A stretch of 64,000 nucleotides of DNA from Escherichia coli O127:H6 str. E2348/69 (GTDB taxonomy: Bacteria > Pseudomonadota > Gammaproteobacteria > Enterobacterales > Enterobacteriaceae): NCBI RefSeq assembly GCF_000026545.1, contig NC_011601.1. One strand, written 5' to 3'. Both the position numbers and the translations under genes were made by a program. This document shows, piece by piece, positions 1-64,000 of this stretch. How positions within the stretch are numbered: position 1 is the stretch's first letter; each line of letters begins with the position of its first letter. A model generated the notes under the pieces. It was not told where the DNA came from, did not search any database, and saw nothing but the letters and a program-made list of their open reading frames with translations.

Positions 1-1348
<1,348 letters not shown>

Positions 1349-1416
1349 CCTTAAAGAAGCGTACTTTGAAGTGCTCACACAGATTGTCTGATGAAAATGA
1401 GCAGTAAAACCTCTAC

Positions 1417-1493
<77 letters not shown>

Positions 1494-1535
1494 AATTTGC
1501 ACCGCAAATTTGAAGAGGTTTTAACTACATGTTAT

Positions 1536-1611
1536 GGGGCTATAGCTCAGCTGGGAGAGCGCCTGCTTTGCACGCAGGAGGTCTGCGGTTCGATCCCGCA
1601 TAGCTCCACCA
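1536..1611 (+). tRNA. alaT: tRNA-Ala (anticodon TGC) in the 16S-23S spacer
   Basis: 76-nt sequence GGGGCTATAGCTCAGCTGGGAGAGCGCCTGCTTTGCACGCAGGAGGTCTGCGGTTCGATCCCGCATAGCTCCACCA. Confidence 0.95.
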
Positions 1612-1794
1612 TCTCTGTAGTGATTAAATAAAAAATACTTCAGAGTGTACCTGCAAAGGTTCACTGCGAAGTTTTGCTCTTTAAAAATCTGGATCAAGCT
1701 GAAAATTGAAACACTGAACAACGAGAGTTGTTCGTGAGTCTCTCAAATTTTCGCAACACGATGATGGATCGCAAGAAACATCTTCGGGTTGTGA

Positions 1795-4698
<2,904 letters not shown>

Positions 4699-4796
4699 AC
4701 AACGCCGAAGATGTTTTGGCGGATTGAGAGAAGATTTTCAGCCTGATACAGATTAAATCGACAGGTCATAACGTGACGTGTTGATAAAACAGAATT

Positions 4797-4916
4797 TGCC
4801 TGGCGGCCTTAGCGCGGTGGTCCCACCTGACCCCATGCCGAACTCAGAAGTGAAACGCCGTAGCGCCGATGGTAGTGTGGGGTCTCCCCATGCGAGAGTA
4901 GGGAACTGCCAGGCAT
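4797..4916 (+). rRNA. rrfA: 5S ribosomal RNA
   Basis: 120-nt sequence TGCCTGGCGGCC...GGGAACTGCCAGGCAT matching enterobacterial 5S. Confidence 0.95.
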
Positions 4917-4930
4917 CAAATTTAGCGAAA

Positions 4931-4957
4931 GGCCCAGTCGGAAGACTGGGCTTTTTT
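4931..4957 (+). terminator. Rho-independent terminator of the rRNA operon
   Basis: GC-rich hairpin GGCCCAGTC-GGAA-GACTGGGC followed by TTTTTT. Confidence 0.8.
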
Positions 4958-5018
4958 GCGTTGGTGCGGAATAAATACCGGATGCGACGCTGGCGCGTCT
5001 TATCCAGCCTACTTTTGC

Positions 5019-5546
5019 TTATCCGTCCTGCTTTTGCATCCACTCCACCACAAAATCAGCCAGCCCCTCAACATCATTAATATCCAGTAACGCGACATCA
5101 AGATTAAGCGGCACATCACTGGCTACAGCAATAACATGCCTGTCTATCACTAATTCTTCCGGTCGATGTCCGGCTCCATCGCGAAACAGCACAATCTTTG
5201 CGATCTCTTCATGCTTAAACCCTTCGACCAGAATCAAATCCAGCTTTGAGGTATCCATTCGACTTGCGAGAAAATGTAGATCCAGCTCTTCTTCGTCTGG
5301 TGTTTCCGTCATCAAGGCCCATCGTTGCTGGCTGGCAACGATGGTTTGTGCCGCGCCAGCCTTGCGCAGCTCATAGCTATCTTTGCCTGGCTTATCAACA
5401 TCCATATCATGGTGCGTATGCTTAATCAGCCCTGGACGGATCCCTCTGGCGCATAATGCCGGGATCAGTTTTTTCAAAAGCGTAGTTTTTCCGGTACCAC
5501 TCCACGCGGCAAAGGCGAGTAACGGTATCATCGTTTTTCCTGCCAT
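5019..5546 (-). CDS. mobB: Molybdopterin-guanine dinucleotide biosynthesis adapter protein MobB (P-loop GTPase)
   Basis: 175-aa ORF with Walker A (SGTGKTTL); recognised MobB sequence; overlaps mobA start as in the mobAB operon. Confidence 0.9.
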
Positions 5547-6112
5547 CGGGCAAGCTCCTCTGGCGTATTCACGTTTATAAATGCCTCTTTACGATCGCTG
5601 AAATCAACCGCATGACCGCCAGCCAGACGCATAAATGCCATAACCCGGCGTTCTCCTGCTTGCAGATATTCCAGTAATAAAGGCTCAATTGCGCGGTTTA
5701 CCAGAGCAATAGTCGGGTGATCGCGTTCACCGTCGTGGACCCACACGACAGGCGTATCTTTGCGCTGATGATTAAGCCGGACGGCTAAATCATGGGGAAT
5801 GTAAGGCGTATCGCACGGGCAAAACAAAAACCACTCACCCGCTTCCTGCTGCATTACTGAAAGCATTCCTGCCAGAGGGCCAGGGTAATCCGCCAGTGAA
5901 TCTTCAATCACTTTCAGACCGCTTACCTGATAGATTTCCTGATGACGATTAGCATTAACCACGACGTGAGAAAGCTGCGTCATAAGCGCGTCAGCGACAT
6001 GCTGCCATAATGGTTTGCCGTTTAATTCAAGCAATCCTTTATCTACGCCGCCCATTCGTCTGGCTTTACCGCCCGCCAGCACAACGCCTGTTATCGTCGT
6101 CATCAGATTCAC
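5528..6112 (-). CDS. mobA: Molybdenum cofactor guanylyltransferase MobA
   Basis: 194-aa ORF beginning [22 protein letters not shown] (nucleotidyltransferase glycine-rich motif); conserved position upstream of mobB. Confidence 0.9.
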
Positions 6113-6181
6113 CGATATCGCCTCTTTTATTGTGGGATTGACCCTGCTAACGTGTCTGTCTCAAGAGTAAGGAGCATTACT

Positions 6182-6451
6182 ATGAAATGTAAACGTCTGA
6201 ATGAAGTTATTGAACTCCTCCAGCCAGCCTGGCAAAAAGACCCAGACCTTAACCTGCTGCAATTTTTGCAGAAACTGGCGAAAGAGTCAGGTTTTGACGG
6301 CGAACTGGCGGATTTGACGGATGACATTCTGATCTATCACCTGAAAATGCGTGATTCCGCGAAAGATGCGGTGATCCCGGGTTTGCAGAAAGATTATGAA
6401 GAAGATTTCAAAACGGCGCTATTACGCGCACGTGGCGTAATTAAAGAGTAA
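6182..6451 (+). CDS. yihD: DUF1040 family small protein YihD
   Basis: 89-aa product from the internal ATG at 6182 ([14 protein letters not shown]...) preceded by AAGGAG Shine-Dalgarno; the longer 99-aa track ORF is an upstream extension. Confidence 0.8.
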
Positions 6452-6527
6452 AAGCTTGTAAGCGGCGCAACCAAAATCATCGTGAAATGATATCCTTCAT
6501 CATTCGTAATGTTTTCCGGATGATGGG

Positions 6528-7514
6528 ATGAACAACAGCGCTTTTACTTTCCAGACACTACACCCGGATACCATCATGGACGCTCTGTTTGAGCATGGGA
6601 TTCGGGTGGATTCCGGTCTTACCCCGCTTAACAGCTATGAAAACCGTGTCTATCAATTTCAGGACGAAGATCGTCGACGTTTTGTCGTCAAATTTTATCG
6701 CCCTGAACGTTGGACAGCCGATCAAATCCTCGAAGAACATCAATTTGCGTTGCAGCTGGTTAACGATGAAGTTCCGGTCGCAGCACCTGTGGCCTTTAAT
6801 GGTCAGACTTTATTGAACCATCAGGGATTTTATTTCGCTGTTTTTCCAAGCGTCGGTGGTCGCCAGTTCGAAGCTGATAATATCGATCAGATGGAAGCGG
6901 TTGGGCGTTATTTAGGGCGTATGCACCAGACGGGGCGCAAACAGCTTTTTATCCATCGCCCGACCATCGGTTTGAATGAATATCTCATTGAGCCACGCAA
7001 GCTGTTTGAGGACGCTACACTGATACCTTCCGGGTTGAAAGCGGCATTTCTGAAAGCGACAGATGAGCTGATCGCCGCCGTTACAGCACACTGGCGGGAA
7101 GATTTCACCGTTCTGCGGCTACATGGAGACTGCCACGCCGGGAATATTCTCTGGCGCGATGGTCCAATGTTTGTTGATCTGGATGATGCACGTAATGGTC
7201 CGGCTATTCAGGATTTGTGGATGTTGCTCAATGGCGATAAAGCCGAGCAGCGGATGCAACTGGAAACTATTATTGAAGCTTATGAAGAATTTAGCGAGTT
7301 CGACACCGCTGAAATCGGACTGATTGAACCTTTACGCGCCATGCGTTTGGTTTATTATCTTGCCTGGCTAATGCGGCGTTGGGCTGATCCCGCGTTCCCG
7401 AAAAATTTCCCGTGGTTAACCGGGGAAGATTACTGGCTGCGACAGACGGCGACTTTTATAGAACAGGCAAAAGTTCTACAAGAACCCCCTTTGCAATTAA
7501 CACCTATGTATTAA
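6528..7514 (+). CDS. srkA: Stress response Ser/Thr protein kinase SrkA (YihE/RdoA)
   Basis: 328-aa ORF with kinase-like catalytic motifs (HGDCHAGNILW, VDLDD); conserved position upstream of dsbA. Confidence 0.9.
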   Translation: MNNSAFTFQTLHPDTIMDALFEHGIRVDSGLTPLNSYENRVYQFQDEDRRRFVVKFYRPERWTADQILEEHQFALQLVNDEVPVAAPVAFNGQTLLNHQGFYFAVFPSVGGRQFEADNIDQMEAVGRYLGRMHQTGRKQLFIHRPTIGLNEYLIEPRKLFEDATLIPSGLKAAFLKATDELIAAVTAHWREDFTVLRLHGDCHAGNILWRDGPMFVDLDDARNGPAIQDLWMLLNGDKAEQRMQLETIIEAYEEFSEFDTAEIGLIEPLRAMRLVYYLAWLMRRWADPAFPKNFPWLTGEDYWLRQTATFIEQAKVLQEPPLQLTPMY

Positions 7515-7530
7515 TCGGAGAGAGTAGATC

Positions 7531-8157
7531 ATGAAAAAGATTTGGCTGGCGCTGGCTGGTTTAGTTTTAGCGTTTAGCGCATCGGCGGCGCAGTATGAAG
7601 ATGGTAAACAGTACACTACCCTGGAAAAACCAGTTGCTGGCGCGCCGCAAGTGCTGGAGTTTTTCTCTTTCTTCTGCCCGCACTGCTATCAGTTTGAAGA
7701 AGTTCTGCATATTTCTGATAACGTGAAGAAAAAACTGCCGGAAGGCGTGAAGATGACTAAATACCACGTCAACTTCATGGGGGGTGACCTGGGCAAAGAG
7801 CTGACTCAGGCATGGGCTGTGGCGATGGCGCTGGGCGTGGAAGACAAAGTCACAGTTCCGCTGTTTGAAGGCGTACAAAAAACCCAGACCATTCGTTCAG
7901 CATCTGATATCCGCGATGTATTTATCAACGCAGGTATTAAAGGTGAAGAGTACGACGCGGCGTGGAACAGCTTCGTGGTGAAATCTCTGGTCGCTCAGCA
8001 GGAAAAAGCTGCAGCTGACGTGCAATTGCGTGGTGTTCCGGCGATGTTTGTTAACGGTAAATATCAGCTGAATCCGCAGGGTATGGATACCAGCAATATG
8101 GATGTTTTTGTTCAGCAGTATGCTGATACTGTGAAATATCTGTCCGAGAAAAAATAA
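7531..8157 (+). CDS. dsbA: Periplasmic thiol:disulfide oxidoreductase DsbA
   Basis: 208-aa ORF with signal peptide and CPHC active site ([13 protein letters not shown]). Confidence 0.95.
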
Positions 8158-8176
8158 TTCAATGTAAATTACATAA

Positions 8177-8205
8177 AGCCCGTGAATATTCACGGGCTTT
8201 TTTTA
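8177..8205 (+). terminator. Rho-independent terminator downstream of dsbA
   Basis: Hairpin AGCCCGTGAATATTCACGGGCT followed by a T-run. Confidence 0.75.
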
Positions 8206-8311
8206 TTATTAAATAAATATAAATACATTCTGATAATGCGTCCTGCTGCTGGACATTATTTCAGCATAAGTGGATATTCAAAGTTTTGCTGTTTTATCAG
8301 GGAATATTTAT

Positions 8312-9742
8312 ATGATACGTAAGTCAGCTACAGGTGCTATTGTTGCGTTAGCCGTAATCTGGGGTGGTGGCACATGGTACACAGGTACGCAAATTCAACC
8401 TGGTGTCGAAAAGTTTATTAAAGGTTTTAACGATGCTAAAAAGAAAGGTGAACATGCCTACGATATGACGTTAAGTTATAAAAATTTTGACAAAGGCTTT
8501 TTTAATTCCCGTTTTCAAATGCAAATGACATTTGATAACGGTGCACCCGATCTCGATATCAAGCCAGGCCAGAAAATTGTATTTGATGTGGATGTTGAGC
8601 ACGGTCCGTTGCCCATCACAATGTTAATGCGTGGTAATGTCATCCCCGCACTGGCAGCGGCAAAAGTGAAATTAGTGAATAATGAACTGACACAACCGCT
8701 ATTTATCGCCGCGAAAAATAAATCGCCCGTGGAAGCGACATTGCGATTCGCGTTTGGTGGCTCATTCTCCACGACATTAGATGTTGCCCCTGCAGAGTAT
8801 GGAAAGTTTTCTTTTGGTGAAGGCCAGTTTACTTTTAATGGTGATGATAGTTCATTGTCTAACCTGGATATTGAAGGCAAAGTCGAAGATATTGTTCTGC
8901 AATTTTCACCAATGAACAAAGTAACGGCGAAAAGTTTTACCATTAATTCTCTGGCGCGATTAGAAGAAAAGAAATTTCCGGTTGGTGAAAGCGAGTCGAA
9001 ATTTAATCAGGTTAATATTATCAACCAAGGGGAAGTCGTTGCCCAAATCGATGCTTTCGTTGCAAAAACCAGGCTGGATCGCGTTAAAGACAAAGATTAT
9101 ATCAATGTCAATCTGACCTACGAACTTGATAAGTTAATAAAAGGGAATCAGCAACTCGGTAGTGGTGAGTGGTCATTGATTGCTGAATCTATTGATCCAT
9201 CAGCGGTGCGCCAATTTATCATCCAGTATAACATTGCGATGCAGAAGCAGCTTGCTGCACACCCCGAGTTAGCAAACGATGAAGTTGCTCTGCAAGAAGT
9301 GAATGCTGCATTGTTCAAAGAGTATTTACCGTTATTACAAAAAAGTGAGCCGACCATTAAACAACCGGTAAGATGGAAGAACGCACTCGGCGAACTAAAG
9401 GCCAATCTGGATATCAGTATTGCCGACCCAGCCAAATCTTCATCATCCACAAACAAAGATATTAAATCGCTCAATTTTGATATGAAGTTACCGCTTAATG
9501 TCGCCACAGAAACCGCAAAACAGCTTAATTTATCTGAAGGGATGGATGCGGAAAAAGCGCAAAAGCGGGCTGATAAGCAAATCAGTGGGATGATGACATT
9601 AGGTCTGATGTTACAGTTAATCACGATTGACAACAATACCGCCTCGCTGCAACTGCGTTATACACCGGGTAAAGTTGTTTTTAACGGACAGGAGATGAGC
9701 GAAGAAGAATTTATGTCTCGTGCCGGACGTTTTGTTCATTAA
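8312..9742 (+). CDS. yihF: DUF945 family protein YihF
   Basis: 476-aa product from the ATG at 8312 (MIRKSATGAIVALAV..., N-terminal hydrophobic segment); the track ORF starts 14 codons upstream. Synteny dsbA-yihF-yihG-polA. Confidence 0.8.
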   Translation: MIRKSATGAIVALAVIWGGGTWYTGTQIQPGVEKFIKGFNDAKKKGEHAYDMTLSYKNFDKGFFNSRFQMQMTFDNGAPDLDIKPGQKIVFDVDVEHGPLPITMLMRGNVIPALAAAKVKLVNNELTQPLFIAAKNKSPVEATLRFAFGGSFSTTLDVAPAEYGKFSFGEGQFTFNGDDSSLSNLDIEGKVEDIVLQFSPMNKVTAKSFTINSLARLEEKKFPVGESESKFNQVNIINQGEVVAQIDAFVAKTRLDRVKDKDYINVNLTYELDKLIKGNQQLGSGEWSLIAESIDPSAVRQFIIQYNIAMQKQLAAHPELANDEVALQEVNAALFKEYLPLLQKSEPTIKQPVRWKNALGELKANLDISIADPAKSSSSTNKDIKSLNFDMKLPLNVATETAKQLNLSEGMDAEKAQKRADKQISGMMTLGLMLQLITIDNNTASLQLRYTPGKVVFNGQEMSEEEFMSRAGRFVH

Positions 9743-9782
9743 AATACTCACTCGCCTCTGCTCATTCAGAGGCGAGTAAAAC

Positions 9783-10715
9783 TTACTTTTCCTGCCGCTG
9801 TGATGACATCAACGATGTCAGAAGCCGGTCTTTTTCCTGCCACAATGAGTTCAGCCATTGCTGAAAATGGCGCTTAAAGCTTTTGTCATTGATGTAGTCG
9901 CCATGTAACTCATCGGCAATAGGCTGTAAATCCACATGTACGACAATTCGCGTCAGTTTACCGCTTAACATATCGAAGAACGGCTGACGGTTATTGTCCG
10001 GATAACACAGCGTAACATTAAGCAGTTTATCGAATTGTTTACCCAGTACATTTAGCGCCATTGCAATGCCTGCCGCCTTTGGTGGCAACAAGTTTTGAAA
10101 AGTGGAGTGGGTTTGCTGATGTTTTTCTTGCGTGAAACGGGAGCCTTCAACGAAATTGACAATAGTGGTGGGATGCAGGCGAAACTTTTCACAAGAACGC
10201 CGAGTGGTTTCAACATCTTTACCACGTCGCTCCGGATGACGTAATAAATAAGCGCGGGAATAACGCTTCATAAACGGCATATCCAGCGCCCAGCACGCCA
10301 GGCCAAGAAAAGGCACCCAGGCCAGCTGCTGCTTGAGGAAATATTTATTCATCGGAATGTGCTTACGAAACAGCACGCACAGTACGACAATATCTGCCCA
10401 ACTACGGTGGTTACAAATAAGCAGATACCAGTTCTTCTTACTTAACCCTTCCAGCCCGTGAACTTCCCATTGCAGGTATGGGTTCAGATGCAGTAATACC
10501 GCCAGACATTCACACCAGCAATACATCATAAAATCACAAAAACGCGAAACCTTTCGCCAAATGACTGGCACAGGTAGCAATAGTTTTACAATCCCGGCAA
10601 TGATGATCGGGACGGAACAAAAAATAGTGACCAAAATGGTCAATACGATACTCAGCAAAAGGGTTATCGCAGCGAGTATTCTCGTCATAATGAATTTATT
10701 CAAAAGGTTAGCCAT
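9783..10715 (-). CDS. yihG: Acyltransferase YihG (PlsC-like lysophospholipid acyltransferase family)
   Basis: ORF with HXXXXD acyltransferase motif ([12 protein letters not shown]) and N-terminal transmembrane segments; start ambiguous (10739 or 10715). Confidence 0.8.
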
Positions 10716-11078
10716 AGACAGTGCGCTAAAGAAGCGCAAGGCGCAGATTTTAGCAGAAAACGACCCAAATAACGGATGATCCTTAAGGAGAAAAATAATT
10801 CATATCTATCCACATTAGAAAAAATCCCATTATCTCAATTATTAGGGATGGCTTTATTTTTAACTGCATGAAAAACAAAGACAAACATCATGCTGTAAAA
10901 AGCATGATAATAAATTAAAAGCGATGTAAATAATTTATGCACAAAGTTATCCACATGACGATTTGCGAGCGATCCAGAAGATCTACAAAAGATTTTCGCG
11001 AAAAGCGGTGAAAAACTCATGTTTTTATCCTGTCTGTGGCATCCTTTACCCATAATCTGATAAACAGGCACGGACATT

Positions 11079-13865
11079 ATGGTTCAGATCCCCCAAAATC
11101 CACTTATCCTTGTAGATGGTTCATCTTATCTTTATCGCGCATATCACGCGTTTCCCCCGCTGACTAACAGCGCAGGCGAGCCGACCGGTGCGATGTATGG
11201 TGTCCTCAACATGCTGCGCAGTCTGATCATGCAATATAAACCGACGCATGCAGCGGTGGTCTTTGACGCCAAGGGAAAAACCTTTCGTGATGAACTGTTT
11301 GAACATTACAAATCACATCGCCCACCAATGCCGGACGATCTGCGTGCACAAATCGAACCCTTGCACGCGATGGTTAAAGCGATGGGACTGCCGCTGCTGG
11401 CGGTTTCTGGCGTAGAAGCGGACGACGTTATCGGTACTCTGGCGCGCGAAGCCGAAAAAGCCGGGCGTCCGGTGCTGATCAGCACTGGCGATAAAGATAT
11501 GGCGCAGCTGGTGACACCAAATATCACGCTTATCAACACCATGACGAATACCATCCTCGGACCGGAAGAGGTGGTGAATAAGTACGGCGTGCCGCCAGAA
11601 CTGATCATCGATTTCCTGGCGCTGATGGGTGACTCCTCTGATAACATTCCCGGCGTACCGGGCGTCGGTGAAAAAACCGCGCAGGCATTGCTGCAAGGTC
11701 TTGGCGGGCTGGATACGCTGTATGCCGAGCCAGAAAAAATTGCTGGGTTGAGCTTCCGTGGCGCGAAAACAATGGCAGCGAAGCTCGAGCAAAACAAAGA
11801 AGTTGCTTATCTCTCATACCAGCTGGCGACGATTAAAACCGACGTTGAGCTGGAGCTGACCTGTGAACAACTGGAAGTGCAGCCACCGGCGGCGGAAGAG
11901 TTGTTAGGGCTGTTCAAAAAGTATGAGTTCAAACGCTGGACTGCTGATGTCGAAGCGGGCAAATGGCTACAGGCTAAAGGGGCGAAACCCGCAGCCAGGC
12001 CGCAGGAAACCAGTGTTGCAGACGAAGCGCCAGAAGTGACGGCAACGGTGATTTCTTATGACAACTACGTCACCATCCTTGATGAAGAAACACTGAAAGA
12101 GTGGATTGCGAAGCTGGAAAAAGCGCCGGTATTTGCATTTGATACCGAAACCGACAGCCTTGATAACATCTCTGCTAACCTGGTCGGGCTTTCTTTTGCT
12201 ATCGAGCCAGGCGTAGCGGCATATATTCCGGTTGCTCATGATTATCTTGATGCGCCCGATCAAATCTCTCGCGAGCGTGCACTCGAGTTGCTAAAACCGC
12301 TGCTGGAAGATGAAAAGGCGCTGAAGGTCGGGCAAAACCTGAAATACGATCGCGGTATTCTGGCGAACTACGGCATTGAACTACGTGGGATTGCGTTTGA
12401 TACCATGCTGGAGTCCTACATTCTCAATAGCGTTGCCGGGCGTCACGATATGGACAGCCTCGCGGAACGTTGGTTGAAGCACAAAACCATCACTTTTGAA
12501 GAGATTGCGGGTAAAGGCAAAAATCAACTGACCTTTAACCAGATTGCCCTCGAAGAAGCCGGACGTTACGCCGCCGAAGATGCAGATGTCACCTTGCAGT
12601 TGCATCTGAAAATGTGGCCGGATCTGCAAAAACACAAAGGGCCGTTGAACGTCTTCGAGAATATCGAAATGCCGCTGGTGCCGGTGCTTTCACGCATTGA
12701 ACGTAACGGTGTGAAGATCGATCCGAAAGTGCTGCACAATCACTCTGAAGAGCTCACCTTGCGTCTGGCTGAGCTGGAAAAGAAAGCTCATGAAATTGCA
12801 GGTGAAGAATTTAACCTTTCTTCCACCAAGCAGTTACAAACCATTCTGTTTGAAAAACAGGGCATTAAACCGCTGAAGAAAACTCCGGGTGGCGCGCCGT
12901 CAACGTCGGAAGAGGTACTGGAAGAACTGGCGCTGGACTATCCGTTGCCAAAAGTGATTCTGGAGTATCGTGGTCTGGCGAAGCTGAAATCGACCTACAC
13001 CGACAAGCTGCCGTTGATGATCAACCCGAAAACCGGGCGTGTACATACCTCTTATCACCAGGCAGTAACCGCAACGGGACGTTTATCGTCAACCGATCCT
13101 AACCTGCAAAACATTCCGGTGCGTAACGAAGAAGGTCGCCGTATCCGCCAGGCGTTTATTGCGCCAGAGGATTATGTGATTGTCTCAGCGGACTACTCGC
13201 AGATTGAACTGCGCATTATGGCGCATCTCTCGCGTGACAAAGGCTTGCTGACCGCATTCGCGGAAGGAAAAGATATCCACCGTGCAACGGCGGCAGAAGT
13301 GTTTGGTTTGCCACTGGAAACCGTCACCAGCGAGCAACGTCGTAGCGCGAAAGCGATCAACTTTGGTCTGATTTATGGCATGAGTGCTTTCGGTCTGGCG
13401 CGGCAATTGAACATTCCGCGTAAAGAAGCGCAGAAGTACATGGACCTTTACTTCGAACGCTACCCTGGCGTGCTGGGGTATATGGAACGCACCCGTGCTC
13501 AGGCGAAAGAGCAGGGCTACGTTGAAACGCTGGACGGACGCCGTCTGTATCTGCCGGATATCAAATCCAGCAATGGTGCTCGTCGTGCAGCGGCTGAACG
13601 TGCAGCCATTAACGCGCCAATGCAGGGAACCGCCGCCGACATTATCAAACGGGCGATGATTGCCGTTGATGCGTGGCTACAGGCTGAGCAACCGCGTGTG
13701 CGTATGATCATGCAGGTACACGATGAACTGGTATTTGAAGTCCATAAAGATGATGTCGATGCCGTCGCGAAGCAGATTCATCAACTGATGGAAAACTGTA
13801 CCCGTCTGGATGTGCCGTTACTGGTGGAAGTGGGGAGTGGCGAAAACTGGGATCAGGCGCACTAA
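11079..13865 (+). CDS. polA: DNA polymerase I
   Basis: 928-aa ORF with 5'-3' exonuclease, 3'-5' exonuclease and polymerase motifs (e.g. [17 protein letters not shown]). Confidence 0.97.
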
Positions 13866-14013
13866 GATTCGCCTGAACATGCCCTTTTTTCGTAAGTAAG
13901 CAACATAAGCTGTCACGTTTTGTGATGGCTATTAGAAATTCCTATGCAACAACTGAAAAAAAATTACAAAAAATGCTTTCTGAACTGAACAAAAAAGAGT
14001 AAAGTTAGTCGCG

Positions 14014-14122
14014 TAGGGTACAGAGGTAAGATGTTCTATCTTTCAGACCTTTTACTTCACGTAATCGGATTTGGCTGAATATTTTAGCCGCCCCAGTCAG
14101 TAATGACTGGGGCGTTTTTTAT
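14014..14122 (+). ncRNA. spf: Spot 42 small regulatory RNA
   Basis: Sequence GTAGGGTACAGAGGTAAGATGTTCTATCTTTCAGACC...GCCGCCCCAGTCAGTAATGACTGGGGCGTTTTTTA recognised as Spot 42, ending in its intrinsic terminator; lies directly downstream of polA as expected. Confidence 0.85.
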
Positions 14123-14139
14123 TGGGCGAAAGAAAAGAT

Positions 14140-14245
14140 CCGTAATGCCTGATACGCCATGTTTATCAGGCCAACGGTAGAATTGTAATCTATTGAATTT
14201 ACGGGCCGGATACGCCATATCCGGCACAAGCATTAAGGCAAGAAA
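14140..14245. repeat. REP (repetitive extragenic palindromic) element cluster
   Basis: Palindromic units GCCTGATACGCCATG...TATCAGGCC and GGCCGGATACGCCATATCCGGCAC in the spf-engB intergenic region. Confidence 0.7.
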
Positions 14246-14246
14246 A

Positions 14247-14879
14247 TTATTCGCCGTCCTGCGTTTCTTCTACAGGCTGCATCTCGCTAAACCAGGTATC
14301 CAGTTTCTGCCGCAGCTTGTCCACGCCTTGTTTCTTCAGCGAAGAAAACGTTTCAACCTGCACATCACCGTTAAACGCCAGCACCGCTTCACGCACCATA
14401 TTCAATTGCGCTTTACGTGCGCCGCTTGCCAGTTTGTCCGCTTTGGTCAGCAGTACCAGCACGGCGATATTGCTGTCTACCGCCCACTCAATCATCTGCT
14501 GATCCAAATCTTTCAGCGGATGGCGAATATCCATTAGCACCACCAGACCTTGCAGGCTCTGACGTTTTTCGAGGTACTCGCCGAGCGCGCGCTGCCATTT
14601 GCGCTTCATCTCTTCCGGGACTTCCGCATAACCGTACCCAGGCAAGTCAACCAGACGCTTGCCGTCAGCCACTTCAAACAGGTTGATAAGCTGGGTGCGC
14701 CCCGGGGTTTTTGAGGTACGAGCCAGGCTTTTCTGGTTAGTCAGCGTGTTCAGCGCGCTGGATTTACCTGCGTTGGAACGGCCTGCAAAAGCCACTTCAA
14801 TTCCGGTATCGGAAGGTAGGTGGCGAATATCAGGCGCACTCATCACAAAATGCGTCTGTTGATAATTCAAATTAGTCAA
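14247..14879 (-). CDS. engB: Ribosome biogenesis GTP-binding protein EngB/YihA
   Basis: GTPase with G1 motif GRSNAGKSS; 210-aa product if translation starts at the TTG at 14877-14879 ([12 protein letters not shown]...), which is my recollection of the reference start; the track ORF begins 5 codons upstream at an ATG. Confidence 0.85.
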
Positions 14880-15149
14880 AGCGGTCGTCTCCATCAGTCA
14901 AAGCTTTGCGGCGATTATACCTGAACCATAATAAAAGGCGGATTTTTCGGCGTGAGCGTTGTAAGTAAAAGCCATATGCTTTGTGAGACATTGCCGATAG
15001 TCTTTATGCGAAATAGCAGAGAAAATTCTGCGACGTATGTCAAATAAGCTATATAAATCAGTTAATTGCTTTTATATAAAACTCTGAAAATGTGCAAATA
15101 CTGATGGCGGTTGATTGTTTATTTAAAGCAAAGGCGTAAAGTAGCACCC

Positions 15150-15394
15150 ATAGAGCGAGGACGCTAACAGGAACAATGACTCAGGATGAGGGTCAGGAGC
15201 GCCAGGAGGCGAAGACAGAGGATTGTCAGGAAGATAAACGTCCGGAGACGTAATTAAATGGAAATGGAATCAACACGGATTGTTCCGGCTAATGGAAAAA
15301 CAGGGTGTGTTGGCGGCCTGCAAGGATTGTAAGACCCGTTAAGGGTTATGAGTCAGGAAAAAAGGCGACAGAGTAATCTGTCGCCTTTTTTCTT
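15150..15394 (+). ncRNA. csrC: CsrC small RNA (CsrA-sequestering)
   Basis: About 245 nt containing many GGA motifs (CAGGATGAGGGTCAGGAGCGCCAGGAGGCGAAGACAGAGGATTGTCAGGAAG...) and ending in the terminator AAAAAAGGCGACAGAGTAATCTGTCGCCTTTTTTC; between engB and yihI as in E. coli. Ends are approximate. Confidence 0.75.
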
Positions 15395-15460
15395 TGCTTG
15401 CTTTCTGTTAGATTCCGCCGCAAATCTATACTGAATAAAACGGCTAAAAGACGAACCATT

Positions 15461-15970
15461 ATGAAACCATCATCTTCAAACTCACGCAGCAAAGGTCATG
15501 CAAAAGCGCGTCGAAAAACACGCGAGGAGCTGGATCAGGAAGCTCGTGACCGTAAGCGTCAGAAAAAACGTCGTGGTCATGCGCCGGGCAGCCGCGCAGC
15601 GGGCGGTAACACCACGTCAGGCAGCAAAGGTCAGAACGCACCAAAAGATCCACGTATTGGCAGTAAAACCCCTATTCCATTGGGCGTGACTGAAAAAGTC
15701 ACCAAACAGCACAAACCGAAGAGTGAGAAACCTATGCTTTCACCGCAGGCGGAGTTGGAGTTACTGGAAACGGATGAGCGTCTGGATGCGCTGCTGGAAC
15801 GTCTGGAAGCAGGCGAAACCCTGAGCGCCGAAGAGCAATCCTGGGTGGATGCCAAACTGGATCGTATTGATGAGTTGATGCAGAAACTCGGCCTCTCTTA
15901 TGACGATGACGAAGAAGAGGAAGAAGACGAGAAGCAAGAAGACATGATGCGTCTGCTGCGGGGCAACTAA
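15461..15970 (+). CDS. yihI: Der GTPase-activating protein YihI
   Basis: 169-aa highly basic N-terminus and acidic C-terminus ([11 protein letters not shown]), starting at the ATG at 15461 ([13 protein letters not shown]...); the track ORF is an upstream extension. Confidence 0.85.
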
Positions 15971-16158
15971 CGGATTGCCGCCGTGGGCCTTCCCGTTCTG
16001 CTGATAACCCTTCCGGTTATATGTTATCTGGTGTGGTTATTCGTTAAACTACAGCGGTTGTCGCGGCGACAAAAGTGGCTGCGCAACCGGCTGATGACTC
16101 GAAACGGGCATCCGCCGGTACGCCGTAGCCGCCAGAGACGCCATCGGAAGGAGTGAGC

Positions 16159-17532
16159 ATGTCTGTACAGCAAATCGACTGGGATCTGGCCCTGATCCAG
16201 AAATATAACTATTCCGGGCCACGATACACCTCGTACCCGACCGCGCTGGAGTTTTCAGAAGACTTCGGCGAACAGGCGTTTTTACAAGCCGTGGCGCGCT
16301 ATCCTGAGCGTCCATTATCTCTCTACGTACATATTCCGTTCTGCCATAAGCTTTGTTACTTCTGCGGTTGCAATAAGATTGTTACTCGCCAGCAGCACAA
16401 GGCCGATCAGTATCTGGACGCGCTGGAGCAAGAAATCGTCCATCGTGCACCGCTGTTCGCCGGGCGTCACGTCAGCCAATTGCACTGGGGCGGCGGAACG
16501 CCGACGTATCTGAATAAAGCGCAAATCAGCCGTCTGATGAAGCTGCTGCGCGAAAACTTCCAGTTCAATGCCGATGCGGAGATCTCGATCGAAGTCGATC
16601 CGCGGGAAATCGAACTGGATGTACTCGATCATTTACGCGCCGAAGGCTTTAATCGGCTGAGCATGGGCGTGCAGGACTTCAACAAAGAAGTGCAACGTCT
16701 GGTTAACCGCGAGCAGGATGAAGAGTTCATCTTTGCACTGCTTAACCATGCGCGTGAGATTGGCTTTACCTCCACCAACATCGACCTGATTTACGGCCTG
16801 CCGAAACAGACGCCGGAGAGTTTCGCCTTTACCCTGAAACGCGTGGCGGAGCTGAACCCCGATCGTCTGAGCGTCTTTAACTACGCGCATTTGCCGACCA
16901 TTTTTGCTGCTCAGCGCAAAATCAAAGACGCTGAACTGCCGAGTCCGCAGCAAAAACTCGATATCCTGCAGGAAACCATCGCCTTCCTGACACAATCGGG
17001 CTATCAGTTTATCGGTATGGATCACTTTGCCCGTCCGGATGACGAGCTGGCGGTGGCCCAGCGTGAAGGCGTGCTGCATCGTAACTTCCAGGGCTACACC
17101 ACTCAGGGCGATACCGATCTGCTGGGGATGGGCGTTTCCGCCATCAGCATGATTGGCGACTGCTACGCGCAGAACCAGAAAGAGTTGAAGCAGTACTATC
17201 AGCAAGTGGATGAACAAGGCAATGCGCTGTGGCGTGGTATTGCGCTAACGCGTGATGACTGTATTCGCCGCGATGTGATTAAGTCGCTCATCTGCAACTT
17301 CCGTCTGGATTACGCCCCTATTGAGCAACAGTGGGATTTGCTCTTCGCTGATTACTTTGCGGAAGATCTCAAGTTGCTCGCCCCGTTAGCAAAAGATGGG
17401 CTGGTGGATGTGGATGAGAAGGGAATACAGGTGACGGCGAAAGGTCGCTTGCTGATCCGCAACATTTGCATGTGCTTTGATACCTATCTGCGCCAGAAAG
17501 CGCGGATGCAGCAGTTCTCTCGGGTGATTTAA
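16159..17532 (+). CDS. hemN: Oxygen-independent coproporphyrinogen III oxidase (radical SAM)
   Basis: Radical-SAM CxxxCxxC motif (CHKLCYFCGC) and HemN-like length; ATG at 16159 (the track ORF starts 2 codons upstream at GTG). Confidence 0.93.
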   Translation: MSVQQIDWDLALIQKYNYSGPRYTSYPTALEFSEDFGEQAFLQAVARYPERPLSLYVHIPFCHKLCYFCGCNKIVTRQQHKADQYLDALEQEIVHRAPLFAGRHVSQLHWGGGTPTYLNKAQISRLMKLLRENFQFNADAEISIEVDPREIELDVLDHLRAEGFNRLSMGVQDFNKEVQRLVNREQDEEFIFALLNHAREIGFTSTNIDLIYGLPKQTPESFAFTLKRVAELNPDRLSVFNYAHLPTIFAAQRKIKDAELPSPQQKLDILQETIAFLTQSGYQFIGMDHFARPDDELAVAQREGVLHRNFQGYTTQGDTDLLGMGVSAISMIGDCYAQNQKELKQYYQQVDEQGNALWRGIALTRDDCIRRDVIKSLICNFRLDYAPIEQQWDLLFADYFAEDLKLLAPLAKDGLVDVDEKGIQVTAKGRLLIRNICMCFDTYLRQKARMQQFSRVI

Positions 17533-17589
17533 ATTGTGAATGGCGCTTCGTTTACAAAGTAGAAAACGAAAGCGCCATCAATGTGCTGA

Positions 17590-17760
<171 letters not shown>

Positions 17761-17764
17761 AGCT

Positions 17765-17875
17765 TCAGCTAAACAGCCCTATCATCGCGGCACACAGCAC
17801 GGCAGCAACAGCAGTTTGCGGTGTGTGGCTGTCAACTGCGCCACTCGATACCAGATTAATTATTGATTCCAGCAT
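17765..17875 (-). CDS. yshB: Small hydrophobic protein YshB (36 aa)
   Basis: Minus-strand ORF translating to MLESIINLVSSGAVDSHTPQTAVAAVLCAAMIGLFS; below the 60-aa cutoff of the ORF track; position between hemN and glnG matches the annotated E. coli small protein as I recall it. Confidence 0.55.
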   Translation of the reverse strand: MLESIINLVSSGAVDSHTPQTAVAAVLCAAMIGLFS

Positions 17876-17986
17876 AATGACTCTCCCCGTTTTCCGGGCA
17901 AGATCATACTGAACTTATAGGAACAGTAAAGCGCAAAATACCAGCAATTTGCGCTCAATAATCAATCTTTACACACAAGCCGTGAA

Positions 17987-19396
17987 TCACTCCATCCCCA
18001 GCTCTTTTAACTTACGCGTCAGGGTGTTGCGGCCCCAGCCAAGTAGCCGCGCCGCTTCCTGTTTATGCCCCTGCGTATGTCGCAGCGCGGTGGTCAGTAA
18101 CGTCCGTTCCAGCTCTGGCTGTGCTTCGGAAAGCAGGTTTTGATGACCGGAACGCAGCGCTCTGTCTGCCCACTGTGCTAACAGCGTTGCCCAACTGTCC
18201 GGCTGCATGTGCGAAGGGCTTTCTGCTACGGTGGATTCAAACAGTTCGCCAGGCAAATCCTGAATCAACACTTCCTGTCCGGCAGCCATTACCGTTAGCC
18301 AGCGGCAGGTGTTTTCCAGCTGGCGCACGTTGCCTGGCCACGTCAGACGCGTCAGCGCGGCTTCGGTTTCCGGATGCAGCAACTTCGCTTCTACGCCCAG
18401 CTCTCGCGCGGCAACCTGTAAAAAATGGCGCGCCAGACGGGGAATATCTTCCCGACGTTCGCGCAGCGGCGGCAGATGAACGCGGATGACGTTCAGGCGG
18501 TGGAACAGATCCTCACGGAACTTGCCTTCCTGCACCCGCTGTTCAAGATTCTGGTGAGTGGCAGCGATAATCCGCACATCTACTTTCACCGGCGCATAGC
18601 CGCCAACGCGATAAAACTGACCGTCTGCCAGCACGCGCAGCAAACGCGTCTGCACATCTAGCGGCATATCGCCAATTTCATCGAGAAATAATGTACCGCC
18701 ATCAGCCTGTTCAAAACGCCCCTGACGAATGGTATTCGCGCCGGTAAATGCGCCTTTCTCGTGACCAAACAGTTCGGATTCGATCAAATCCTTCGGGATA
18801 GCCGCCATATTGAGCGCGATAAACGGCGCTTTGGCTCGCGGACTGTGGCGATGCAGGGCATGAGCGACCAGTTCTTTACCGGTGCCGGACTCGCCGTTAA
18901 TCAGCACGCTAATAGAAGAACGCGAAAGCCGACCGATAATCCGGAACACGTCCTGCATGGCTGGCGCCTCACCGATGATATCGGTCGTTGGGCCGTTAAG
19001 CTGAACATTACGCGGCTGCTGCTGTTCCTGGTAATGACTGATGGCGCGCTCAACCAGCGCCACGGCTTCGTCGATATCAAACGGTTTGGGCAGATAATCA
19101 AATGCCCCTTGTTGATAGGCGCTGACGGCAGCATCCAGATCGGAATGTGCGGTCATAATGATGACCGGAAGCATCGGATGGCGCTGTTTAATCTGCTTGA
19201 GCAGCGCCAGCCCGTCCATTCCCGGCATACGGATATCTGAAAGCAGCACATCCGGCGTTTTGCTCGCCAGCGCCTCCAGTACTTCCGCGCCGTTCTCAAA
19301 TGTCGTACAGGTTAAACCCGCTCCAGCGAGCGCACGTTCAAGCACCCAACGGATGGAACTATCGTCATCGACTACCCAGACTATCCCTCGTTGCAT
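17987..19396 (-). CDS. glnG: Nitrogen regulation response regulator NtrC (sigma-54 activator)
   Basis: 469-aa product from the ATG at 19396 ([12 protein letters not shown]...): receiver domain, AAA+ sigma-54 interaction domain with GAFTGA motif (EKGAFTGA), C-terminal HTH. Confidence 0.95.
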
Positions 19397-19407
19397 AAAC
19401 GTCACCT

Positions 19408-20457
19408 TTATTTCCTGATAGGCAGGTAAACCGAGAACTCGGTATGACCTGGCCAACTGGTAAATTCAATTTTGCCTGAATGCTGATCAATCAAATTACG
19501 GGCGATGGATAAGCCAAGCCCGGTGCCACCTTCGCGGCCGCTGACCATCGGGTAAAACAGCGTATCCTGCAAATGAGGCGGAATGCCCGGCCCGTTATCT
19601 TCCACATCAATCCGCGCCGCCAGCCGATAGCGCTCGCCGTGTAAGGTCAGTTGAAACGCTGTGCGGGTACGCAGAATGATTTCACCACCCTCCGGCCCCA
19701 GCGCCTGTAGCGCATTGCGCACAATATTCAGCAAGACCTGTTCAATTTGATCCGGGTCGTGCGCCAGTTCCGGCAGGCTGGGGTCGTAATCCCGAATCAA
19801 CCGCACGTTGTTCGGCAGTTCCATCGACACCAGCGTCACCACGCGTTCAGCCACTTTGTGAATACTTTCGGTAATGCGCGTACCGGGCAGCTGCGGCCCC
19901 AACAGACGGTCGACCAGATTTCGCAGCCGGTCCGCCTGTTCGATAATCACTTTGGTATATTCGAGTAGTGACGGGTCAGGTAATGCTTTGCTGAGCAGCT
20001 GCGCCGCGCCACGTAAACCGCCAAGCGGATTTTTAATCTCATGTGCCAGGCCGCGCACTAAATCACGGGCAGCAACCTGCTGGGCGTGCTGTAGCTGTTC
20101 CTGACTTAAGCGGCGCTGGTTATCCATCGGTGCCATCTCCAGCAGGATCATGCCGTCCGGCATACGCTGAGCCGTCACAGAAAGGATATGCGAGCGCCCG
20201 TCGATGACCAGCGTCACTTCGTTATCGGTAAAACCTTGCCCCGCCTCCAGACTTTCTTGCATCAGCTCGATATTTAATGAGAAGTAGCTCAACAGTTCCG
20301 GTAACGGCGTACCAAACAATTTGCGGGAGCTTTGGGCGAGCAGTTGTTGCGCGGCGGGGTTGGCGTAATGGATCGCCAGATTGTCATCGATTAACAAAAT
20401 ACTGTTAATCAGCGAGTTGAGGATCTGCCCAGCATCGGGCTGCGTGCCTGTTGCCAT
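19408..20457 (-). CDS. glnL: Nitrogen regulation sensor histidine kinase NtrB
   Basis: 349-aa ORF with PAS-like N-terminus, H-box (LAHEIKNPL) and ATPase G-boxes; sits between glnA and glnG. Confidence 0.95.
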
Positions 20458-20544
20458 AAAGCAGTCTCCTGAACAGGTTGCACCATTTTAGTGCATTATA
20501 GCTTTTTACGGATAAAAAGCGCGAAGCATCAGAGAATTGACGGA

Positions 20545-20570
20545 GAAAAAAGCCCATGCAGAGATGGGCT
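20545..20570 (-). terminator. Rho-independent terminator downstream of glnA
   Basis: On the minus strand: hairpin AGCCCATCTCTGCATGGGCT followed by TTTTTT. Confidence 0.7.
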
Positions 20571-20630
20571 GAAAGTTTCCACGGCAACTAAATCCCGGCG
20601 TTGTTGCGCCGGGTAGTACAACTTCAACTA

Positions 20631-22040
20631 TTAGACGCTGTAGTACAGCTCAAACTCTACCGGATGCGGAGTCATACGCACGCGGTCATCTTCTTCGCGA
20701 CGCAGAGCGATGTACGCATCGATCGCTTCATCCGTGAACACGCCACCAGCTTTCAGGAACTCGCGATCCAGATCCAGTTCGTTCAGTGCTTCTTCCAGAG
20801 AGCCTGCAACCTGTGGGATCTCTTTCGCTTCTTCTGGCGGCAGGTCATACAGGTTTTTGTCCATGGCTTCGCCCGGATGGATCTTGTTCTTGATGCCATC
20901 AAGACCGGCCATCAGCAGGGCAGCAAAGCACAGGTACGGGTTAGCCGCCGGGTCCGGGAAACGTACTTCGATACGACGTGCTTTCGGAGAAGAAACCACC
21001 GGAATACGGATAGACGCAGAACGATTACGCGCAGAGTAAGCCAGCATTACCGGTGCTTCGTAGCCCGGGACCAGACGCTTGTAAGAGTTGGTGGTCGGGT
21101 TTGCCAGGGCGTTAATCGCTTTCGCGTGTTTGATTACGCCGCCAATGTAGTACAGCGCCTGTTCAGACAGACCTGCGTATTTGTCGCCAGCAAACAGGTT
21201 GACGCCGTTTTTAGACAGCGACATGTGGCAGTGCATACCGGAACCGTTATCACCGAACATCGGTTTTGGCATAAAGGTCGCGGTCTTGCCGAAACGGTGC
21301 GCCACGTTGTGCACGACATATTTGTAGATCTGAATTTCGTCAGCTTTTTTGGTCATGGTATTGAAGCGGGTAGCCACTTCGTTCTGACCTGCGGTAGCGA
21401 CTTCGTGGTGATGAGCTTCAACCACCAGACCCATCTGTTCCATCACCAGACACATTTCAGAACGAATATCCTGAGCTGAGTCTACCGGCGGAACCGGGAA
21501 GTAACCGCCTTTCACTGCCGGACGGTGACCTTTGTTACCACCTTCATATTGGGTGGAGGAGTTCCATGCGCCTTCGATATCGTCGATAGCAACGTGGGAA
21601 CCGGAGATAGACGATCCGAAACGGATGTCATCGAACAGGAAGAATTCAGGTTCTGGCCCGAACAGTACGGTGTCGGCAATGCCAGTAGAACGCAGGTAAT
21701 CTTCAGCGCGCTTCGCAATAGAGCGCGGGTCACGGTCATAGCCTTGCAGGGTGCCAGGTTCAAGGATGTCGCAACGGATAATCAGGGTAGAATCGGCGAA
21801 GAACGGGTCAATCACTGCGGTGGATGCGTCTGGCATCAGCACCATATCGGATTCGTTAATGCCTTTCCAGCCGCCAATCGAGGAGCCGTCAAACATTTTG
21901 CCTTCTTCGAAGAATTCGGCATTCACCTGATGAGCAGGGATAGTGACGTGCTGTTCTTTACCTTTGGTATCGGTGAAGCGCAAATCAACAAACTTCACTT
22001 CGTGCTCGTTCAGCATCGTCAGTACGTGTTCAGCGGACAT
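20631..22040 (-). CDS. glnA: Glutamine synthetase (type I)
   Basis: 469-aa ORF with characteristic GS motifs (e.g. the adenylylation-site region NLYDLPPEE, and [14 protein letters not shown]). Confidence 0.97.
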
Positions 22041-22123
22041 ACTTTAACTCTCCTGGATTGGTCATTGTCGTCGTGGTAACGAAATCTGCAATTAAATGGG
22101 CCGTGTCGCCGTAAAAAAGATAA

Positions 22124-22139
22124 AGCGAAATCTGTGCCA
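22124..22139 (-). promoter_or_regulatory. Sigma-54 promoter glnAp2 (-24 TGGCAC / -12 TCGCT)
   Basis: Minus-strand sequence TTGGCACAGATTTCGCTTTAT matches the sigma-54 consensus TGGCAC-N5-TTGCA and lies about 85-100 nt upstream of the glnA start. Confidence 0.8.
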
Positions 22140-22213
22140 ACTTTTAAATTGCCCCTAAAAGGCGTTATCATGCTTAACATCGTGCAAAAGGGCTGCACCA
22201 TGATGTGAATGTT

Positions 22214-22261
22214 GCACCAATATAGTGCTTCAATGGAAACATTAAGCACCATATTGGTGCA
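22214..22261. promoter_or_regulatory. Tandem NtrC enhancer binding sites upstream of glnAp2
   Basis: Two dyad-symmetric sites TGCACCAATATAGTGCT and GCACCATATTGGTGCA resembling the NtrC consensus TGCACCA-N3-TGGTGCA, about 100-140 nt upstream of the sigma-54 promoter. Confidence 0.75.
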
Positions 22262-22412
22262 ATGACCTTTGGATAACCCTTTTTATGCTCCGTGAAAGCG
22301 ATCACAAAGGGACTCTGCAATACTTGTTTGCGGAGGATGTTTGTGATCCTGTTTTGTAGTGCGATTAATCCGTGTACAATAACGCGCTATTTCTAATGCC
22401 TGAGGCAAAGTT

Positions 22413-24236
22413 GTGATCGAAAAATTGCGTAATATCGCCATCATCGCGCACGTAGACCATGGTAAAACCACCCTGGTAGACAAGCTGCTCCAACAATCCG
22501 GTACGTTCGACTCTCGTGCCGAAACCCAAGAGCGCGTGATGGACTCCAACGATTTGGAGAAAGAGCGTGGGATTACCATCCTCGCGAAAAACACCGCTAT
22601 CAAATGGAATGATTACCGTATCAACATCGTTGATACCCCGGGGCACGCCGACTTCGGTGGTGAAGTTGAACGTGTAATGTCCATGGTAGACTCAGTGCTG
22701 CTGGTGGTTGACGCATTTGACGGCCCGATGCCGCAAACGCGCTTCGTAACCAAAAAAGCGTTTGCTTACGGCCTGAAGCCGATTGTTGTTATCAACAAAG
22801 TTGACCGCCCTGGCGCGCGTCCTGATTGGGTTGTGGATCAGGTATTCGATCTGTTCGTTAACCTCGACGCGACCGACGAGCAGCTGGACTTCCCGATCGT
22901 TTACGCTTCTGCGCTGAACGGTATCGCGGGTCTGGACCACGAAGATATGGCGGAAGACATGACCCCGCTGTATCAGGCGATTGTTGACCACGTTCCTGCG
23001 CCGGACGTTGACCTTGACGGTCCGTTCCAGATGCAGATTTCTCAGCTCGATTACAACAGCTATGTTGGCGTTATCGGCATTGGCCGCATCAAGCGCGGTA
23101 AAGTGAAGCCGAACCAGCAGGTTACTATCATCGATAGCGAAGGCAAAACCCGCAACGCGAAAGTCGGTAAAGTGCTGGGCCACCTCGGTCTGGAACGTAT
23201 CGAAACCGATCTGGCGGAAGCTGGCGATATCGTGGCGATCACGGGTCTTGGCGAACTGAACATTTCTGACACCGTTTGCGACACGCAAAACGTTGAAGCG
23301 CTGCCGGCACTCTCCGTTGATGAGCCGACCGTTTCTATGTTCTTCTGCGTTAACACCTCGCCGTTCTGCGGTAAAGAAGGTAAGTTCGTAACGTCTCGTC
23401 AGATCCTGGATCGTCTGAACAAAGAACTGGTACACAACGTTGCGCTACGCGTAGAAGAAACCGAAGACGCCGATGCGTTCCGCGTTTCTGGTCGTGGCGA
23501 ACTGCACCTGTCTGTTCTTATTGAAAACATGCGTCGTGAAGGTTTCGAACTGGCGGTATCCCGTCCGAAAGTAATCTTCCGTGAAATCGACGGTCGTAAA
23601 CAAGAGCCGTATGAAAACGTGACGCTGGACGTTGAAGAACAGCATCAGGGTTCTGTGATGCAGGCGCTGGGCGAACGTAAAGGCGACCTGAAAAACATGA
23701 ATCCAGACGGTAAAGGCCGCGTACGTCTCGACTACGTGATCCCAAGCCGTGGTCTGATTGGCTTCCGTTCTGAGTTCATGACCATGACTTCTGGTACTGG
23801 TCTGTTGTACTCCACCTTCAGCCACTACGACGACGTACGTCCGGGTGAAGTGGGTCAGCGTCAGAACGGCGTACTGATCTCTAACGGTCAGGGTAAAGCG
23901 GTAGCGTTCGCGCTGTTCGGTCTGCAGGATCGCGGTAAGCTGTTCCTCGGTCACGGTGCTGAAGTTTACGAAGGTCAGATTATCGGTATTCACAGCCGCT
24001 CTAACGACCTGACTGTAAACTGCCTGACCGGTAAGAAACTGACCAACATGCGTGCTTCCGGTACTGACGAAGCCGTTGTTCTGGTTCCGCCTATCCGCAT
24101 GACTCTGGAACAAGCTCTGGAGTTCATCGATGATGACGAGCTGGTAGAAGTGACTCCGACCTCTATCCGTATTCGTAAACGTCACCTGACGGAAAACGAT
24201 CGTCGTCGCGCCAACCGCGCACCGAAAGACGATTAA
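22413..24236 (+). CDS. typA: Ribosome-associated translational GTPase BipA/TypA
   Basis: 607-aa ORF with EF-G-like GTPase motifs ([18 protein letters not shown]). Confidence 0.95.
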
Positions 24237-24259
24237 TTTCGTTTTTTAGTCATAAAAAA

Positions 24260-24285
24260 CCTGCCAGCGATGGCAGGTTTTTTTT
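24260..24285 (+). terminator. Rho-independent terminator downstream of typA
   Basis: Hairpin CCTGCCAGCGATGGCAGG followed by an 8-nt T-run. Confidence 0.8.
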
Positions 24286-24342
24286 GGCTTATGGAAAACA
24301 AAATCCGCTGAAATTCCCAGCGGATTTTCCGAAGTTTCAATT

Positions 24343-25131
24343 TCAGGATACTTCTTGCTCGGCAACCACCAGTTCAACATTCTCTTCACTTAACAACTGG
24401 CAGAAAGAATTGGGAGGTGGGGCATCAGTAAAAAAAGCCCTGACATTCCGTGCATTGCCAATTGAAACGGCAGCAGACGCGGTAAACTTCGTATGATCGG
24501 CCACTAACAATGTATTCCGCGCATGTTTAATCATCGTTCTCGCGACTAACGCTTCATTGACATCAAATTCCAGCAGGGTGCCGTCATGTTCAATGGCACC
24601 TATACTGGTGATTAAATAATCTGCGCGGAAGCCTTCAATAAAATCCACGGCTCCTGGGCCGATAATCCCACCGTTATGAGCGCGTAAAGTGCCTCCCGGC
24701 ACCATCACTTCAATATCCTGATTCTTATAAAGAATCTGTGCCACACGCAGGCTATTAGTGATAATGCGTAAATCACGCCGGTTGAGTAATGCCCTGGCAA
24801 CGGCTTCTACGGTTGTACCGATGGTGATAAAGACGGTACAGCGTTCGGGAAGGTAATCGGCGACTGCCTCAGCGATCGCCCGTTTCTCGGCGGTGAGCGA
24901 AAGTTCCCGTTGCTCAAAAGCGGTATTCATGACGCTGGAGACGCGCCCGGCCCCTCCATGATGACGGGTGATCAAGCCCTGCTCACTGAGTTTTCGGATA
25001 TCCCGGCGCACGGTTTGCGTTGAAACATCCAGCAGTTGTGCCAGTTCTTCAATATTCATATAACCGCGTTCTGCGATTAGATGAACGAGTTGGTCATGGC
25101 GTGGATTACCTGTCACTGCGATGATACTCAT
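24343..25131 (-). CDS. DeoR-family transcriptional repressor, CsqR/YihW-like
   Basis: 262-aa ORF with N-terminal HTH (LLDVSTQTVRRDIRKLSEQGLI) and DeoR C-terminal sugar-phosphate binding domain; similar to, but clearly diverged from, E. coli K-12 YihW as I recall it. Confidence 0.8.
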   Translation of the reverse strand: MSIIAVTGNPRHDQLVHLIAERGYMNIEELAQLLDVSTQTVRRDIRKLSEQGLITRHHGGAGRVSSVMNTAFEQRELSLTAEKRAIAEAVADYLPERCTVFITIGTTVEAVARALLNRRDLRIITNSLRVAQILYKNQDIEVMVPGGTLRAHNGGIIGPGAVDFIEGFRADYLITSIGAIEHDGTLLEFDVNEALVARTMIKHARNTLLVADHTKFTASAAVSIGNARNVRAFFTDAPPPNSFCQLLSEENVELVVAEQEVS

Positions 25132-25170
25132 GAATACTCCCTTGCCCCTCCTCGGTAGATGTTTACCATT

Positions 25171-26067
25171 TTACGCATAAAGTGACAAAAATGATTCGGT
25201 TTGCTCACGATTAGGAATGCCGGCCCGACCGCCAGGCTGGGTACATTTCATCGCGGCAACCGCACTGGCAAAACGAATAGCCTCTTTTGTTGGCATTTTT
25301 TCTGCCAACGCTACCGCGAGTGCGCCGTGAAAAACATCGCCTGCTCCAGTGGTATCAACCACATTGACAGAAAATGCCTCCTGTTGACACAAATGACCAT
25401 CTTCAATCCACAACGATCCTTCAGAACCCAGCGTAACATACACTTTACCTGCTGTTTGTGTCGTTGCCTGGAACAAACCTTCTTCAGGTGACTGCAGGCC
25501 AGTCATGCGTTTCAGCCCTGGTGTTGAGAACACGGCGTGATCGGCAAGCGCGACAAGTGGAGAAATATCCTGCGGTGTCATATCGGCGTCTAAAAGCGTT
25601 GTCACACCCGCAAGGCGCGCTAGCGAGAATGCTTTTTCAGTACCGCTATGCCAGCGAACATCGGCCAGAATCAGATCATAACGAGAGAAATCGATCGCTT
25701 CTAACCATTCGGCATCAGTACCGAGATCAGGACTTGGATAATTAACGATAATCCGTTCGCCATGCTGATCAACGAGGATCGCTGATTGCGACGAACGGGC
25801 GTTAGGATATCGGCGGCAAAATGCGGTATTGACGCCCCAACCCTCAAGTTCTGCAAGTAAGGTATTTCCACAACTGTCATCGCCGACGCGACCGATGAAA
25901 TCAACCTCCACGCCAAGCTTTGCGATTGCAACAGCGGCTGTTGCTGCCGGGCCGCCACCAATCTCAAGATAATGATTTGCCTGATATTTCCCGCCACCCT
26001 CCGGCAGAGTGGGCAAAGAATAAATTCTGTCCTGAACTGTGATACCCACGCATGCAATTCTGGTCAT
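25171..26067 (-). CDS. PfkB-family sugar kinase, YihV (sulfofructose kinase)-like
   Basis: Ribokinase/PfkB motifs ([12 protein letters not shown] near the C-terminus); 298 aa from the internal ATG at 26067 ([11 protein letters not shown]...); the longer 315-aa track ORF would overlap the divergent neighbour. Confidence 0.8.
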
Positions 26068-26239
26068 ATTTGTCTTGTCCTGTTTAATTTTGTCGTCTTT
26101 GGTCAATTTAAATGACACAAATGATCAAATTAGTGATGCGTGTCGTGTTTTTGAACATAAATTACAAATATGCTCAAAAACAGACGAAAACGAATTTTCA
26201 ATTGTCATTATTTTGTCAATGTCAGACAGGAGAGTATTC

Positions 26240-27118
26240 ATGGCAACCATTGCATTTCTCGGGCTGGGGCAGATGGGTAGCCCAATGGCTAACAATCTAT
26301 TGCAAAAAGGGCATTCATTGCAGGTATTTGATGTCAATACACAGGCCGTCGATGCGCTAGTTACGCAGGGGGCCACTGCGGCACAAACCCCAGCGGAAGC
26401 GGCAGCAAGCGCTGAATTTATCATCACTATGCTTCCCAATGGGGACATTGTTCGACAGGTGCTGTTGGGGGAAAAAGGCGTCTGTGAAACTGTTTCATCT
26501 GACGCGTTATTGATTGATATGTCGACTATTCATCCCTTACAGACCGATGCATTAATACGGGAATTACAAGAAAAAGGCATCAATATGATGGACGCCCCCG
26601 TGGGCAGAACGTCAGTGAATGCGATTGATGGCACATTGCTGATTTTAGCGGGCGGCACTGATGAGCAGATTGCGCGTGCACGCCCGATTCTCATGTGCAT
26701 GGGTAATGAGCTGGTCGAGGCTGGCGGCCCAGGAATGGGGATCCGCGTGAAGCTAATTAACAACTATATGAGCATTGCGCTTAATGCGCTGTCCTCCGAA
26801 GCCGCTGTGTTATGTGAGTCACTGGGATTAAATCTTGATGTCGCAATTAAGGTGATGAGTGGTACGGCAGCAGGGAAAGGACATTTTACGACCACCTGGC
26901 CTGGCAAAGTGCTGAAAGGCGATCTTTCTCCCGCCTTCATGGTGGACCTGGCATTGAAAGATCTGCGTATTGCAGTTGACGTCGCTCGGGAAACGGGGGC
27001 GCCGCTCAATATGGGGATTGCAGCAGAAAGTTATTACGCCGCAGCAAGTCAAGACGGCAAAGGGCGGCAGGACTGGAGCGCCCTGCTAAATCAGGTTCGC
27101 CAGCAGGCTGGTCTTTAA
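26240..27118 (+). CDS. NAD(P)-dependent beta-hydroxyacid dehydrogenase, YihU (sulfolactaldehyde reductase)-like
   Basis: Rossmann motif at the N-terminus ([17 protein letters not shown]) typical of the HIBADH/GarR/YihU family; ATG at 26240 preceded by an AGGAGAG Shine-Dalgarno. The 359-aa track ORF is an upstream extension. Confidence 0.8.
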
Positions 27119-27142
27119 TTTTATCTATTAACAGGAGTTTCT

Positions 27143-28030
27143 ATGTCATCCCACTTCACCCCATTTACGCTGAAAGATATCTCCCGCCCAGGTGGTGGAT
27201 TCGCCATGTTAGCTGTCGATCAGCGTGAGGCCATGCGCCTGATGTTTGCGGCAGCAGGGCAGCCAAAACCCATCGCCGACAGTGTACTCACCGATTTTAA
27301 AGTTGCCGCGACCCGAATCCTTTCTCCTTATGCTTCTGCCGTTCTGGCGGATAAACAATTTTGTCTTGAACAAATAGTCGAGCAGGGCGCTGTGGCTAAT
27401 TCTTGCGGCCTGATTGTCGCTGCCGATCTTTTTATCCCAGGTAATGGCATCCCGGTTGATAGCGTTGAAATAGATATGTCCGTCGACCCGCATAAAGCCC
27501 GTGAAATGGGGGCTAAGGCAATGAAATTACTTGTACTCTGGCGTGAAGATGAACCCGCAGAGGAACGTCTGGCAATGGTTGATAAATTTGTTCGTCGCTG
27601 CCGTAGTGCCGGGCTGGTTAGCATTATTGAACCTGTGGTGCGTCCACCTCGTCGCGGTTGGGACTTTGATCGTGAAAGCGCCATTGTTGCCGCCGCCGCA
27701 GAGCTTGGTGGAACAGAGGCTGATCTTTACAAAGCCGAGATGCCATTAGGGGGCAAAGGCGATGAAAAAACCTTACTTGCCGCCTGTCAGCAACTTAACG
27801 ATCAGATGAAGATGCCGTGGGTAATTCTTTCTTCTGGCGTTGATGCCGATATTTTTGGCCGTGCAGTAAGTATTGCCATGAAAGGTGGTGCGTCGGGCTT
27901 CCTGGCTGGACGAGCGGTTTGGGCGTCGGTTGTTGGTGCACAAGATCCACAAACCATGCTGCGCGATGTCTCCGTTCCACGCTTGCAACGGCTGGCTGAA
28001 ATTGTCGATGAAGGTATCGCGCAACGCTAA
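27143..28030 (+). CDS. Class I aldolase, YihT (sulfofructose-phosphate aldolase)/LacD-like
   Basis: 295-aa ORF (…[15 protein letters not shown]…, IEPVVRPP) homologous to YihT/tagatose-bisphosphate aldolase; diverged from the K-12 YihT sequence as I recall it. Confidence 0.8.
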
Positions 28031-28062
28031 TCCCCTATGGATATCGATTCTGGAGAATAACA

Positions 28063-29073
28063 ATGGATAAAATTACCCAGGTTTTATTTTCAGATATTGG
28101 GAAAGTCACCACTCAATATGTTGAAGTACCACACCAGCAACTTAAACCGCACGAAGTACGGATTGCGCCCGTGTTCTACGGGATATGCGGTTCGGATCTG
28201 CATGTTCTGAAAGGCGGTCATCCGTTTGCCAAACCGCCTGTCGTCCCCGGTCATGAAATTGCAGCGCGCGTTACGGAAGTGGGCAGCGACGTTAAAAATG
28301 TACAGCCGGGCGATCATGTTGTGGTCGATCCCATCATGGCTTGCATGGAATGCCGAGCCTGCAAAGCAGGACGTTTTAATCTTTGTGAACCACCGCAGGT
28401 TGCTGGTTTTCGCGCACCGGGCTTTGCTCGCTCACAACACATTGTTCCTGCGCGTAATTGCCATGTCGCACCAGCCTCTTTACCGCTAAAAGTGTTGGCC
28501 TTTGCCGAACCGGCGGCTTGTGCTCGTCACTGCGTTAACCGAATGCCGAAAGCTTCTCTGGAAAGCGTACTGGTGATTGGTGCCGGAACGATAGGCTTAT
28601 CCATCGTGCAGGCACTGCGCATTATGGGGGCAGGTAAGATTACCGTGATTGAACCTGACGCTGCCAAACGCGCGCTGGCGTTAAAACTGGGCGCAGCAGA
28701 AGTTTGGGCACCAGGTGAGCTGGCCGCAGATGTGCGATTTACGGGGGCGATTGATGTCGTTGCAGCGCAGGCCACGCTTAACGATGCATGTACCCGTGTA
28801 TATGCCGGAGGCACCGTCGTGTGCATGGGCGTACCAAGTGGGCCGCGTGAAATACCATTACCGATGATGCAACGTTTCGAGCGTGACTTGCTCAACTCTG
28901 GCATGTACATCCCTGAAGATTTCGATGCTGTTATCGAATGGCTGGCGGATGGGCGGTTTGATACCAGTGAACTGGTTACCGATTTATTTGCCATTGAGGA
29001 TGCAGCGGCGGCATTCGAACGCGCGCAGCAAAATGACTCCATAAAGGTCATGCTGCAATTTGCGCCGGAATGA
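28063..29073 (+). CDS. Zn-dependent medium-chain alcohol/polyol dehydrogenase (sorbitol/threonine dehydrogenase-like)
   Basis: 336-aa ORF with catalytic-zinc motifs GICGSDLH and PGHE, structural-zinc Cys cluster (CMECRACKAGRFNLC) and Rossmann GAGTIG. Confidence 0.8.
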   Translation: MDKITQVLFSDIGKVTTQYVEVPHQQLKPHEVRIAPVFYGICGSDLHVLKGGHPFAKPPVVPGHEIAARVTEVGSDVKNVQPGDHVVVDPIMACMECRACKAGRFNLCEPPQVAGFRAPGFARSQHIVPARNCHVAPASLPLKVLAFAEPAACARHCVNRMPKASLESVLVIGAGTIGLSIVQALRIMGAGKITVIEPDAAKRALALKLGAAEVWAPGELAADVRFTGAIDVVAAQATLNDACTRVYAGGTVVCMGVPSGPREIPLPMMQRFERDLLNSGMYIPEDFDAVIEWLADGRFDTSELVTDLFAIEDAAAAFERAQQNDSIKVMLQFAPE

Positions 29074-29142
29074 TTTTCTAAATCTCTGTCTGGCGCTGCG
29101 TCACGTCAGCGCCACCCTACAACAATTAAAAAGGACACTGCG

Positions 29143-30576
29143 ATGAGTCAAATCACCAGTCCTGAAACTTATTCAATTAGTCGGCCACAGGACGTAATTG
29201 ATATTGTTAATAAGAACTCTGCAATCAACACCAGTATCGGCGTTATTTTTATTGCTTTGGGCGGCATATTGATTGATGCCTACCAGGCGGCGATGGTGGG
29301 GTTTGGTAATAAATACATTGCCGCTCAATTCGGCATTTCGCCGGGTCTTGCTGCAACCGTCAATGCATCAGTATTAATCGCCGCGTTAATTGGCGGTTTA
29401 TTAGCGAACCGAGTAATAAACCGCTTTGGGCAAAAGCGGGCATTTATTATTGGCATGGGGCTGTGCACCATCGGTGCTGCAGCGGTAGCTATTGCTCCCA
29501 GTATCTGGTGGGTGCTGGTGTGCCGCGTCATCATGGGCTTTGGTTTAGGCATCGACTTCCCTTTGGCAACCAATGCCGTGGCAGAGCTTCGTGGTTCAAC
29601 GTCGAAGAAAACCGGAACGTCGGTCAACCTCTGGCAAATGGCCTGGTATGTTTCGACAACCGTTGTTTATTTGGTGCTTTTGCCGCTGCTTCTGTCGGGT
29701 ATCGCTGAAGAACAATTGTGGCGTTACGGAATATTCATCGGAGCTATTTTTGCAGTCATCTTCATGATTTTGCGTTACTTCTTTATTGGTGAATCCGCAA
29801 TGTGGGCCGCACGCGTCGGGCGTTACCAGGAAGCGTGCGACATTCTGGGAAAACGTTATGGTGTTCAGGCTCGCGTTGCGGCATCGGGTACAACAGAAGC
29901 GAAATTCTCGGAAAAAGCAGAGAATAAATACAGTGGTGGATATGGCATCTTATTTAATGATCGTTACCGCAAACGCACCATTCTTGGCTGTGTCGTGGCA
30001 ACCATGCAGGCGTGGCAATATAACGCCGTAGGTGTTTATCTTCCTCTTACGTTGGCGGGAATAATAAGTGGCGGGCTTACTGGCGCGTTGACCGGTTCTG
30101 CCGTCGTGAATGCCCTTTGTGGGGTGACAGGCGGGATGATCGGCTCGTTTATTCTCCAACGACTGGGTACTCGCCGACAGTCGATGTATGGATTTGCTGT
30201 TGTGACCTTAGCATTGCTGTCGTTAGGCGCACTGGCAACGACTAATCCCTGGCTGTCTTTAGGGTTATTGGGATCAATTATTTTCTTCCATTCAGCGGGT
30301 CCTGGTGGGCTGGGCATGACCATTGCCACACTCTCTTATCCTCCCGCTATTCGCCCTACTGGGGTCGGATTTGCCCGCGCTATTATGCGCACAGGGGCAA
30401 TTGCAGGACTCATTTTCTGGCCGATGCTGTGGGGTGCGTTGAAAACTGAAGCGTTTTACTGGTTGGCAATCGTGCCATTCCTGGGATTCCTGACCTGTGT
30501 ATTGATTAATTGGGAACCACTGGGTGCAAATGTTGATGCTGAGGACGCAGAGGTTCTGGCTGAATTGAAGAAATAA
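29143..30576 (+). CDS. MFS transporter (12 predicted transmembrane segments)
   Basis: 477-aa highly hydrophobic ORF with MFS-like loop motifs (ANRVINRFGQKRAF); substrate unknown. Confidence 0.7.
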   Translation: MSQITSPETYSISRPQDVIDIVNKNSAINTSIGVIFIALGGILIDAYQAAMVGFGNKYIAAQFGISPGLAATVNASVLIAALIGGLLANRVINRFGQKRAFIIGMGLCTIGAAAVAIAPSIWWVLVCRVIMGFGLGIDFPLATNAVAELRGSTSKKTGTSVNLWQMAWYVSTTVVYLVLLPLLLSGIAEEQLWRYGIFIGAIFAVIFMILRYFFIGESAMWAARVGRYQEACDILGKRYGVQARVAASGTTEAKFSEKAENKYSGGYGILFNDRYRKRTILGCVVATMQAWQYNAVGVYLPLTLAGIISGGLTGALTGSAVVNALCGVTGGMIGSFILQRLGTRRQSMYGFAVVTLALLSLGALATTNPWLSLGLLGSIIFFHSAGPGGLGMTIATLSYPPAIRPTGVGFARAIMRTGAIAGLIFWPMLWGALKTEAFYWLAIVPFLGFLTCVLINWEPLGANVDAEDAEVLAELKK

Positions 30577-30579
30577 TTT

Positions 30580-30609
30580 AATGCGCATCGGTTTAAGCCG
30601 ATGCGCATT
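30580..30609. other. Perfect 12-bp-stem inverted repeat between the two MFS genes (possible terminator or operator)
   Basis: AATGCGCATCGG-TTTAAG-CCGATGCGCATT directly after the stop codon of the first MFS gene; no strong T-run follows. Confidence 0.5.
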
Positions 30610-30674
30610 AATTCAAACTGCCCACGTTTAGTGGTTCGTATCCCAGATTTCTCGCCTACCAGGAGAGGAAAATT

Positions 30675-32024
30675 ATGTCTGAAAAGTTACCCGCACCGCG
30701 TGAAGGGCTTTCCGGTAAAGCCATGAGACGTGTCGTTATGGGCAGTTTCGCAGGCGCGTTAATGGAATGGTATGACTTCTTTATTTTTGGCACGGCAGCA
30801 GGACTGGTATTTGCACCGCTGTTTTATCCAGACAGCGATCCTTTTATAGGTCTTATAGCTTCCTTTGCGACCTTTGGTGTCGGTTTTCTGACTCGTCCTT
30901 TAGGTGGCATCGTCTTTGGTCATTTTGGCGATAAAATAGGGCGAAAAATAACGCTTATCTGGACGTTGGCTATTGTCGGTTGCTCCACATTTTTGATTGG
31001 TTTTATTCCGACGCATCAGGAAATTGGGATCTGGGCACCGCTCATATTAATGGTGCTACGTTTAATTCAGGGCTTTGGTCTTGGTGGCGAGTACGGCGGA
31101 GCGGCATTGATGACCATAGAATCAGCGCCCGAATCCCGACGCGGATTTTTAGGTTCACTCCCGCAAACGGCTGCGTCTGTGGGTATTATGCTGGCAACCG
31201 GTATTTTTGCTCTCTGTAACCATTTTCTGACTTCGGAGCAGTTTCTCTCCTGGGGATGGCGCATTCCGTTTTGGCTTTCTGCGGTGATGTTGATCGTTGG
31301 GCTGTTTATCCGCCTGCATACCGAAGAAACGCTGGATTTTCAAAAGCAAAAAACGACGAATAATAAAGAAAAGCCCGTTCCTCCGTTGATTGAATTATTC
31401 AAAAAACATCCACGAAATATTTTATTGGCACTGGGTGCGAGGCTGGCGGAAAGTGTCTCCTCTAATATTATTAACGCCTTTGGTATTGTCTATATTTCCA
31501 GCCAATTAGCATTGTCGCGAGATATTCCCCTGACGGGTATGTTGATTGCCTCGGCGATCGGTATTTTCAGTTGTCCATTGGTTGGATGGTTATCAGATCG
31601 TATAGGTCAAAAAAGTCTGTATTTGTCGGGAGCAGGATTTTGTGTCCTGTTCGCGTTTCCTTTCTTCTTATTACTGGATAGCAAAAGTACGCTCATCATC
31701 TGGTGCAGTATGATCCTCGGCTACAACTTAGGTCCGACGATGATGTTTGCCGTGCAGCCAACACTTTTCACCCGCATGTTCGGTACCAAAGTACGATATA
31801 CCGGCCTTTCTTTTGCTTATCAATTTTCCGCGATTCTTGGCGGACTAAGCCCCCTTATCGCCTCAAGTTTGCTGGCGCTAGGGGGAGGAAAACCGTGGTA
31901 TGTCGCTCTGTTTTTATTTGCTGTCTCAGTTCTTTCCTTTGTTTGCGTCTGGCTGATTGAGCCGACCGATGAACAAGAAACCGCTTCTTACTGCTACATC
32001 AGGGAACAATCTCATGAAAACTGA
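30675..32024 (+). CDS. MFS metabolite:H+ symporter (MHS family, ProP/KgtP-like)
   Basis: 449-aa ORF with the characteristic MHS motif GHFGDKIGRKITL and 12 hydrophobic segments. Confidence 0.75.
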   Translation: MSEKLPAPREGLSGKAMRRVVMGSFAGALMEWYDFFIFGTAAGLVFAPLFYPDSDPFIGLIASFATFGVGFLTRPLGGIVFGHFGDKIGRKITLIWTLAIVGCSTFLIGFIPTHQEIGIWAPLILMVLRLIQGFGLGGEYGGAALMTIESAPESRRGFLGSLPQTAASVGIMLATGIFALCNHFLTSEQFLSWGWRIPFWLSAVMLIVGLFIRLHTEETLDFQKQKTTNNKEKPVPPLIELFKKHPRNILLALGARLAESVSSNIINAFGIVYISSQLALSRDIPLTGMLIASAIGIFSCPLVGWLSDRIGQKSLYLSGAGFCVLFAFPFFLLLDSKSTLIIWCSMILGYNLGPTMMFAVQPTLFTRMFGTKVRYTGLSFAYQFSAILGGLSPLIASSLLALGGGKPWYVALFLFAVSVLSFVCVWLIEPTDEQETASYCYIREQSHEN

Positions 32025-32901
32025 ACGAAAAAACGAGCATTACCTGGCGCTACAACAGGCGTTTGACGCGCCATGGCCTGGGCCTGTAGGAGAGTTAGTG
32101 ATGCTGGAAAAAGGCAATATTCACCTGCAGATTTATCCGCATGATGGTGCCAGGATAACCTCGTTAAAGGCATTTGGTTCTGAAGTATTACGCCAATGGC
32201 AGCCGCAGCGCAGAGCTTTTCAGTATAGCTGTTTCCCAATGGTGCCGTGGGCAGGGCGACTGGGGAATGCGACGCTGAATGCTGGTGGGCAATGTTATTC
32301 TTTACCCGCCAATAAACCACCACATGCGTTGCATGGTATGGCTTGTTACTCAACGTGGGAAATCATCGACAAAACAGCAGATTCCCTGACTTTACGTATG
32401 CCCCTGGCTTCACCGTGGCCCTGGCAAGGGGAAGTGATTCAGACTTTTTTGCTGGAGAACGATGCGCTGGTTTTGCAACTGGAAGTCCATTCATATGCCG
32501 ATACATTCCCGGCCTCCGCAGGCTGGCATCCGTGGTTTGCGAAAAAGCTGACTCCGCAAAATACAGAATCGTTGCAGGTGCTTTTTGATGCGGACTGGCA
32601 AGAAGAAGCGGGTAGTGATGAACTGCCAACTGGAAATCGTATCTCTCCTCAAGTTGGTCCCTGGGATGACTGTTTTGGTTTTTATGACGGGGTGAAGGTT
32701 AAGTTACTGTGGCCTGGTAAACTCGCGATGACCATGACCTCTTCTGCAAACAGTCTGGTGGTATTTGATAAACAGCCCGATGCCACCTGTATTAACCCAC
32801 TGACTCAGGCACCTAACGCAATAAATCTAACGCCGGAATTTGTGACACCAGATAAGCCGCTGGTCATCGAAACTCGTTGGCAATTTACACCTGAATCTTA
32901 A
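32014..32901 (+). CDS. Aldose 1-epimerase (mutarotase) family protein, YihR-like
   Basis: About 295 aa from the ATG at 32014 (MKTERKNEHYLALQQ...) preceded by an AGGGAA Shine-Dalgarno; start overlaps the stop of the upstream MFS gene (ATGAAAACTGA), suggesting translational coupling. Mutarotase-like fold is inferred from sequence character only. Confidence 0.65.
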   Translation: MKTERKNEHYLALQQAFDAPWPGPVGELVMLEKGNIHLQIYPHDGARITSLKAFGSEVLRQWQPQRRAFQYSCFPMVPWAGRLGNATLNAGGQCYSLPANKPPHALHGMACYSTWEIIDKTADSLTLRMPLASPWPWQGEVIQTFLLENDALVLQLEVHSYADTFPASAGWHPWFAKKLTPQNTESLQVLFDADWQEEAGSDELPTGNRISPQVGPWDDCFGFYDGVKVKLLWPGKLAMTMTSSANSLVVFDKQPDATCINPLTQAPNAINLTPEFVTPDKPLVIETRWQFTPES

Positions 32902-33041
32902 CCATTCATCTATTGCGAAAAAGCCAGTGAAATTACTCTGCTTTTTCGCAATCAGCATCACAAGATTACCCTTATTGCCACATAGCCAAACCCATCCTTT
33001 CCCGCTACAGTTAATTTCTTGTGGCGCGAAAGGAGGCAAAA

Positions 33042-33641
33042 ATGCTCTATATCTTTGATTTAGGTAATGTGATTGTCGATATCGACTTTAACCGTGTGCT
33101 GGGGGCCTGGAGCGATTTAACGCGTGTTCCACTGGCTACGCTTAAGAAGAGTTTCCACATGGGCGAGGCGTTTCATCAGCATGAGCGTGGGGAAATTAGC
33201 GACGAAGCGTTCGCAGAGGCACTGTGTCATGAGATGGCCCTGCCGCTAAGCTATGAGCAGTTCTCCCACGGTTGGCAGGCGGTATTTGTTGCGCTACGAC
33301 CGGAAGTGATCGCCATCATGCATAAACTGCGTGAGCAGGGGCATCGCGTGGTGGTGCTTTCCAATACTAACCGCCTGCATACTACCTTCTGGCCGGAGGA
33401 ATACCCGGAAATCCGTGATGCTGCTGACCATATCTATCTGTCGCAAGACTTGGGTATGCGCAAACCTGAAGCACGAATTTATCAGCATGTTTTGCAGGCA
33501 GAAGGTTTTTCACCAGACGATACGGTCTTTTTCGACGATAACGCCGATAATATAGAAGGAGCTAATCGGCTAGGCATTACTAGTATTCTGGTGAAAGATA
33601 AAACCACCATCCCGGACTATTTCGCGAAGGTGTTATGCTAA
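33042..33641 (+). CDS. yihX: HAD-family alpha-D-glucose-1-phosphate phosphatase YihX
   Basis: 199 aa from the ATG at 33042 ([13 protein letters not shown]..., HAD motif I DxGxV) with an AGGAGG Shine-Dalgarno. Confidence 0.85.
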
Positions 33642-34507
33642 AAACCATTCAGGACAAAGCCAAGCATCGTACCCGTCCACTATGGGCCTGGCTAAAACTA
33701 CTCTGGCAACGCATTGATGAGGACAACATGACAACCCTGGCAGGTAACCTTGCCTATGTGTCGTTGCTCTCATTAGTGCCGCTGGTTGCCGTTGTTTTTG
33801 CGCTTTTCGCCGCTTTTCCCATGTTTTCCGACGTCAGCATTCAGTTGCGTCACTTTATTTTTGCCAACTTTCTGCCTGCTACTGGCGATGTTATCCAGCG
33901 ATATATCGAACAGTTTGTCGCCAATTCCAACAAAATGACCGCCGTCGGGGCGTGCGGGCTGATCGTCACGGCGTTATTGTTGATGTACTCCATCGATAGC
34001 GCGTTGAATACCATCTGGCGCAGTAAACGAGCGCGACCCAAAATTTACTCGTTTGCCGTGTACTGGATGATTTTAACGCTGGGGCCGCTGTTGGCAGGGG
34101 CCAGTCTGGCGATCAGCTCCTATCTGCTCTCTCTGCGCTGGGCGAGCGATCTCAATACTGTCATCGATAATGTGTTGCGTATTTTTCCGCTGCTGTTGTC
34201 GTGGATCTCTTTCTGGCTGCTGTACAGCATCGTTCCTACCATCCGTGTACCTAACCGCGACGCGATTGTCGGCGCGTTTGTCGCCGCGCTCCTGTTCGAA
34301 GCAGGAAAGAAAGGTTTCGCGCTTTATATCACCATGTTCCCATCATATCAGCTCATTTACGGTGTGCTGGCGGTGATCCCCATTCTCTTTGTTTGGGTCT
34401 ACTGGACATGGTGTATCGTCTTGCTTGGCGCGGAAATTACTGTCACTCTCGGGGAATACCGCAAATTAAAACAAGCTGCTGAACAAGAAGAAGACGACGA
34501 ACCATGA
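33635..34507 (+). CDS. yihY: YihY/BrkB family inner membrane protein
   Basis: 290-aa multi-pass membrane ORF; synteny yihX-yihY-dtd. Confidence 0.85.
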
Positions 34508-34941
34508 TTGCATTAATTCAACGCGTAACCCGTGCCAGCGTCACCGTGGAGGGAGAAGTGACGGGTGAAATTGGCGCGGGACTTTTGGTGTTATTGGGTG
34601 TCGAAAAGGATGACGACGAACAGAAAGCAAACCGTCTGTGCGAGCGTGTGCTCGGCTACCGCATCTTTAGCGATGCCGAAGGCAAGATGAATCTCAACGT
34701 GCAACAGGCGGGCGGCAGTGTACTGGTGGTTTCCCAGTTTACCCTTGCCGCAGATACCGAACGGGGGATGCGCCCAAGTTTCTCCAAAGGCGCATCACCG
34801 GATCGCGCAGAGGCGTTATATGACTATTTCGTCGAACGCTGCCGTCAGCAAGAGATGAACACGCAAACAGGACGCTTCGCTGCGGATATGCAGGTATCGC
34901 TGGTCAATGATGGCCCCGTGACATTCTGGTTGCAGGTATGA
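34504..34941 (+). CDS. dtd: D-aminoacyl-tRNA deacylase
   Basis: 145-aa ORF beginning [17 protein letters not shown] and carrying the conserved SQFTL motif. Confidence 0.93.
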
Positions 34942-35927
34942 GCCAGCTTCCAGGGTTGTCACGGGAAACAAGAGAGAGTATCGCTATGTATCACCTTCGG
35001 GTTCCACAAACAGAAGAAGAATTAGAGCGTTACTATCAGTTTCGCTGGGAAATGTTGCGTAAGCCCCTGCATCAACCAAAAGGTTCGGAACGCGACGCGT
35101 GGGATGCGATGGCGCATCACCAGATGGTCGTCGACGAGCAGGGTAATCTGGTAGCGGTAGGCCGACTGTATATTAATGCCGACAATGAAGCGTCCATTCG
35201 CTTTATGGCCGTTCATCCCGACGTGCAGGACAAAGGGTTAGGCACGCTGATGGCGATGACCCTGGAGTCGGTGGCACGTCAGGAAGGCGTTAAGCGCGTG
35301 ACCTGTAGCGCCCGTGAAGACGCGGTGGAGTTTTTCGCCAAGCTGGGGTTTGTTAATCAGGGAGAAATCACCACGCCAACCACCACGCCGATTCGCCATT
35401 TTTTGATGATTAAACCCGTCGCCACTCTGGATGATATTCTTCATCGCGGCGACTGGTGCGCCCAGCTCCAGCAAGCGTGGTATGAACATATCCCGTTAAG
35501 CGAAAAAATGGGTGTGCGCATTCAGCAATATACCGGGCAAAAATTTATCACCACCATGCCGGAAACCGGCAATCAGAATCCGCATCACACGCTGTTTGCC
35601 GGGAGTTTATTCTCGCTGGCTACGCTCACCGGTTGGGGGCTTATCTGGCTGATGCTGCGCGAACGCCACCTCGGCGGAACGATTATTCTGGCGGATGCGC
35701 ATATCCGCTATAGCAAACCGATTAGCGGTAAACCCCATGCGGTAGCCGACCTTGGTGCCTTAAGTGGCGATCTCGACCGTCTGGCGCGCGGACGAAAAGC
35801 GCGGGTACAAATGCAGGTCGAAATCTTTGGCGACGAGACGCCGGGTGCAGTGTTTGAAGGCACGTATATCGTTCTGCCCGCGAAGCCATTTGGCCCGTAT
35901 GAAGAGGGCGGGAACGAAGAAGAGTAG
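34938..35927 (+). CDS. yiiD: GNAT acetyltransferase / hotdog thioesterase fusion protein YiiD
   Basis: 329-aa ORF; N-terminal GNAT-like region and C-terminal thioesterase-like region; synteny with dtd. Confidence 0.85.
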
Positions 35928-35990
35928 GGGCGTTTTACTTGACTGAAAAGGTTTTCAATCTGAAAACCTTTTCTGGGCCCTGGTCCGGAG

Positions 35991-36911
35991 TTACCTTCCC
36001 GCTCTCCAGGCAACATCCCGTAGCGCCGATCGCGCAGCCTCACTGATACCACCTAACTGAAAAAATCCGTGGATAACGCCAAGGTAGCGTTGGCAGGTGC
36101 ATTGCACTCCTTGCCCTGTCATGCGGTGATACAACGCTTCACCTTCATCGCAAAGTGGGTCGTATTCAGCGGTAATGATATGTACAGGTGGCAATCCATT
36201 GAAATCATTGCGCCAAATAGGGCTGGCTTCAGGATGCCTGCGTTCAATGCCTGGCAGGTACATCTCAAAGCCGCTCAGTAAAGTGTCGCGTGTGATGATG
36301 TAATCGTGACCATTGCGTATGTAGCTTTCGAAATGCGCAGTCGCATCAAGCATAGGATAAATTAAGATGAGTTGTGCTGGTTGCCACTCGCCAGCACGCT
36401 TCAATCGCAAAGCAGTTACCTGCGCCAGATGCCCTCCCGCACTGTCACCGGCAAGAGTTATTCGTTGTTTATCAACGCCGAGTCGTTCGGCGTGTTGCCG
36501 GACTAATTCTGCACCTCGTTGTGCATCATCATGGGCGGCGGGGAAAGTATGTTCCGGTGCCAGCCGATACTGGACGGCAATAATCCGACATTGCCCGTAA
36601 TAGGCTAACTGGCGCAGCTGGTTGTCGTGAGTTGCGAACCCGCCGCTAACAAAACAGCCACCGTAGTAATAAATTATCGTCGGGAGTAATGTCGGGGCAT
36701 TCAGCGGTGACACTATTCGTAAGGTCATCCCTTCAAGTTCGATAGTCTGAATATCTACCCGCGTTTCTGTCTCACCCGCAAGGACAGCGCTGGCGATATA
36801 GCCCTCTCTGCGCTGCGTAATACTTTGTTGGCGCGATGAGGGGCGACCCGCAGCGATAAACTCTTCGACTAACTCTGCAATTCCTTTTTCCAGTGCCATA
36901 GTAGAACTCAT
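35991..36911 (-). CDS. Alpha/beta-hydrolase fold-3 esterase/lipase (HSL family)
   Basis: Oxyanion-hole region YYYGGCFVSGG and nucleophile elbow GDSAGG; catalytic Asp/His candidates downstream. Start ambiguous (GTG at 36941, ATG at 36911 or 36899). Not in the K-12 yiiD-fdhE interval as I recall it. Confidence 0.75.
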   Translation of the reverse strand: MSSTMALEKGIAELVEEFIAAGRPSSRQQSITQRREGYIASAVLAGETETRVDIQTIELEGMTLRIVSPLNAPTLLPTIIYYYGGCFVSGGFATHDNQLRQLAYYGQCRIIAVQYRLAPEHTFPAAHDDAQRGAELVRQHAERLGVDKQRITLAGDSAGGHLAQVTALRLKRAGEWQPAQLILIYPMLDATAHFESYIRNGHDYIITRDTLLSGFEMYLPGIERRHPEASPIWRNDFNGLPPVHIITAEYDPLCDEGEALYHRMTGQGVQCTCQRYLGVIHGFFQLGGISEAARSALRDVAWRAGR

Positions 36912-37127
36912 TTTGCTGTATGAATGTACAGTTTTATACACCCGTTTTTACTGGATGGATACAGGGAAATTCACGGGCGTGAAAAATCTGGAAAGCGCCT
37001 CGCAAATGTAAAGACAAACCCGGCAGAGACGTGGTTTTGCTGGAGCACTATCAGTAAGCTAGTGGTTTCAAGGGTACGTCAATGACGTACAAAAAGGATT
37101 GTTACTCTAAGCCAATGGCGTATAATT

Positions 37128-37439
37128 ATGCTCTTCATCGAAACGGAAATTTTTACTGAAGATGTTCAAAAACTGCTGACCGACGATGAATTCAGTCGTT
37201 TTCAGTTTTTCCTGGCCTTGAATCCTGACTATGGTGAGGTAATACCTGAAACTGGTGGGTTAAGAAAGGTTCGATGGGTGTCAGGAGGAAAGGGGAAACG
37301 TGCTGGTGTCAGGGTTATTTACTTTCATCAGGTTAAACATTATGAGATCAGATTACTGCTTATTTATCGTAAGGGTATTAAAGATGATCTGTCTCCCCAG
37401 GAAAAAGCAATGCTCCGGTTGTTAAATACGAGGTGGTAA
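37128..37439 (+). CDS. Type II toxin, HigB-2-like (RelE/ParE superfamily)
   Basis: 103-aa ORF resembling Vibrio cholerae HigB-2 (…GDVIPETGGLRKVRWVSGGKGKRAGVRVIYF…); toxin encoded upstream of an HTH antitoxin with stop and start abutting (TAA-ATG). Confidence 0.8.
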   Translation: MLFIETEIFTEDVQKLLTDDEFSRFQFFLALNPDYGEVIPETGGLRKVRWVSGGKGKRAGVRVIYFHQVKHYEIRLLLIYRKGIKDDLSPQEKAMLRLLNTRW

Positions 37440-37730
37440 ATGGATAAGGCACTTTTTGAGCGGTTGACTCACAGCATGGCCCAGATGAATGAAATTATTG
37501 AAGGAACGCGACAGCCTTCGCGGACTTTTGAAGTTGATGCTATGAAAATCAAAGAAATACGCCGCGCTTCAGGGTTGTCACAATCTAAATTTGCCGATCT
37601 TATTTCTGTAAGCGTAGACACGTTGCGTAACTGGGAGCAGGGGCGACGTTCACCGACCGGGCCTGCAAAGGCTTTGCTGCGAGCGATTGCCAATGATCCG
37701 CAACATGTGCTGCAAGCACTTAACCGTTAG
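37440..37730 (+). CDS. Type II antitoxin, HigA-2-like HTH (XRE family)
   Basis: 96-aa ORF with XRE-type helix-turn-helix (IRRASGLSQSKFADLISVSVDTLRNWEQGRR) immediately after the toxin gene. Confidence 0.8.
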   Translation: MDKALFERLTHSMAQMNEIIEGTRQPSRTFEVDAMKIKEIRRASGLSQSKFADLISVSVDTLRNWEQGRRSPTGPAKALLRAIANDPQHVLQALNR

Positions 37731-38334
37731 AGGCATGGTTATGCCATACAGAAAGCACCAGCATTCAGAACTCCTGTGAAAGCGGCGTAGTGCCACCTGC
37801 TCAGGAGTTTTGCTATGACCCGTAATCGTGCTGACCGTTGCCACCCTATGATGCGATTAAAAAAACTCATCGTCGCGCCGATGATTGACGTCAATGCTAT
37901 CGGATGATGTCAGGGGTGTTCCGGAAGGAATTCCTTGTTTCCCGAACTGTTACCAACAAAATTATAACGATGAGCAAGTTAAGACCGGTTGGTAGCAGTA
38001 CTGACCGGTCTGTGATGGATGATTAATTTCACCTTAAATCCGGGTGCTGTTAGGATGCTGACATTTTTCGGCTACACCATTCAGATTATGCAATTAAAGA
38101 TCCAATCAAAAAATAAACATCCCTGTATATAATATATTCATAGCACCTATAATTCATTTTGGGCGATAACTAAACCATTTTTGAGTAACAAATGAAACAA
38201 CTGCAACGGACTTATTATTTCTGGAAAACGTCTCGCAAAAACAAAACAATATGAAAAAATCCGCTTTCGTTAATTAACTTTCCGGCGTAATTTTCGCACA
38301 TACATTAATGAGTAATATATGTAAGGTGGTGGTA

Positions 38335-38553
38335 ATGGCGATGAATACGGTTTTTCTTCATTTATCAGAAGAGGCAATTAAACGGCTGAACAAGCTTCGG
38401 GGATGGCGTAAGGTTTCGCGCTCTGCAATTTTACGCGAAGCGGTAGAGCAATATCTGGAGCGGCAGCAATTTCCGGTGCGTAAGGCAAAAGGCGGCAGGC
38501 AAAGGGACGAGGCAGTTGGTGTTGAAGAACTATGTAAGCAGCATAAGGAATGA
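38335..38553 (+). CDS. Ribbon-helix-helix (CopG-like) small protein, YiiE/YiiF family
   Basis: 72 aa from the ATG at 38335 (MAMNTVFLHLSEEAIKRLNKLRGWRKVSRSAILREAVEQYL...), RHH signature; which of the two K-12 paralogs (yiiE or yiiF) it corresponds to is uncertain. Confidence 0.7.
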   Translation: MAMNTVFLHLSEEAIKRLNKLRGWRKVSRSAILREAVEQYLERQQFPVRKAKGGRQRDEAVGVEELCKQHKE

Positions 38554-38776
38554 CAAAAAGATTTTTTCATTCTTGAATATAAAAACAAAAAACCAGATGA
38601 CCTTATTCTGGTATTAATACAAGGTTGTTTTACTTGAACTTATAATAACTGCAACTGTTACATCATATCTGGAAAACGCCTCGCGAAATACGAGAGATTT
38701 TGCGGGAATAGCAGGTGTCGTCACACCCTATGAGCTGTAATCCGGGCGACCAGCGCCACCCGGAAAACGTCAGAGA

Positions 38777-39706
38777 TTACTCCCCTTCACCCGGAAACAG
38801 GAACGGGTTAATGGAACTACGGGCATAGCCTTCTTGCTCCATTCGCGCGTCCAGTACCAGAGAGGCGAGGTCATCTGCCACGGCTTCAACTTTCGGTTCT
38901 TTTTCCTGATAAAGAATCTTCAGGTAAGTGCCGCAGTCATCGCAGCTTTCGGCTTTAATCGCGGCCTGTTCGTCATCCAGCGACCAGTAATGCAGTTTGC
39001 CGCTCTGTTCACAGTTGCTGCATTTTACGCGCACTACGTGCCATTCAGTTTCACACAGGTTGCAGCGCAGGTAACGCAGACCCTGAGTGGTGCCAATTTG
39101 CACCATGCTGGACACCGGCATAGAGCCACATACCGGGCAATATTGACGTTGTTCGCCGTATTCAGCGCGGGCTTTGCCGGGGATCAGATTAGCCATCTGC
39201 GCCCAGTAGAGCGACAGCGCAGCCCAGATAAACGGCGCTTTATCGCTGCTGACGGACGAGAAATCAGAGGCAAACAGCGCGCTGGCCATATCTTCCAGCT
39301 CCTGAGTCGATGCCTTCTCCAGATTCTCAATCACTGCCAGCGCCGGGCCGCTCATTTCAGGTTTCAGCTCAGCAATTAGCGCCATCAGCAGCTTTTGCCA
39401 GTGCTTATCACGCGGCAGAACGTGAATATCCAGCGGGGGCTTGCCCTGTGCGCTGGCTTCTTTAATGCGCGCGGTCAGATCCATCTCCAGCGGATGGTCG
39501 TACAGCACCACTTCCTGGGCGTGGGCGATAAGCGCAGCAAAGCGCAGGTAATCACCCAGCGGATTATTTTCTGCCAGCTCGCGCAGACGCTCGGCGCGGC
39601 GGTTGTATAAATTCTTGAGCCGAGGGAACAATAACGGCGGAATCATATCCGCCGTACGTTTCTCGCTCGAACCCAGCTCATCTTGCGGGATTATGCGAAT
39701 ACTCAT
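38777..39706 (-). CDS. fdhE: Formate dehydrogenase formation protein FdhE
   Basis: 309-aa ORF with four CxxC pairs ([27 protein letters not shown]). Confidence 0.93.
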
Positions 39707-40338
39707 TCAGCTTTCTTTTCCGTTGTCTTGCGGACCTCACGGTACCAGCGCGGGTGATGTTTCTTTGCCCAGGCGCTGGTCACCCATCCTTCCACCATGG
39801 CGGTAATCGTGCCTTTCACCCAAAGGGCGGCGTAGATATGCACCATGATAACCACAATTAACGCCACTGCGGCAAATGAATGCAGCATTAACGCGAATCG
39901 GATCACCGGGATTGAGAAAGCAGGCGCAAAATAAGGACGCCAGATAATCACGCCGCTCACCAGCAGCAGAACCAGGAAAATAATCGCCGCCCAGAAAACG
40001 CATTTCTGACCGAAGTTATAACGCCCGGTGTCACCTACTTCCTCGTTGACGACGATCTTACGAATATTCTTCGCCCAAAAGATATCATCCCGATTGATTA
40101 GGTTGTGATGCCAGTAACGGAAAAACATGATGATGAACGAGGCAAACATAACCACGCCGACAAACGGGTGCAGAATGCGCGCCAGCTGCGGTGTGCCCAT
40201 GATTTGCATCAACCAGTTGAAGGACGGGAACAAAAAGCCCAGCCCGCTCACCGCCGCCAGGATGAAGCAGAAGGCGGTGATCCAGTGGTTGATACGTTCC
40301 GGCGCGGTGTAGCGCACGATGGTGTCACGTCGTTTCAT
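39703..40338 (-). CDS. fdoI: Formate dehydrogenase-O cytochrome b556 subunit
   Basis: 211-aa membrane ORF with haem-ligand histidines; overlaps fdoH stop. Confidence 0.9.
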
Positions 40339-41237
40339 TTGCGCTCCTCGTCTTTCTCTTCGTGCAGATTATTCTCTTCCTCATCCGCACGGTTCGGACC
40401 GACACCCACGTAGTGGAAGATACTGGCTGCGAAGGTAGCCGCAAAGCCAACAGCTGCGAGCGGTTTCCAGATGCCTTTCCAGAATTTCACGGTTTCGCTG
40501 ATTTCCGGGTTCTCCGGCAAGCCATGATACAGATTTGGCTTGTCAGCATGGTGCAGCACGTACATAACATGTGTACCACCGACGCCTGCCGGGTCGTACA
40601 AACCCGCATTGTCGTAACCACGGGTTTTCAGCTCCGCCACGCGCTCGCTCGCCAGCGTTTTCATCGACTCTTTCGTACCGAAGTGAATCGCGCCCGTTGG
40701 GCAGGTCTTCACGCAGGCCGGTTCTTGCCCAACCACCACGCGGTCAACGCACAGCGTACATTTGTAGACGCGGTTGTCTTCCGGGTTGAGGCGCGGAATG
40801 TCGAACGGACAGCCCGCAATGCAATAACCGCAGCCGATGCACTGCTCGGACTGGAAGTCGACGATACCGTTGGAATACTGAATAATTGCCCCTTCCGCCG
40901 GGCACGCTTTCAGGCAGCCTGGATCGGAACAGTGCATACAGCCGTCTTTGCGGATCAGCCATTCCAGTTTGTCGTTCTGCTCCACTTCCGAGAATCGCAT
41001 CACCGTCCACGATTTGGCACTTAAATCATTGGGGTTGTCGTACACCCCAATGTTATTGCCGACGGTATCGCGAATGTCGTTCCACTCTGAACACGCCACC
41101 TGACAGGCTTTACAGCCGATACAGGTGGTAACGTCGATGAGTTTCGCCACTTCTTCCTGGAAGTCCCGCGCCTGAGGCGCGGGGGTCAGACCGTTAGTCG
41201 CGGAACGACGAATGATATCTTGCGATTGATAAGCCAT
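40335..41237 (-). CDS. fdoH: Formate dehydrogenase-O iron-sulfur subunit
   Basis: 300-aa ORF with four ferredoxin-type Cys clusters ([44 protein letters not shown]...C) and a C-terminal transmembrane anchor. Confidence 0.93.
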
Positions 41238-41249
41238 ATGTCGTCTCCG

Positions 41250-44200
41250 TTACACCTTTTCCACATTCACAAGGAAGGACTTAAACTCCGGCGTCTGCGT
41301 GTTCGCATCACCGACGAATGGCGTCAACGTATTGGCAATAAAGCCTTTTTTCGCAACACCTTCATAGCCCCAGTGAATCGGAATACCGATGGTATCGATA
41401 TCTTTGCCGTTTGCTTTCAGCGTGCGAATACGTTTGGTCACTACCGCTTTGGCTTTGATATAGCCACGGTTGGAGGAGACTTTCACAGTATCGCCCTGGG
41501 CAATGCCAAGTTTATTCGCCAGCGACTCCCCGATTTCCACAAACTGCTCTGGTTGCAAAATCGCATTCAACAGCGCGTGTTTGGTCCAGTAGTGGAAGTG
41601 CTCGGTCAGACGATAGGTGGTTCCGACATACGGGAACTTATCGGCTTTACCCAATGCTTCGGCGTCGTCTTTAAAGATACGCGCAGCCGGGTTCGAGATA
41701 ACGTTTGGATGCAGCGGGTTAGTTCCCAGCGGCGTTTCAAACGGCTCGTAGTGTTCCGGGAACGGACCTTCCGCCATCTTATCGAGGGCAAACAGACGTC
41801 CCATGCCTTCCTGCTGCATGATAAACGGCCCTACGCCGCTGCCCGGAGGCGCTGCGCTGTAGTCCGGAATATCCCAGCCGGTCCACTTAGTGCCGTCCCA
41901 TTTCAGCAACTGACGCTTCGGATCCCATGGGTTACCCTGCGGATCTGCGGAGGCGCGGTTATACAGAATGCGGCGGTTTAGCGGCCATGCCCATGCCCAG
42001 CCCAGCGTGTTACCGAGGCCAGACGGATCGGCGTTATCACGACGCGCCATCTGGTTGCCTTCCGGCGTCCAGCTACCGGCGAAAATCCAGCAGCCACAGG
42101 AGGTTGTACCGTCATCGCGCAGTTGGGCGAACGAGCTAAGTTGTTGGCCTTTCTTGACGATAACCGCACCGGTTGCCGGGTCGGTAATATCGGCCAGCGC
42201 TTTGCCGTTGCTCTCCATTGCCACTTCTTCTGAAGATGGCTCATGCGGAATGGCGTAGTTCCAGGTCATGTTCAGCACCTGGTCCGGGTTCGCGCCACCC
42301 TGTTCGGCATACATCTTGCGCAAGCGCAGGAAGATACCGGAGAGGATCTCGCCATCAGTCAGCGCAATCCCCGGGGCGTCCGCACCTTTCCAGTGCCACT
42401 GTAACCAGCGACCTGAGTTAACGATAGAACCGTTCTCTTCCGCGAAGCAGGTCGATGGTAGACGGAACACTTCGGTCTGGATCTTCGACGAGTCAACTTC
42501 GTTCAGCTCACCGTGGTTCTGCCAGAAGTTAGAGGTTTCAGTGTTCAGCGGGTCGATAGTCACGAGGAATTTCAGCTTCGACAGACAGCCGATCACTTTG
42601 TTTTTGTTCGGGAATGAGGCAACAGGGTTAAAGCCCTGGCAGATATAGCCATTGACCTTGCCTTCTTTCATCATCTCGAAGTATTGCAGGACGTCGTAGC
42701 CTTTATCCCACTTCGGCAACCAGTCAAAGCCCCAGCTATTTTCCGCCGTCGCTTTATCACCAAAGAAGGCCTTCATCATAGAGACGAAGAATTTCGGGTA
42801 GTTGCCCCAGTAGTTTACCTGGCCTTCCAGCAGCGGTTTTGGCGTGTTGGCGGTAAGGTAGGTTTGCAGATCGGTCTGCTTCTCGCTTGGCAGCGTCATG
42901 TAACCTGGCAGGCTCTGCGACAGCAGCCCCAGGTCGGTCAGCCCCTGAATATTGGAGTGACCGCGCAGGGCGTTAACGCCGCCGCCAGCCATCCCCATAT
43001 TGCCGAGCAGCAACTGGATCATCGCCATCGTACGGATGTTCTGCGCACCGATGGAGTGTTGCGTCCAGCCGAGCGCGTAAAGGAACGAGGCAGTTTTATC
43101 GTGAGCACTGGTTTCGGCGATGTATTCGCAGACTTTCAGGAATGCGTCTTTTGGCGTACCACAGATGTTTTCAACCACATCTGGCGTGTAGCGGGAAACG
43201 TGCTGTTTCAGCAAGTTCCACACGCAACGTGGATGTTGCAGGGTAGTATCGCGTTTGGCGAAGCCGTTTTCGTCCAGTTCGTAAGTCCAGGTGGACTTAT
43301 CGTACTTGCGTTTTTCCGCGTCGTAGCCGGTGAACAGGCCATCTTCAAAGCCGTAATCCTCACGCACGATCAGGCTAGCGTTGGTATAGGCTTCGGTGTA
43401 TTCGCGGTTGAATTTTTCATTGTTCAGCAGGTACAGCAATACGCCTGACAGGAAAGCAATGTCAGTACCGGAACGGATAGGGGCATAGTAGTCAGCCACC
43501 GCCGCTGTACGTGTAAAGCGAGGATCGATCACAATCAGCTTCGCGCCGTTGTGAATTTTGGCTTCCATCGCCCAGCGGAACCCGACCGGGTGAGCTTCAG
43601 CGGCGTTACCGCCCATCACCACGACGAGGTTGGCATTCTTGATGTCGACCCAGTGGTTGGTCATCGCACCGCGACCAAATGTTGGAGCAAGACTTGCTAC
43701 CGTTGGTCCGTGTCAGACACGCGCCTGGTTGTCGACCGCGAGCATACCCAGCGCGCGGGAGAATTTTTGCGTTAAATAGCCGGTTTCGTTACTCGACGCG
43801 GAAGCACACAGCATCCCGGTGGAGAGCCAGCGGTTAACAGTCACGCCTTCGGCGTTTTGCGCAATGTAGTTCGCATCGCGGTCTTCTTTCATCAGTTTGG
43901 CGATGCGATCAAACGCCTCTTCCCAACTGATTTGCTGCCATTTATCAGAACCTGGCGCACGGTATTCCGGAAACTTCAGGCGGCTTTCGGAGTGGATGAA
44001 ATCCACCAGGCCAGCGCCTTTCGGACAAAGTGCTCCGCGGTTGACCGGGTGATCCGGGTCACCTTCGATATGGAAGATAGATGCTTTGGCGTTTTTTGCT
44101 CCGTCACCGAGGCTGTACATCAACAGCCCACAGCCTACGGAACAATAGGTGCAGGTATTACGGGTTTCGCGGGTGCGCAGCAGTTTATACTGCCGGGTTT

Positions 44201-44300
44201 CCGCGAGTGCTACGCTGGGTGCAAAACCCAGTGCCGCTGCCGTGGTGCCTGCCATACCGCCAGCGCAGATCTTAAAGAACTGCCTTCTGCTGACCTGCAT
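41250..44300 (-). CDS. fdoG: Formate dehydrogenase-O major subunit (selenocysteine-containing; in-frame UGA at 43713-43715)
   Basis: Two track ORFs (43713..44300 and 41250..43664) are in the same frame, separated only by a TGA; joined product is 1016 aa with a Tat signal (RRQFFK) and ends ...QARV-U-HGPTVASLAPTFG, the canonical Sec site of formate dehydrogenases. Confidence 0.93.
43670..43712 (-). promoter_or_regulatory. Predicted bacterial SECIS hairpin immediately 3' of the fdoG UGA
   Basis: mRNA sequence after the UGA (CACGGACCAACGGUAGCAAGUCUUGCUCCAACAUUUGGUCG) can form a stem-loop; position inferred from the known requirement for a SelB-binding hairpin directly downstream of Sec codons. 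Fold not computed. Confidence 0.55.
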
Positions 44301-44493
44301 GGATTGCTCCTTGTTTCGACATTGTCACGTCCCATTTACATTCGCTTGCTGCGTGTGCAGGGAGTGGGAGTTATTTTTCTTTGCGGAAGGGGCCGCAAAG
44401 GTCCAGAATTGGCTCAATTTCCCTCCATCCAGGAAGGGTTTGTAACAGAATACCATAATGTTGGTGTGTGTGTTCTTATCTGGTTAATAGAAA

Positions 44494-45330
44494 GTGAAAA
44501 AAACACAGCAAAAAGAAATCGAGAATGTGACAAATATCACAGGTGTTCGTCAAATTGAGTTATGGCGGCGTGATGATTTACAACACCCACGGTTAGATGA
44601 GGTGGCGGAAGAAGTTCCCGTTGCGCTGGTCTACAACGGCATTTCGCATGTGGTGATGATGGCGTCGCCCAAAGACCTTGAGTACTTTGCGCTCGGTTTT
44701 TCGCTTTCCGAAGGAATTATCGAAAGCCCGCGCGATATCTTCGGCATGGATGTCGTTCCTTCCTGTAATGGCCTGGAAGTACAAATTGAGCTTTCCAGCC
44801 GCCGCTTTATGGGGTTGAAGGAACGCCGCCGGGCGCTGGCGGGACGTACGGGCTGTGGCGTATGCGGTGTAGAACAGCTTAACGATATCGGTAAACCGGT
44901 GCAGCCGCTGCCGTTCACCCAGACGTTTGATCTCAACAAACTGGATGATGCATTACGTCATCTCAATGATTTCCAGCCAGTGGGGCAACTGACTGGTTGT
45001 ACTCACGCCGCTGCATGGATGTTGCCATCTGGCGAACTGGTCGGCGGGCATGAAGACGTGGGTCGCCATGTGGCGCTGGACAAACTGTTAGGCCGCCGGT
45101 CACAAGAAGGGGAAAGCTGGCAGCAAGGTGCGGTGCTGGTTTCCAGCCGTGCCAGTTATGAAATGGTGCAAAAGTCGGCGATGTGCGGCGTAGAGATTTT
45201 GTTTGCGGTGTCTGCCGCGACCACACTTGCTGTAGAAGTGGCTGAGCGCTGTAATCTGACGCTGGTGGGCTTTTGTAAACCGGGTCGGGCAACGGTTTAT
45301 ACCCATCCGCAGCGTTTGGTTCATAATTAA
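44494..45330 (+). CDS. fdhD: Formate dehydrogenase sulfurtransferase/accessory protein FdhD
   Basis: 278-aa ORF with conserved CGVCG motif; divergently transcribed from fdoGHI-fdhE. Confidence 0.93.
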
Positions 45331-45640
45331 AGAAATACCGCAATTCTGATTCTGGATTGCGGTTTTATTTTTCTATTAAATAATCCTCAATATATTATTC
45401 AGCATTTAAATAATAATTTCACCACAATAAATTATCTCGTTAATTCCGGTTTATATCGATATACTCCGGTCGCATTAATCCTTTAAGAATTAATCATTAT
45501 TTATATAAGACATTTTGTTTTAATCATCGCGTCAATAAATAAATGTTTCTGATGAGTGAATGCAAATAACAAACCTTGCACCGGTTGTAAAAACAGCAAT
45601 GTATTTTCAATAGTGGGTGATGGATTATGAGTATTGAAAA

Positions 45641-47476
45641 ATGAGTACATTACAGTTACCTGGCAGTTCATATTCTACTGAAGTTAATTTAAACGGCTTA
45701 ATTGAGGTGCTCAGTAAGCACCTTTACTCTACCCCCGTGGTCGCCGTGCGCGAGCTGGTGCAGAACGGACACGATGCGATCGTGCGCCGCAGGATTGAGC
45801 AGCCCGATGCGCCAAAGGATAACCAAATTCGTGTGGTGGCAGACGTGGCGAAGTCCACCATCACCATTACCGATACCGGTGCGGGTTTGACAGAAAGCGA
45901 AATTCACGGCTTCCTGGCAACAGTGGGCGTGGGTTATACCCGAATGTTGCGCCAGCAGGATGACAACACCGGTTTAATTGGTATGTTCGGCCTTGGTTTC
46001 TTGTCAGCATTTGTACTTGCAAAAGAGGTCACGGTGTTGACCACATCCTGGCAAACGCCGGATCAGAGCTGGAAATACCACTCTACCGACGGGCAAAAAT
46101 ATACCGTTACGCCGCATCAGTCCTCGGAAACGGGAACGCAGGTGATTCTGACGCTCAAAGAAGAGTACAGCCATCTGGCGAGTAACAATTTGCTGAACCG
46201 CGTTCTTTCCCGCTACTGTGTATTGCTGCACGAACCGGTCTATGTCGGCGATGCCAGCGAGCCGGTAAATAAACTTCAACCACCGTGGCGTGAAGTTGCC
46301 CCCGAAGGCGTAACCATACACCGCGCGCTGGTACAGCGTAAAAATCTCGCCTTTGCCGCCCAGTTTGAATCCTCCTTCGAACCGATTTGCACCATTCCGG
46401 TGGTGCCAGCGGGAATGAGCGACGCGGTTGGGATTTTATGGATTCAGGATGGCGCGACCTACGGCACCAGCGATAACCGCAACCTGTCGTTGTTTTTGCG
46501 CGGCATGTTACTGGATGATGAAGCGCGTGAGTTGTTACCGCCCTGGGCCGGATTTATTGGCGGCGTGATTGAGTCATCGAAACTGACGCCGACGGCGAGC
46601 AGGGAAGATCTCCAGCGGGATGCAACCTGGGTTGCGGTACAGGAGGCGTTAAAAGAGGCGCTGATTTCTGGTTTGTCCGATCTCGCACAAAATCAGCCAG
46701 AAATCTGGCGGCGGGTATTAATGCGCCACAACGAAGCGTTGCTGGGTGCGGCCTTGTGTGATGACCGTCTGTTTGATTTGCTCAAAGATCGCTTGCAGGT
46801 GCCAACGTCAAAAGGGGCGCTGCTGGCGAAGGATTTACGCGTTAATAACAGCATTCATATTCTGTTAAGCCGCGACGGCGGTTTTGAAGAGATGTTGTTC
46901 CATATTCTGCAACGGCCTGTAGCCCGTGGCGATCGCTATGCGGTGGTGCCATTTTTACGCCGTTGGGCGCTGTTATATCACTGCCGGATTGTCGAAGTCG
47001 GTACGCAAACGGGTAATGAGCAGTTGTTCAGCCTGGCAGAATTACCCAAAGAGCAGGTGGCTTATCTGGAAGAGCATCTCTGCGACGGCGAGCAATTAAT
47101 TATCTCACGCTTCGAACCCGCCGTTTTACCGTTAGTGGTTACACCAGACCGCGAAGCAGAATTAAAACAAATTCTCGAACAGGATGACGCAGATAAACGC
47201 ATCAGTACCGCAGCGTTAATGCTGGCGCGGCAATTTACCTCGCAAATCCAAAAATCTAAAACTTCAAGTCTGTATATCAACCTTAATAACCCCTGTGTCA
47301 TGCAACTGGTGACGGCCTTACAACACCATCAACAGCCAGCGGCAGCATTACGGTTATTAAAATCGCTGAAAGTGATTTTGTGCTCCAGCGGTAATAAAGA
47401 ACAGCAGTGGGATTTACACCAGGCACTGGAAGATTTTACTCAGGTTATTCCTGTCTTAATTAATCAAGGAAAATAA
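45641..47476 (+). CDS. Hsp90/HtpG-family paralog (GHKL ATPase), full length
   Basis: 611-aa ORF aligning by eye with HtpG through the N-terminal ATPase domain: N-box RELVQNGHDA (HtpG RELISNASDA), G1 ITDTGAGL (ISDNGVGM), G2 LIGMFGLGFLSAF (LIGQFGVGFYSAF), and beyond. Not the housekeeping htpG (wrong locus, divergent). Confidence 0.8.
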   Translation: MSTLQLPGSSYSTEVNLNGLIEVLSKHLYSTPVVAVRELVQNGHDAIVRRRIEQPDAPKDNQIRVVADVAKSTITITDTGAGLTESEIHGFLATVGVGYTRMLRQQDDNTGLIGMFGLGFLSAFVLAKEVTVLTTSWQTPDQSWKYHSTDGQKYTVTPHQSSETGTQVILTLKEEYSHLASNNLLNRVLSRYCVLLHEPVYVGDASEPVNKLQPPWREVAPEGVTIHRALVQRKNLAFAAQFESSFEPICTIPVVPAGMSDAVGILWIQDGATYGTSDNRNLSLFLRGMLLDDEARELLPPWAGFIGGVIESSKLTPTASREDLQRDATWVAVQEALKEALISGLSDLAQNQPEIWRRVLMRHNEALLGAALCDDRLFDLLKDRLQVPTSKGALLAKDLRVNNSIHILLSRDGGFEEMLFHILQRPVARGDRYAVVPFLRRWALLYHCRIVEVGTQTGNEQLFSLAELPKEQVAYLEEHLCDGEQLIISRFEPAVLPLVVTPDREAELKQILEQDDADKRISTAALMLARQFTSQIQKSKTSSLYINLNNPCVMQLVTALQHHQQPAAALRLLKSLKVILCSSGNKEQQWDLHQALEDFTQVIPVLINQGK

Positions 47477-47477
47477 A

Positions 47478-49784
47478 ATGGATACATGGGAGTGGTACAA
47501 CAAATATAGTCAAGAGTTGCGTGATGCCGGGCAAGAATATATTCCGCAGCTTATTGATGATTTTTCAGAAAGTGTTTTGCACCTACAAATAGAAAAATGT
47601 GATTCGCTATTGCCGGAAATGAAAGCACTGAATCAAGTCGCCAAAAATCCGTGGCTGGAAATATTTATTGGTCACTGGGAAATGCGTCATCGCCTGACTA
47701 ACTATGAAGAAGGTGAAAAGGTGCTGCCAGACGTGGTAGCGCTGTTTGAAAAAGCGCATCGGGAAGAGGCGAAAGATTGCCCGCAATCTATCTGCGTTAC
47801 CCAGGATTTATCAGCCTGCTACGAAAATATTGACGCACCAGGCTGGGCGAATGAACGCATGGCGGTGTGTGAAGAAACCATCGCGCGCATTGATCCGACC
47901 TGGAGCTGTTTTCAGTGTTTGTCCACTGAATATGCCAGCGCACTGATAGATTCCAAAAGAACAGAGGAGGCACTGGCTTATCTGGATCGGCAAATCGACG
48001 CAGTTAAAGCAGCCGGGAAAGATGATATTGATCCATTACTTTATACTCGCGCCGATATTCTGATTGAACTTCAGCGTTATGATGAAGCACGCAAATTGAT
48101 TGATGAGCTGACAGAAGCCAATGATTACTGGGGCCGCGACCGCATTAGTAATCACCTAAAAAAACTGTACATCATGGCGTTATGCGGGCAGGACGAAGAA
48201 GTCTGGGAGGAATTACCGCGTTGGTCCGATCTGACTCCGCATTCATGGGGGTCATGGCTGAAAATCATTACTGTGTTACTTCCCCGTCATCCACAAAGAA
48301 ACAACTGGCAACTGGCGCGCATCATCCAGAAAATGCTGGAGCAACGTTCACAGGCCGGGGCGCATCGAAAAGTGGTTAATCTGGCAAAACTACAAATCAC
48401 CCTGGCGCTGGAGCGTGAATCCGTCTGGGTTGCCAAAATAGCGATGAAACTGGCCCAGCGACACATGCCAAAATTACGCGCGTTACTGGGCGTCGATCGC
48501 GAGTTTCTCGAACTTAGCGAAAAAATCGCCACCAAAGAAGCAGAGTTGCTTGCTCGTCCGGTTGTAGAAGTACCTGAAAATAGCGACGAAGAAACGCAGC
48601 CAGATCCAGAAAAAGACGTCGAAATATTCCGCCGCGCTTATCTGAACACACCAGACGATGCAGAGTTACTGGGCAAACTGGTCAATGCGTTAAATGCCTG
48701 TAATGCGATTAATGAGTCAATTGAACTTCTGCAACGCTATGTTGAAAGCCACCTCCATGAAGATAATGGTCTTTGCTTCGATCTGTTGGATTTATTGCTC
48801 CACCGTGACGATCTGCAAACCATTGAGCACCTGGCGAAGCAGTATGAACAGGCGGGGCTGCTACATATGGCCTTGTGGTTCCGGGCGCGAGTGATCAACC
48901 AACAGGAAGACTGGAGTGAACTGGAGTCGATTGGACAACAGTTGCTGCAAAACGAAAAAGGGCGTGAGTGGGTTGGCGTTTATCGCATGTGCTCCTGGGC
49001 AGCACAAAAACAGGAAGCCTGGGATCGACAGCTGGATTATTTACAACAATTGCAGCAACTGATGATTAGCCGTGAAGAAGATATTCGTAATCTCCAGTGG
49101 GATATCATGGCGACCGCCAGCATCCTGCAACAATGGGATTTGGTTCGTGCTATTGCTGCTGAACTGGAAATCGAACTCACGGAAGGTGAAGGTTTTATTG
49201 ACGAAAAATGGGGGCTGCTAAACATTCGCTTCCGGGAAAATTATGAATACCGCTATTACTATGCTCAACGTATTGGGCCGGTAACCGCAAGGATCATTGA
49301 GCCAACTTACCGGACCGATTATCCGCAACATGTTGATGAGGTTGTGGTATTCGATGCAGAAATGTTGAATACCCGACCAGAGGATGAGGAAGAGCAGAAG
49401 AATTTCACTCCGCTTTATGGGTGCCTGAAAACCATTATCCCGACCGAATACGGCGAGTCCTGGTTCTGCGAAGGTGTCATGCCTGGTGAAGAAGAGTTTA
49501 ATACTTTCCGTGAGGCGCTCCGTGAACGAAACTGGTACTACTGGAGCAACAGTAATGACGACTATACGTTAACGGACAGTCATCAAGGAGAAGGCGCTGA
49601 GCCGCTGTCTGCATTCTATTTTGTTATCAGTGCGCCGCGTTCAGTTTCTAAAGGTGATATCGACAAGACCTTGCACGAATTGACCGCTGACTGGAAACAT
49701 CCGTTGTGCTGGTGGCGTCTTGCCAAAGAAGCCGGGGCGAATGAAGAGAAACATGCTGCTATTGCCGAGAGATATGGAATGTAA
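47478..49784 (+). CDS. Large hypothetical protein (768 aa), predicted alpha-helical/TPR-like with Cys cluster; translationally coupled to the Hsp90 paralog
   Basis: ATG 1 nt after the upstream stop, with an AAGGAAAA Shine-Dalgarno inside the upstream gene; helix-rich composition, Cys-rich stretch (DCPQSIC...SACYEN...AVCEET...WSCFQC), acidic segment (PENSDEETQPDPEKD); no catalytic motif recognised by eye. Confidence 0.6.
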   Translation: MDTWEWYNKYSQELRDAGQEYIPQLIDDFSESVLHLQIEKCDSLLPEMKALNQVAKNPWLEIFIGHWEMRHRLTNYEEGEKVLPDVVALFEKAHREEAKDCPQSICVTQDLSACYENIDAPGWANERMAVCEETIARIDPTWSCFQCLSTEYASALIDSKRTEEALAYLDRQIDAVKAAGKDDIDPLLYTRADILIELQRYDEARKLIDELTEANDYWGRDRISNHLKKLYIMALCGQDEEVWEELPRWSDLTPHSWGSWLKIITVLLPRHPQRNNWQLARIIQKMLEQRSQAGAHRKVVNLAKLQITLALERESVWVAKIAMKLAQRHMPKLRALLGVDREFLELSEKIATKEAELLARPVVEVPENSDEETQPDPEKDVEIFRRAYLNTPDDAELLGKLVNALNACNAINESIELLQRYVESHLHEDNGLCFDLLDLLLHRDDLQTIEHLAKQYEQAGLLHMALWFRARVINQQEDWSELESIGQQLLQNEKGREWVGVYRMCSWAAQKQEAWDRQLDYLQQLQQLMISREEDIRNLQWDIMATASILQQWDLVRAIAAELEIELTEGEGFIDEKWGLLNIRFRENYEYRYYYAQRIGPVTARIIEPTYRTDYPQHVDEVVVFDAEMLNTRPEDEEEQKNFTPLYGCLKTIIPTEYGESWFCEGVMPGEEEFNTFREALRERNWYYWSNSNDDYTLTDSHQGEGAEPLSAFYFVISAPRSVSKGDIDKTLHELTADWKHPLCWWRLAKEAGANEEKHAAIAERYGM

Positions 49785-49881
49785 GCGGCACTAACGTTTG
49801 TCCGACTCTGGTGTAGCTGAACGGTGAAATCCCAGGTCGGACAACAAACCGTACTAACGGGGGGCCCAAAAATTGTGTCTC

Positions 49882-51630
49882 TCACCCCTGACGAAGTAAC
49901 GCCATAAACGCTTCATACCCTGTTAACCTGGCAATAGTTTCCGCCGGATGCTGACACAGGACGCTGGCAAGATAGCTGAATATTTTCAACTCGTGACGCG
50001 CATCGGCGGCGGCACAGGCGATCAACACGTGGTTAATGACTTCGTTATTCACCTCGATCGGGTGGGCGAGGGTAATAAAAAATCCACGAAAACGTCGCTC
50101 CTGCTCGCTCCAGCAATGTGGGATGGCGAGGCGATTAACAATCAGGTTTTCACCTTCGCCTTCGCGGGCGATGATGCGTTGTGCTTCATCGGTGGTAATA
50201 TGGTGTTGCGTCACTAATTGCGCACAAATTTGCCGGGTAATATGTTGCCAGCTTTCACCGCGTACATTCGAATAATGAAAACTTCCGGGGGCAGAGAAAA
50301 AACGCTCCGGTTGCTGGCGAATAAATGCCGTCGCCAGAAAATGTTTTATTTGTTCGATACCGGCAGCCGTAATGATATTTTTTACGGTGATGTAATTATT
50401 TACCGCGTCATCCAGTAAATAATGGCTGTTGTTAATGATCAATAACGGCTCAATTTCTTCGCGAATGGCAACAAGTTCGCTTAAGCTACGGGCAATAATC
50501 ACCCGACAATTTAAAACATCGCGCTCAATGGCGAGCTGATTAATAGTGGCAATCGCGTTCTGATCAGAGAGCAAAATGATCGGCTGGCGTTCGTTTTGAT
50601 GCCGTTCCAGCGCACAGGCAAAATACAAACCGATCAGATCGCTGTCGAAAAGGGGAATATCGAGTTGTTCACGCAGTAGCGTAATAAAGTGCAGACTCAT
50701 ATCAAAGGCCGCAGGCCAGGCGGCTTTCAGGTTATTCATGCTGCTTTGGCGGTGCTCACCAATCCACACCGGCGCGGCAAGGCAACGTAATAAATGCCCG
50801 GTAATATTCTCAACCAGCTGCGTATCAATAATATTCAATGACGCGATGCCCGGCACCCTTTGCAGCAACCCCTGCACATTATCGGCAGAAATTACCTGTG
50901 CTTGCTGATGCTGTTTCTCTATCAAACCTGTCAGGGTTCTTACAGCGTTATCACCAAGAAACATGCCGCTTTGTTCAACGATTTGTTTTATCTCGTCACC
51001 GGGATATTGCGGCCACTCATCGGTCAGTTGATTACGCAGGGCGTAAATAGCCAGTATCAGGCTGGAGAGATAATCACCCTGCATAAGCGGCAAGCGGTGT
51101 TGGTTGTCGCAGGCTGTGGATAAATGCTGAAGGTTGTCTCGTGTTACGCCAGCCAGAGGAATTAAAAACGGATCTTTGCGCAGCAAGTTCGCCAGCAAAA
51201 TAACGCGTTTCTCTTCTGTCTCATCAATGAAATGGCCCAAACCGGGGCGACTGGCCAGGCAGCAAGTGCGCTCATAACGTTGCTTTAATCGTGGCAGACG
51301 CTCTGCGACCCACGTTTCTGGCAAATTAAGCGCCGAGGCGAGCTGCGCACGGGGAGTAAAGGTATTCAGTAATAACAACGCCAGCAGCCGATCGTCGTTA
51401 TCGTGCTTTTGCAGCAACTGAAAAAAGCTGCGGCGCTCGAAGATTTCCAGCTGATAGCCCGCACTACCACTGGCAGAAATGCGGGCTTTGCCGTTAAGGG
51501 TAAAGTTGAGATAGTCAATATCACGCAGTATGGTCCTGCCAGAAACGCCAGTCTGTTGCGCCAGCTCACCAGGCGTGCGCGGCTGTTGCTCCAGCAGATC
51601 GACAATCTTTAACTGGCGTTCGTTTAGCAT
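49882..51630 (-). CDS. frvR: Transcriptional regulator FrvR (HTH plus PRD/PTS regulatory domains)
   Basis: 582-aa ORF with N-terminal HTH (…ELAQQTGVSGRTILRDIDYL…); last gene of the frvABXR operon. Confidence 0.88.
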   Translation of the reverse strand: MLNERQLKIVDLLEQQPRTPGELAQQTGVSGRTILRDIDYLNFTLNGKARISASGSAGYQLEIFERRSFFQLLQKHDNDDRLLALLLLNTFTPRAQLASALNLPETWVAERLPRLKQRYERTCCLASRPGLGHFIDETEEKRVILLANLLRKDPFLIPLAGVTRDNLQHLSTACDNQHRLPLMQGDYLSSLILAIYALRNQLTDEWPQYPGDEIKQIVEQSGMFLGDNAVRTLTGLIEKQHQQAQVISADNVQGLLQRVPGIASLNIIDTQLVENITGHLLRCLAAPVWIGEHRQSSMNNLKAAWPAAFDMSLHFITLLREQLDIPLFDSDLIGLYFACALERHQNERQPIILLSDQNAIATINQLAIERDVLNCRVIIARSLSELVAIREEIEPLLIINNSHYLLDDAVNNYITVKNIITAAGIEQIKHFLATAFIRQQPERFFSAPGSFHYSNVRGESWQHITRQICAQLVTQHHITTDEAQRIIAREGEGENLIVNRLAIPHCWSEQERRFRGFFITLAHPIEVNNEVINHVLIACAAADARHELKIFSYLASVLCQHPAETIARLTGYEAFMALLRQG

Positions 51631-52706
51631 TAATCCACCTGACGGAACTGGCTAAACGCGTTGACTTTCTCCGCAGTTAAGGTCGTCAGAAAATCCCGTA
51701 TCAGCATGAGCAGAGCATCGTAATCGGCTTTTGAAATCATGCCGCTGTTAGCGTGCAGATAACGAGTTGGCAGACACAGCGCAACAACCGGACGCCCGCC
51801 GCCCATTACGTTGTAGCGCCCGCCATCCGTCGCACCGGTTTTCATGGTGGAAAATTGCAGCGGTAAATCATTCTGCGTGGCACAGCTTTTTAACGCCACC
51901 ACCAGCTTCTGGTTGGGGAAGTAGCGTTTATCAAACAGCATCAGCCCCGGCCCCTGGCCCAGTTTTAGCGGGTATTTAATGTTATCAATGCCCGGAACAT
52001 CGCCTGCGACGGCGGTATCCAGCACGATCACAACATCCGGTTTAATGTGTTCCGCCGAGGTTTGCGCCCCGCGCAGGCCAACTTCTTCTTCCACACTGCC
52101 AACGCCATACAGCGTAATTTCGGGATTATTCACCGTCTGCAATAGCTCAGCCATCATTGCGCAGCCGATGCGGTTATCCAACGCCTTGCCGACCACTTTA
52201 TCTTCGCCCCAGCAGGCAAAATTGGCTTCCGGGCTAATAAAATTACCAATTTCCACGCCGCATTTTTCCGCTTCTTCGCGGCTGTTCGCGCCAATATCAA
52301 TGAACATCTCATCAAATGACAGCGGTTGTTGCTTTTGCTTTTCGGTTAACGCATGTGGCGCGACGGAACCAATCACACCAAGGATTTTAAATCCCTTGTG
52401 TGTGCGTATGGTTACCCGGTGGTTGAGCATCGACTGATTCCACCAGCCACCAATGGTGGTGAAACGCAGAAAACCGCTCTCGTCGATGTGGGTGACCATA
52501 AAGCCGACTTCATCCATATGCCCGACAACGGCAACTTTTGGACCTTTATTCCCCTTACGGGCAACAAAGCTGCCCAGACCATCAAAGGTGATCTCATTAA
52601 TGCAAGGTTCCAGCGTGTTTATCAGAATGTCGCGAACTTCCTGTTCATCGCCGCTAACGGCGCTGGCTTCGCACAACTGTTGCAGTAACTCAATGTTCAT
52701 GGACAA
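51630..52706 (-). CDS. frvX: M42-family aminopeptidase/cellulase-like protein FrvX
   Basis: About 356 aa with M42 peptidase features (metal-binding His/Asp/Glu); operon position. Confidence 0.88.
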   Translation of the reverse strand: MSMNIELLQQLCEASAVSGDEQEVRDILINTLEPCINEITFDGLGSFVARKGNKGPKVAVVGHMDEVGFMVTHIDESGFLRFTTIGGWWNQSMLNHRVTIRTHKGFKILGVIGSVAPHALTEKQKQQPLSFDEMFIDIGANSREEAEKCGVEIGNFISPEANFACWGEDKVVGKALDNRIGCAMMAELLQTVNNPEITLYGVGSVEEEVGLRGAQTSAEHIKPDVVIVLDTAVAGDVPGIDNIKYPLKLGQGPGLMLFDKRYFPNQKLVVALKSCATQNDLPLQFSTMKTGATDGGRYNVMGGGRPVVALCLPTRYLHANSGMISKADYDALLMLIRDFLTTLTAEKVNAFSQFRQVD

Positions 52707-54141
52707 GCTCCTGTTGTGCGGCTTTCGCTTTGCGGCGTAACCACAATCCTTTCAGGACGATAATGAATGAAATGTTCAGCGCCAGACCAATCGCCAGCAC
52801 CAGATAAAACGAACCTACCGGCGACATCAGGCCGATCAGCGGGTCAAAGATACCTAAACCCGGTGCCAGACGTTTGATTCCGAAAGCGATCACCAGCACG
52901 CCGGTAATGCCGCCCGCCAGCGTATTGGCGGTAATCATCGGCAACGGAGCTGCCAGAGCGTAAGGAATAGCTGGTTCGGTTGCGACTGTGGCACCGACCA
53001 CAATGGCACTACTGGCAGCCTCTTTTTCCTGTTGAGTAAACAGTTTGGGCGCAATGAACGTCGCAAGACCCGACGCGACGGGCGGCATCAGCGCGACAAC
53101 GCCGACGATGGCGTACCAGTCATAAATGTGTTTTTCCAGCAGCGAGAAGCAGAAGAACCAGGCAGTTTTGTTGATGGGGCCGCCCATATCGAACGCCAGC
53201 ATCGCACCAACCAGAAACGCCGCCGCAAACTTCATTGACGGAGGAATAGTATTCAGGAAGTGCAGCAGCCCGCCCATGAGGTCGGACATCACCGGCCCGA
53301 TAACGTAGTAAGTGAGCACGCCAAAAACCAGCAGAGTAACGAACGGGATCAGCATTGAACCGAGCAGCGGTTGTAATGCTTTGCCAAGGCGCACTTTGCG
53401 GAACCAGAAGACGAAGTAGCCAATTGCCAGCCCCAGCACCACCGCACCGAGGAAGCCCGCGCCAGACTGGGTGCCGAGCAACGCTTTGTCGTTCGCCAGA
53501 TAGCAAACCAGAAACGCCGGAGCGAAAGCGGGTTTATCGGCAATCGACGAGGCAATATAAGCGCCCATGATGGGGATCATAAAGGTGAAGCCGAGATAAC
53601 CGATGGATTCAACCACCCAGGTAAACGACGGCGCGCCTTTCGACATATCGGTATACGGCAAACCGAACTGCACCAGCATGTTGGCAAGCGCCACCAGAAT
53701 ACCGCCGCCGATGACAAACGGCAGTGCCGCAGAGACGCCCGCCATCAGGTGGCTCATCACGCTGCCGCTTTGTACTTCCTGTTTGCCGAGCTTTACGCCG
53801 CTATCTGCGGCAAAAAGCTGCGAGTTTGTCGGTAATTCACTGAAAATCTGGTCGATATTTTTCAACGCCTGGGAGATGGCAATCTCATAAACCTTCTTCC
53901 CGGCAAACCGCGCGCGATCGTCGCCGCTCAGACCACGCCCGGTGGCGAGAATCACGTAATCGGCAGCGGCAATCTCTTCGCTGGATAAGCGGTTTTCAAC
54001 GCCGCTTGATCCTTGAGTTTCCACTTTAATGGTATAGCCGAGAGAACGGGCTTTCTGTTCCAGGGCTTCCGCCACCATGTAGGTGTGAGCGATCCCGGCA
54101 GGGCAGTTGGTGATCGCGACAATACGTAAGGATGACTCCAT
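52690..54141 (-). CDS. frvB: PTS fructose-like permease EIIBC component FrvB
   Basis: 483-aa ORF: N-terminal EIIB-like domain with a conserved Cys (IVAITNCPAGIAHTYM) followed by a multi-pass EIIC domain. Confidence 0.9.
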   Translation of the reverse strand: MESSLRIVAITNCPAGIAHTYMVAEALEQKARSLGYTIKVETQGSSGVENRLSSEEIAAADYVILATGRGLSGDDRARFAGKKVYEIAISQALKNIDQIFSELPTNSQLFAADSGVKLGKQEVQSGSVMSHLMAGVSAALPFVIGGGILVALANMLVQFGLPYTDMSKGAPSFTWVVESIGYLGFTFMIPIMGAYIASSIADKPAFAPAFLVCYLANDKALLGTQSGAGFLGAVVLGLAIGYFVFWFRKVRLGKALQPLLGSMLIPFVTLLVFGVLTYYVIGPVMSDLMGGLLHFLNTIPPSMKFAAAFLVGAMLAFDMGGPINKTAWFFCFSLLEKHIYDWYAIVGVVALMPPVASGLATFIAPKLFTQQEKEAASSAIVVGATVATEPAIPYALAAPLPMITANTLAGGITGVLVIAFGIKRLAPGLGIFDPLIGLMSPVGSFYLVLAIGLALNISFIIVLKGLWLRRKAKAAQQELVHEH

Positions 54142-54151
54142 CGCTACGTCC

Positions 54152-54598
54152 TTATGAGCTGAGGGTTTGATTTAACAAAGCAAGCACCTGGTCGGCGTCG
54201 CCCTGTCGCAGTTGGTTGATAAAATCCTGGTGGATAATTTTGCGACATAGTGTGCCGATGAGTTTGACCTGATCCTCTTCGCCGCTTTGCGGTACGCCGA
54301 GGCAGATCCAGCAATTGACGTCTTCGCCATCGCTGGCTTGCCAGTCAATGGCTTGTGTTTTACGTGCGAACAGCACGAACGGTTGTTTAACGCAGGCGCT
54401 TTTACCGTGCGGTACGGCGATGCCGGAACCAAAACCGGTGGAGTGCATTTTTTCGCGCAGTAGTAACGTTTGCAGGAATTGGTGTGAGTCGGTGATAAAA
54501 CCGTTTTGTAACGCTATTGTCGCCAGTTGCTTCAGAATGGAATAAGCGCCGTTGCCCTGAATATTCAGGTCAATACAGCTTGCAGTAAGTGCTGCCAT
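54152..54598 (-). CDS. frvA: PTS fructose-like EIIA component FrvA
   Basis: 148-aa ORF with the PTS EIIA(Fru/Mtl) phosphorylation-site histidine region (FGSGIAVPHGKS). Confidence 0.9.
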   Translation of the reverse strand: MAALTASCIDLNIQGNGAYSILKQLATIALQNGFITDSHQFLQTLLLREKMHSTGFGSGIAVPHGKSACVKQPFVLFARKTQAIDWQASDGEDVNCWICLGVPQSGEEDQVKLIGTLCRKIIHQDFINQLRQGDADQVLALLNQTLSS

Positions 54599-55073
54599 TA
54601 TCAGACTCCATGAAAAATATTTCAGTTAATTGTAATCGCGGGGCGGGTTTGTGATGAGCGCGGATATGTCACGAAGTCGCGACAATATAAAGCAGAGTGA
54701 AAGGTAAAATTTGCGGTACCAGACACATATCAGTAGATAAAATAAACTTTGTGAATAAAGTATTATTATTTAATGATTTTGTGAATGTTTAAATGCCCAG
54801 GATATCTTGCCATAACGTTATTTATATTTGTGGCTTATGAGTCAGCGTGAATTATATCTAATATTTTTTACGATATTTAGTTAAAAACGGCACTATTGTT
54901 ATATTCCTCACATTCCAGGAAATCAGCGGATTTACTCATATTATGCAGCGGGATACTATCCATCGGCCTGCTGAAGTTGGATTAAAAATTCGAAAGTGCA
55001 CACCTTATATTTCTCTATATACGTATTCCTTTTGGAAAGCGTAGGGTCTCCTTTATTTCAGGGAACGTAAATA

Positions 55074-56468
55074 ATGAAAAAATCGACATTATCTTTAGCC
55101 ATCGGTTTATTATTGGCATGTAGTACCGGTATGGCAAAAACACAGCATTTAACGCTGGAACAACGCATGGCATTGCTGGAAGAACGCCTGGAAGCGGCAG
55201 AAATGCGGGCAGCAAAAGCAGAGGGGCAGGTTAAACAGCTTCAGACACAACAAGCCGCCGAGATCCGCGAAATTAAGATCGCACAGGGCAACACGCCGGT
55301 AAACGGTCAATCAACGACGGAGTCAGAGAAGAAAAACGCCACCCCGCCTAATCTCCTGCTTTCAGGGTATGGCGATTTAAAAATCTACGGTGACGTAGAA
55401 TTTAATATGGATGCGGAAAGTAATCATGGCCTGCTGGCAATGACCAACGCTGATGTGAATAGCGATCCCACTAATGAACAGTGGAATCTCAATGGTCGTA
55501 TTCTGTTAGGTTTTGATGGTATGCGAAAACTGGATAATGGCTATTTCGCTGGGTTCTCCGTACAACCGCTGGGGGATATGCACGGTTCAGTAAATATCGA
55601 TGATGCGGTTTTCTTCTTTGGCAAAGAAAACGACTGGAAGGTCAAAGTAGGCCGTTTTGAAGCCTACGATATGTTCCCGCTGAATCAGGATACCTTTGTT
55701 GAACATTCCGGTAATACTGCGAACGATCTTTATGACGATGGCAGCGGTTATATCTATATGATGAAAGAGGGCCGCGGGCGTTCTAACGCTGGCGGTAATT
55801 TCCTCGTCAGCAAACAACTCGATAACTGGTATTTTGAATTAAACACGTTACTTGAAGACGGAACATCTTTATATAATGACGGTAATTATCATGGACGCGA
55901 TATGGAGCAGCAGAAAAATGTTGCTTATCTGCGTCCGGTAATTGCCTGGTCGCCGACGGAAGAATTCACCGTTTCCGCAGCGATGGAAGCGAACGTAGTA
56001 AATAATGCTTATGGTTATACCGATAGCAAGGGTAATTTTGTCGATCAGTCCGATCGTACCGGCTATGGTATGAGCATGACCTGGAATGGCCTGAAAACGG
56101 ATCCGGAAAATGGCGTCGTGGTTAATCTTAATACCGCCTATTTAGATGCTAATAATGAGAAAGATTTCACTGCCGGGATTAACGCGCTGTGGAAACGTTT
56201 CGAGCTGGGTTATATCTACGCACATAATAAGATTGATGAATTTAGTGGCGTGGTTTGTGATAACGATTGCTGGATTGATGATGAAGGAACATACAACATT
56301 CACACCATTCATGCGTCTTATCAGTTCGCTAATGTGATGGATATGGAGAACTTTAATATTTACCTCGGCACGTATTACTCCATTCTGGATAGCGACGGCG
56401 ATAAGATACACGGCGACGATAGTGATGACCGTTACGGCGCACGCGTTCGCTTTAAATACTTCTTCTGA
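55074..56468 (+). CDS. Putative outer-membrane glycoporin (ScrY/RafY-like) with N-terminal coiled-coil
   Basis: 464-aa ORF with a signal peptide (MKKSTLSLAIGLLLACSTGMA), a charged heptad-like stretch (LEQRMALLEERLEAAEMRAAKAEGQVKQLQ), Gly/Tyr/Asn-rich beta-strand-like body and C-terminal aromatic ending ...RFKYFF typical of outer-membrane beta-barrels. Confidence 0.65.
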   Translation: MKKSTLSLAIGLLLACSTGMAKTQHLTLEQRMALLEERLEAAEMRAAKAEGQVKQLQTQQAAEIREIKIAQGNTPVNGQSTTESEKKNATPPNLLLSGYGDLKIYGDVEFNMDAESNHGLLAMTNADVNSDPTNEQWNLNGRILLGFDGMRKLDNGYFAGFSVQPLGDMHGSVNIDDAVFFFGKENDWKVKVGRFEAYDMFPLNQDTFVEHSGNTANDLYDDGSGYIYMMKEGRGRSNAGGNFLVSKQLDNWYFELNTLLEDGTSLYNDGNYHGRDMEQQKNVAYLRPVIAWSPTEEFTVSAAMEANVVNNAYGYTDSKGNFVDQSDRTGYGMSMTWNGLKTDPENGVVVNLNTAYLDANNEKDFTAGINALWKRFELGYIYAHNKIDEFSGVVCDNDCWIDDEGTYNIHTIHASYQFANVMDMENFNIYLGTYYSILDSDGDKIHGDDSDDRYGARVRFKYFF

Positions 56469-56508
56469 TGAAAGGGCGGTGCTGGATATTATCCGGCACC
56501 GCAACTCA

Positions 56509-56823
56509 TTAAGGCAGGTAAAACACTTCTTGCAGTTCGCTACTGACTGGGCTGTTATCCGCATTAGCGGGCATAACGTCGATCATATATTTCCACCAAC
56601 GTTGGCAAACATCTGTACTGGCAACCGCATTCCACCGCTCTTCAGATTCAATCTCTATCGTGGCAAATAGCAGATTACGCGCTTTGTCGAGATAGATGGC
56701 GTAGTTATGCGCACCGTGAGATTTCAGCACTGCTTCCAGTTCCGGCCAGATGGGATTATGCCGACGCTGATACTCTTCGTGGGCGTCGGGGTTTACCTGC
56801 ATGACAAAGGCTTTGCGGATCAT
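56509..56823 (-). CDS. rhaM: L-rhamnose mutarotase
   Basis: 104-aa [33 protein letters not shown]... recognised as RhaM/YiiL; immediately downstream of rhaD. Confidence 0.9.
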
Positions 56824-56832
56824 GTTTGCTCC

Positions 56833-57657
56833 TTACAGCGCCAGCGCACTGGCGAGTGGTGTAACGCCGAAACGCTGGCCGAGCGCTATCAACTCTTCAC
56901 GACTGATGGTCTGTTTCATGCCGCCCATCGAATAAACCTTCACTAATACTTGTGCTGATTTTTCTGCGGTGTCGATTAAACCGAATGTTTCATCCAGTGT
57001 CGGACCGCTGCCGAAGACGCCGTGGAAGGGCCACAACACCAGCGAATGTTTTTGCATTTCCTGTGCGGTCGCCTGGCCGATTTCGTCCGTGCCGGGCACC
57101 ATCCACGGCAGAATTCCAACGCCATCCGGGAACACTACCAGACACTCGGTGCTGCCTTCCCAAAGCTGGCGAGTGAAGACCGCGGTGTCGTTTTCCAGTA
57201 CGTAGGTAAGGGCGATCAGGTTGGTGGCATGGCAGTGCATGATCACCCGATCTTTACCGTTGGTGGCTTTAATGCGCTCGCAATGAGAGAGAAAGTGAGC
57301 CGGAAGTTCGGATGTCGGGACGGCTTCGTTGGTTAACCCCCAGAGAATATGGTAGCCCGCGCCGTCGCTGTCGACTTTTACGACGCCTAAGTTAGCCGCA
57401 GGATCAAGCTGGACGTTACGGAAGAATTTGCCGGAGCCGGTGACAATAAACGGTGTATTTGCCAGTAAAGGCATGGGCTGGCTGAGCGGGATATAGCGCG
57501 GTTGTGCATGAAAGTTGCCGTGATAAGGCGCGATATCGGCGTCATCCAGGCGCAGCGTCAGGTTACCACCATTGCGCTCGTCCCAGCCTTTCAGCCAGGC
57601 ATCGGTGGTGGCTTTGATCATTCCCTGGACAAACCAGGACTGGGTTATGTTTTGCAT
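56833..57657 (-). CDS. rhaD: Rhamnulose-1-phosphate aldolase
   Basis: 274-aa class II aldolase ORF; operon rhaBAD. Confidence 0.93.
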
Positions 57658-57679
57658 GTTCTGTGTTCCTGTTAATTGG

Positions 57680-57847
57680 ACGTCCGTGCCTGTTGCCGGA
57701 TGTACGATCTGTAGGCCGGATAAGGCACTCGTGCCGCATCCGGCATTTGAGCAGGATGCCTGATGCGACGCTGTCGCGTCTTATCAGGCCTACAACTATT
57801 GCCGACCCGTAGGCCGGATAAGGCACTTGTGCCGCATCCGGCAGTGT

Positions 57848-57850
<3 letters not shown>
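57680..57850. repeat. BIME/REP cluster between rhaA and rhaD
   Basis: Repeated palindromic units TAGGCCGGATAAGGCACTCGTGCCGCATCCGGCA and GCCTGATGCGACGCTGTCGCGTCTTATCAGGCC. Confidence 0.8.
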
Positions 57851-60860
<3,010 letters not shown>

Positions 60861-61697
60861 ATGACCGTATTACATAGTGTGGATTTTTTTCCGTCTGGTA
60901 ACGCGTCCGTGGCGATAGAACCCCGGCTCCCGCAGGCGGATTTTCCTGAACATCATCATGATTTTCATGAAATTGTGATTGTCGAACATGGCACGGGTAT
61001 TCATGTATTTAATGGGCAGCCCTATACCATCACCGGTGGGACGGTCTGTTTCGTACGCGATCATGATCGGCATCTGTATGAACATACCGATAATCTGTGT
61101 CTGACCAATGTGCTGTATCGCTCGCCGGATCGATTTCAGTTTCTCGCCGGGCTGAATCAGTTGCTGCCACAAGAGCAGGATGGGCAGTATCCGTCTCACT
61201 GGCGCGTTAACCACAGCGTATTGCAGCAGGTGCGACAGCTGGTTGCACAGATGGAACAGCAGGAAGGGGAAAATGATTTACCCTCGACCGCCAGTCGCGA
61301 GATCTTATTTATGCAATTATTGCTCTTGCTGCGTAAAAGCAGTTTGCAGGAGAACCTGGAAAACAGCGCATCACGTCTCAACTTGCTTCTGGCCTGGCTG
61401 GAGGACCATTTTGCCGATGAGGTGAATTGGGACGCTGTGGCGGATCAATTTTCTCTTTCATTGCGTACGCTGCATCGCCAGCTTAAGCAGCAAACGGGGC
61501 TGACGCCTCAGCGTTACCTGAACCGCCTGCGACTGATGAAAGCCCGACATCTGCTACGCCACAGCGAGGCCAGCGTTACTGACATCGCCTATCGCTGCGG
61601 ATTCAGCGACAGTAACCACTTTTCGACGCTTTTTCGCCGAGAGTTTAACTGGTCACCGCGTGATATTCGTCAGGGACGGGATGGTTTTCTGCAATAA
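60861..61697 (+). CDS. rhaS: AraC-family transcriptional activator RhaS
   Basis: 278-aa ORF with cupin N-domain and C-terminal AraC HTH. Confidence 0.93.
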
Positions 61698-61770
61698 CGC
61701 GAATCTCCTCAACGTATTTGTACGCCATATTGCGAATAATCAACTTCGTTCTCTGGCCGAGGTAGCCACG

Positions 61771-62619
61771 GTGGCGCATCAGTTAAAACTTCTCAAAGAT
61801 GATTTTTTTGCCAGCGACCAGCAGGCAGTCGCTGTGGCTGACCGTTATCCGCAAGATGTCTTTGCCGAACATACACATGATTTTTGTGAGCTGGTGATTG
61901 TCTGGCGCGGTAATGGTCTGCATGTACTCAACGATCGCCCTTATCGCATTACCCGTGGCGATCTCTTTTATATTCATGCTAACGATAAACACTCCTACGC
62001 TTCCGTTAACGATCTGGTTTTGCAGAATATTATTTATTGCCCGGAGCGGCTGAAGCTGAATCTTGACTGGCAGGGAGCGATTCCGGGATTTAGCGCCAGC
62101 GCAGGGCAACCACACTGGCGCTTAGGTAGCGTGGGGATGGCGCAGGCGCGGCAGGTTATCGGTCAGCTTGAGCATGAAAGTAGTCAGCATGTGTCGTTTG
62201 CTAACGAAATGGCTGAGTTGCTATTCGGGCAGTTGGTGATGTTGCTGAATCGCCATCGTTACACCAGTGATTCGTTGCCGCCAACATCCAGCGAAACGTT
62301 GCTGGATAAGCTGATTACCCGGCTGGCGGCTAGCCTGAAAAGTCCCTTTGCGCTGGATAAATTTTGTGATGAGGCATCGTGCAGTGAGCGCGTTTTGCGT
62401 CAGCAATTTCGTCAGCAGACTGGAATGACCATCAATCAATATCTGCGACAGGTCAGAGTGTGTCATGCGCAATATCTCCTCCAGCATAGCCGCCTGTTAA
62501 TCAGTGATATTTCGACCGAATGTGGCTTTGAAGATAGTAACTATTTTTCGGTGGTGTTTACCCGGGAAACCGGGATGACGCCCAGCCAGTGGCGTCATCT
62601 CAATTCGCAGAAAGATTAA
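61771..62619 (+). CDS. rhaR: AraC-family transcriptional activator RhaR
   Basis: 282 aa if started at the GTG at 61771 ([18 protein letters not shown]...); the track ORF starts further upstream and overlaps rhaS. AraC-type HTH at the C-terminus. Confidence 0.88.
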
Positions 62620-63650
62620 TTCGCCATGCCGATGCCGACGATGTTAGCGGCGACAATAATCACCACACAACCGAGGCTCAACACCGTTACCGGACGGCGT
62701 CCTGCATTGTTCCACTCTTTCAGCACCAGCCCGACGATACCGCCGCACAATACATAGAAGCTCATATGCAGCATCCAGCTGATGTAGTCATACTGCGCCG
62801 GAATGCGGGCGTGGCCCCAGGCATAGAAAAAGAATTGCAGATACCACATCAACCCGCCCAGTGCTGAGAGTAACACATTGTGAATGATCAGCGGTTTTGC
62901 CAGCGAGAAGTCGGCTTTTAGCGACAAATCTTTCACTTTTGCCAGACGAATGAAGCAGAAGCCGAGGTTGATGATTGCGCCGCCGCCCATGATGACAACA
63001 TAGCTTGGCAGAGCGACATACAGGGGATCGACGCCCAGCGCGGCAGCGGCTTCATGCATCGGTTTTGCGGCGTTCATCGCAAAGGACATCCCGGCAGAGA
63101 AAATGCCGCACATCACCGCCAGCACCAGCCCTTTTTTCAGATTGAACTCTTCGGCTTTAATGCCCATCTTGCGCTCTTTCAACTGCCCGGCGCGAGTTAC
63201 AATCCCTACGCCAATCAGCGCCACCAGAACGCCGAGCAACGTCATGCGTCCGCCTTCGGTATTAATCAGCACATCGAAATTGCCGTTGATAATTGGCGTC
63301 ATCAGCGTACCGACAATCAACGTAATGCCAATGGCGATGCCAATTCCCATCGACATGCCGAGATAACGCATGGTCAGGCCGTAGTTGATATTACCGATCC
63401 CCCACATAGCGCCGAACAGAAAAACAGGCAGCAGCGTAGAGAGACTAAACGAGCTGTAATACGCCCAGAAATTCGGTAGTAACAGGGCGCTGATGGCCCA
63501 CGGCAGGATAATCCACGAAACAATCCCACCGACTGACCACATGGTTTCCCATGACCATTTTTTTACTTTTTTGAACGGAGCGTAAAAACAGGCTGCACTG
63601 GCCGCGCCGATCAAATGCCAAAATATCCCCATCGTAATCGCGTTACTCAT
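62616..63650 (-). CDS. rhaT: L-rhamnose-proton symporter
   Basis: 344 aa from the ATG at 63650 ([26 protein letters not shown]...); multi-pass membrane protein. Confidence 0.92.
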
Positions 63651-63935
63651 CTTCTTATCCTCATCATTTTTTCGTCGCGTCACATCTCCGACGAGATGAG
63701 TGTAAAAATTGAGCTGTCGATTAACCTTTCGCCTGTTGCCGCCGCTGCCGATTTACTGGCAATCACGGCATTAAGTGGGTGATTTGCTTCACATCTTGGG
63801 CATTTTCCTGCAAAACCATACCCTTATGAAAAGTACGGCATTGATAATCATTTTCAATATCATTTAATTAACTATAATGAACCAACTGCTTACGCGGCAT
63901 TAACAATCGGCCGCCCGACAACACTGGAGATGAAT

Positions 63936-64000
63936 ATGAGTTATACCCTGCCATCCCTGCCGTATGCTTACGATGCCCTGGAACCGCACTTCGATAAGCA
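63936..64000 (+). CDS. sodA: Superoxide dismutase [Mn], 5' fragment truncated by the window edge
   Basis: Begins MSYTLPSLPYAYDALEPHFDK, the conserved SodA N-terminus; only the first 21 codons are in the window. Confidence 0.85.
   Translation, partial: MSYTLPSLPYAYDALEPHFDK

Follow-up and report, generated by a model that had tools for sequence, protein, structure and literature searches.

A HigBA-2-type toxin–antitoxin operon and a divergent esterase as a probable long-standing resident of the fabY–fdhE interval in Escherichia coli, counterpart of Salmonella STM4032-sehCD

The DNA analysed here, a window of 64,000 nucleotides, matches E. coli E2348/69 with 100% identity. Its interval between fabY (yiiD) and fdhE holds an esterase gene on the minus strand, a toxin gene and an antitoxin gene on the plus strand, and then yiiE. 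The features of this region are as follows, in positions of the window.

35991–36899, minus strand: HSL-family (family IV) alpha/beta-hydrolase esterase, 302 aa (RefSeq CDS, NCBIfam HSL models, PDB)
36988–37006, plus strand: 19-nt box CTGGAAAGCGCCTCGCAAA, copy 1, ~140 nt upstream of the toxin ATG
37074–37090, no strand: O1, perfect 8-1-8 palindrome GTACGTCA-A-TGACGTAC, putative antitoxin operator (conserved in 13/13 upstream regions)
37107–37123, no strand: O2, imperfect palindrome CTAAGCCA-A-TGGCGTAT, putative operator (read from the sequence)
37128–37439, plus strand: toxin, 103 aa, HigB-2/SehC type, RelE fold (PDB HigB-2, SehC identity)
37440–37730, plus strand: antitoxin, 96 aa, HigA-2/SehD/NadS-family type (NCBIfam NadS, PDB HigA-2, SehD)
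37731–38334, no strand: AT-rich non-coding spacer, GC 0.40 (no annotated feature)
38221–38239, plus strand: 19-nt box, copy 2, 114 nt upstream of the yiiE ATG
38335–38553, plus strand: yiiE, small ribbon-helix-helix (CopG-family) gene (RefSeq; weak RHH/RelB-like matches only)
38669–38687, plus strand: 19-nt box, copy 3, at the position that precedes yiiF in K-12

The open reading frames of the esterase, toxin and antitoxin lie where an earlier note on this DNA had placed them (ORF list, RefSeq), and profile and PDB matches bear out the identities proposed there: an HSL-family esterase, a HigB-2-like toxin and an HTH antitoxin. The toxin-first order with abutting stop and start, also claimed in the note, is evident from the ORF coordinates and the junction (..TGG TAA ATG GAT..), and a GAGG Shine-Dalgarno-like motif sits within the 3′ end of the toxin gene. 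The stretch beyond the antitoxin, described as 570 bp of AT-rich, non-coding DNA, does have the low GC content and no annotated gene, but it is ~604 bp long, with yiiE starting at 38335 rather than at 38308 as had been implied; nor is it featureless, since a conserved copy of the 19-nt box lies within it, in the region upstream of yiiE. B2 strains have a further 394-bp segment, carrying parts of two small ORFs, which this spacer is without (junction 37868/37871). yiiE marks the right-hand border of the block and does not belong to the toxin–antitoxin (TA) pair. yiiF is missing from E2348/69, where homology to K-12 ends straight after copy 3 of the box, at 38688. An Rfam scan of 35800–38900 returned nothing.

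The open frame of the esterase runs to a GTG at 36941 (35991–36941, minus strand), the RefSeq start being at 36899. The protein matches PDB esterases (best E 5e-51) and NCBIfam HSL models, all of the latter below their equivalog cut-offs (LipP1, 237.6 bits against 350; Aes, 137.8 against 389; chloramphenicol hydrolase, 162 against 500). It resembles family IV, or HSL-like, esterases such as E. coli Aes, PestE (2YH2) and EST2 in its length of ~300 aa, its GDSAG elbow and its Ser-Asp-His triad motifs, present here as the GDSAG nucleophile, DPLCDE (DPLxDE) and HGF. It differs from them at the oxyanion hole, where HGG(C/G) is the rule and HGG(G) would be looked for: both the B1 and the B2 alleles of E. 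coli read YYYGGCF, whereas HGGCF was found in 14/14 orthologues examined from other genera. The E. coli motif, YGGC, thus keeps the two glycines, the histidine alone having been replaced.

Residues 2–99 of the toxin align to V. cholerae HigB-2 chains (phmmer against PDB, E 1e-19 to 1.5e-18), and in this alignment toxin residues R49, R62, Y80 and K82 correspond to VcHigB2 R51, R64, Y82 and K84, alanine substitution of which lowered activity 170- to 3000-fold (PMC5416850). All four are invariant in an alignment of 11 orthologues. The match to Pfam PF06296 was weak (i-Evalue 0.0062, 17.2 bits, residues 43–101 only), several close orthologues carry a precomputed match to the same family, and phrog_5869 was matched at E 6e-27. 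Judged from these alignments, the toxin is probably a ribosome-dependent mRNA endonuclease. Calls of this kind can fail within the HigB-like superfamily, since Salmonella SehA, a predicted HigB-like RNase, proved to have no RNase activity and instead inhibits RNase III (PMC12817084). That the E. coli toxin likewise acts by binding a cellular protein, with no RNase activity of its own, is nevertheless extremely improbable: SehA belongs to a different family (PF09907) and is itself without the canonical active-site residues, while the E. coli toxin aligns over its whole length to a demonstrated mRNase and keeps all four catalytic residues. A literature search found no experiment on the E. coli toxin or antitoxin proteins, and querying by RefSeq protein accessions and presumed locus tags gave nothing relevant.

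In the antitoxin, a C-terminal HTH of XRE type is preceded by an N-terminal segment of ~26–30 aa. Positions 27–89 align to PDB HigA-2 (E 1.8e-8 with the single sequence, 4.7e-12 with a profile), and phrog_2104 was matched at E 8e-26. The NCBIfam model NF041265 (NadS) was matched over residues 5–89 at 60.7 bits, against a curated cut-off of 60 (E 1.2e-16), and RefSeq names the gene nadS; a literature search on the meaning of ‘NadS’ recovered NAD-synthetase papers only, none explaining the name. K-12 has a nadS-annotated gene elsewhere in its genome. The N-terminal extension is highly conserved among orthologues, and searches with the N-terminus alone against PDB and with a profile detected no similarity to VcHigA2 or any PDB chain.

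The 55 nt that precede the toxin ATG contain two related palindromes, both conserved across 13 loci. The centre of O2 is 33 bp from that of O1, its end is 4 nt before the toxin ATG, and its GCCAATGGCGTA block is nearly invariant in the upstream alignment of the 13 loci. At the Salmonella sehCD promoter, two palindromes bound by SehD and autorepression of sehCD by SehD have been described (PMC3868539, retracted).

Further upstream, the 19-nt box CTGGAAARCGYCTCGCRAA sits at a fixed distance from the TA operon in many genera. Its three copies in the window compare with 0.02 expected by chance; across 13 loci, drawn from several genera, the GG and TCGCA positions do not vary, and the box is found in related loci too. 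On a reading rated low below, the box would serve as a promoter or regulator site shared by the TA operon and the small RHH genes yiiE and yiiF, coordinating these DNA-binding modules and perhaps the divergently transcribed esterase with them. A reading as a sigma-54 promoter is kept at low probability: the spacing TGG-N8-TCGCA fits −24/−12, but there are three consensus mismatches. yiiE, yiiF and STM4032/4033 are absent from the lists of K-12 RpoN genomic SELEX and K-12 sigma-54 ChIP-seq, and from those of Salmonella sigma-54 ChIP-chip, supplements included. A sigma-70 match (TTGTTA-16-TATAAT) ending 2 nt before the toxin ATG was set aside, because the count of such matches in the region is not above chance and the −10 hexamer is unconserved in other genera. 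It is quite unlikely that the pair, rather than being a selfish addiction module, is a domesticated regulatory unit tied to a control element shared through the 19-nt box and retained since before the enteric genera diverged.

The pair and the esterase are each present in 2636 of 5426 complete E. coli genomes (48.6%), in single copy and on the chromosome, and in 2448 E. coli genomes the identity of the TA pair reaches 99% or more. Carriers include EPEC, UPEC/ST131, Nissle, O104:H4 and B1 strains. The interval between yiiD and fdhE is plastic, with ISEc53 and a ClbS-like gene in Nissle and extra genes in other strains. All three genes are missing from K-12-type genomes, and O157-type strains hold a decayed remnant of the antitoxin 3′ end (the last ~25 nt) beside a different two-gene cassette, whose proteins gave no match in Pfam, NCBIfam, PADLOC and PHROG scans. 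K-12 represents a further deletion of this cassette. The remnant and the deletion, together with synteny across genera and the lack of mobility genes, indicate that the K-12 state is derived.

The order fabY–esterase–toxin–antitoxin–fdhE, with unchanged gene orientation, is also found in Salmonella, Citrobacter, Enterobacter, Kluyvera, Pseudocitrobacter and Klebsiella spallanzanii, thus in at least six other genera, and the upstream regulatory motifs are conserved across the syntenic genera. Leclercia and Lelliottia have the TA pair without the esterase, which is a neighbour gene separable from the pair in some genera. Synonymous sites are saturated (pS ~0.76, against 0.74 in fabY next to the block). 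The toxin has a pN of 0.17 (pN/pS about 0.22) and the antitoxin one of 0.08, the low pN/pS indicating purifying selection. Distances of the cassette and of its flanks across genera correlate at a Pearson coefficient of ~0.7 and a Spearman coefficient of ~0.3; as the distances between genera are star-like, the case for vertical descent rests mainly on synteny. Within Enterobacteriaceae, the block has long resided in the fabY–fdhE interval of the chromosome and is not a fresh insertion.

These data bear directly on the earlier note, which had regarded the three genes as an accessory insertion lacking from K-12 and the TA pair as a marker or stabiliser of acquired DNA. Comparison of the yiiD–fdhE intervals upholds the absence from K-12, and the block is accessory in the pan-genome sense, the pair being not universal in E. 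coli; insertion of acquired DNA finds no support in view of the synteny across genera, K-12 itself showing the derived state. The proposal that the block is a horizontally acquired islet of some E. coli, which the pair stabilises or defends, could draw on its absence from K-12 and O157 and from about half of the genomes, on the GC content of the toxin gene (0.41, against 0.55 in the flanks), on the occurrence of the TA family in phages and its abundance on plasmids (893 records), on the plasticity of the interval seen in Nissle, and on the possible-islet framing of a survey of an adherent-invasive E. coli (AIEC) strain (PMC7232551). It is nonetheless decidedly improbable, and largely refuted by the synteny: the same three-gene layout, with conserved regulatory motifs, lies between the same flanks in the other genera; no integrase, transposase, tRNA or flanking direct repeat was annotated or found in the E2348/69 block; synonymous divergence is saturated as it is in fabY; strains without the pair retain a remnant of its antitoxin gene; and the only ‘plasmid’ records with the E. 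coli allele, three in number and 1.0–4.9 Mb in size, look chromosomal.

Type II toxin–antitoxin systems can defend against phage, and homologous pairs occur in phage genomes, as seen in the PHROG matches. An abortive-infection function for the E. coli pair is even so very improbable: in PADLOC-DB 2.0 the toxin had 0 matches and the antitoxin generic HTH matches only, no defence genes adjoin the block, and long vertical retention in a housekeeping setting is not what a typical defence island shows.

The reading favoured here, at a probability of roughly 0.8, is that the block is the E. coli counterpart of Salmonella STM4032-sehCD, that is, an esterase gene divergent from a HigBA-2-type TA operon, an old resident of the fabY–fdhE interval that about half of E. 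coli have kept. Under this reading, the RelE-fold toxin of 103 aa would cleave mRNA in a ribosome-dependent manner by means of R49, R62, Y80 and K82, and the 96-aa antitoxin would neutralise it through its N-terminal ~30 residues. A dimer of the antitoxin HTH is predicted to repress the operon by binding O1 and O2, just upstream of the toxin gene, while the abutting stop and start, together with the Shine-Dalgarno-like motif inside the toxin gene, may couple translation of the two proteins; these steps are proposed from homology. The lineages leading to O157 and K-12 would have replaced the block with another cassette, most of which K-12 then deleted.

The direction of change is thereby corrected: at the fabY–fdhE locus it is K-12 that is the odd one out, and the label ‘insertion’ for the block in pathogens, as in surveys of pathogen-associated TA systems, is misleading. 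The locus opens no new kind of biology. It is a clean natural case of a chromosomal TA pair that purifying selection has maintained from before the divergence of the enteric genera, and as such bears on the debate over whether chromosomal TA systems are selfish or useful. The E. coli pair is now linked with two relatives that have been characterised, SehCD of Salmonella and HigBA-2 of V. cholerae, so that its function becomes directly predictable and testable.

The locus is already described, as STM4032-sehCD in Salmonella and as TA27 (relE-1/yiaG-1) in AIEC and UPEC strains of E. coli. The Salmonella block, made up of the esterase gene STM4032 and of sehCD (STM4032.2N–STM4033; SL3979–SL3980), has the same fabY–fdhE position, gene order and orientation and likewise two conserved palindromes upstream of the toxin gene, and SehC and SehD, at 103 and 96 aa, are equal in length to the E. 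coli toxin and antitoxin. Identity between the two species is 70% for the toxin, 85% for the antitoxin and 73% for the esterase. S. enterica subsp. enterica differs in having the unrelated sehAB between fabY and the esterase, which E. coli is without, and E. coli differs in having yiiE, and often yiiF too, between the antitoxin and fdhE. Two Salmonella loci (L096 and L097) read fabY, sehB, sehA, esterase, 103-aa toxin, 96-aa antitoxin and fdhE, matching the published layout. SehAB was considered as the counterpart and rejected: the SehA residues named in PMC12817084 misfit the E. coli toxin family, and 9/10 of them are carried by the PF09907 neighbour in L097. Identity between SehA and SehC is only 11.6% (De la Cruz et al.). 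The published mass of SehC, 12,326 Da, is close to the 12,198–12,370 Da of the Salmonella homologues, though inexact and not decisive. The true Salmonella counterpart of the E. coli pair is SehCD.

In S. Typhimurium, SehCD behaved as a genuine TA pair, the toxicity of SehC being rescued by its antitoxin SehD (PMC4366850). SehC was reported not to be strongly toxic in E. coli, and deletion of sehD to be viable and without a growth phenotype (PMC3868539, retracted). One large Salmonella lineage has a frameshifted antitoxin beside an intact toxin, which argues for weak or conditional toxicity. Together with the stronger conservation of the antitoxin than of the toxin, these observations would suit a decaying or domesticated remnant whose toxin no longer inhibits growth and whose antitoxin persists chiefly for its role in transcription control. 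Such a state is unlikely for the E. coli pair, given a toxin ORF that is intact in essentially all 2636 carriers, its low pN/pS, the invariance of its four catalytic residues across genera and the toxicity of SehC, with its neutralisation by SehD, reported in S. Typhimurium.

The related pair of V. cholerae, HigB-2/HigA-2 (PDB 5JA8, 5JA9, 5JAA, 5J9I), shares with the E. coli pair a toxin-first operon, a toxin alignable over 98/103 residues, and an antitoxin in which ~30 additional N-terminal residues precede a C-terminal HTH of XRE type. VcHigB2 is a demonstrated ribosome-dependent mRNase, and growth arrest and antitoxin rescue have been reported for VcHigBA2 (PMC5416850); the N-terminal segment of HigA-2 is disordered, folds on the toxin and neutralises it. 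The two systems differ in setting: HigBA-2 sits in a superintegron cassette, whereas the E. coli pair occupies a conserved housekeeping interval and has no cassette signatures.

Within E. coli, the survey of AIEC NRG857c placed relE-1/yiaG-1 (TA27) between yiiD and fdhE, shared with UPEC CFT073 and missing from K-12 and HS along with bordering genes (PMC7232551); judged by this description, it is the same locus. There it was a catalogue entry only, pathogen-associated and a possible islet; the present survey recovers the pair from 48.6% of complete E. coli genomes, B1 strains among them, and its synteny extends across genera. K-12 HigBA (YgjN/YgjM), Proteus Rts1 HigBA and Salmonella SehAB resemble the pair as toxin-first type II operons with an HTH antitoxin, but they differ from it in having HigB toxins of the PF09907/PF05015 type and antitoxins of ~140–148 aa.

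The esterase and two abutting small ORFs lie between fabY and fdhE at the coordinates, and in the arrangement, that the earlier note described, as the ORFs and the RefSeq layout confirm; its gene identities (esterase, HigB-2-like toxin, HTH antitoxin) were also right, given homology to HSL models, HigB-2 and HigA-2. E2348/69 matched the 64-kb window at 100% identity. The toxin TAA directly abuts the antitoxin ATG, and a GAGG motif sits inside the toxin ORF just 5′ of the antitoxin start.

Features of the fabY–fdhE interval (window positions)
Left of fabY: yihX, yihY, dtd
End at 35927: fabY (yiiD)
35991–36899, minus: esterase (RefSeq; open frame reaches 36941)
36988–37006, plus: conserved island, box CTGGAAAGCGCCTCGCAAA (copy 1), 5′ of the toxin-antitoxin operon
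37074–37090: conserved island, perfect palindrome GTACGTCA-A-TGACGTAC (O1)
37107–37123: imperfect palindrome CTAAGCCA-A-TGGCGTAT (O2), related to O1, centred 33 bp downstream of it
37128–37439: toxin, 103-aa ORF
37440–37730: antitoxin, 96-aa ORF
Between antitoxin and yiiE: gap of ~600 bp, no annotated gene
38221–38239, plus: box copy 2, 5′ of yiiE
38335–38553: yiiE
38669–38687, plus: box copy 3, yiiF position
38777–39706, minus: fdhE, then fdoI, fdoH

Among 5426 complete E. coli genomes, 2635 carried the pair with at least 80% query coverage (any match: 2636), 2448 at ≥99% identity, and 2636 carried the esterase. The pair is single-copy and chromosomal in carriers, which include E2348/69, Nissle 1917, UM146, ST131, O104:H4 and O111:H8, strains that belong to phylogroups B2 and B1. 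Where the block is missing, the fabY–yiiE slot holds either an unrelated two-gene cassette, full length in 1062/5426 genomes (the O157:H7 state), or a K-12-type stub, the retained first 475 bp of that cassette alone (3527–4000 in the K-12-type locus L002), after which homology to the window restarts at 37938. With about half of the genomes carrying the pair and the remainder in other states, the block varies among E. coli strains, as the earlier note supposed.

That it is an insertion, as the same note proposed, proved wrong. Synteny, read from homologues fetched together with their genomic context, showed the layout dtd-fabY-esterase(−)-toxin-antitoxin-fdhE(−) also in Enterobacter, several Citrobacter species, Pseudocitrobacter, Kluyvera, Klebsiella spallanzanii and Salmonella; in Leclercia, Lelliottia and some Enterobacter the pair is there but the esterase is not. 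In the syntenic set, identity to E. coli was 90–97% for flanking proteins, 73–81% for the esterase, 68–76% for the toxin and 83–88% for the antitoxin. Against Salmonella, pS for toxin and antitoxin was ~0.76, saturated like that of fabY (0.74), with few non-synonymous differences (pN 0.17 for toxin, 0.08 for antitoxin): the pair is under purifying selection. Beyond the Enterobacteriaceae (Xenorhabdus, Legionella, Pseudomonas and others), versions of the pair at 50–67% identity sit in unrelated contexts, and plasmids commonly carry homologues. The E2348/69 block is free of integrase, transposase and tRNA genes and has no repeats at its flanks. Moreover, at the right edge of the alternative cassette in O157-type strains the antitoxin's last ~25 nt survive in decayed form (3501–3530 in L004, from strain 131, against window 37705–37735; 1-nt deletion, stop codon changed to GAG), which implies that the pair preceded the cassette there. 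The simplest history is that the block is ancestral, that one E. coli lineage swapped it for the other cassette, and that K-12 later lost most of that cassette. The cassette encodes proteins of 297 and 304 aa (L004 1620–3434), neither matching anything in Pfam, NCBIfam, PADLOC or PHROGs, and may repay closer study.

On allele comparison, the block of E2348/69 itself resembles a recombination mosaic. Esterase identity is 99.6–99.8% to B2 strains and ~97.5% to B1 strains (35991–38334 against H31–H37, L099 and L005), the pair together with the spacer downstream of it matches B1 strains O104:H4 and O111:H8 exactly, and, like B1 strains, E2348/69 is without a 394-bp segment typical of B2 strains (junction 37868/37871). 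B2 strains EV36, AH21C082 and Nissle have two small ORFs between antitoxin and yiiE (L005 4388–4600 and 4662–4940), of 70 aa (matching phrog_4499) and 92 aa (without match), and Nissle 1917 has a ClbS/DfsB-family four-helix-bundle gene and an ISEc53 transposase inserted in the esterase–toxin gap (L003 1715–3472). Plasticity extends to the right half of the interval, since E2348/69 is without yiiF, K-12 homology stopping right after box 3 (window 38688–38714; L002 4723–5323), and in AH21C082 two extra minus-strand genes, one for a hypothetical and one for a DUF6708 protein, separate the yiiE-like gene from the yiiF-like gene (L006 6740–8353).

The esterase matched hormone-sensitive-lipase-type (family IV) models, falling below every curated equivalog cut-off, and a large number of solved esterases (best E 5e-51), and contains the motifs GDSAG, DPLCDE and HGF. 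E. coli alleles, from B1 and B2 strains alike, read YYYGGCF (window 36650–36680; residues ~75–83) where the 14 other-genus orthologues examined have HGGCF; in E. coli, tyrosine therefore takes the place of the histidine in the HSL-family HGG oxyanion-hole motif.

Upstream of the toxin gene, an alignment of 175 nt from 13 loci showed three conserved islands amid otherwise variable sequence. Of these, the two palindromes are the obvious candidate operators for the antitoxin. More surprising is the 19-nt box CTGGAAARCGYCTCGCRAA, of which the window contains three copies (0.02 copies expected by chance), always on the plus strand and only within the fabY–fdhE interval, copy 3 sitting where K-12 has yiiF downstream. 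The GG and TCGCA positions of copy 1 are invariant across the 13 loci, from several genera. The GG/GC spacing of the box fits a sigma-54 −24/−12 promoter element; yiiE, yiiF and the toxin-antitoxin genes are not listed in the K-12 and Salmonella sigma-54 binding studies checked. This repeated, conserved box might merit closer study.

Solved chains of V. cholerae HigB-2 aligned to toxin residues 2–99 (E 1e-19); the Pfam RelE model PF06296 matched weakly (E 0.006). Alanine substitution of VcHigB2 R51, R64, Y82 or K84 lowers activity 170- to 3000-fold (PMC5416850), and their aligned counterparts, R49, R62, Y80 and K82, are invariant among 11 enterobacterial orthologues. The toxin would thus be a ribosome-dependent mRNA endonuclease, neutralised by the antitoxin's N-terminal extension, with the operon presumably autorepressed via O1 and O2. 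What the analysis itself shows is HigB-2/HigA-2 homology, an operon arrangement, conservation of the catalytic residues and of both palindromes, purifying selection and orthology to Salmonella sehCD.

SehCD is the E. coli pair's positional orthologue in Salmonella (identity 70% for toxin, 85% for antitoxin). In S. enterica loci L096/L097 the order is fabY, a 148-aa HTH protein and 103-aa PF09907 toxin (minus), esterase, the pair (103 and 96 aa) and fdhE. The arrangement published for sehAB, STM4032 and sehCD (PMC3868539, marked retracted) is identical, and the PF09907 protein has 9/10 SehA residues named in PMC12817084. The locus is already known, from the SehCD papers, RefSeq annotation and a survey of AIEC toxin-antitoxins, which lists ‘relE-1/yiaG-1 (TA27)’ between conserved yiiD and fdhE, common to CFT073 and missing, bordering genes too, from K-12 and HS (PMC7232551). 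In S. enterica subsp. enterica the second, unrelated HigBA-type pair (sehB, sehA) fills the fabY–esterase interval (L096/L097 4014–4768), so two toxin-first operons flank the esterase.

One caveat is SehA, the HigB-like neighbour, which is not an RNase (PMC12817084). Accounts of SehC toxicity also conflict: in S. Typhimurium the antitoxin rescues toxicity (PMC4366850), whereas the retracted PMC3868539 reported weak toxicity in E. coli and no growth or virulence phenotype, along with SehD autorepression and two promoter palindromes. Moreover, one widespread Salmonella lineage (toxin P0110, on 641 contigs; L007, L008, L094, L095, 5313–5600) has an intact toxin with catalytic residues kept beside an antitoxin frameshifted after ~codon 10 (restart ORF 81–84 aa) and a 25% esterase remnant; in other Salmonella (L092, L097) the antitoxin is full length, at 96 aa. 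We put the explanation of an ancestral, autorepressed, mRNA-cleaving pair, its identity, origin and mechanism taken jointly, at roughly 80%.

Toxin and antitoxin each matched PHROG families of unknown function, and neither had a specific PADLOC match. At 60.7 bits the antitoxin narrowly cleared the NadS cut-off of NCBIfam, set at 60. Its HTH domain matches HigA-2 structures (E 2e-8; 4.7e-12 with a profile), and its first ~26–30 residues, strongly conserved among orthologues, have no detectable similarity to VcHigA2 or PDB chains. From the HTH match and this conserved N-terminus, the antitoxin has the same architecture as HigA-2, an N-terminal extension followed by an HTH domain.

What the first reader, a model, noticed from the sequence alone, without database searches (positions are those of the whole stretch)
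38199..38690. Imperfect approximately 43-nt direct repeat flanking the RHH gene
Seen in sequence: AACTGCAACGGACTTATTATTTCTGGAAAACGTCTCGCAAAAA (38199-38240) and AACTGCAACTGTTACATCATATCTGGAAAACGCCTCGCGAAATA (38647-38690) share the blocks AACTGCAAC and TCTGGAAAACG-CTCGC-AAA. One copy is about 95 bp upstream of the RHH start, the other about 95 bp downstream of its stop, followed by no gene before fdhE. This could be a duplicated promoter/operator left after loss of a second RHH paralog (K-12 has two adjacent RHH genes, yiiE and yiiF, as I recall), or paired binding sites for the RHH repressor itself.
Basis: seen in the sequence. Interest (0 to 1): 0.35.

Follow-up and report, generated by a model that had tools for sequence, protein, structure and literature searches.

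The report
Duplicated CRP-S site; one orphaned
The two repeats are the upstream control regions of two duplicated small regulator genes, each holding a binding site for the competence activator pair CRP-Sxy; this strain deleted the second gene and its toxin partner, leaving that copy stranded.

Summary
The repeat is real: 38196-38240 and 38644-38688 match at 35 of 45 positions, against a maximum of 29 in 200 shuffles. The window is E. coli E2348/69.

- **Origin.** Most E. coli carry yiiE then yiiF at this locus, and about 1% also keep a vapC (PIN) toxin gene after yiiF. The yiiE and yiiF units are homologous along their whole length, so they are an old tandem duplication. The repeat is the best-conserved part of it.
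- **Deletion.** Copy 2 is colinear with the region upstream of yiiF. A 657-bp deletion between two CGC triplets removed the yiiF promoter, yiiF and most of vapC. It left copy 2 and a 56-nt vapC tail. About 12-15% of complete genomes share this allele.
- **Function of the conserved block.** The 21-nt block is not an RHH operator. Its reverse complement, TGCGA-N6-TTCCA, matches the published E. coli CRP-S (Sxy-dependent CRP) motif at 10 of 10 positions. It is 16-17 of 20 identical to the validated sxy and ppdD sites.
- **Wider pattern.** A third copy lies at 36986-37007. The same site accompanies unrelated toxin-antitoxin cassettes across Enterobacteriaceae.

In vivo Sxy dependence is inferred, not shown.

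The parts
38196..38240 (+). Repeat copy 1, upstream module of yiiE: block A AACTGCAAC (38199-38207), a 12-nt variable spacer, then the CRP-S site
38219..38240 (.). CRP-S site 1 (22-mer). The minus strand reads TTTTGCGAGACGTTTTCCAGAA, i.e. TGCGA-GACGTT-TTCCA, 10/10 to the E. coli CRP-S motif. Its centre is about 105 nt upstream of the yiiE ATG.
   Evidence: motif from PMC6728893
38335..38553 (+). yiiE, 72-aa ribbon-helix-helix (CopG/RHH_1) protein with no adjacent toxin gene
38644..38688 (+). Repeat copy 2: orphaned upstream module of the deleted yiiF(vapB)-vapC unit (block A at 38647-38655, then the CRP-S site)
38667..38688 (.). CRP-S site 2. The minus strand reads CGCGA-GGCGTT-TTCCA, 9/10. 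The T4-to-C change was created by the deletion junction; intact strains have TGCGA here.
38682..38685 (.). Deletion junction (38684|38685) within the CGC microhomology at 38682-38684. 657 bp are missing relative to strain SCU-301 (L006 1771-2427).
38685..38740 (+). 3' stub of the vapC (PIN toxin) gene: its last 56 nt including the stop codon TAA at 38738-38740
36986..37007 (.). CRP-S site 0. The minus strand reads TGCGA-GGCGCT-TTCCA, 10/10. It lies between the divergent hydrolase gene and the higB-like/nadS pair.
36916..36931 (.). LexA-box-like palindrome CTGTATGAATGTACAG, held 54-55 nt from CRP-S site 0 in five genera
35991..36899 (-). alpha/beta hydrolase (Abhydrolase_3) gene, divergent from CRP-S site 0 (start as annotated in RefSeq)
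37128..37730 (+). higB-like toxin gene (37128-37439) and nadS Xre-HTH antitoxin gene (37440-37730), downstream of CRP-S site 0
38777..39706 (-). fdhE, the conserved right-hand boundary of the variable locus

Best explanation
The repeat is the conserved upstream regulatory module of two tandemly duplicated RHH gene units, yiiE and yiiF. yiiF is the antitoxin (vapB) of a vapBC toxin-antitoxin operon.

Each module holds a 22-bp CRP-S site, the asymmetric low-affinity CRP site (TGCGA-N6-TTCCA) that needs the competence co-activator Sxy (TfoX) together with cAMP-CRP. Each also holds a short conserved block, AACTGCAAC, of unknown role.

In E2348/69 and about 12-15% of E. coli (phylogroup B2 strains, from my own knowledge of these strain names), a 657-bp deletion between two CGC triplets removed everything from the base after the site through yiiF and most of vapC. 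That orphaned copy 2.

Inferred mechanism: when Sxy is present and cAMP is high, CRP-Sxy binds site 1 and activates a downstream yiiE promoter in a class-I manner. Site 0 does the same for the LexA-boxed hydrolase promoter and/or higB-like/nadS. Site 2 now has no promoter or gene to act on and is probably inert.

Shown: the repeat, the duplication, the deletion, the motif identity and the purifying selection. Inferred: CRP-Sxy binding and Sxy-dependent transcription at these sites.
For: Structure and history:
- The window is 100% identical to E2348/69. Most genomes carry about 560 extra bp with yiiF.
- Copy 2 is colinear with the yiiF upstream region. Window 38682-38800 is 98.3% identical to the 3' end of vapC plus the spacer in SCU-301.
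- The yiiE and yiiF units align end to end: 77% in block A plus site, 64% from site to ATG, 59% in the CDS. The proteins are 41% identical.
- Intact vapC is found in 57 of 5426 genomes. About 648 have only the 59-nt stub.

Site identity:
- The published E. coli CRP-S motif TGCGA-N6-TTCCA (PMC6728893) has exactly 2 perfect matches in the 64-kb window, both of them these sites, against 0.15 expected. Copy 2 has 1 mismatch.
- Cameron and Redfield report that Enterobacteriaceae half-sites lacking C6 have G6. Here the half-sites are TGCGA and TGGAA.
- The validated Psxy site TTCGGAAAGAGCCTCGCAAA is 17/20 identical to the core. The validated PppdD site TCTTCGTAACGCCTCGCAAA is 16/20 identical.
- Natural variants change the spacer and keep TGCGA.

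Selection and distribution:
- Across 5 genera the core is 97% identical while its 60-nt flanks are 35-46% identical.
- The exact 20-mer occurs in about 22 Enterobacterales species in at least 6 contexts, in either orientation, 63-125 nt upstream of toxin-antitoxin operons. This fits the reported orientation independence and class-I distances.

Precedents for toxin-antitoxin operons under CRP-S control: hicAB P1, H. influenzae toxTA, and Sxy-induced higBA and chpSB. K-12 higBA carries TGGAA-N6-TTCCA upstream.
Against: - No transcription start site data could be obtained for yiiE or yiiF, so class-I spacing is untested.
- No sigma-70 promoter-like site was found on the plus strand between site 1 and yiiE by the consensus scan.
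- I could not access Sinha et al. 2009, so I cannot say whether yiiE or yiiF respond to Sxy.
- At the nrdG-cybC cassette, the site centre is about 47 nt from the transcription start I would predict from the obvious TATAAT. That is not a canonical CRP position.
- The spacer is more conserved than expected for CRP sites. Part of that comes from my own search pattern.
- Block A is unexplained.
Confidence: 0.77

Rival explanations
1. The two repeats are operators for the RHH protein YiiE itself, bound on both sides of its gene.
For: RHH antitoxin-like proteins usually autoregulate. The sites flank the gene.
Against: The same 20-mer precedes cassettes with Xre-HTH or RelB antitoxins, a PTS gene and an uncharacterised 150-aa gene family, including in loci with no RHH gene. 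It matches CRP-S 10/10. It lies about 95 nt upstream of the start codon, whereas the invariant palindromic stretch ACATA..TATGT sits next to the ribosome-binding site. Copy 2 belongs to a different gene unit.
Confidence: 0.06
2. The core is a recombination or cassette-junction site that assembles small gene cassettes into an array, as an integron would.
For: Three direct copies delimit units in the hydrolase-fdhE array. The core lies near the edges of inserted toxin-antitoxin cassettes. The E2348/69 deletion ends exactly at its edge.
Against: There is only one core per cassette and no second copy at the far end. The core lies 100-125 bp inside the insert, and empty sites lack it. No recombinase is present in the locus. 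It is conserved at 97% at an orthologous position with fixed spacing to a promoter. The deletion endpoint is explained by CGC microhomology.
Confidence: 0.05
3. The core is a sigma-54 (-24/-12) promoter, TGG-N9-CGCA.
For: GG-N10-GC spacing is kept in all copies and variants.
Against: The sigma-54 ChIP-seq and gSELEX maps of K-12, which has two perfect copies, list no site at yiiE or yiiF in their main-text tables. The core occurs in both orientations relative to adjacent genes.
Confidence: 0.02
4. The similarity is only residual homology from the duplication, with no function.
For: The whole units are homologous.
Against: The core is 100% identical between the K-12 copies while the CDS is 59% identical. 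It is 97% against 35-46% conserved across genera.
Confidence: 0.03

Closest known systems
E. coli CRP-S sites (Sxy-dependent CRP sites) at the sxy and ppdD promoters
   Same: Same asymmetric motif TGCGA-N6-TTCCA/TTCCG. 16-17 of 20 positions are identical, including the spacer GGCGTT/GGCTCT. Located upstream of the promoter region. Orientation-independent.
   Different: These sites precede RHH and toxin-antitoxin genes and a hydrolase, not DNA-uptake genes. Sxy and CRP dependence has not been tested here. One copy (site 2) has lost its target.
hicAB of E. coli K-12: distal CRP-S promoter P1 plus proximal antitoxin-repressed P2 (Turnbull and Gerdes 2017, as described in PMC11594946 and PMC6957337)
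   Same: A toxin-antitoxin-type operon with a CRP-S site well upstream, and a separate conserved promoter-proximal region likely to hold the antitoxin operator.
   Different: The toxin-antitoxin families differ (HicAB against VapBC/RHH and HigB-like/Xre). A two-promoter architecture at yiiE or yiiF is only inferred.
Haemophilus influenzae toxTA (HI0660/HI0659)
   Same: A HigB/HigA-like toxin-antitoxin pair under a CRP-S promoter. The toxin is mostly deleted or decayed in natural strains (17 of 181 intact), which parallels vapC here (57 of 5426 intact).
   Different: Different species and locus. Homology between ToxTA and the window's higB-like/nadS pair was not tested.
VapBC (RHH antitoxin plus PIN toxin) type II toxin-antitoxin modules and their decay to orphan antitoxins
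   Same: yiiF followed by a PIN gene with overlapping stop and start codons in SCU-301. K-12 keeps only yiiF. E2348/69 keeps only a toxin stub.
   Different: yiiE is a toxin-less paralog conserved in nearly all E. coli. Whether it still acts as an antitoxin or as a regulator is unknown.

Membership tests
CRP-S site (Sxy-dependent CRP site) | 22-bp CRP-type site with C6 in at least one half-site (TGCGA) | tested here: met
   TGCGA in sites 0 and 1 and in all K-12 and other strain copies. Site 2 reads CGCGA because of the deletion junction.
CRP-S site (Sxy-dependent CRP site) | E. coli-type asymmetry: second half-site TTCCA, never T6 (G6 in Enterobacteriaceae) | tested here: met
   TTCCA (plus strand TGGAA, G6) in all three copies; 10/10, 10/10 and 9/10 to the published motif.
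CRP-S site (Sxy-dependent CRP site) | Sequence similarity to experimentally validated sites | tested here: met
   17/20 to Psxy and 16/20 to PppdD, both read from a K-12-derived genome.
CRP-S site (Sxy-dependent CRP site) | Works in either orientation, at class-I distances (about -62 to -100) from the transcription start | tested here: inconclusive
   Both orientations are seen, and site edges lie 63-125 nt from start codons. Spacing to the hydrolase -10/LexA box is fixed at 54-55 nt. No transcription start site data were available.
CRP-S site (Sxy-dependent CRP site) | Restricted to lineages that have sxy (Enterobacteriaceae, Pasteurellaceae, Vibrionaceae) | tested here: met
   About 22 of the 41 genome hits are Enterobacterales, in at least 6 contexts. 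Of the four hits outside that order that I examined, at least one lies in a coding sequence; the rest were not examined and are presumed chance matches.
CRP-S site (Sxy-dependent CRP site) | Weak specific binding by cAMP-CRP | not testable with these tools
   Needs EMSA or ChIP.
CRP-S site (Sxy-dependent CRP site) | Transcription requires both Sxy and cAMP-CRP | not testable with these tools
   Needs expression assays. Sinha et al. 2009 (PMC2725579) is not held.
VapBC type II toxin-antitoxin module (ancestral content downstream of copy 2) | RHH antitoxin gene immediately followed by a PIN-domain toxin gene | tested here: met
   In SCU-301 (L006): RHH_1 at 5.6e-6 and PIN at 4.4e-19, with overlapping stop and start. 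In the window only the last 56 nt of the toxin gene remain.
Tandem gene duplication (yiiE and yiiF units) | Colinear homology over upstream region and CDS, adjacent and in the same orientation | tested here: met
   Global alignment gives 77%, 64% and 59% by segment. The proteins are 41% identical, E = 5e-12.
RHH autoregulatory operator | Site specific to the cognate RHH protein and overlapping its promoter | tested here: not met
   The core is shared with non-RHH cassettes and genes that are not toxin-antitoxin genes. It lies about 95 nt upstream of the ATG.
Sigma-54 promoter | Sigma-54 holoenzyme binding at GG-N10-GC | tested here: not met
   The spacing is present, but no site is reported at yiiE or yiiF in the K-12 ChIP-seq or gSELEX main-text tables.
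ECF sigma-E promoter | GAACTT-like -35 about 16 nt upstream of TCTGA | tested here: not met
   The best -35-like score averages 3.06/6 against 2.48 for random sequence across 18 contexts, and half the contexts score 2 or less.
Integron-like or att-type cassette recombination site | Copies at both cassette ends, or present in the empty target; an associated recombinase | tested here: not met
   One copy per cassette. Absent from empty sites and internal to the insert. No recombinase gene in the locus.
Known RNA family | Match to an Rfam covariance model | tested here: not met
   No hit at E <= 1 in 36800-38900.

The most novel reading that the evidence does not exclude
A near-identical CRP-S site, spacer included, may be a portable regulatory module that travels with horizontally acquired small gene cassettes across Enterobacteriaceae. 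I saw it with toxin-antitoxin pairs of at least three antitoxin families at four or more chromosomal sites, with an uncharacterised 150-aa gene family, and with a LexA-boxed hydrolase. If so, the Sxy/cAMP-CRP competence-starvation signal would be a general, selected input to chromosomal toxin-antitoxin islets, spread by copying and not by repeated convergence. My evidence shows the association and the selection. It does not show the regulation or the copying.
Probability: 0.4. Interest if true: 0.55.

Novelty: new member of a known kind. Interest (0 to 1): 0.35.

Why it matters
For the finding itself: it shows that an odd-looking repeat is a footprint of gene-unit duplication followed by toxin-antitoxin decay. 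It also dates a lineage-specific deletion that is shared by E2348/69 and strains such as 536 and ABU 83972.

More broadly: it assigns a concrete, testable regulator (CRP plus Sxy) to yiiE and yiiF, two E. coli genes of unknown function. It does the same for a hydrolase and a higB-like/nadS pair that K-12 lacks.

It also extends the few known cases of competence-regulated toxin-antitoxin operons (hicAB, toxTA) to a pattern seen in many Enterobacteriaceae. This bears on the open question of what signals chromosomal toxin-antitoxin modules respond to.

Tried and rejected
- **Sigma-54 promoter.** Suggested by the GG-N10-GC spacing. Rejected because the K-12 sigma-54 ChIP-seq and gSELEX papers list nothing at yiiE or yiiF in their main text.
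- **ECF sigma-E promoter.** Block A as -35 and TCTGG as -10. Rejected because no -35-like element exists in most independent contexts.
- **Sigma-70 promoter inside the core.** No consistent -10 at a fixed distance, by inspection. The consensus scan found none on the plus strand.
- **Known RNA.** No Rfam hit.
- **Dispersed repeat or mobile element end.** Only 2-3 copies per genome, all at such loci. One per cassette. Rare on true plasmids and phage contigs.
- **att or integron-like junction.** Rejected by the comparison of filled and empty sites.
- **Literal literature search for the sequence.** Nothing found.
- **Transcription start site data.** Not retrievable.
- **Sinha et al. 2009 and the Cameron and Redfield supplement.** Not held.
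- **hicAB P1 CRP-S site.** I could not recognise it by eye in K-12.
- **PurR, MarA/SoxS, IHF, Fis, FadR, IclR-type and Hin-type sites.** Compared from memory only. None fitted.

Full report
**Observation.** The repeat finder reports 38196-38240 and 38644-38688 as a 45-nt direct repeat, 78% identical, 448 nt apart. In 200 dinucleotide-preserving shuffles of 37700-38800, the best 45-nt ungapped direct match averaged 25.6 identities (sd 1.0, maximum 29). The observed value is 35. The repeat has three parts: block A (AACTGCAAC), a poorly conserved 12-nt spacer, and a 21-nt block TCTGGAAAACG[T/C]CTCGC[A/G]AAA. That 21-mer has a third copy at 36987-37007 with 2 mismatches. This makes 3 matches in the window against 0.02 expected. 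The RHH gene is yiiE (38335-38553; RHH_1, E = 1.5e-11).

**Where it comes from.** The window is 100% identical to E. coli E2348/69. Most other E. coli have about 560 extra bp holding a second RHH gene, yiiF, between yiiE and fdhE. Window 38000-38688 is colinear with yiiE plus the intergenic region up to about 93 nt before yiiF, and the alignment then breaks. Strain SCU-301 has yiiE, then a yiiF-like RHH gene, then a PIN-domain VapC toxin gene, then fdhE. Window 38682-38800 is 98.3% identical to the last 59 nt of that vapC plus the vapC-fdhE spacer.

- E2348/69 therefore equals the vapBC-bearing form minus 657 bp (L006 1771-2427), deleted between two CGC triplets.
- The junction is at 38684|38685, and a 56-nt vapC stub remains at 38685-38740.
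- K-12 represents an independent decay. There vapC is largely replaced by REP elements and lacks 15 nt that E2348/69 retains.
- Intact vapC survives in 57 of 5426 complete genomes. About 648 have only the stub, including strains 536 and ABU 83972. About 6 of 40 evenly sampled genomes carry the junction as one uninterrupted piece.

**The repeat is the tip of a tandem duplication.** In K-12 the yiiE and yiiF units align end to end: 77% identity over block A plus the 21-mer, 64% from there to the ATG, and 59% in the CDS. The proteins are 41% identical. The 21-mer itself is identical between the two K-12 copies. The upstream block is thus far better preserved than the genes.

**What the conserved block is.** I first tested promoter ideas.
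- A sigma-54 reading (GG-N10-GC) is contradicted by the K-12 sigma-54 ChIP-seq and gSELEX papers, whose main-text tables list nothing at yiiE or yiiF.
- A sigma-E reading fails because most independent contexts lack a -35-like element.
- Rfam finds nothing.

A scan of one genome per species found the exact 20-mer in 41 loci. About 22 are Enterobacterales, in at least six unrelated contexts:
- between the hydrolase gene and vapBC, higBA or a vapC remnant, next to fdhE;
- beside a relBE-like pair at nrdG-cybC;
- beside a Gp49/HTH pair at ilvY-ilvA (also in Salmonella);
- at infA-clpA;
- upstream of a PTS gene in Kosakonia;
- next to an uncharacterised 150-aa gene family.

The adjacent antitoxins are RHH, Xre-HTH and RelB proteins, so the block cannot be each one's operator. 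It occurs in either orientation relative to the nearest operon, 63-125 nt from start codons. At two sites that exist in filled and empty forms, it lies inside the inserted DNA, and the empty sites lack it. There is one copy per cassette. At the orthologous hydrolase-side position in five genera, the 20-mer is 97% identical while its 60-nt flanks are 35-46% identical.

**Identification as a CRP-S site.**
- The reverse complement of the block reads TT-TGCGA-GGCG[C/T]T-TTCCA-GA.
- Sondberg et al. 2019 quote the E. coli CRP-S motif of Sinha et al. 2009 as TGCGA-6N-TTCCA. They describe it as asymmetric, functional in either orientation, and acting in a class-I-like manner.
- Cameron and Redfield 2006 note that Enterobacteriaceae CRP-S half-sites lacking C6 always have G6.
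- Searching the window with the published motif alone gives exactly two perfect hits, sites 0 and 1, against 0.15 expected. Site 2 has one mismatch, the T4-to-C change made by the deletion junction.
- The validated sxy-promoter site (TTCGGAAAGAGCCTCGCAAA) is 17/20 identical to the core. The validated ppdD site (TCTTCGTAACGCCTCGCAAA) is 16/20 identical, with an unbroken 13-nt run.
- Strain variants alter the spacer but never TGCGA.
- Toxin-antitoxin operons under CRP-S/Sxy control are documented: hicAB P1, H. influenzae toxTA, and Sxy-induced higBA, chpSB and hokD. K-12 higBA carries TGGAA-N6-TTCCA upstream.

**Mechanism (inferred).** With Sxy present and cAMP high, CRP-Sxy binds site 1 and activates a weak downstream yiiE promoter. 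YiiE probably autoregulates at the invariant promoter-proximal stretch, not at the repeat. Site 0 sits 54-55 nt from a conserved LexA-box-like palindrome and a -10-like element of the divergent hydrolase gene in all five genera, despite diverged intervening sequence. This places its centre near -71 of the transcription start I predict, a class-I position. It may also serve higB-like/nadS. Site 2 lost its promoter and genes, and is most likely a relic.

**Limits.**
- Whether yiiE and yiiF were already listed as Sxy-induced therefore remains open.
- Block A is invariant in all E. coli copies seen and is unexplained.

**Verdict.** The element belongs to a known class (CRP-S). Novelty is modest: new members, an orphaned copy, and a cross-genus association with toxin-antitoxin cassettes.

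Noticed in passing
window 36916-36931: A LexA-box-like palindrome, CTGTATGAATGTACAG, lies 15-18 nt upstream of the alpha/beta hydrolase start. It is conserved in E. coli, Citrobacter, Phytobacter, Superficieibacter and Enterobacter, always 54-55 nt from the CRP-S site. The hydrolase, which is absent from K-12, may be under joint SOS and CRP-Sxy control.
   Followed up: partly
window 38199-38207 and 38647-38655: Block A (AACTGCAAC) is invariant in every E. coli copy examined, while the 12 nt after it vary. CTGCAACG also occurs 17 nt downstream of the ppdD CRP-S site. From memory it resembles a CytR half-site (GTTGCATT). Its role is unknown.
   Followed up: partly
window 37128-37730: A higB-like toxin gene (weak RelE match) and a NadS/Xre-HTH antitoxin gene form an apparent toxin-antitoxin pair with a strong sigma-70-like promoter (TTGTTA-16-TATAAT, 37099-37126). 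K-12 lacks it.
   Followed up: partly
window 37731-38195: This non-coding stretch holds the decayed remains of two small hypothetical genes (73 and 92 aa) that are intact in strains WP3-W18-ESBL-08 and W46 (L055 2616-3167). For example, the ORF at 37815-37907 is a truncated copy of the first.
   Followed up: partly
window 38699-38713: The 15 nt TTTGCGGGAATAGCA are absent from K-12, EDL933 and CFSAN064035. They are genuine vapC coding sequence, so the K-12-type alleles carry an independent small deletion plus a REP/BIME insertion in place of vapC.
   Followed up: yes
L012, L018, L020 (infA-clpA site); L033, L040, L041, L042: An uncharacterised 145-151-aa protein family (shared ...LTGLLHDM... 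motif; no Pfam or NCBIfam match) starts about 300 nt from a CRP-S core in two different genomic contexts in other Enterobacteriaceae.
   Followed up: partly
window 40169-40185 (minus strand, inside fdoI): CTGGCGCGCATTCTGCA matches, with 1 mismatch, the intragenic sigma-54 binding site IS47 that Bonocora et al. 2015 report upstream of fdhE.
   Followed up: partly
L054 (NZ_LN868946.1) and several multi-Mb PLSDB records: Records labelled as plasmids carry core chromosomal genes (ilvC-ilvY-ilvA-ilvD) or are 4-5 Mb long. They are evidently chromosomal sequence filed as plasmids.
   Followed up: no
L004 1177 and L006 477 (gene annotated transposase or hypothetical, upstream of yiiE in EDL933 and SCU-301): A core-like sequence, TTTGAAAAACGCCTCGC(C/T)GA (4 mismatches), lies inside a 304-aa ORF that has no Pfam family. 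It may be chance.
   Followed up: no

What the first reader, a model, noticed from the sequence alone, without database searches (positions are those of the whole stretch)
43665..43715. Selenocysteine recoding in fdoG splits the ORF track into two pieces
The ORF track reports two minus-strand ORFs (43713..44300 and 41250..43664) that are in frame and separated only by TGA at 43713-43715, in the conserved ...QARV-U-HGPTVASLAPTFG context of formate dehydrogenase catalytic subunits. This is the expected UGA-Sec site rather than a pseudogene. A SECIS hairpin should lie in the 40 nt downstream in the mRNA.
Basis: partly seen in the sequence, partly recalled or inferred. Interest (0 to 1): 0.25.

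Follow-up and report, generated by a model that had tools for sequence, protein, structure and literature searches.

The report
Selenocysteine UGA and SECIS in fdoG
The "stop codon" that splits this gene in two is the well-known selenocysteine codon of E. coli formate dehydrogenase-O (fdoG), followed by its RNA hairpin signal, so the gene is intact and the feature is ordinary and already annotated.

Summary
On the minus strand, 41250..44300 is one 1016-codon reading frame. Its only internal stop is TGA at 43715..43713 (codon 196), in the context QARV-U-HGPTVASLAPTFG.

The gene is fdoG, the alpha subunit of formate dehydrogenase-O. It is 100% identical in DNA to E. coli E2348/69. Its product differs from K-12 FdoG at 2 of 1015 standard residues and is 76% identical to FdnG. 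fdoH, fdoI and fdhE follow it, and fdhD is divergent upstream.

Rfam's SECIS_3 model matches 43718..43660 (-) at 84.3 bits against a threshold of 63, and this is the only SECIS hit in the 64 kb. The hairpin begins directly after the UGA. It places the SelB-contact bases U17, G23 and U24 at the same distances from the UGA as in fdhF.

The UGA aligns with selenocysteine 196 in the crystal structure of the paralogue FdnG (1KQF). A 71-nt stretch around the UGA is identical between fdoG and fdnG, although the two genes are only 75% identical overall.

RefSeq already annotates one 3051-nt CDS here. tRNA-Sec is present in the matching strain, and selAB is in 5425 of 5426 E. coli genomes.

One caveat: folding energy alone is not significant (z = -0.45 to -1.44). 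This is a textbook feature, already known and of low interest.

The parts
41250..44300 (-). fdoG, alpha (catalytic, molybdopterin/selenocysteine) subunit of formate dehydrogenase-O. It is one 1016-codon CDS including the UGA-Sec codon, with a twin-arginine signal (SRRQFFK) at the N-terminus.
   Evidence: Translation shows a single internal stop. TIGR01553 matches both halves contiguously, at profile positions 1-194 and 196-1009. RefSeq annotates a single CDS, WP_012579028.1, at the same coordinates. The product is 99.8% identical to K-12 FdoG.
43713..43715 (-). UGA codon 196, decoded as selenocysteine (the Mo ligand of the active site).
   Evidence: It aligns with X196 (Sec) of PDB 1KQF chain A. 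The same TGA is present in K-12 fdoG, fdnG and fdhF.
43660..43718 (-). Bacterial SECIS element (full-length Rfam SECIS_3 match). The stem-loop proper is 43712..43670 (+4..+46 from the U of UGA).
   Evidence: RF01989 scores 84.3 bits against a gathering score of 63, E = 2e-19, over model positions 1-59 of 59. It is the only SECIS hit in the window. The MFE structure contains the same hairpin.
43684..43701 (-). Apical SelB-binding mini-hairpin (+15..+32): G15G16 pair with C31C32, U17 (43699) is bulged, the 5-bp stem is AGCAA/UUGCU, and the loop holds G23 (43693) and U24 (43692).
   Evidence: The positions were counted directly on the sequence. U17, G23 and U24 are given as SelB determinants in the review PMC8659212. 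The same positions are occupied in fdhF.
43648..43718 (-). A 71-nt run of perfect nucleotide identity with the paralogue fdnG, including all synonymous sites.
   Evidence: It is the longest identical run in the 3000-nt alignment. The next longest is 36 nt. Overall identity is 74.9%, and 56% at third codon positions. None of 5000 simulations reached 71; the maximum was 52.
40335..41237 (-). fdoH, the Fe-S beta subunit.
   Evidence: TIGR01582 scores 478 bits. RefSeq annotates it as fdoH.
39703..40338 (-). fdoI, the cytochrome b556 gamma subunit.
   Evidence: NF007924 scores 453 bits, against 244 bits for the FDH-N gamma model. RefSeq annotates it as fdoI.
38777..39706 (-). fdhE, a formate dehydrogenase accessory protein.
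   Evidence: NF002925 scores 600 bits. RefSeq annotates it as fdhE.
44494..45330 (+). fdhD, the divergently transcribed accessory sulfurtransferase.
   Evidence: TIGR00129 scores 339 bits. RefSeq annotates it as fdhD.

Best explanation
This is the selenocysteine recoding site of E. coli fdoG, the alpha subunit of formate dehydrogenase-O. The mRNA carries UGA at codon 196. The 43 nt that follow fold into the bacterial SECIS hairpin. Its apical part (bulged U17, loop G23/U24) is bound by the C-terminal domain of the specialised elongation factor SelB. SelB delivers Sec-tRNA(Sec), the selC product charged through SelA and SelD, to the ribosomal A site in competition with release factor 2. UGA is therefore read as selenocysteine, and one 1016-residue polypeptide is made. 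After Tat export with FdoH, this polypeptide uses Sec196 as a ligand of the molybdenum cofactor. Shown here: an intact frame, gene identity, the SECIS match, the positions of the determinants, conservation, and the presence of selC in the matching strain. Inferred from established E. coli work: SelB binding, actual Sec insertion, and the Mo ligation.
For: - There is a single in-frame TGA and no other defect.
- NCBIfam TIGR01553 matches the two halves contiguously on either side of profile position 195.
- Rfam SECIS_3 scores 84.3 bits against a threshold of 63, full length, starting 3 nt before the UGA. It is the only such hit in 64 kb.
- The 72 nt around the UGA are identical to K-12 fdoG and differ from K-12 fdnG at one base upstream of the UGA. 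They align with the fdhF SECIS.
- U17, G23 and U24 are present at the positions the literature gives for SelB recognition.
- The UGA aligns with Sec196 in the FdnG crystal structure 1KQF.
- A 71-nt identical run with fdnG stands against a 75% identity background, which shows selection on the nucleotide sequence itself.
- The 121 nt around the site are at least 99% identical in 5424 E. coli records.
- RefSeq annotates one CDS across the UGA.
- tRNA-Sec is annotated in E2348/69. selC is in 5424 and selAB in 5425 of 5426 E. coli genomes.
- The literature lists fdoG as one of the three E. coli selenopolypeptide genes (PMC4009273).
Against: - Nothing found contradicts the explanation.
- Thermodynamic folding alone is weak: the MFE of the 48-56 nt after the UGA is not significantly lower than that of shuffles, with z = -1.44 and -0.45.
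- The Rfam consensus structure and the ViennaRNA MFE differ by one register in the lower stem. Rfam bulges C14 and ViennaRNA bulges G47, and under the Rfam register two lower-stem pairs are non-canonical in this sequence (A·G and A·C).
- Sec insertion itself was not and cannot be observed from sequence.
- selD was not checked, and selAB was checked only across the species, not in the specific strain.
Confidence: 0.97

Rival explanations
1. fdoG is a pseudogene inactivated by a nonsense mutation at codon 196.
For: A naive ORF caller splits the gene at a TGA.
Against: - The same TGA is in the K-12 reference genes fdoG, fdnG and fdhF.
- The surrounding 121 nt are at least 99% identical in 5424 records.
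- The 820 codons downstream are intact and differ from K-12 at two residues.
- The position is the Sec residue in a solved structure.
- A curated SECIS model matches directly after it.
Confidence: 0.01
2. The UGA is a genuine stop, and two separate polypeptides are made: 195 aa, and 804 aa starting from the ATG at 43664.
For: Both pieces appear as ORFs. The ATG at 43664 is a possible start.
Against: - Met213 is an internal residue of the conserved GAMTNHW motif, shared with FdnG and (as GAMSN) with FdhF.
- The 16 codons between the TGA and the ATG are in frame, stop-free, and conserved as protein (HGPTVASLAPTFGRGA).
- The family HMM and the crystal structure span the junction without a break.
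- RefSeq annotates one CDS.
Confidence: 0.01
3. The UGA is read through by a near-cognate standard tRNA (Cys or Trp) rather than by Sec-tRNA, giving a Cys/Trp196 enzyme.
For: No tool result here supports this. From general knowledge, low-level SECIS-dependent but selenium-independent suppression of UGA has been reported for fdhF (title of reference 28 in PMC8659212).
Against: The full Sec machinery is present in the species and selC in the strain. The SECIS with its SelB determinants is intact. Established biochemistry says FDH-O is a selenoenzyme (PMC4009273). At most this is a minor side path under selenium starvation.
Confidence: 0.01

Closest known systems
E. coli K-12 fdoG (b3894), formate dehydrogenase-O alpha subunit, Sec196
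   Same: The gene order is the same (fdhD divergent; fdoG-fdoH-fdoI-fdhE) and the length is the same at 1016 codons. The UGA is at codon 196 in both, and the 72 nt around the UGA are identical. DNA identity is 97.8% over 3000 nt. The proteins differ only at T336S and I418V.
   Different: There are only strain-level polymorphisms. The flank beyond fdhD differs: K-12 has yiiG, while this strain has an ATPase plus a TPR gene pair.
E. coli fdnG (b1474), formate dehydrogenase-N alpha subunit; crystal structure 1KQF
   Same: It has Sec at residue 196 and a SECIS of identical sequence (71-nt identical run). The domain architecture and Tat signal are the same, and the structure shows Sec at the aligned position.
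   Different: It is a paralogue with 76% protein and 75% DNA identity. It sits at a different locus (fdnGHI, no fdhE/fdhD neighbours) and is nitrate-inducible. RefSeq/PGAP nevertheless labels the gene in this window 'fdnG', because the naming HMM, TIGR01553, does not separate the two.
E. coli fdhF SECIS (formate dehydrogenase-H, Sec140), the experimentally dissected prototype of bacterial SECIS
   Same: UGA is followed immediately by a roughly 40-nt hairpin. The first 14 nt, UGACACGG(A/C)CCA(A/U)C, are nearly identical. The GG/CC pairs, bulged U17, and G23 and U24 in the apical loop lie at the same distance from the UGA.
   Different: The apical stem is 5 bp with a 3-nt loop here, against 4 bp with a 4-nt loop in fdhF. 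The 3' half of the hairpin differs in sequence. Rfam places fdhF-like elements in another model (SECIS_2), which scores only 28.1 bits here against a threshold of 70.

Membership tests
Bacterial SECIS element (Rfam RF01989 SECIS_3) | Match to the curated covariance model at or above its gathering score | tested here: met
   84.3 bits against 63, E = 2e-19, model positions 1-59 of 59, not truncated. Reproduced with gathering thresholds on the whole window.
Bacterial SECIS element (Rfam RF01989 SECIS_3) | Located inside the coding region, immediately 3' of an in-frame UGA | tested here: met
   The model starts 3 nt before the UGA (43718). The stem starts at +4 to +6 after the U of UGA.
Bacterial SECIS element (Rfam RF01989 SECIS_3) | Apical hairpin about 11 nt from the UGA with bulged U17 and loop G23/U24 (SelB contacts) | tested here: met
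   U at 43699 (+17) is unpaired between the GG/CC and AGCAA/UUGCU helices. G is at 43693 (+23) and U at 43692 (+24), both in the loop. The criteria are taken from PMC8659212.
Bacterial SECIS element (Rfam RF01989 SECIS_3) | Hairpin more stable than expected for its composition | tested here: inconclusive
   MFE is -14.6 kcal/mol (z = -0.45) for 56 nt and -13.8 kcal/mol (z = -1.44) for 48 nt. Of 200 shuffles, 61 and 21 fold at least as well. The fdhF prototype is no better at z = -0.67, so this test does not discriminate.
Bacterial SECIS element (Rfam RF01989 SECIS_3) | Physical binding by SelB and SECIS-dependent Sec insertion | not testable with these tools
   This needs biochemistry. It is inferred from sequence identity with the K-12 fdoG/fdnG element.
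Selenocysteine-containing formate dehydrogenase alpha subunit (FdnG/FdoG, TIGR01553) | Full-length match to the family with the UGA at the catalytic Sec position | tested here: met
   Residues 2-195 match profile positions 1-194 and residues 197-1016 match 196-1009. The summed score of about 1551 bits exceeds the cutoff of 814. The UGA aligns with X196 of 1KQF_A.
Selenocysteine-containing formate dehydrogenase alpha subunit (FdnG/FdoG, TIGR01553) | Specifically FdoG (FDH-O) rather than FdnG (FDH-N) | tested here: met
   818 of 820 residues match K-12 FdoG, against 619 of 819 for K-12 FdnG. The downstream gamma subunit scores 453 bits on the FDH-O cytochrome b556 model and 244 on the FDH-N gamma model, followed by fdhE, with fdhD divergent.
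Bacterial Sec-decoding system (selA, selB, selC, selD) | tRNA-Sec (selC) present in the genome | tested here: met
   selC is not in the window. It is annotated at 78,682-78,776 of NZ_CP059840.2, the strain whose fdoG region is 100% identical to the window, next to the LEE island. It is present in 5424 of 5426 E. coli genomes.
Bacterial Sec-decoding system (selA, selB, selC, selD) | selA and selB present | tested here: met
   The selAB operon is found at 80% coverage or more in 5425 of 5426 complete E. coli genomes. It was not looked up individually in E2348/69.
Bacterial Sec-decoding system (selA, selB, selC, selD) | selD (selenophosphate synthetase) present | not tested
   Not searched. It is expected from established knowledge of E. 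coli.

The most novel reading that the evidence does not exclude
The perfect fdoG/fdnG identity runs to +68, about 22 nt beyond the 3' end of the SECIS hairpin (43648..43669). This extension could reflect something other than RNA-structure and protein constraints. One candidate is recurrent gene conversion between the two paralogues centred on the SECIS. Another is a functional requirement on the mRNA just downstream of the hairpin, for example for SelB/ribosome geometry or hairpin refolding. The evidence here does not separate these readings from plain purifying selection on a very conserved peptide motif (GAMTNHWV), which has only five synonymous sites in that extension.
Probability: 0.1. 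Interest if true: 0.25.

Novelty: already known. Interest (0 to 1): 0.05.

Why it matters
The value is mainly for annotation. The split ORF is not a pseudogene, and the two pieces should be merged into one CDS with a UGA-to-Sec translation exception, as RefSeq already does. The case also gives two practical lessons. First, ORF-track gaps at TGA inside molybdopterin oxidoreductases should be checked against SECIS covariance models before a gene is called disrupted. Second, a "does it fold" test is not a useful criterion for bacterial SECIS elements, because the real element does not beat shuffled controls. No open biological question is advanced.

Tried and rejected
- **Folding energy as evidence.** I folded 56 nt and 48 nt after the UGA. 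The expected hairpin is the MFE structure, but the z-scores (-0.45 and -1.44) are not significant, and the fdhF prototype is no better at -0.67. I rejected this as a discriminating test and relied on the covariance model and conservation.
- **Rfam SECIS_2 (fdhF-type).** It scores only 28.1 bits against 70, so the element belongs to the SECIS_3 model and not SECIS_2.
- **Pseudogene and split-gene readings.** I considered both and rejected them on the conservation and alignment data.
- **tRNA-Sec in the window.** None is present; the only tRNAs are tRNA-Ile and tRNA-Ala of an rrn operon. I found selC elsewhere in the matching genome instead.
- **Tool rejections.** The search was rerun with Cys as a placeholder. 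Python scripts could not read loci L003 and L004, so the paralogue comparison was run through DNA alignment and its stored alignment.
- **Not attempted.** I did not run a covariation analysis on distant homologues or large database scans. The element is already a curated Rfam family, so the cost was not justified.

Full report
**1. Observation**

Read on the minus strand, the sequence around the finding is ...GCG CGT GTC TGA CAC GGA CCA ACG GTA GCA AGT CTT GCT CCA ACA TTT GGT CGC GGT GCG ATG ACC... The TGA occupies 43715..43713.

The mechanical ORF list contains 43713..44300 (-) at 195 aa and 41250..43664 (-) at 804 aa. The ATG at 43664 is codon 213 of the frame opened at 44300, so the pieces are in frame.

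Translating 41250..44300 (-) gives 1017 codons. The only stops are at codon 196 (TGA) and at the terminator, and the context is ...DNQARV*HGPTVASLAPTFGRGAMTNHW.... There is no frameshift and no second internal stop.

One refinement applies. The ORF pieces are separated by the TGA plus 16 stop-free in-frame codons (43712..43665). These contain no ATG, GTG or TTG, so an ORF caller drops them. The finding's coordinates therefore cover the UGA and almost exactly the SECIS hairpin.

**2. What the gene is**

NCBIfam TIGR01553 (formate dehydrogenase alpha subunit) matches the upstream piece at profile positions 1-194 and the downstream piece at 196-1009. The two halves abut a single missing profile position.

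The downstream ORFs are:
- FDH beta subunit, 40335..41237;
- the FDH-O-type cytochrome b556 gamma subunit, 39703..40338, which scores 453 bits on NF007924 against 244 bits on the FDH-N gamma model;
- FdhE, 38777..39706.

FdhD is divergent at 44494..45330.

The 3251-nt region is 100% identical to E. coli O127:H6 E2348/69. It is present at 80% coverage or more in 5425 of 5426 complete E. coli genomes. RefSeq annotates a single 3051-nt CDS (WP_012579028.1) at exactly these bounds, followed by fdoH, fdoI and fdhE. K-12 has the same arrangement with fdoG b3894.

After the Sec site, the protein differs from K-12 FdoG at 2 of 820 residues, and the first 195 residues read identically. It is 76% identical to K-12 FdnG. 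The RefSeq gene label 'fdnG' on this locus is a naming artefact of the shared HMM.

**3. The recoding signal**

Rfam SECIS_3 (RF01989) matches 43718..43660 (-) over its full length at 84.3 bits. The gathering score is 63 and E = 2e-19. It is the only SECIS hit in the whole window at gathering thresholds. The fdhF-type model SECIS_2 scores only 28.1 bits against 70.

The MFE structure of the 48 nt from the UGA is `.....((((((((.((.(((((...))))))).....)))))).))..`. Counting from the U of UGA as +1:
- G15G16 pair with C31C32;
- U17 (43699) is bulged;
- AGCAA (+18..22) pairs with UUGCU (+26..30);
- G23 (43693) and U24 (43692) sit in the loop.

A review of the E. coli work names U17, G23 and U24 as the conserved SelB determinants. 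They lie in a 17-nt apical hairpin 11 nt from the UGA (PMC8659212). fdhF has the same bases at the same distances.

The 72 nt around the UGA are identical to K-12 fdoG. They differ from K-12 fdnG at one base upstream of the UGA.

**4. Evidence that the nucleotide sequence itself is under selection**

In a 3000-nt alignment, window fdoG and K-12 fdnG are 74.9% identical overall and 56% identical at third codon positions. The longest perfectly identical run is 71 nt at 43648..43718, starting 3 nt before the UGA. The next longest run is 36 nt. In 5000 simulations using codon-position-specific identities, the longest run averaged 23 and never exceeded 52.

Across E. coli, the 121 nt around the site are at least 99% identical in 5424 records.

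**5. The Sec position and the machinery**

A search of solved structures, with Cys as a placeholder for Sec, finds FdnG (1KQF) over residues 1-1015. The UGA position aligns with the X (selenocysteine 196) of that chain. The next hits are Sec-containing Desulfovibrio-type FDHs.

The window itself holds no tRNA-Sec. selC is annotated in E2348/69 at 78,682-78,776, beside the LEE island. It occurs in 5424 of 5426 E. coli genomes, and selAB occurs in 5425 of 5426. The literature lists fdnG, fdoG and fdhF as the three selenopolypeptide genes of E. coli (PMC4009273).

**6. Mechanism**

| Status | Points |
|---|---|
| Shown here | Intact frame; gene identity; a curated-model SECIS directly after the UGA; determinant bases in place; conservation; machinery present |
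| Inferred from established E. coli biochemistry | SelB·GTP·Sec-tRNA(Sec) binds the apical hairpin and delivers Sec to the UGA in competition with RF2; the full-length Tat-exported FdoG uses Sec196 as a molybdenum ligand |

**7. Caveats**

- Folding energy alone does not distinguish this element from shuffles. The z-scores are -0.45 and -1.44, and fdhF itself gives -0.67.
- The Rfam consensus and the MFE differ by one register in the lower stem. Under the Rfam register, two lower-stem pairs in this sequence are non-canonical (my own reading). Per the review cited above, the lower stem is the less critical part.
- selD was not checked.

**8. Rivals**

- **Pseudogene.** Rejected, because the TGA is universal in the species and in the reference paralogues, and the downstream 820 codons are intact.
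- **Two separate proteins.** Rejected, because the junction lies within a continuous conserved domain and structure.
- **Near-cognate read-through.** At most a minor path under selenium starvation.

**9. Verdict**

The feature is real, correctly interpreted, and entirely known. It is already annotated as one CDS in RefSeq and is covered by a curated Rfam family. Interest is low.

Noticed in passing
window 45641..49784 (+): Between fdhD and frvR this strain carries two tightly linked genes, with a 1-nt gap, that K-12 lacks; K-12 has yiiG there. The first is a 611-aa GHKL/HSP90-like ATPase (Pfam HATPase_c_3 1.4e-09 and HSP90 4.6e-08, with a weak PADLOC TmtA N-terminal match at 5e-06). The second is a 768-aa TPR protein. 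RefSeq calls them only 'ATP-binding protein' and 'tetratricopeptide repeat protein'. This is a strain-variable two-gene cassette of unknown function and possibly a defence-type module.
   Followed up: partly
window 44271..44469 (-): There is a sub-threshold match (32 bits against a gathering score of 50, E = 5.8e-05) to Rfam RF02778, the 'FdoG-1 5' UTR thermometer'. It covers the fdoG 5' UTR and first codons. Only the 3' part (Shine-Dalgarno, start codon and early coding sequence) aligns well, and the 5' helices are poorly matched. It may be simple sequence homology of the UTR and start region rather than a conserved thermometer structure.
   Followed up: no
window 41250..44300 (-); L001 3701..6751: RefSeq/PGAP labels this gene 'fdnG, formate dehydrogenase-N subunit alpha' in E2348/69 and every other listed E. 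coli record. By synteny and by 99.8% against 76% identity it is fdoG (FDH-O). The naming HMM TIGR01553 does not separate the paralogues.
   Followed up: yes
E. coli plasmid records, e.g. NZ_JBXULY010000002.1 150161..150270 (hit H40): A few E. coli plasmids carry a diverged fdnG-like gene. There are 25 plasmid places for the 121-nt query, and the example is 74.5% identical across the UGA/SECIS region. It is a plasmid-borne formate dehydrogenase with a putative Sec site and was not examined.
   Followed up: no
window 1..4914 (+), 14003..14121, 15150..15403, 17657..17728, 22224..22331, 57714..57790: The window opens inside an rrn operon: the 16S 3' part, tRNA-Ile(GAT), tRNA-Ala(TGC), 23S and 5S. 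It also holds the known sRNAs Spot 42 and CsrC, an ES222 match, and two naRNA4 (REP-derived) matches. All are above Rfam gathering scores. These are ordinary for this chromosomal region.
   Followed up: no
L008 3058..3776 (NZ_CP059840.2 78,058-78,776): In the matching strain, tRNA-Sec (selC) sits next to an IS3 transposase remnant and the espF end of the LEE pathogenicity island. This is the classical selC integration site. selC itself is intact.
   Followed up: partly

What the first reader, a model, noticed from the sequence alone, without database searches (positions are those of the whole stretch)
45641..47476. Hsp90 paralog retains catalytic residues but has a divergent N-box (ELVQNGHDA rather than ELISNASDA)
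The Mg-coordinating Asn and adenine-contacting Asp positions of the Bergerat fold appear conserved, as does the Glu preceding them, so ATP hydrolysis is probably retained. The motif substitutions (Q/G/H in place of S/A/S) and the different C-terminus indicate an old paralog rather than a recent duplicate of htpG. Full length comparable to HtpG suggests middle and dimerisation domains are present.
Basis: partly seen in the sequence, partly recalled or inferred. Interest (0 to 1): 0.6.

Follow-up and report, generated by a model that had tools for sequence, protein, structure and literature searches.

The report
Second Hsp90 with a dedicated partner
This E. coli strain carries, besides normal HtpG, an old second Hsp90-type ATPase that across many bacterial phyla almost always sits directly upstream of one uncharacterised 770-residue repeat protein, which makes that protein a testable candidate for a bacterial Hsp90 helper, something the field says bacteria lack.

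Summary
ORF 45641-47476 (611 aa) carries RELVQNGHDA and every Hsp90 catalytic residue. It is 26% identical to E. coli HtpG, so it is an old paralog, and it falls below the NCBIfam cut-offs for both HtpG and PRK14083. The "divergent" N-box is not special to this protein: RELVQNAHD[SA] is the consensus of the whole non-HtpG Hsp90 clade.

The gene is translationally coupled (1-nt gap, Shine-Dalgarno (SD) ribosome-binding site inside its last codons) to a 768-aa protein at 47478-49784.
- In 75 of 76 loci with enough upstream DNA, the partner lies directly downstream of this Hsp90 clade. These loci span Gamma-, Beta- and Alphaproteobacteria, Acidobacteria, Chloroflexi and Actinobacteria. Separate look-ups add a Nannocystaceae (myxobacterial) MAG and three metagenome contigs.
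- No third gene is conserved.
- The partner has an N-terminal helical module with four invariant Cys, a canonical TPR block, and a family-specific α/β domain with no close structural match.
- Both genes are under strong purifying selection (dN/dS 0.05-0.08).
- The pair is ancestral at the fdhD-frvR locus and survives in 254 of 5426 complete E. coli genomes.

I found no functional study of either gene. The best reading is a dedicated two-protein Hsp90 machine, but no interaction has been shown.

The parts
45337..45373 (+). fdhD intrinsic terminator (10-bp stem, T-run). It separates the cassette from fdhD.
   Evidence: sequence
45319..49881 (.). Segment with no counterpart in K-12. Homology to K-12 ends at 45318 (last codons of fdhD) and resumes at 49882 (frvR stop). 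K-12 has yiiG here instead.
45627..45644 (+). Five-codon leader ORF (MSIEK*) preceded by the SD-like GGTGATGG. Its TGA overlaps the ATG of the Hsp90 gene (ATGA). In Superficieibacter a 1-nt indel puts this upstream ATG in frame with the main ORF.
   Evidence: read from sequence; function not tested
45641..47476 (+). Non-HtpG (group-C-type) Hsp90-family ATPase, 611 aa
45749..45778 (+). N-box R37-A46 (RELVQNGHDA): catalytic Glu E38, Mg-binding Asn N42, D45
45872..45886 (+). G1 box D78-T-G-A-G82 (adenine-contacting Asp)
45980..45997 (+). G2 box G114-M-F-G-L-G119 (phosphate-binding glycine loop at the end of the lid)
46589..46606 (+). Middle-domain catalytic loop P317-T-A-S-R321-E322. It aligns with NVSRE of HtpG and NLSRE of TRAP1.
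46811..47473 (+). C-terminal ~220 residues. Not alignable to HtpG directly; homologous through intermediate paralogs. The extreme tail is not conserved (no EEVD-like motif).
47478..49784 (+). Partner protein, 768 aa (WP_000382016.1, annotated 'tetratricopeptide repeat protein'). The SD AAGGA lies inside the last codons of the Hsp90 gene, with a 1-nt gap between stop and start.
47478..48542 (+). Partner N-module (residues 1-355). This is the only part kept in the short (352-358 aa) variants and it holds most of the invariant residues.
47778..47918 (+). Two invariant Cys motifs: C101-P-Q-S-x-C106 and C144-x-x-C147. Candidate metal or redox site.
   Evidence: geometry not examined
48606..49163 (+). 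Canonical TPR block (residues 377-562), following a low-confidence linker at residues 360-376
49212..49781 (+). Family-specific C-terminal α/β domain (residues 579-768)
49798..49844 (.). 9-bp perfect inverted repeat between the partner stop and the convergent frvR stop. Possible shared terminator; there is no T-run.

Best explanation
SHOWN. The ORF encodes an anciently diverged, non-HtpG Hsp90-family protein with a complete GHKL ATP-hydrolysis apparatus. It forms a strictly two-gene, translationally coupled module with a ~770-aa protein built from an N-terminal helical module with four invariant Cys, a TPR block and a unique α/β domain. The module is conserved across at least six bacterial phyla, is under strong purifying selection, and coexists with ordinary HtpG.

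INFERRED. The two proteins work as one dedicated chaperone machine.
- The Hsp90 paralog dimerises through its C-terminal domain and runs an ATP-driven clamp cycle like HtpG or TRAP1.
- The partner docks on it through its invariant N-module, which is the only part retained in short variants.
- The partner acts as a built-in co-chaperone or adaptor. Its TPR block and C-terminal domain select or hold a particular client or sense a condition, and the Cys motifs may bind metal or respond to redox.
- Docking does not use the eukaryotic EEVD-tail/TPR-clamp mode, because the Hsp90 tail is not conserved.
For: Identity as an Hsp90.

Catalytic residues invariant in 117 sequences.

Full-length homology by transitive profile alignment.

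Synteny:
- 75 of 76 loci with enough upstream DNA have the Hsp90 gene directly upstream on the same strand.
- The same holds in Xanthomonas, P. aeruginosa, a Nannocystaceae MAG and three metagenome contigs.
- Only these two genes are shared across 25-26 genera.

Coupling: 1-nt gap with an internal SD in E. coli; 1-nt gaps or 4-nt overlaps elsewhere.

Clade structure: Hsp90 genes with a partner form a clade of 70 that excludes the second tier (NJ tree). A second-tier gene lacks the partner.

Purifying selection: dN/dS 0.05 (Hsp90) and 0.07-0.08 (partner), against 0.03-0.05 for fdhD.

Partner architecture: high-confidence models with pLDDT 91.8 and 92.9; generic TPR scaffolds as fold matches.

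Expression: P. aeruginosa PA1069 is detected in proteomes and is noted as apparently operonic with the Hsp90 gene (PMC4053335; PMC5541441).
Against: - No physical interaction is shown, and no multimer model could be run.
- The Hsp90 C-terminal tail is unconserved, so the only well-understood Hsp90-TPR docking mode is excluded.
- One genome (Thorsellia) has the partner with no Hsp90 gene anywhere in the 10.3-kb locus.
- PA1069 mRNA falls about 4-fold at 46 °C (PMC4957987), so this is not a classical heat-shock operon.
- Conserved gene order is equally compatible with the partner being the client.
- Some more distant non-HtpG Hsp90s carry TIR-like extensions, so the wider clade is not purely proteostatic.
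- The spatial arrangement of the four Cys was not checked.
Confidence: 0.5

Rival explanations
1. The partner is the dedicated client rather than a helper. The large solenoid protein, or its C-terminal α/β domain, carries the real and still unknown activity. The Hsp90 paralog exists to fold, hold or switch it, much as some eukaryotic Hsp90 clients depend on continuous chaperoning.
For: The evidence is the same synteny and coupling. The partner evolves faster than the Hsp90 (30-40% against 51-62% identity to the E. coli copy in the same genomes). The C-terminal domain is unique to this family.
Against: Short variants keep only the N-module and drop the TPR block and C-terminal domain, so any activity in the C-terminal domain is dispensable for the pairing. 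The invariant residues of the C-terminal domain are mostly Gly, Pro and Ala, not an obvious active site.
Confidence: 0.2
2. The pair is a conflict or anti-phage system. A TPR protein senses an invader and a GHKL ATPase transduces the signal to an effector, by analogy with other ATPase-plus-repeat-sensor immune modules.
For: The pair is present in only 254 of 5426 complete E. coli genomes. Related second-tier Hsp90 paralogs carry C-terminal extensions resembling TIR or nucleoside-deoxyribosyltransferase domains (P0361: PADLOC TIR effector 1.9e-10, Pfam Nuc_deoxyrib_tr 0.007).
Against: - PADLOC gives no hit for the partner and only weak GHKL-domain hits for the Hsp90.
- No nuclease, TIR, protease or pore domain is recognisable.
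- Flanking genes are ordinary metabolic, transport or regulatory genes and differ in every genus.
- The module is found in over 20 Xanthomonas species-level genomes, in many Stenotrophomonas, and in both PAO1-type and PA7 P. aeruginosa, which is unusual for defence genes.
- In Escherichia it is ancestral at a fixed locus and has been lost, not gained on an island.
- dN/dS is as low as for a housekeeping gene.
Confidence: 0.1
3. The gene is simply a redundant stress chaperone, and its neighbour is functionally unrelated.
For: It belongs to the Hsp90 family and has intact catalytic residues.
Against: Adjacency in 75 of 76 loci across phyla, with translational coupling and no other conserved neighbour, is not compatible with an unrelated neighbour. 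At 26% identity to HtpG, simple redundancy is unlikely.
Confidence: 0.05

Closest known systems
E. coli HtpG (bacterial Hsp90, 'group A' / hsp90A; NCBIfam PRK05218)
   Same: Same three-domain family. The GHKL N-domain has the E/N/D, DxGxG and GxxGxG motifs, and the middle-domain catalytic Arg loop (SRE) is present. Length is similar (611 against 624 aa).
   Different: Only 26% identity. It scores 198 bits against a cut-off of 371. The N-box reads VQNGHD rather than ISNASD, the lid is shorter, and the last ~220 residues are not directly alignable. It coexists with HtpG and has an obligate gene partner, which HtpG lacks.
'Group C' / hsp90C bacterial Hsp90 paralogs (Stechmann & Cavalier-Smith 2004; Chen et al. 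2006, PMC1525184; Press et al. 2013, PMC3708813)
   Same: It is a deep non-A lineage with short proteins and a patchy distribution, and it co-occurs with hsp90A. Press et al. report that A and B never co-occur and that C is spread by transfer and may have a distinct role.
   Different: Assignment to C rather than B is inferred, not tested, because no reference sequences were available. Those papers describe phylogeny only; the parts I read and searched do not mention a function or a partner gene.
NCBIfam NF010683 / PRK14083 'HSP90 family protein'
   Same: This is the best-scoring curated model. The alignment covers residues 13-571, nearly the full length.
   Different: The score is 287.7 bits against a cut-off of 455. 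Nine other first- and second-tier representatives also fall below the cut-off at 241-336 bits, so this clade is outside that equivalog.
Eukaryotic Hsp90 with TPR co-chaperones (Hop/Sti1, PP5, CHIP, FKBP51/52, Tah1)
   Same: An Hsp90 ATPase is paired with a TPR-containing protein.
   Different: The eukaryotic TPR clamp binds the conserved C-terminal MEEVD. Here the tail is unconserved. The partner's conserved part is a Cys-bearing N-module, not the TPR block. The partner shows no specific similarity to any known co-chaperone. The pairing is encoded as an operon.
TRAP1 (mitochondrial Hsp90)
   Same: It is the best PDB sequence match (1.9e-30) and shares Gly in the N-box (ELISNGSDA).
   Different: The alignment covers only residues 10-359. 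TRAP1 belongs to group A (PMC1525184).

Membership tests
Hsp90 superfamily (GHKL ATPase plus Hsp90 middle domain) | Bergerat-fold motifs: N-box E..N..D, G1 box DxGxG, G2 box GxxGxG | tested here: met
   E38, N42, D45, D78/G80/G82 and G114/G117/G119 are invariant in 117 sequences. Pfam HATPase_c_3 2.9e-09.
Hsp90 superfamily (GHKL ATPase plus Hsp90 middle domain) | Middle domain with a catalytic Arg loop that completes the ATPase site | tested here: met
   PTASRE aligns with NVSRE of HtpG and NLSRE of TRAP1. R321 is present in 116 of 117 sequences. Pfam HSP90 covers residues 274-353.
Hsp90 superfamily (GHKL ATPase plus Hsp90 middle domain) | C-terminal dimerisation domain | tested here: inconclusive
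   There is no direct alignment beyond about residue 390. Homology is supported transitively through second-tier paralogs, whose profile aligns with HtpG 2-622 of 624. No structure model of this protein was made, and dimerisation is untested.
Hsp90 superfamily (GHKL ATPase plus Hsp90 middle domain) | Measured ATPase or chaperone activity | not testable with these tools
   This needs purified protein.
HtpG proper (NCBIfam PRK05218 equivalog, group A) | Whole-protein score at or above the curated cut-off (371 bits) | tested here: not met
   198.4 bits, aligned over residues 14-385 only.
NCBIfam PRK14083 'HSP90 family protein' equivalog | Whole-protein score at or above the curated cut-off (455 bits) | tested here: not met
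   287.7 bits. Relatives score 241-336 bits.
Bacterial Hsp90 'group C' (hsp90C) | Placement in the C clade of a tree that includes the published reference sequences | not tested
   The reference sequences (for example S. coelicolor HTPG2 NP_625688.1 and B. fragilis HTPG2 YP_097520.1) could not be fetched. My NJ tree shows only that the partner-linked clade is monophyletic and separate from the second-tier paralogs and from HtpG.
Bacterial Hsp90 'group C' (hsp90C) | Co-occurs with hsp90A, and has a patchy distribution consistent with horizontal transfer | tested here: met
   htpG is in 5424 of 5426 E. coli genomes. The module is scattered over at least six phyla. The criterion comes from PMC3708813 Text S1.
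Eukaryote-type Hsp90/TPR co-chaperone pair | Conserved acidic C-terminal peptide (MEEVD) on the Hsp90 for the TPR carboxylate clamp | tested here: not met
   The tails differ in every genus (…LINQGK, …TQLLAR, …PQEQSQA and others) and the last ~40 columns have no conserved position.
Eukaryote-type Hsp90/TPR co-chaperone pair | Physical binding and modulation of the Hsp90 cycle | not testable with these tools
   No multimer prediction or experiment was available.
Known or candidate anti-phage defence systems (PADLOC-DB 2.0) | Match to a defence-system protein model, a recognisable effector domain, or a defence-island context | tested here: not met
   The partner has no hits. The Hsp90 has only weak hits to the GHKL domains of TmtA and REase_II. 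No effector domain is seen. Neighbourhoods are ordinary and variable.

The most novel reading that the evidence does not exclude
The 770-aa partner is a genuine, dedicated co-chaperone or adaptor of a bacterial Hsp90. That would be the first bacterial Hsp90 co-chaperone, using a docking mode unrelated to the eukaryotic EEVD-TPR clamp and possibly gated by a Cys-based metal or redox site. It would contradict the current statement that Hsp90 co-chaperones 'are found only in eukaryotes' (PMC9478669).
Probability: 0.35. Interest if true: 0.75.

Novelty: new variant of a known kind. Interest (0 to 1): 0.55.

Why it matters
Bacterial Hsp90 is treated as a co-chaperone-free minimal system. PMC9478669 says co-chaperones "are found only in eukaryotes". 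The non-HtpG Hsp90 lineages have been seen in phylogenies since 2004-2006, and I found no report of their function.

This locus shows that one such lineage almost always travels with a single large TPR-containing protein. That gives the field a concrete, genetically tractable hypothesis. The pair exists in EPEC E2348/69, in P. aeruginosa PAO1 as PA1068-PA1069, and in Xanthomonas and Stenotrophomonas.

K-12 has lost the pair, which may be why it has gone unnoticed in the E. coli chaperone literature.

If the partner turns out to be only a client, or the pair has a narrow role, this remains a modest annotation improvement: "ATP-binding protein" and "TPR protein" become a defined Hsp90-paralog module.

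Tried and rejected
- **PADLOC** on both proteins gave nothing useful.
- **Pfam** on the partner and its 46-member alignment gave only marginal TPR hits and no family.
- **NCBIfam** on the partner gave nothing.
- **Foldseek** of the whole partner model against the PDB returned generic TPR scaffolds such as IFT-A, Ctr9, OGT, Ski3 and APC/C.
- **AFDB50 search** of the C-terminal domain returned only the same family, all unannotated.
- **PDB profile search** with the partner alignment found only designed or consensus TPRs in residues ~380-540.
- **Conserved EEVD-like tail**: searched for and absent.
- **Conserved third gene**: searched for across 26 genera and none found. The apparent extra clusters were overlapping out-of-frame ORFs inside the two genes.
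- **Promoter**: the simple sigma-70 scan found no convincing promoter upstream, and I did not identify a heat-shock promoter by eye.
- **Literature searches** for PA1068/PA1069, Hsp90xo, htpG2/HtpG-like, bacterial Hsp90 co-chaperones and Hsp90 in conflict systems returned only incidental omics mentions.
- **"Recently acquired island" idea**: rejected, because related Escherichia and Superficieibacter have fdhD-Hsp90-partner-yiiG-frvR.
- **Group B versus C assignment**: the published reference sequences were not retrievable.
- **Cys geometry**: model coordinates are not exposed to scripts, so Cys-Cys distances could not be measured.
Full report
**1. What is at the coordinates**

The window is the chromosome of enteropathogenic E. 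coli O127:H6 E2348/69 (100% identity). ORF 45641-47476 (+) encodes 611 aa and is RefSeq WP_000105780.1, annotated "ATP-binding protein".

The protein is clearly an Hsp90:
- NCBIfam PRK14083 "HSP90 family protein": 287.7 bits over residues 13-571.
- NCBIfam HtpG (PRK05218): 198.4 bits over residues 14-385.
- Pfam: HATPase_c_3 plus a piece of HSP90.
- Best solved structures: TRAP1 (1.9e-30) and HtpG (7e-28), aligned over residues ~10-359.

Both NCBIfam scores are below the curated cut-offs (455 and 371 bits), so it belongs to neither named equivalog.

**2. Catalytic machinery**

Identity to E. coli HtpG is 26% over 364 residues. I aligned 44 cluster representatives (35-47% identical to the query) and 73 copies from species genomes.
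- Invariant positions: R37, E38, Q41, N42, D45, D78, G80, G82, G114, G117, G119 and E322.
- R321 is present in 116 of 117 sequences.

These correspond to the catalytic Glu and Mg-Asn of the N-box, the adenine-binding Asp of the DxGxG box, the glycine loop, and the middle-domain Arg that completes the Hsp90 active site. The assignment rests on the alignments plus established GHKL/Hsp90 knowledge. ATP hydrolysis is therefore very probably retained, but this is inferred.

One correction: the adenine-contacting Asp is D78, not the Asp in the N-box.

**3. The N-box is a clade signature**

Across 89 full-length non-HtpG paralog representatives the motif is RELVQNAHD[SA] with little variation. TRAP1 also has Gly at the third substituted position. 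The substitutions mark the whole lineage and say nothing special about this gene.

**4. Domain extent**

Direct sequence or profile alignment to HtpG/TRAP1 ends near residue 390. The evidence for the rest is transitive:
- The protein aligns end to end with second-tier paralogs, for example residues 9-608 against P0340.
- The second-tier profile aligns with E. coli HtpG over residues 2-622 of 624, and several of those proteins match the NCBIfam HtpG model end to end, for example positions 7-603 of 614.
- Permissive profile-profile alignments give first tier against second tier E = 7e-133 over 601 columns, and second tier against HtpG E = 2.4e-55 over 574 columns.

The C-terminal domain is thus homologous by a transitive argument. 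Dimerisation itself is inferred.

**5. The conserved partner**

One nucleotide after the stop codon, with an AAGGA Shine-Dalgarno inside the last codons, begins a 768-aa ORF at 47478-49784 (WP_000382016.1, "tetratricopeptide repeat protein").

- *Homologues.* Full-length homologues at 28-41% identity occur in Cronobacter, Klebsiella, Pseudomonas aeruginosa, Xanthomonas, Stenotrophomonas, Acinetobacter, Rhodocyclaceae and Nannocystaceae.
- *Genome scan.* A scan of one genome per GTDB species found relatives in 200 stretches, and 80 loci were kept.
- *Adjacency.* In 75 of the 76 loci with enough upstream DNA, the Hsp90 paralog lies directly upstream on the same strand. Outside the close enterobacterial relatives (Escherichia, Superficieibacter) it is 51-62% identical to the E. 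coli protein. These loci span Gamma-, Beta- and Alphaproteobacteria, Holophaga (Acidobacteria), a Chloroflexi MAG and Kitasatospora (Actinobacteria).
- *Independent look-ups.* These gave the same arrangement in Xanthomonas, P. aeruginosa, a Nannocystaceae MAG and three metagenome contigs.
- *Other neighbours.* Across 26 genera only these two genes are shared.
- *Exception.* In Thorsellia the partner has no Hsp90 gene anywhere in the 10.3-kb locus.

**6. Clade structure**

An exhaustive representative search shows about 50 full-length clusters at 35-52% identity. Scores then drop to about 250 bits and about 30% identity. In a neighbour-joining tree rooted on HtpG, the first tier plus the genome copies form a clade of 70 that excludes all 39 second-tier sequences.

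All five first-tier members whose contigs I examined have a partner gene downstream. Of two second-tier members:
- one is followed by transketolase;
- the other is followed by an unrelated or at best very remotely similar 416-aa protein.

**7. Partner anatomy**

The AlphaFold model is confident (pLDDT 91.8):
- an α-solenoid over residues 1-359;
- a low-confidence linker at 360-376;
- a second solenoid over 377-562;
- an α/β domain over 579-768.

*TPR block.* The 377-562 block is canonical TPR by sequence. The whole solenoid matches only generic TPR scaffolds.

*N-module.* Most invariant residues lie in the first 160 residues. They include C101-P-Q-S-x-C106 and C144-x-x-C147. Two short natural variants (352 and 358 aa) consist of the N-module alone and keep both Cys motifs. 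The N-module is therefore the constant core of the partnership.

**8. Evolution in Escherichia**

Other Escherichia lineages and Superficieibacter have the order fdhD-Hsp90-partner-yiiG-frvR. K-12 has fdhD-yiiG-frvR. E2348/69 has lost yiiG, and homology to K-12 breaks at 45318 and 49882.

The pair is therefore ancestral at this locus and has been lost from most E. coli. It survives in 254 of 5426 complete genomes, while htpG is in 5424.

Against Escherichia sp. and E. whittamii, dN/dS values are:

| Gene | dN/dS |
|---|---|
| Hsp90 paralog | 0.05 |
| Partner | 0.07-0.08 |
| fdhD | 0.03-0.05 |

Both genes are functional.

**9. Literature**

The deep non-A bacterial Hsp90 lineages were defined phylogenetically (PMC1525184; PMC3708813). 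Press et al. noted that hsp90A and hsp90B never co-occur, and that hsp90C is scattered, probably transferred, and may have a distinct role. By that logic this gene is hsp90C. I could not test this with reference sequences.

The P. aeruginosa pair is PA1068-PA1069. PA1069 appears only incidentally in omics tables:
- "appears operonic" with the Hsp90 gene and is Ca2+- and biofilm-associated (PMC4053335);
- about 4-fold down at 46 °C (PMC4957987);
- AmrZ-activated (PMC3946381);
- detected in surface-adhesion and pull-down proteomes.

I found no functional study. Current reviews state that Hsp90 co-chaperones exist only in eukaryotes (PMC9478669).

**10. Mechanism**

- *Shown:* the identity of both proteins, the intact catalytic residues, obligate gene pairing, translational coupling, purifying selection and the absence of other conserved components.
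- *Inferred (confidence about 0.5):* a two-protein chaperone machine in which the partner's N-module docks on the Hsp90 paralog and the remaining domains supply client or signal specificity. The eukaryotic EEVD-clamp mode is excluded, because the Hsp90 tail is unconserved.
- *Rivals:* the partner is the client (0.2); a conflict or defence module (0.1), which gets some support from TIR-like extensions on more distant paralogs but is contradicted by the genomic context, the species-wide presence in several genera and the lack of an effector; an unrelated neighbour (0.05).

**11. Verdict**

The gene is a member of a known but unstudied Hsp90 lineage. The more useful finding is its near-universal pairing with an uncharacterised TPR-containing protein. 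This is a new variant of a known kind, of moderate interest, and directly testable in EPEC or P. aeruginosa.

Noticed in passing
proteins P0339, P0340, P0343, P0345, P0353, P0361, P0371, P0375, P0376, P0378, P0379, P0381, P0384, P0385: A set of more distant non-HtpG Hsp90 paralogs (840-910 aa) share a ~230-aa C-terminal extension. It looks TIR-like or nucleoside-deoxyribosyltransferase-like: P0361 hits the PADLOC TIR effector model at 1.9e-10 and Pfam Nuc_deoxyrib_tr at 0.007, and P0345 hits PycTIR weakly. These may be Hsp90-ATPase/effector fusions of conflict systems.
   Followed up: partly
L093:2577-3635 and L095:6293-7369: Short (352 and 358 aa) versions of the partner consist only of the N-terminal module and keep both Cys motifs. 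They sit directly downstream of Hsp90 paralogs P0292 and P0246.
   Followed up: yes
window 45627-45644: A five-codon leader ORF (MSIEK*) with a good SD-like sequence has a stop that overlaps the Hsp90 start codon (ATGA). It is conserved in Escherichia. In Superficieibacter a 1-nt indel puts the upstream ATG in frame with the main ORF. This suggests termination-reinitiation or a mis-set start codon.
   Followed up: partly
L013, L014, L015, L016 against window 45319-49881 and K-12 locus L008: The fdhD-frvR interval exists in three states: both the cassette and yiiG (other Escherichia, Superficieibacter), yiiG only (K-12), and cassette only (E2348/69). These are two independent deletions from one ancestral arrangement.
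   Followed up: yes
L075 (Thorsellia anophelis), 1-10304: A full-length partner gene has no Hsp90 paralog anywhere in the 10.3-kb locus. The upstream 520-aa ORF is unrelated to Hsp90. This is the only exception among 76 loci.
   Followed up: partly
L096:3877-5127: A second-tier Hsp90 paralog (P0314) is overlapped at its 3' end by a 416-aa gene with no Pfam match. That gene shows only a marginal resemblance (E = 0.011) to the partner N-module and lacks the Cys motifs. Other non-HtpG Hsp90 clades may have their own coupled partners.
   Followed up: partly
window 41250-43664 (-): The 804-aa ORF is the part of the annotated 3051-nt formate dehydrogenase alpha-subunit gene that the mechanical ORF list reports. 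The annotated gene reads through an in-frame stop codon, presumably the known selenocysteine TGA. This is ordinary.
   Followed up: no
window 49798-49844: A perfect 9-bp inverted repeat (TTGTCCGAC / GTCGGACAA, 29-nt loop) lies between the convergent partner and frvR genes. It has no T-run and may be a shared terminator or a remnant of the yiiG deletion junction.
   Followed up: no

What the first reader, a model, noticed from the sequence alone, without database searches (positions are those of the whole stretch)
54599..56468. Glycoporin-like outer-membrane protein with coiled-coil N-terminus inserted between the frv and rha operons
The 464-aa ORF has a signal peptide, a heptad-like charged N-terminal segment and a beta-barrel-like body ending in aromatic residues, the architecture of ScrY/RafY-type sugar porins. 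I do not recall any gene between frvA and rhaM in K-12, and the 470-bp upstream region is AT-rich. Its position beside two sugar-utilisation operons suggests an accessory uptake function, possibly for rhamnose-containing oligosaccharides, but the substrate is unknown.
Basis: partly seen in the sequence, partly recalled or inferred. Interest (0 to 1): 0.45.

Follow-up and report, generated by a model that had tools for sequence, protein, structure and literature searches.

The report
Orphan RafY-family sugar porin gene
The gene between frvA and rhaM is a chromosomal copy of the known RafY outer-membrane porin, already annotated, carried by about half of complete E. coli genomes and absent from K-12, so it is ordinary.

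Summary

It is not an insertion. Orthologues in Citrobacter, Kluyvera, Pseudocitrobacter, Superficieibacter and a Klebsiella occupy the same slot, convergent with rhaM. In that Klebsiella, rafR-rafA-rafB lie directly upstream. The gene is full-length in 2543 of 5426 complete E. coli genomes; 2828 have the K-12-type empty junction. dN/dS is about 0.07, so it is maintained.

Most likely it is a passive outer-membrane channel for di- and oligosaccharides, driven by its own conserved promoter with a CRP-like box. A rhamnoside role is a minority possibility. Already known; low interest.

The parts
54599..55073 (.). AT-rich divergent intergenic region between frvA (- strand) and the porin gene (+ strand)
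   Evidence: 475 bp, 34.9% G+C. The first ~160 bp are homologous to the K-12 frvA-rhaM spacer; the rest is not demonstrably so.
54897..54912 (+). CRP-like box TGTTATATTCCTCACA, conserved upstream of all same-locus orthologues
   Evidence: The pattern TGTNA-N6-TCACR occurs 5 times in the window against 0.88 expected. It occurs exactly once in the 400 bp upstream of the porin in all 15 loci of the rha-site clade, and is absent upstream of operon-embedded relatives. The binding protein is inferred, not tested.
54931..54936 (+). Candidate -35 hexamer TTTACT
   Evidence: TTTAC lies a fixed 18 nt after the box in all but two of those orthologues (RIT691, Klebsiella sp. B345). Inferred.
54954..54959 (+). 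Candidate -10 hexamer TACTAT. It implies a start near 54966 and a box centre near -61.5.
   Evidence: 17-nt spacer after TTTACT. TAnnAT-like hexamers lie at the same offset in Citrobacter, Kluyvera and Enterobacter. Inferred. The generic scan found a different site, TTAAAA-18-TATATT at 54982-55011.
55060..55065 (+). Shine-Dalgarno-like AGGGAA
   Evidence: 8 nt before the ATG. AAGGAA is conserved in all orthologues.
55074..56468 (+). Porin coding sequence, 464 aa, RafY family
55074..55136 (+). Signal peptide, residues 1-21, with cleavage predicted after the nearly invariant Ala21
   Evidence: Sequence inspection and alignment A1; AF2 helix 3-15. No signal-peptide predictor was run.
55152..55283 (+). 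Periplasmic N-terminal heptad helix, residues 27-70, a Sugarporin_N-like extension
   Evidence: AF2 helix 28-70 with pLDDT about 88. PF11471 scores E=0.08 here, E<=1e-3 in 11 of 29 homologues, and E<=0.1 in all 29. Invariant E29 R31 E36 R38 L39 E43 R45 A46 A49 E50.
55287..55364 (+). Low-confidence flexible linker, residues 72-97
   Evidence: pLDDT <50; poorly conserved.
55371..56465 (+). 16-strand beta-barrel, residues 100-464, ending in the aromatic KYFF
55656..55793 (+). Long loop between strands 5 and 6, residues 195-240, the most conserved stretch. Probably the inward-folded constriction loop, equivalent to L3.
   Evidence: It contains about half of the columns invariant across the deeper alignment A2 (E196 nearly so, D206, Y228, R236). 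It lies between E188-194 and E241-249. The constriction role is inferred by analogy with OmpF and LamB L3.
56478..56500 (.). 8-bp inverted repeat GGTGCTGG-ATATTAT-CCGGCACC between the convergent stop codons of the porin gene and rhaM
   Evidence: Read from the sequence. K-12 keeps a similar hairpin next to rhaM. There is no T-run and the terminator scan did not call it. A terminator function is inferred.

Best explanation
The gene encodes a Sec-exported outer-membrane porin of the RafY family (Pfam PF16966, TCDB 1.B.15). The mature protein has three parts. The first is a helix of about 45 residues with heptad spacing, homologous to the periplasmic extension of the sucrose porin ScrY, presumed to form a coiled coil under a porin trimer. 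The second is a flexible linker. The third is a 16-strand beta-barrel whose long, highly conserved loop between strands 5 and 6 probably folds into the lumen.

It most likely works as plasmid RafY is reported to: a wide, passive diffusion channel that lets di- and oligosaccharides (sucrose, raffinose, maltodextrin-sized) and other small solutes cross the outer membrane. Inner-membrane transporters encoded elsewhere would then take them up.

At this locus it is an orphan, with no dedicated permease, hydrolase or repressor beside it. It is the ancestral occupant of the slot next to rhaM in the Escherichia-Citrobacter-Kluyvera-Klebsiella group. In some relatives that slot also holds rafR-rafA-rafB. 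K-12 and about half of complete E. coli genomes lack the gene.

It appears to be transcribed from its own promoter, which carries a CRP-like box in class I position, so it would be switched on when preferred sugars are scarce.

Shown here: family membership, fold, synteny, distribution and purifying selection. Inferred: trimer and coiled coil, substrate range, CRP control.
For: Identity: PF16966 E=1.4e-155 over model positions 1-372 of 372. The protein is 78% identical to the porin that follows LacI-family, GH36, LacY-like and GH32 genes on plasmid pMS6192A-NDM. RefSeq names it carbohydrate porin.

Synteny and ancestry: the same position, convergent with rhaM, is occupied in Citrobacter spp., C. 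rodentium, Kluyvera, Pseudocitrobacter, Superficieibacter and Klebsiella sp. B345. The last has rafRAB directly upstream.

Maintained function: dN/dS is 0.07-0.08 within E. coli and 0.03-0.06 against other genera. The gene is full-length in 2543 of 5426 complete genomes.

Family-level sugar link: 13 of 43 species-representative loci have sucrose or raffinose genes adjacent. Others have trehalase plus GPH symporter, GH65 plus beta-phosphoglucomutase, mannosylglycerate hydrolase, or alpha-L-rhamnosidase. Porin clades track these contexts.

Function of relatives: RafY is cited as aiding growth on maltose, sucrose and raffinose and as a general diffusion pore. K. pneumoniae GlyP, a RafY-family porin, gave the fitness advantage seen in an ompK35/36 porin mutant once its LacI-type repressor GlyR was mutated.

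Promoter: the box and spaced hexamers are conserved in 15 of 15 same-clade loci.
Against: No experiment on this E. coli gene was found in the held literature. The substrate range rests on a 78%-identical paralogue whose primary papers could not be read.

The box has TGTTA instead of TGTGA in one half. It also resembles the two halves of lacO1 with one extra central base, so the binding protein is uncertain. The generic promoter scan found no more sites than shuffles give, and it picked a different candidate.

Trimerisation and the coiled coil were not modelled. The AT-rich upstream region could mean the gene is largely silent in laboratory conditions.
Confidence: 0.7

Rival explanations
1. It is a rhamnoside (rhamnose-containing glycoside or oligosaccharide) channel functionally tied to the neighbouring rhamnose catabolic operon.
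For: Adjacency to rhaM is conserved across at least six genera. In the NJ tree the two lineages immediately outside this clade are Budvicia and Phytobacter. Their porins are the last gene of MFS transporter - alpha-L-rhamnosidase - porin clusters. The Budvicia cluster is preceded by a RhaS-like AraC regulator.
Against: The gene is convergent with rhaM, so the two are not co-transcribed. Its upstream region shows no similarity to the rhaBAD/rhaSR control region beyond shuffled controls. No complete E. coli genome has DNA resembling the Phytobacter rhamnosidase gene. Inside the clade the only catabolic genes ever attached are rafRAB. The closest characterised relative is RafY.
Confidence: 0.12
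2. It is a LamB/ScrY-type substrate-specific sugar porin: an 18-strand barrel with a greasy slide and saturable sugar binding.
For: The N-terminal extension is homologous to that of ScrY. TCDB-based analysis places the RafY family nearest the sugar porin family. In Serratia and Photorhabdus a family member occupies the position of scrY in scrK-porin-scrA-scrB clusters.
Confidence: 0.05
3. It is a functionless relic of a former raf cluster, drifting towards loss. Its absence from half of the species would reflect that.
For: It is an orphan without partner genes. It is absent from 2828 of 5426 complete genomes. An IS1-associated deletion leaves a 75-bp stump in one strain. A published survey found rafY without rafABD in about half of carriers.
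Against: dN/dS is 0.07-0.08 between alleles that differ at 3.5% and 19% of synonymous sites. The reading frame is intact in all alleles examined. The promoter elements are conserved across genera. The gene is kept even where the neighbouring frv operon has been deleted.
Confidence: 0.05

Closest known systems
RafY, the porin of the plasmid raffinose operon rafRABD-Y (pRSD2; Ulmke et al. 1997, Andersen et al. 1998, as cited in PMC4827864 and PMC4809568)
   Same: Same Pfam family over the full length and the same 464-aa size. 78% identical. Same N-terminal helix and C-terminal KYFF. Sister group in the tree.
   Different: The window gene has no rafRABD beside it and no RafR operator (CCGAAACGTTTCGG) upstream. 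It has its own conserved CRP-like promoter, which plasmid rafY lacks. It is chromosomal, at a fixed and ancestral position. E. coli alleles carry Cys16 in a lipobox-like LLAC.
'rafY2' of E. coli O157:H7 (PMC4809568)
   Same: It is the same gene: the O157:H7 EC4115 copy lies between frvA and rhaM and is 97% identical in protein. That paper already notes a rafY homologue without rafRABD.
   Different: Only allelic differences (dS 0.19).
GlyP of Klebsiella pneumoniae (bioRxiv 10.64898/2026.03.29.715108)
   Same: A chromosomal RafY-family porin. It was shown to act as an alternative channel when derepressed, with carbohydrate-related fitness effects.
   Different: GlyP is the last gene of a LacI(GlyR)-permease-hydrolase-porin operon. 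That corresponds to the csc-like context class here, a different clade. The window gene has no adjacent repressor.
ScrY sucrose porin and LamB maltoporin (PF02264, TCDB 1.B.3)
   Same: An outer-membrane channel associated with sugar catabolic operons. It shares the ScrY-type N-terminal periplasmic helix, PF11471.
16-strand trimeric porins such as OprP, Omp32, OmpU, PorB, VhChiP and DcaP
   Different: Sequence identity is only 8-14%. No sequence-level match to any PDB chain was found, even with a family profile.

Membership tests
RafY glycoporin family (Pfam PF16966 / TCDB 1.B.15) | Significant full-length match to the family profile | tested here: met
   E=1.4e-155, residues 104-464 on model positions 1-372 of 372. 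All 29 aligned homologues match.
RafY glycoporin family (Pfam PF16966 / TCDB 1.B.15) | Close similarity to the founding member encoded after rafRABD | tested here: met
   78% identity over 450 residues to the porin downstream of LacI-family, GH36, LacY-like and GH32 genes on a plasmid. Sister in the NJ tree.
RafY glycoporin family (Pfam PF16966 / TCDB 1.B.15) | Predicted 16-strand outer-membrane beta-barrel with signal peptide and C-terminal aromatic residue | tested here: met
   16 long strands in the AF2 model, pLDDT 81.4. TCDB lists 16 strands for the family. The protein ends in KYFF. The signal peptide was judged by inspection only.
RafY glycoporin family (Pfam PF16966 / TCDB 1.B.15) | Genetic linkage to an oligosaccharide catabolic operon | tested here: not met
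   The gene is an orphan in the window: frvA lies on one side and rhaM on the other. Linkage exists for orthologues at the same site in Klebsiella sp. B345 and Enterobacter ENT03.
RafY glycoporin family (Pfam PF16966 / TCDB 1.B.15) | Forms a large diffusion channel that admits oligosaccharides | not testable with these tools
   This needs bilayer, liposome or growth assays. The literature on RafY and GlyP is the only support.
LamB/ScrY sugar porin family (PF02264 / TCDB 1.B.3) | Match to the LamB profile | tested here: not met
   PF02264 is not among the hits at E<=10.
LamB/ScrY sugar porin family (PF02264 / TCDB 1.B.3) | 18-strand barrel | tested here: not met
LamB/ScrY sugar porin family (PF02264 / TCDB 1.B.3) | ScrY-type N-terminal periplasmic extension (PF11471) | tested here: met
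   Weak in this protein (E=0.08). It scores E<=1e-3 in 11 of 29 homologues and E<=0.1 in all 29, best 6.9e-07. Modelled as helix 28-70.
LamB/ScrY sugar porin family (PF02264 / TCDB 1.B.3) | Aromatic greasy slide and saturable sugar binding | not tested
   The lumen residues of the model were not analysed. Binding needs experiment.
cAMP-CRP-dependent class I promoter | 22-bp CRP site centred near -61.5 upstream of a weak -35/-10 pair | tested here: inconclusive
   TGTTATATTCCTCACA at 54897-54912, then 18 nt, TTTACT, 17 nt, TACTAT. The box is present in all 15 orthologous loci and the hexamers in most of them. One half-site deviates at a key G. The transcription start is not mapped.
Bacterial lipoprotein (lipobox) | [LVI]-x-[GAS]-C at the end of a signal peptide, conserved in the family | tested here: inconclusive
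   E. coli alleles have L13-L14-A15-C16. From memory, this fits the PROSITE PS51257 pattern. All other genera have LLVAN with no Cys, and Ala21|Lys22 is conserved. No predictor or labelling was available.

The most novel reading that the evidence does not exclude
The orphan porin is a normally quiet, catabolite-controlled wide channel, present in about half of complete E. coli genomes. When expressed it could substitute for OmpF/OmpC and alter both oligosaccharide scavenging and antibiotic entry, as GlyP does in K. pneumoniae. Its presence or absence would then be a real phenotypic polymorphism between lineages such as B2 or O157 and K-12. A further twist is that only the E. coli alleles have gained a lipobox-like LLAC. 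The E. coli protein might therefore be a lipid-anchored porin, which would be unusual for this fold.
Probability: 0.25. Interest if true: 0.45.

Novelty: already known. Interest (0 to 1): 0.15.

Why it matters
It matters little for discovery. The family is in Pfam and TCDB, the gene is annotated in thousands of genomes, and the O157:H7 copy has been mentioned in print as a rafY homologue lacking rafRABD.

The useful outcome is a correction. The gene is an ancestral, selectively maintained resident of the rha-flanking slot that K-12 lacks. It is not an insertion. Its barrel is of the 16-strand porin type with only a ScrY-like N-terminal helix.

If the channel proves active in vivo, its roughly 50:50 presence/absence polymorphism could contribute to strain differences in oligosaccharide use, in outer-membrane permeability to antibiotics, or in susceptibility to agents that use porins as receptors.

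Tried and rejected
- NCBIfam scan of the protein gave no family.
- PDB sequence searches found nothing relevant, with the single protein (only chance hits at E about 0.3 to dehydroquinase) or with a 60-sequence profile (no hits at E<=10).
- Rfam scan of 54400-56700 at E<=1 gave nothing.
- A repeat search for insertion signatures found only short chance pairs.
- A gapped global alignment tried to show that the 3' 140 bp of the K-12 spacer derives from the porin region. It scored no better than shuffles (75.9 against 69.7 +/- 5.1), so the breakpoint on that side is undefined.
- A small inverted repeat in the 5' leader (ATTCC-TTTT-GGAA, 55025-55038) looked as if it covaried. RNAalifold predicted no consensus structure and I dropped it.
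- The RafR operator motif derived from three rafR-rafA spacers (CCGAAACGTTTCGG) is absent from the porin upstream region.
- A test for shared RhaS/RhaR sites by local alignment with the rhaBAD/rhaSR spacer was negative.
- Literature searches by guessed O157 locus tags and by 'rafY2', 'glycoporin' and 'raffinose porin' found no functional study of this gene.
- The primary RafY paper (PMC179467) is not held.

Full report
**Observation.** It follows a 475-bp spacer (54599-55073) of 34.9% G+C. The gene itself is 45% G+C and the flanking frv and rha genes are 52-54%. The window is Escherichia coli E2348/69 at 100% identity. There RefSeq annotates the gene as WP_000749929.1, "carbohydrate porin", lying between frvA and rhaM. 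K-12 MG1655 has a 300-bp spacer and no gene at this place.

**Identity.** Pfam places residues 104-464 on the whole of PF16966, "Porin-like glycoporin RafY", at E=1.4e-155. NCBIfam has no model for it, and no PDB chain matches by sequence even with a family profile. A paralogue at 87% nucleotide and 78% protein identity occurs on plasmids and in a tRNA-Phe island. There it is the last gene after a LacI-family repressor, a GH36 alpha-galactosidase, a LacY-like permease and a GH32 hydrolase. This is the rafR-A-B-D-Y arrangement described in the literature.

The family is small. Only 229 clusters at E<=1e-3 were found among 1.84 billion representatives. Many distant members of about 350-390 aa lack the N-terminal extension.

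**Anatomy.** In an alignment of 29 homologues, Ala21 is nearly invariant and is followed by Lys or another polar residue, which fits signal peptidase I cleavage. Residues 27-60 show a 3-4 hydrophobic spacing with ten invariant charged or alanine positions.

AlphaFold2, run on a 60-sequence alignment, gave mean pLDDT 81.4 and pTM 0.72. The model has these elements:
- a signal-peptide helix at 3-15;
- a single long helix at 28-70;
- a disordered stretch at 72-97;
- a barrel of 16 long strands from 100 to 463;
- a 46-residue loop (195-240) between strands 5 and 6.

That loop holds a large share of the invariant residues. By analogy with loop L3 of OmpF and LamB (established knowledge), I infer that it constricts the channel.

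The N-terminal helix scores only E=0.08 against PF11471 (Sugarporin_N) in this protein. However, 11 of 29 homologues reach E<=1e-3 and all 29 reach E<=0.1. The protein therefore joins a ScrY-type periplasmic extension to a barrel that is not of the ScrY/LamB type.

**Not an insertion.** Orthologues at 81-85% identity in several Citrobacter species and in C. rodentium sit in the same slot, convergent with rhaM at the tail of the rhamnose operon. So do those at 83% in Kluyvera and at 73-75% in Pseudocitrobacter and Klebsiella sp. B345. The far side of the slot varies (azlDC plus an HTH gene, or frvA).

In Klebsiella sp. B345, rafR-rafA-rafB lie directly upstream of the porin at this very site. 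In Enterobacter sp. ENT03 the order is frvA, porin, rafR-rafA-rafB.

Synonymous divergence between the E. coli and the Citrobacter or Kluyvera genes is saturated (dS >= 1.9), as expected for vertical descent. No repeats or mobile-element remnants flank the gene.

Within 5426 complete E. coli genomes, 2543 carry the gene at 80% or more of the 1.9-kb query, and 2828 carry the K-12-type empty junction. The K-12 spacer is homologous to the window only over its first ~160 bp; the origin of the remainder could not be established. I conclude that presence is ancestral and that K-12 represents a loss or replacement.

The gene is not decaying. dN/dS is 0.078 against ST131 strain JJ1886 and 0.073 against O157:H7 EC4115. 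All alleles examined are intact. It is retained even in JJ1886, where frvRXBA and part of yiiG are deleted.

**What the family does.** I surveyed 43 loci from one genome per species. In 13, sucrose or raffinose genes are adjacent. The arrangements seen were:
- cscR / cscB-cscA-porin-cscK;
- scrK-porin-scrA-scrB;
- rafRAB with the porin;
- a periplasmic trehalase plus a GPH symporter;
- a PTS-GH65-beta-phosphoglucomutase set;
- mannosylglycerate hydrolase;
- MFS transporter - alpha-L-rhamnosidase - porin, in Budvicia and Phytobacter.

A neighbour-joining tree of the barrel domain groups the porins by these contexts. Family members are thus recurrently recruited as the outer-membrane component of di- or oligosaccharide and glycoside catabolic clusters.

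Published statements available to me agree. RafY is reported to raise growth rates on maltose, sucrose and raffinose. The title of the biophysical paper says it forms a general diffusion pore rather than a specific one. A 2026 preprint shows that in K. pneumoniae a RafY-family porin, GlyP, is repressed by a LacI-type regulator. When derepressed in an ompK35/36 mutant, GlyP alone accounts for the fitness gain.

**Regulation (inferred).** The upstream spacers of the same-locus orthologues are poorly conserved, apart from a few blocks. One block is TGTTA-N6-TCAC[AG], at 54897-54912 in the window. It occurs exactly once in the 400 bp upstream of the gene in all 15 loci of this clade. It is absent upstream of plasmid or island rafY and of the rhamnosidase-linked genes. 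The relaxed CRP half-site pattern occurs five times in the 64-kb window against 0.88 expected.

In most of these loci the box is followed after 18 nt by TTTAC, and after about 17 more by a TAnnAT-like hexamer. This would put the box centre at about -61.5 from a start near 54966, the geometry of class I CRP promoters (established knowledge).

Three caveats apply. One half-site has T where CRP sites usually have G. The motif also resembles the two halves of lacO1 with an extra central base. The generic promoter scan proposed another site, at 54982-55011.

The RafR operators, which I derived as two copies of CCGAAACGTTTCGG in three rafR-rafA spacers, are absent here. The rhaBAD/rhaSR control region shares nothing above shuffled background with this spacer.

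**The rhamnose idea.** Adjacency to rhaM is conserved. The two lineages just outside this clade belong to rhamnosidase clusters, one with a RhaS-like regulator.

Against it stand four points:
- the convergent orientation;
- the lack of rha-type regulatory similarity;
- the raf genes being the only catabolic genes ever attached within the clade;
- the absence from all complete E. coli genomes of DNA resembling that rhamnosidase.

I rate it at about 0.12.

**Comparison with the known, and verdict.** The gene is a bona fide member of the RafY family. It meets the profile, similarity and fold criteria. It does not show the operon linkage of the founding member, and channel activity could not be tested. 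It is not a member of the LamB/ScrY family: it has no profile match and 16 rather than 18 strands. It does share that family's N-terminal extension.

The same gene in O157:H7 has been referred to as "rafY2", a rafY homologue without rafRABD. A 2026 survey noted that about half of rafY-positive E. coli lack rafABD. The finding is therefore already known in kind and in instance. What is added here:
- the direction of the K-12 difference, which is loss and not insertion;
- the 16-strand fold assignment;
- the shared locus with chromosomal raf genes in relatives;
- a conserved candidate promoter.

Interest is low (0.15). The most novel reading still open concerns a lineage-polymorphic alternative porin with permeability consequences. 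It may be lipid-anchored in E. coli because of an E. coli-specific LLAC motif. I give that about 0.25 probability.

Noticed in passing
window 55110-55121 (residues 13-16): All four E. coli chromosomal alleles read have L-L-A-C at the end of the signal-peptide core. This lipobox-like motif has Ser at +2. Every other genus has LLVAN with no cysteine, and plasmid RafY has EYNAC. The protein may be cleaved by signal peptidase II and lipidated in E. coli only, or the motif may be incidental.
   Followed up: partly
window 54897-54912 and orthologous loci (e.g. L012, L018, L010): The reverse complement of the conserved upstream box is CGTGAGC-GA-GATAACA in Kluyvera and Klebsiella, and TGTGAGG-AA-TATAACA in E. 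coli. It closely resembles lacO1 (TGTGAGC-G-GATAACA) with one extra central base. The binding protein could therefore be something other than CRP.
   Followed up: partly
L002:7925-9319 versus window 55074-56468: Plasmid rafY is the sister of the E. coli chromosomal gene. Its dS is only 0.86, against >=1.9 for Citrobacter or Kluyvera, yet dN is higher (dN/dS 0.16). This suggests that the mobile raf operon recruited its porin from an Escherichia-like chromosomal copy and then diverged faster.
   Followed up: partly
L058 (E. coli JJ1886) 2014-2921; L003 (strain HS30-1) 3288-4077: The locus is a deletion hotspot. ST131-type strains have lost frvRXBA and the start of yiiG but keep the porin. HS30-1 has an IS1 next to a 75-bp 3' stump of the porin gene.
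   Followed up: partly
window 54152-54598 (frvA): E2348/69 frvA is only 90-95% identical to frvA in 4038 of 4207 genomes that have it. Just 6 genomes are >=99% identical. The frv-porin segment of this strain is an unusually divergent haplotype.
   Followed up: no
window 55025-55038: There is a small inverted repeat, ATTCC-TTTT-GGAA, in the presumed 5' leader. Different but still self-complementary sequences lie at the same place in Citrobacter and Kluyvera. RNAalifold predicted no consensus structure.
   Followed up: partly
window residues 395 and 399 (nt 56256-56270): A Cys-x3-Cys pair (VVCDNDCW) lies in the loop between strands at 376-387 and 405-418. Cys395 is present in 90% or more of homologues and most also carry the second Cys. 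It may be a disulfide in an external loop.
   Followed up: no
window 44526-44541: A perfectly palindromic CRP-type site, TGTGACAAATATCACA, lies elsewhere in the window. Another match at 60682-60697 lies in the rhaB-rhaS spacer.
   Followed up: no
L023:4001-10371 (Budvicia) and L020:4898-10362 (Phytobacter): These loci hold compact clusters: MFS transporter - alpha-L-rhamnosidase - RafY-family porin. Budvicia has a RhaS-like AraC regulator upstream and Phytobacter has a LacI-family gene downstream. They look like uncharacterised rhamnoside-utilisation loci.
   Followed up: partly
L031, L038, L054 (Serratia, Photorhabdus): In scrK-porin-scrA-scrB clusters the porin position is filled by a RafY-family protein. 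In the classical scr regulon a ScrY (LamB-family) porin fills it (established knowledge). This looks like non-homologous replacement of the barrel, while the N-terminal extension is shared.
   Followed up: no
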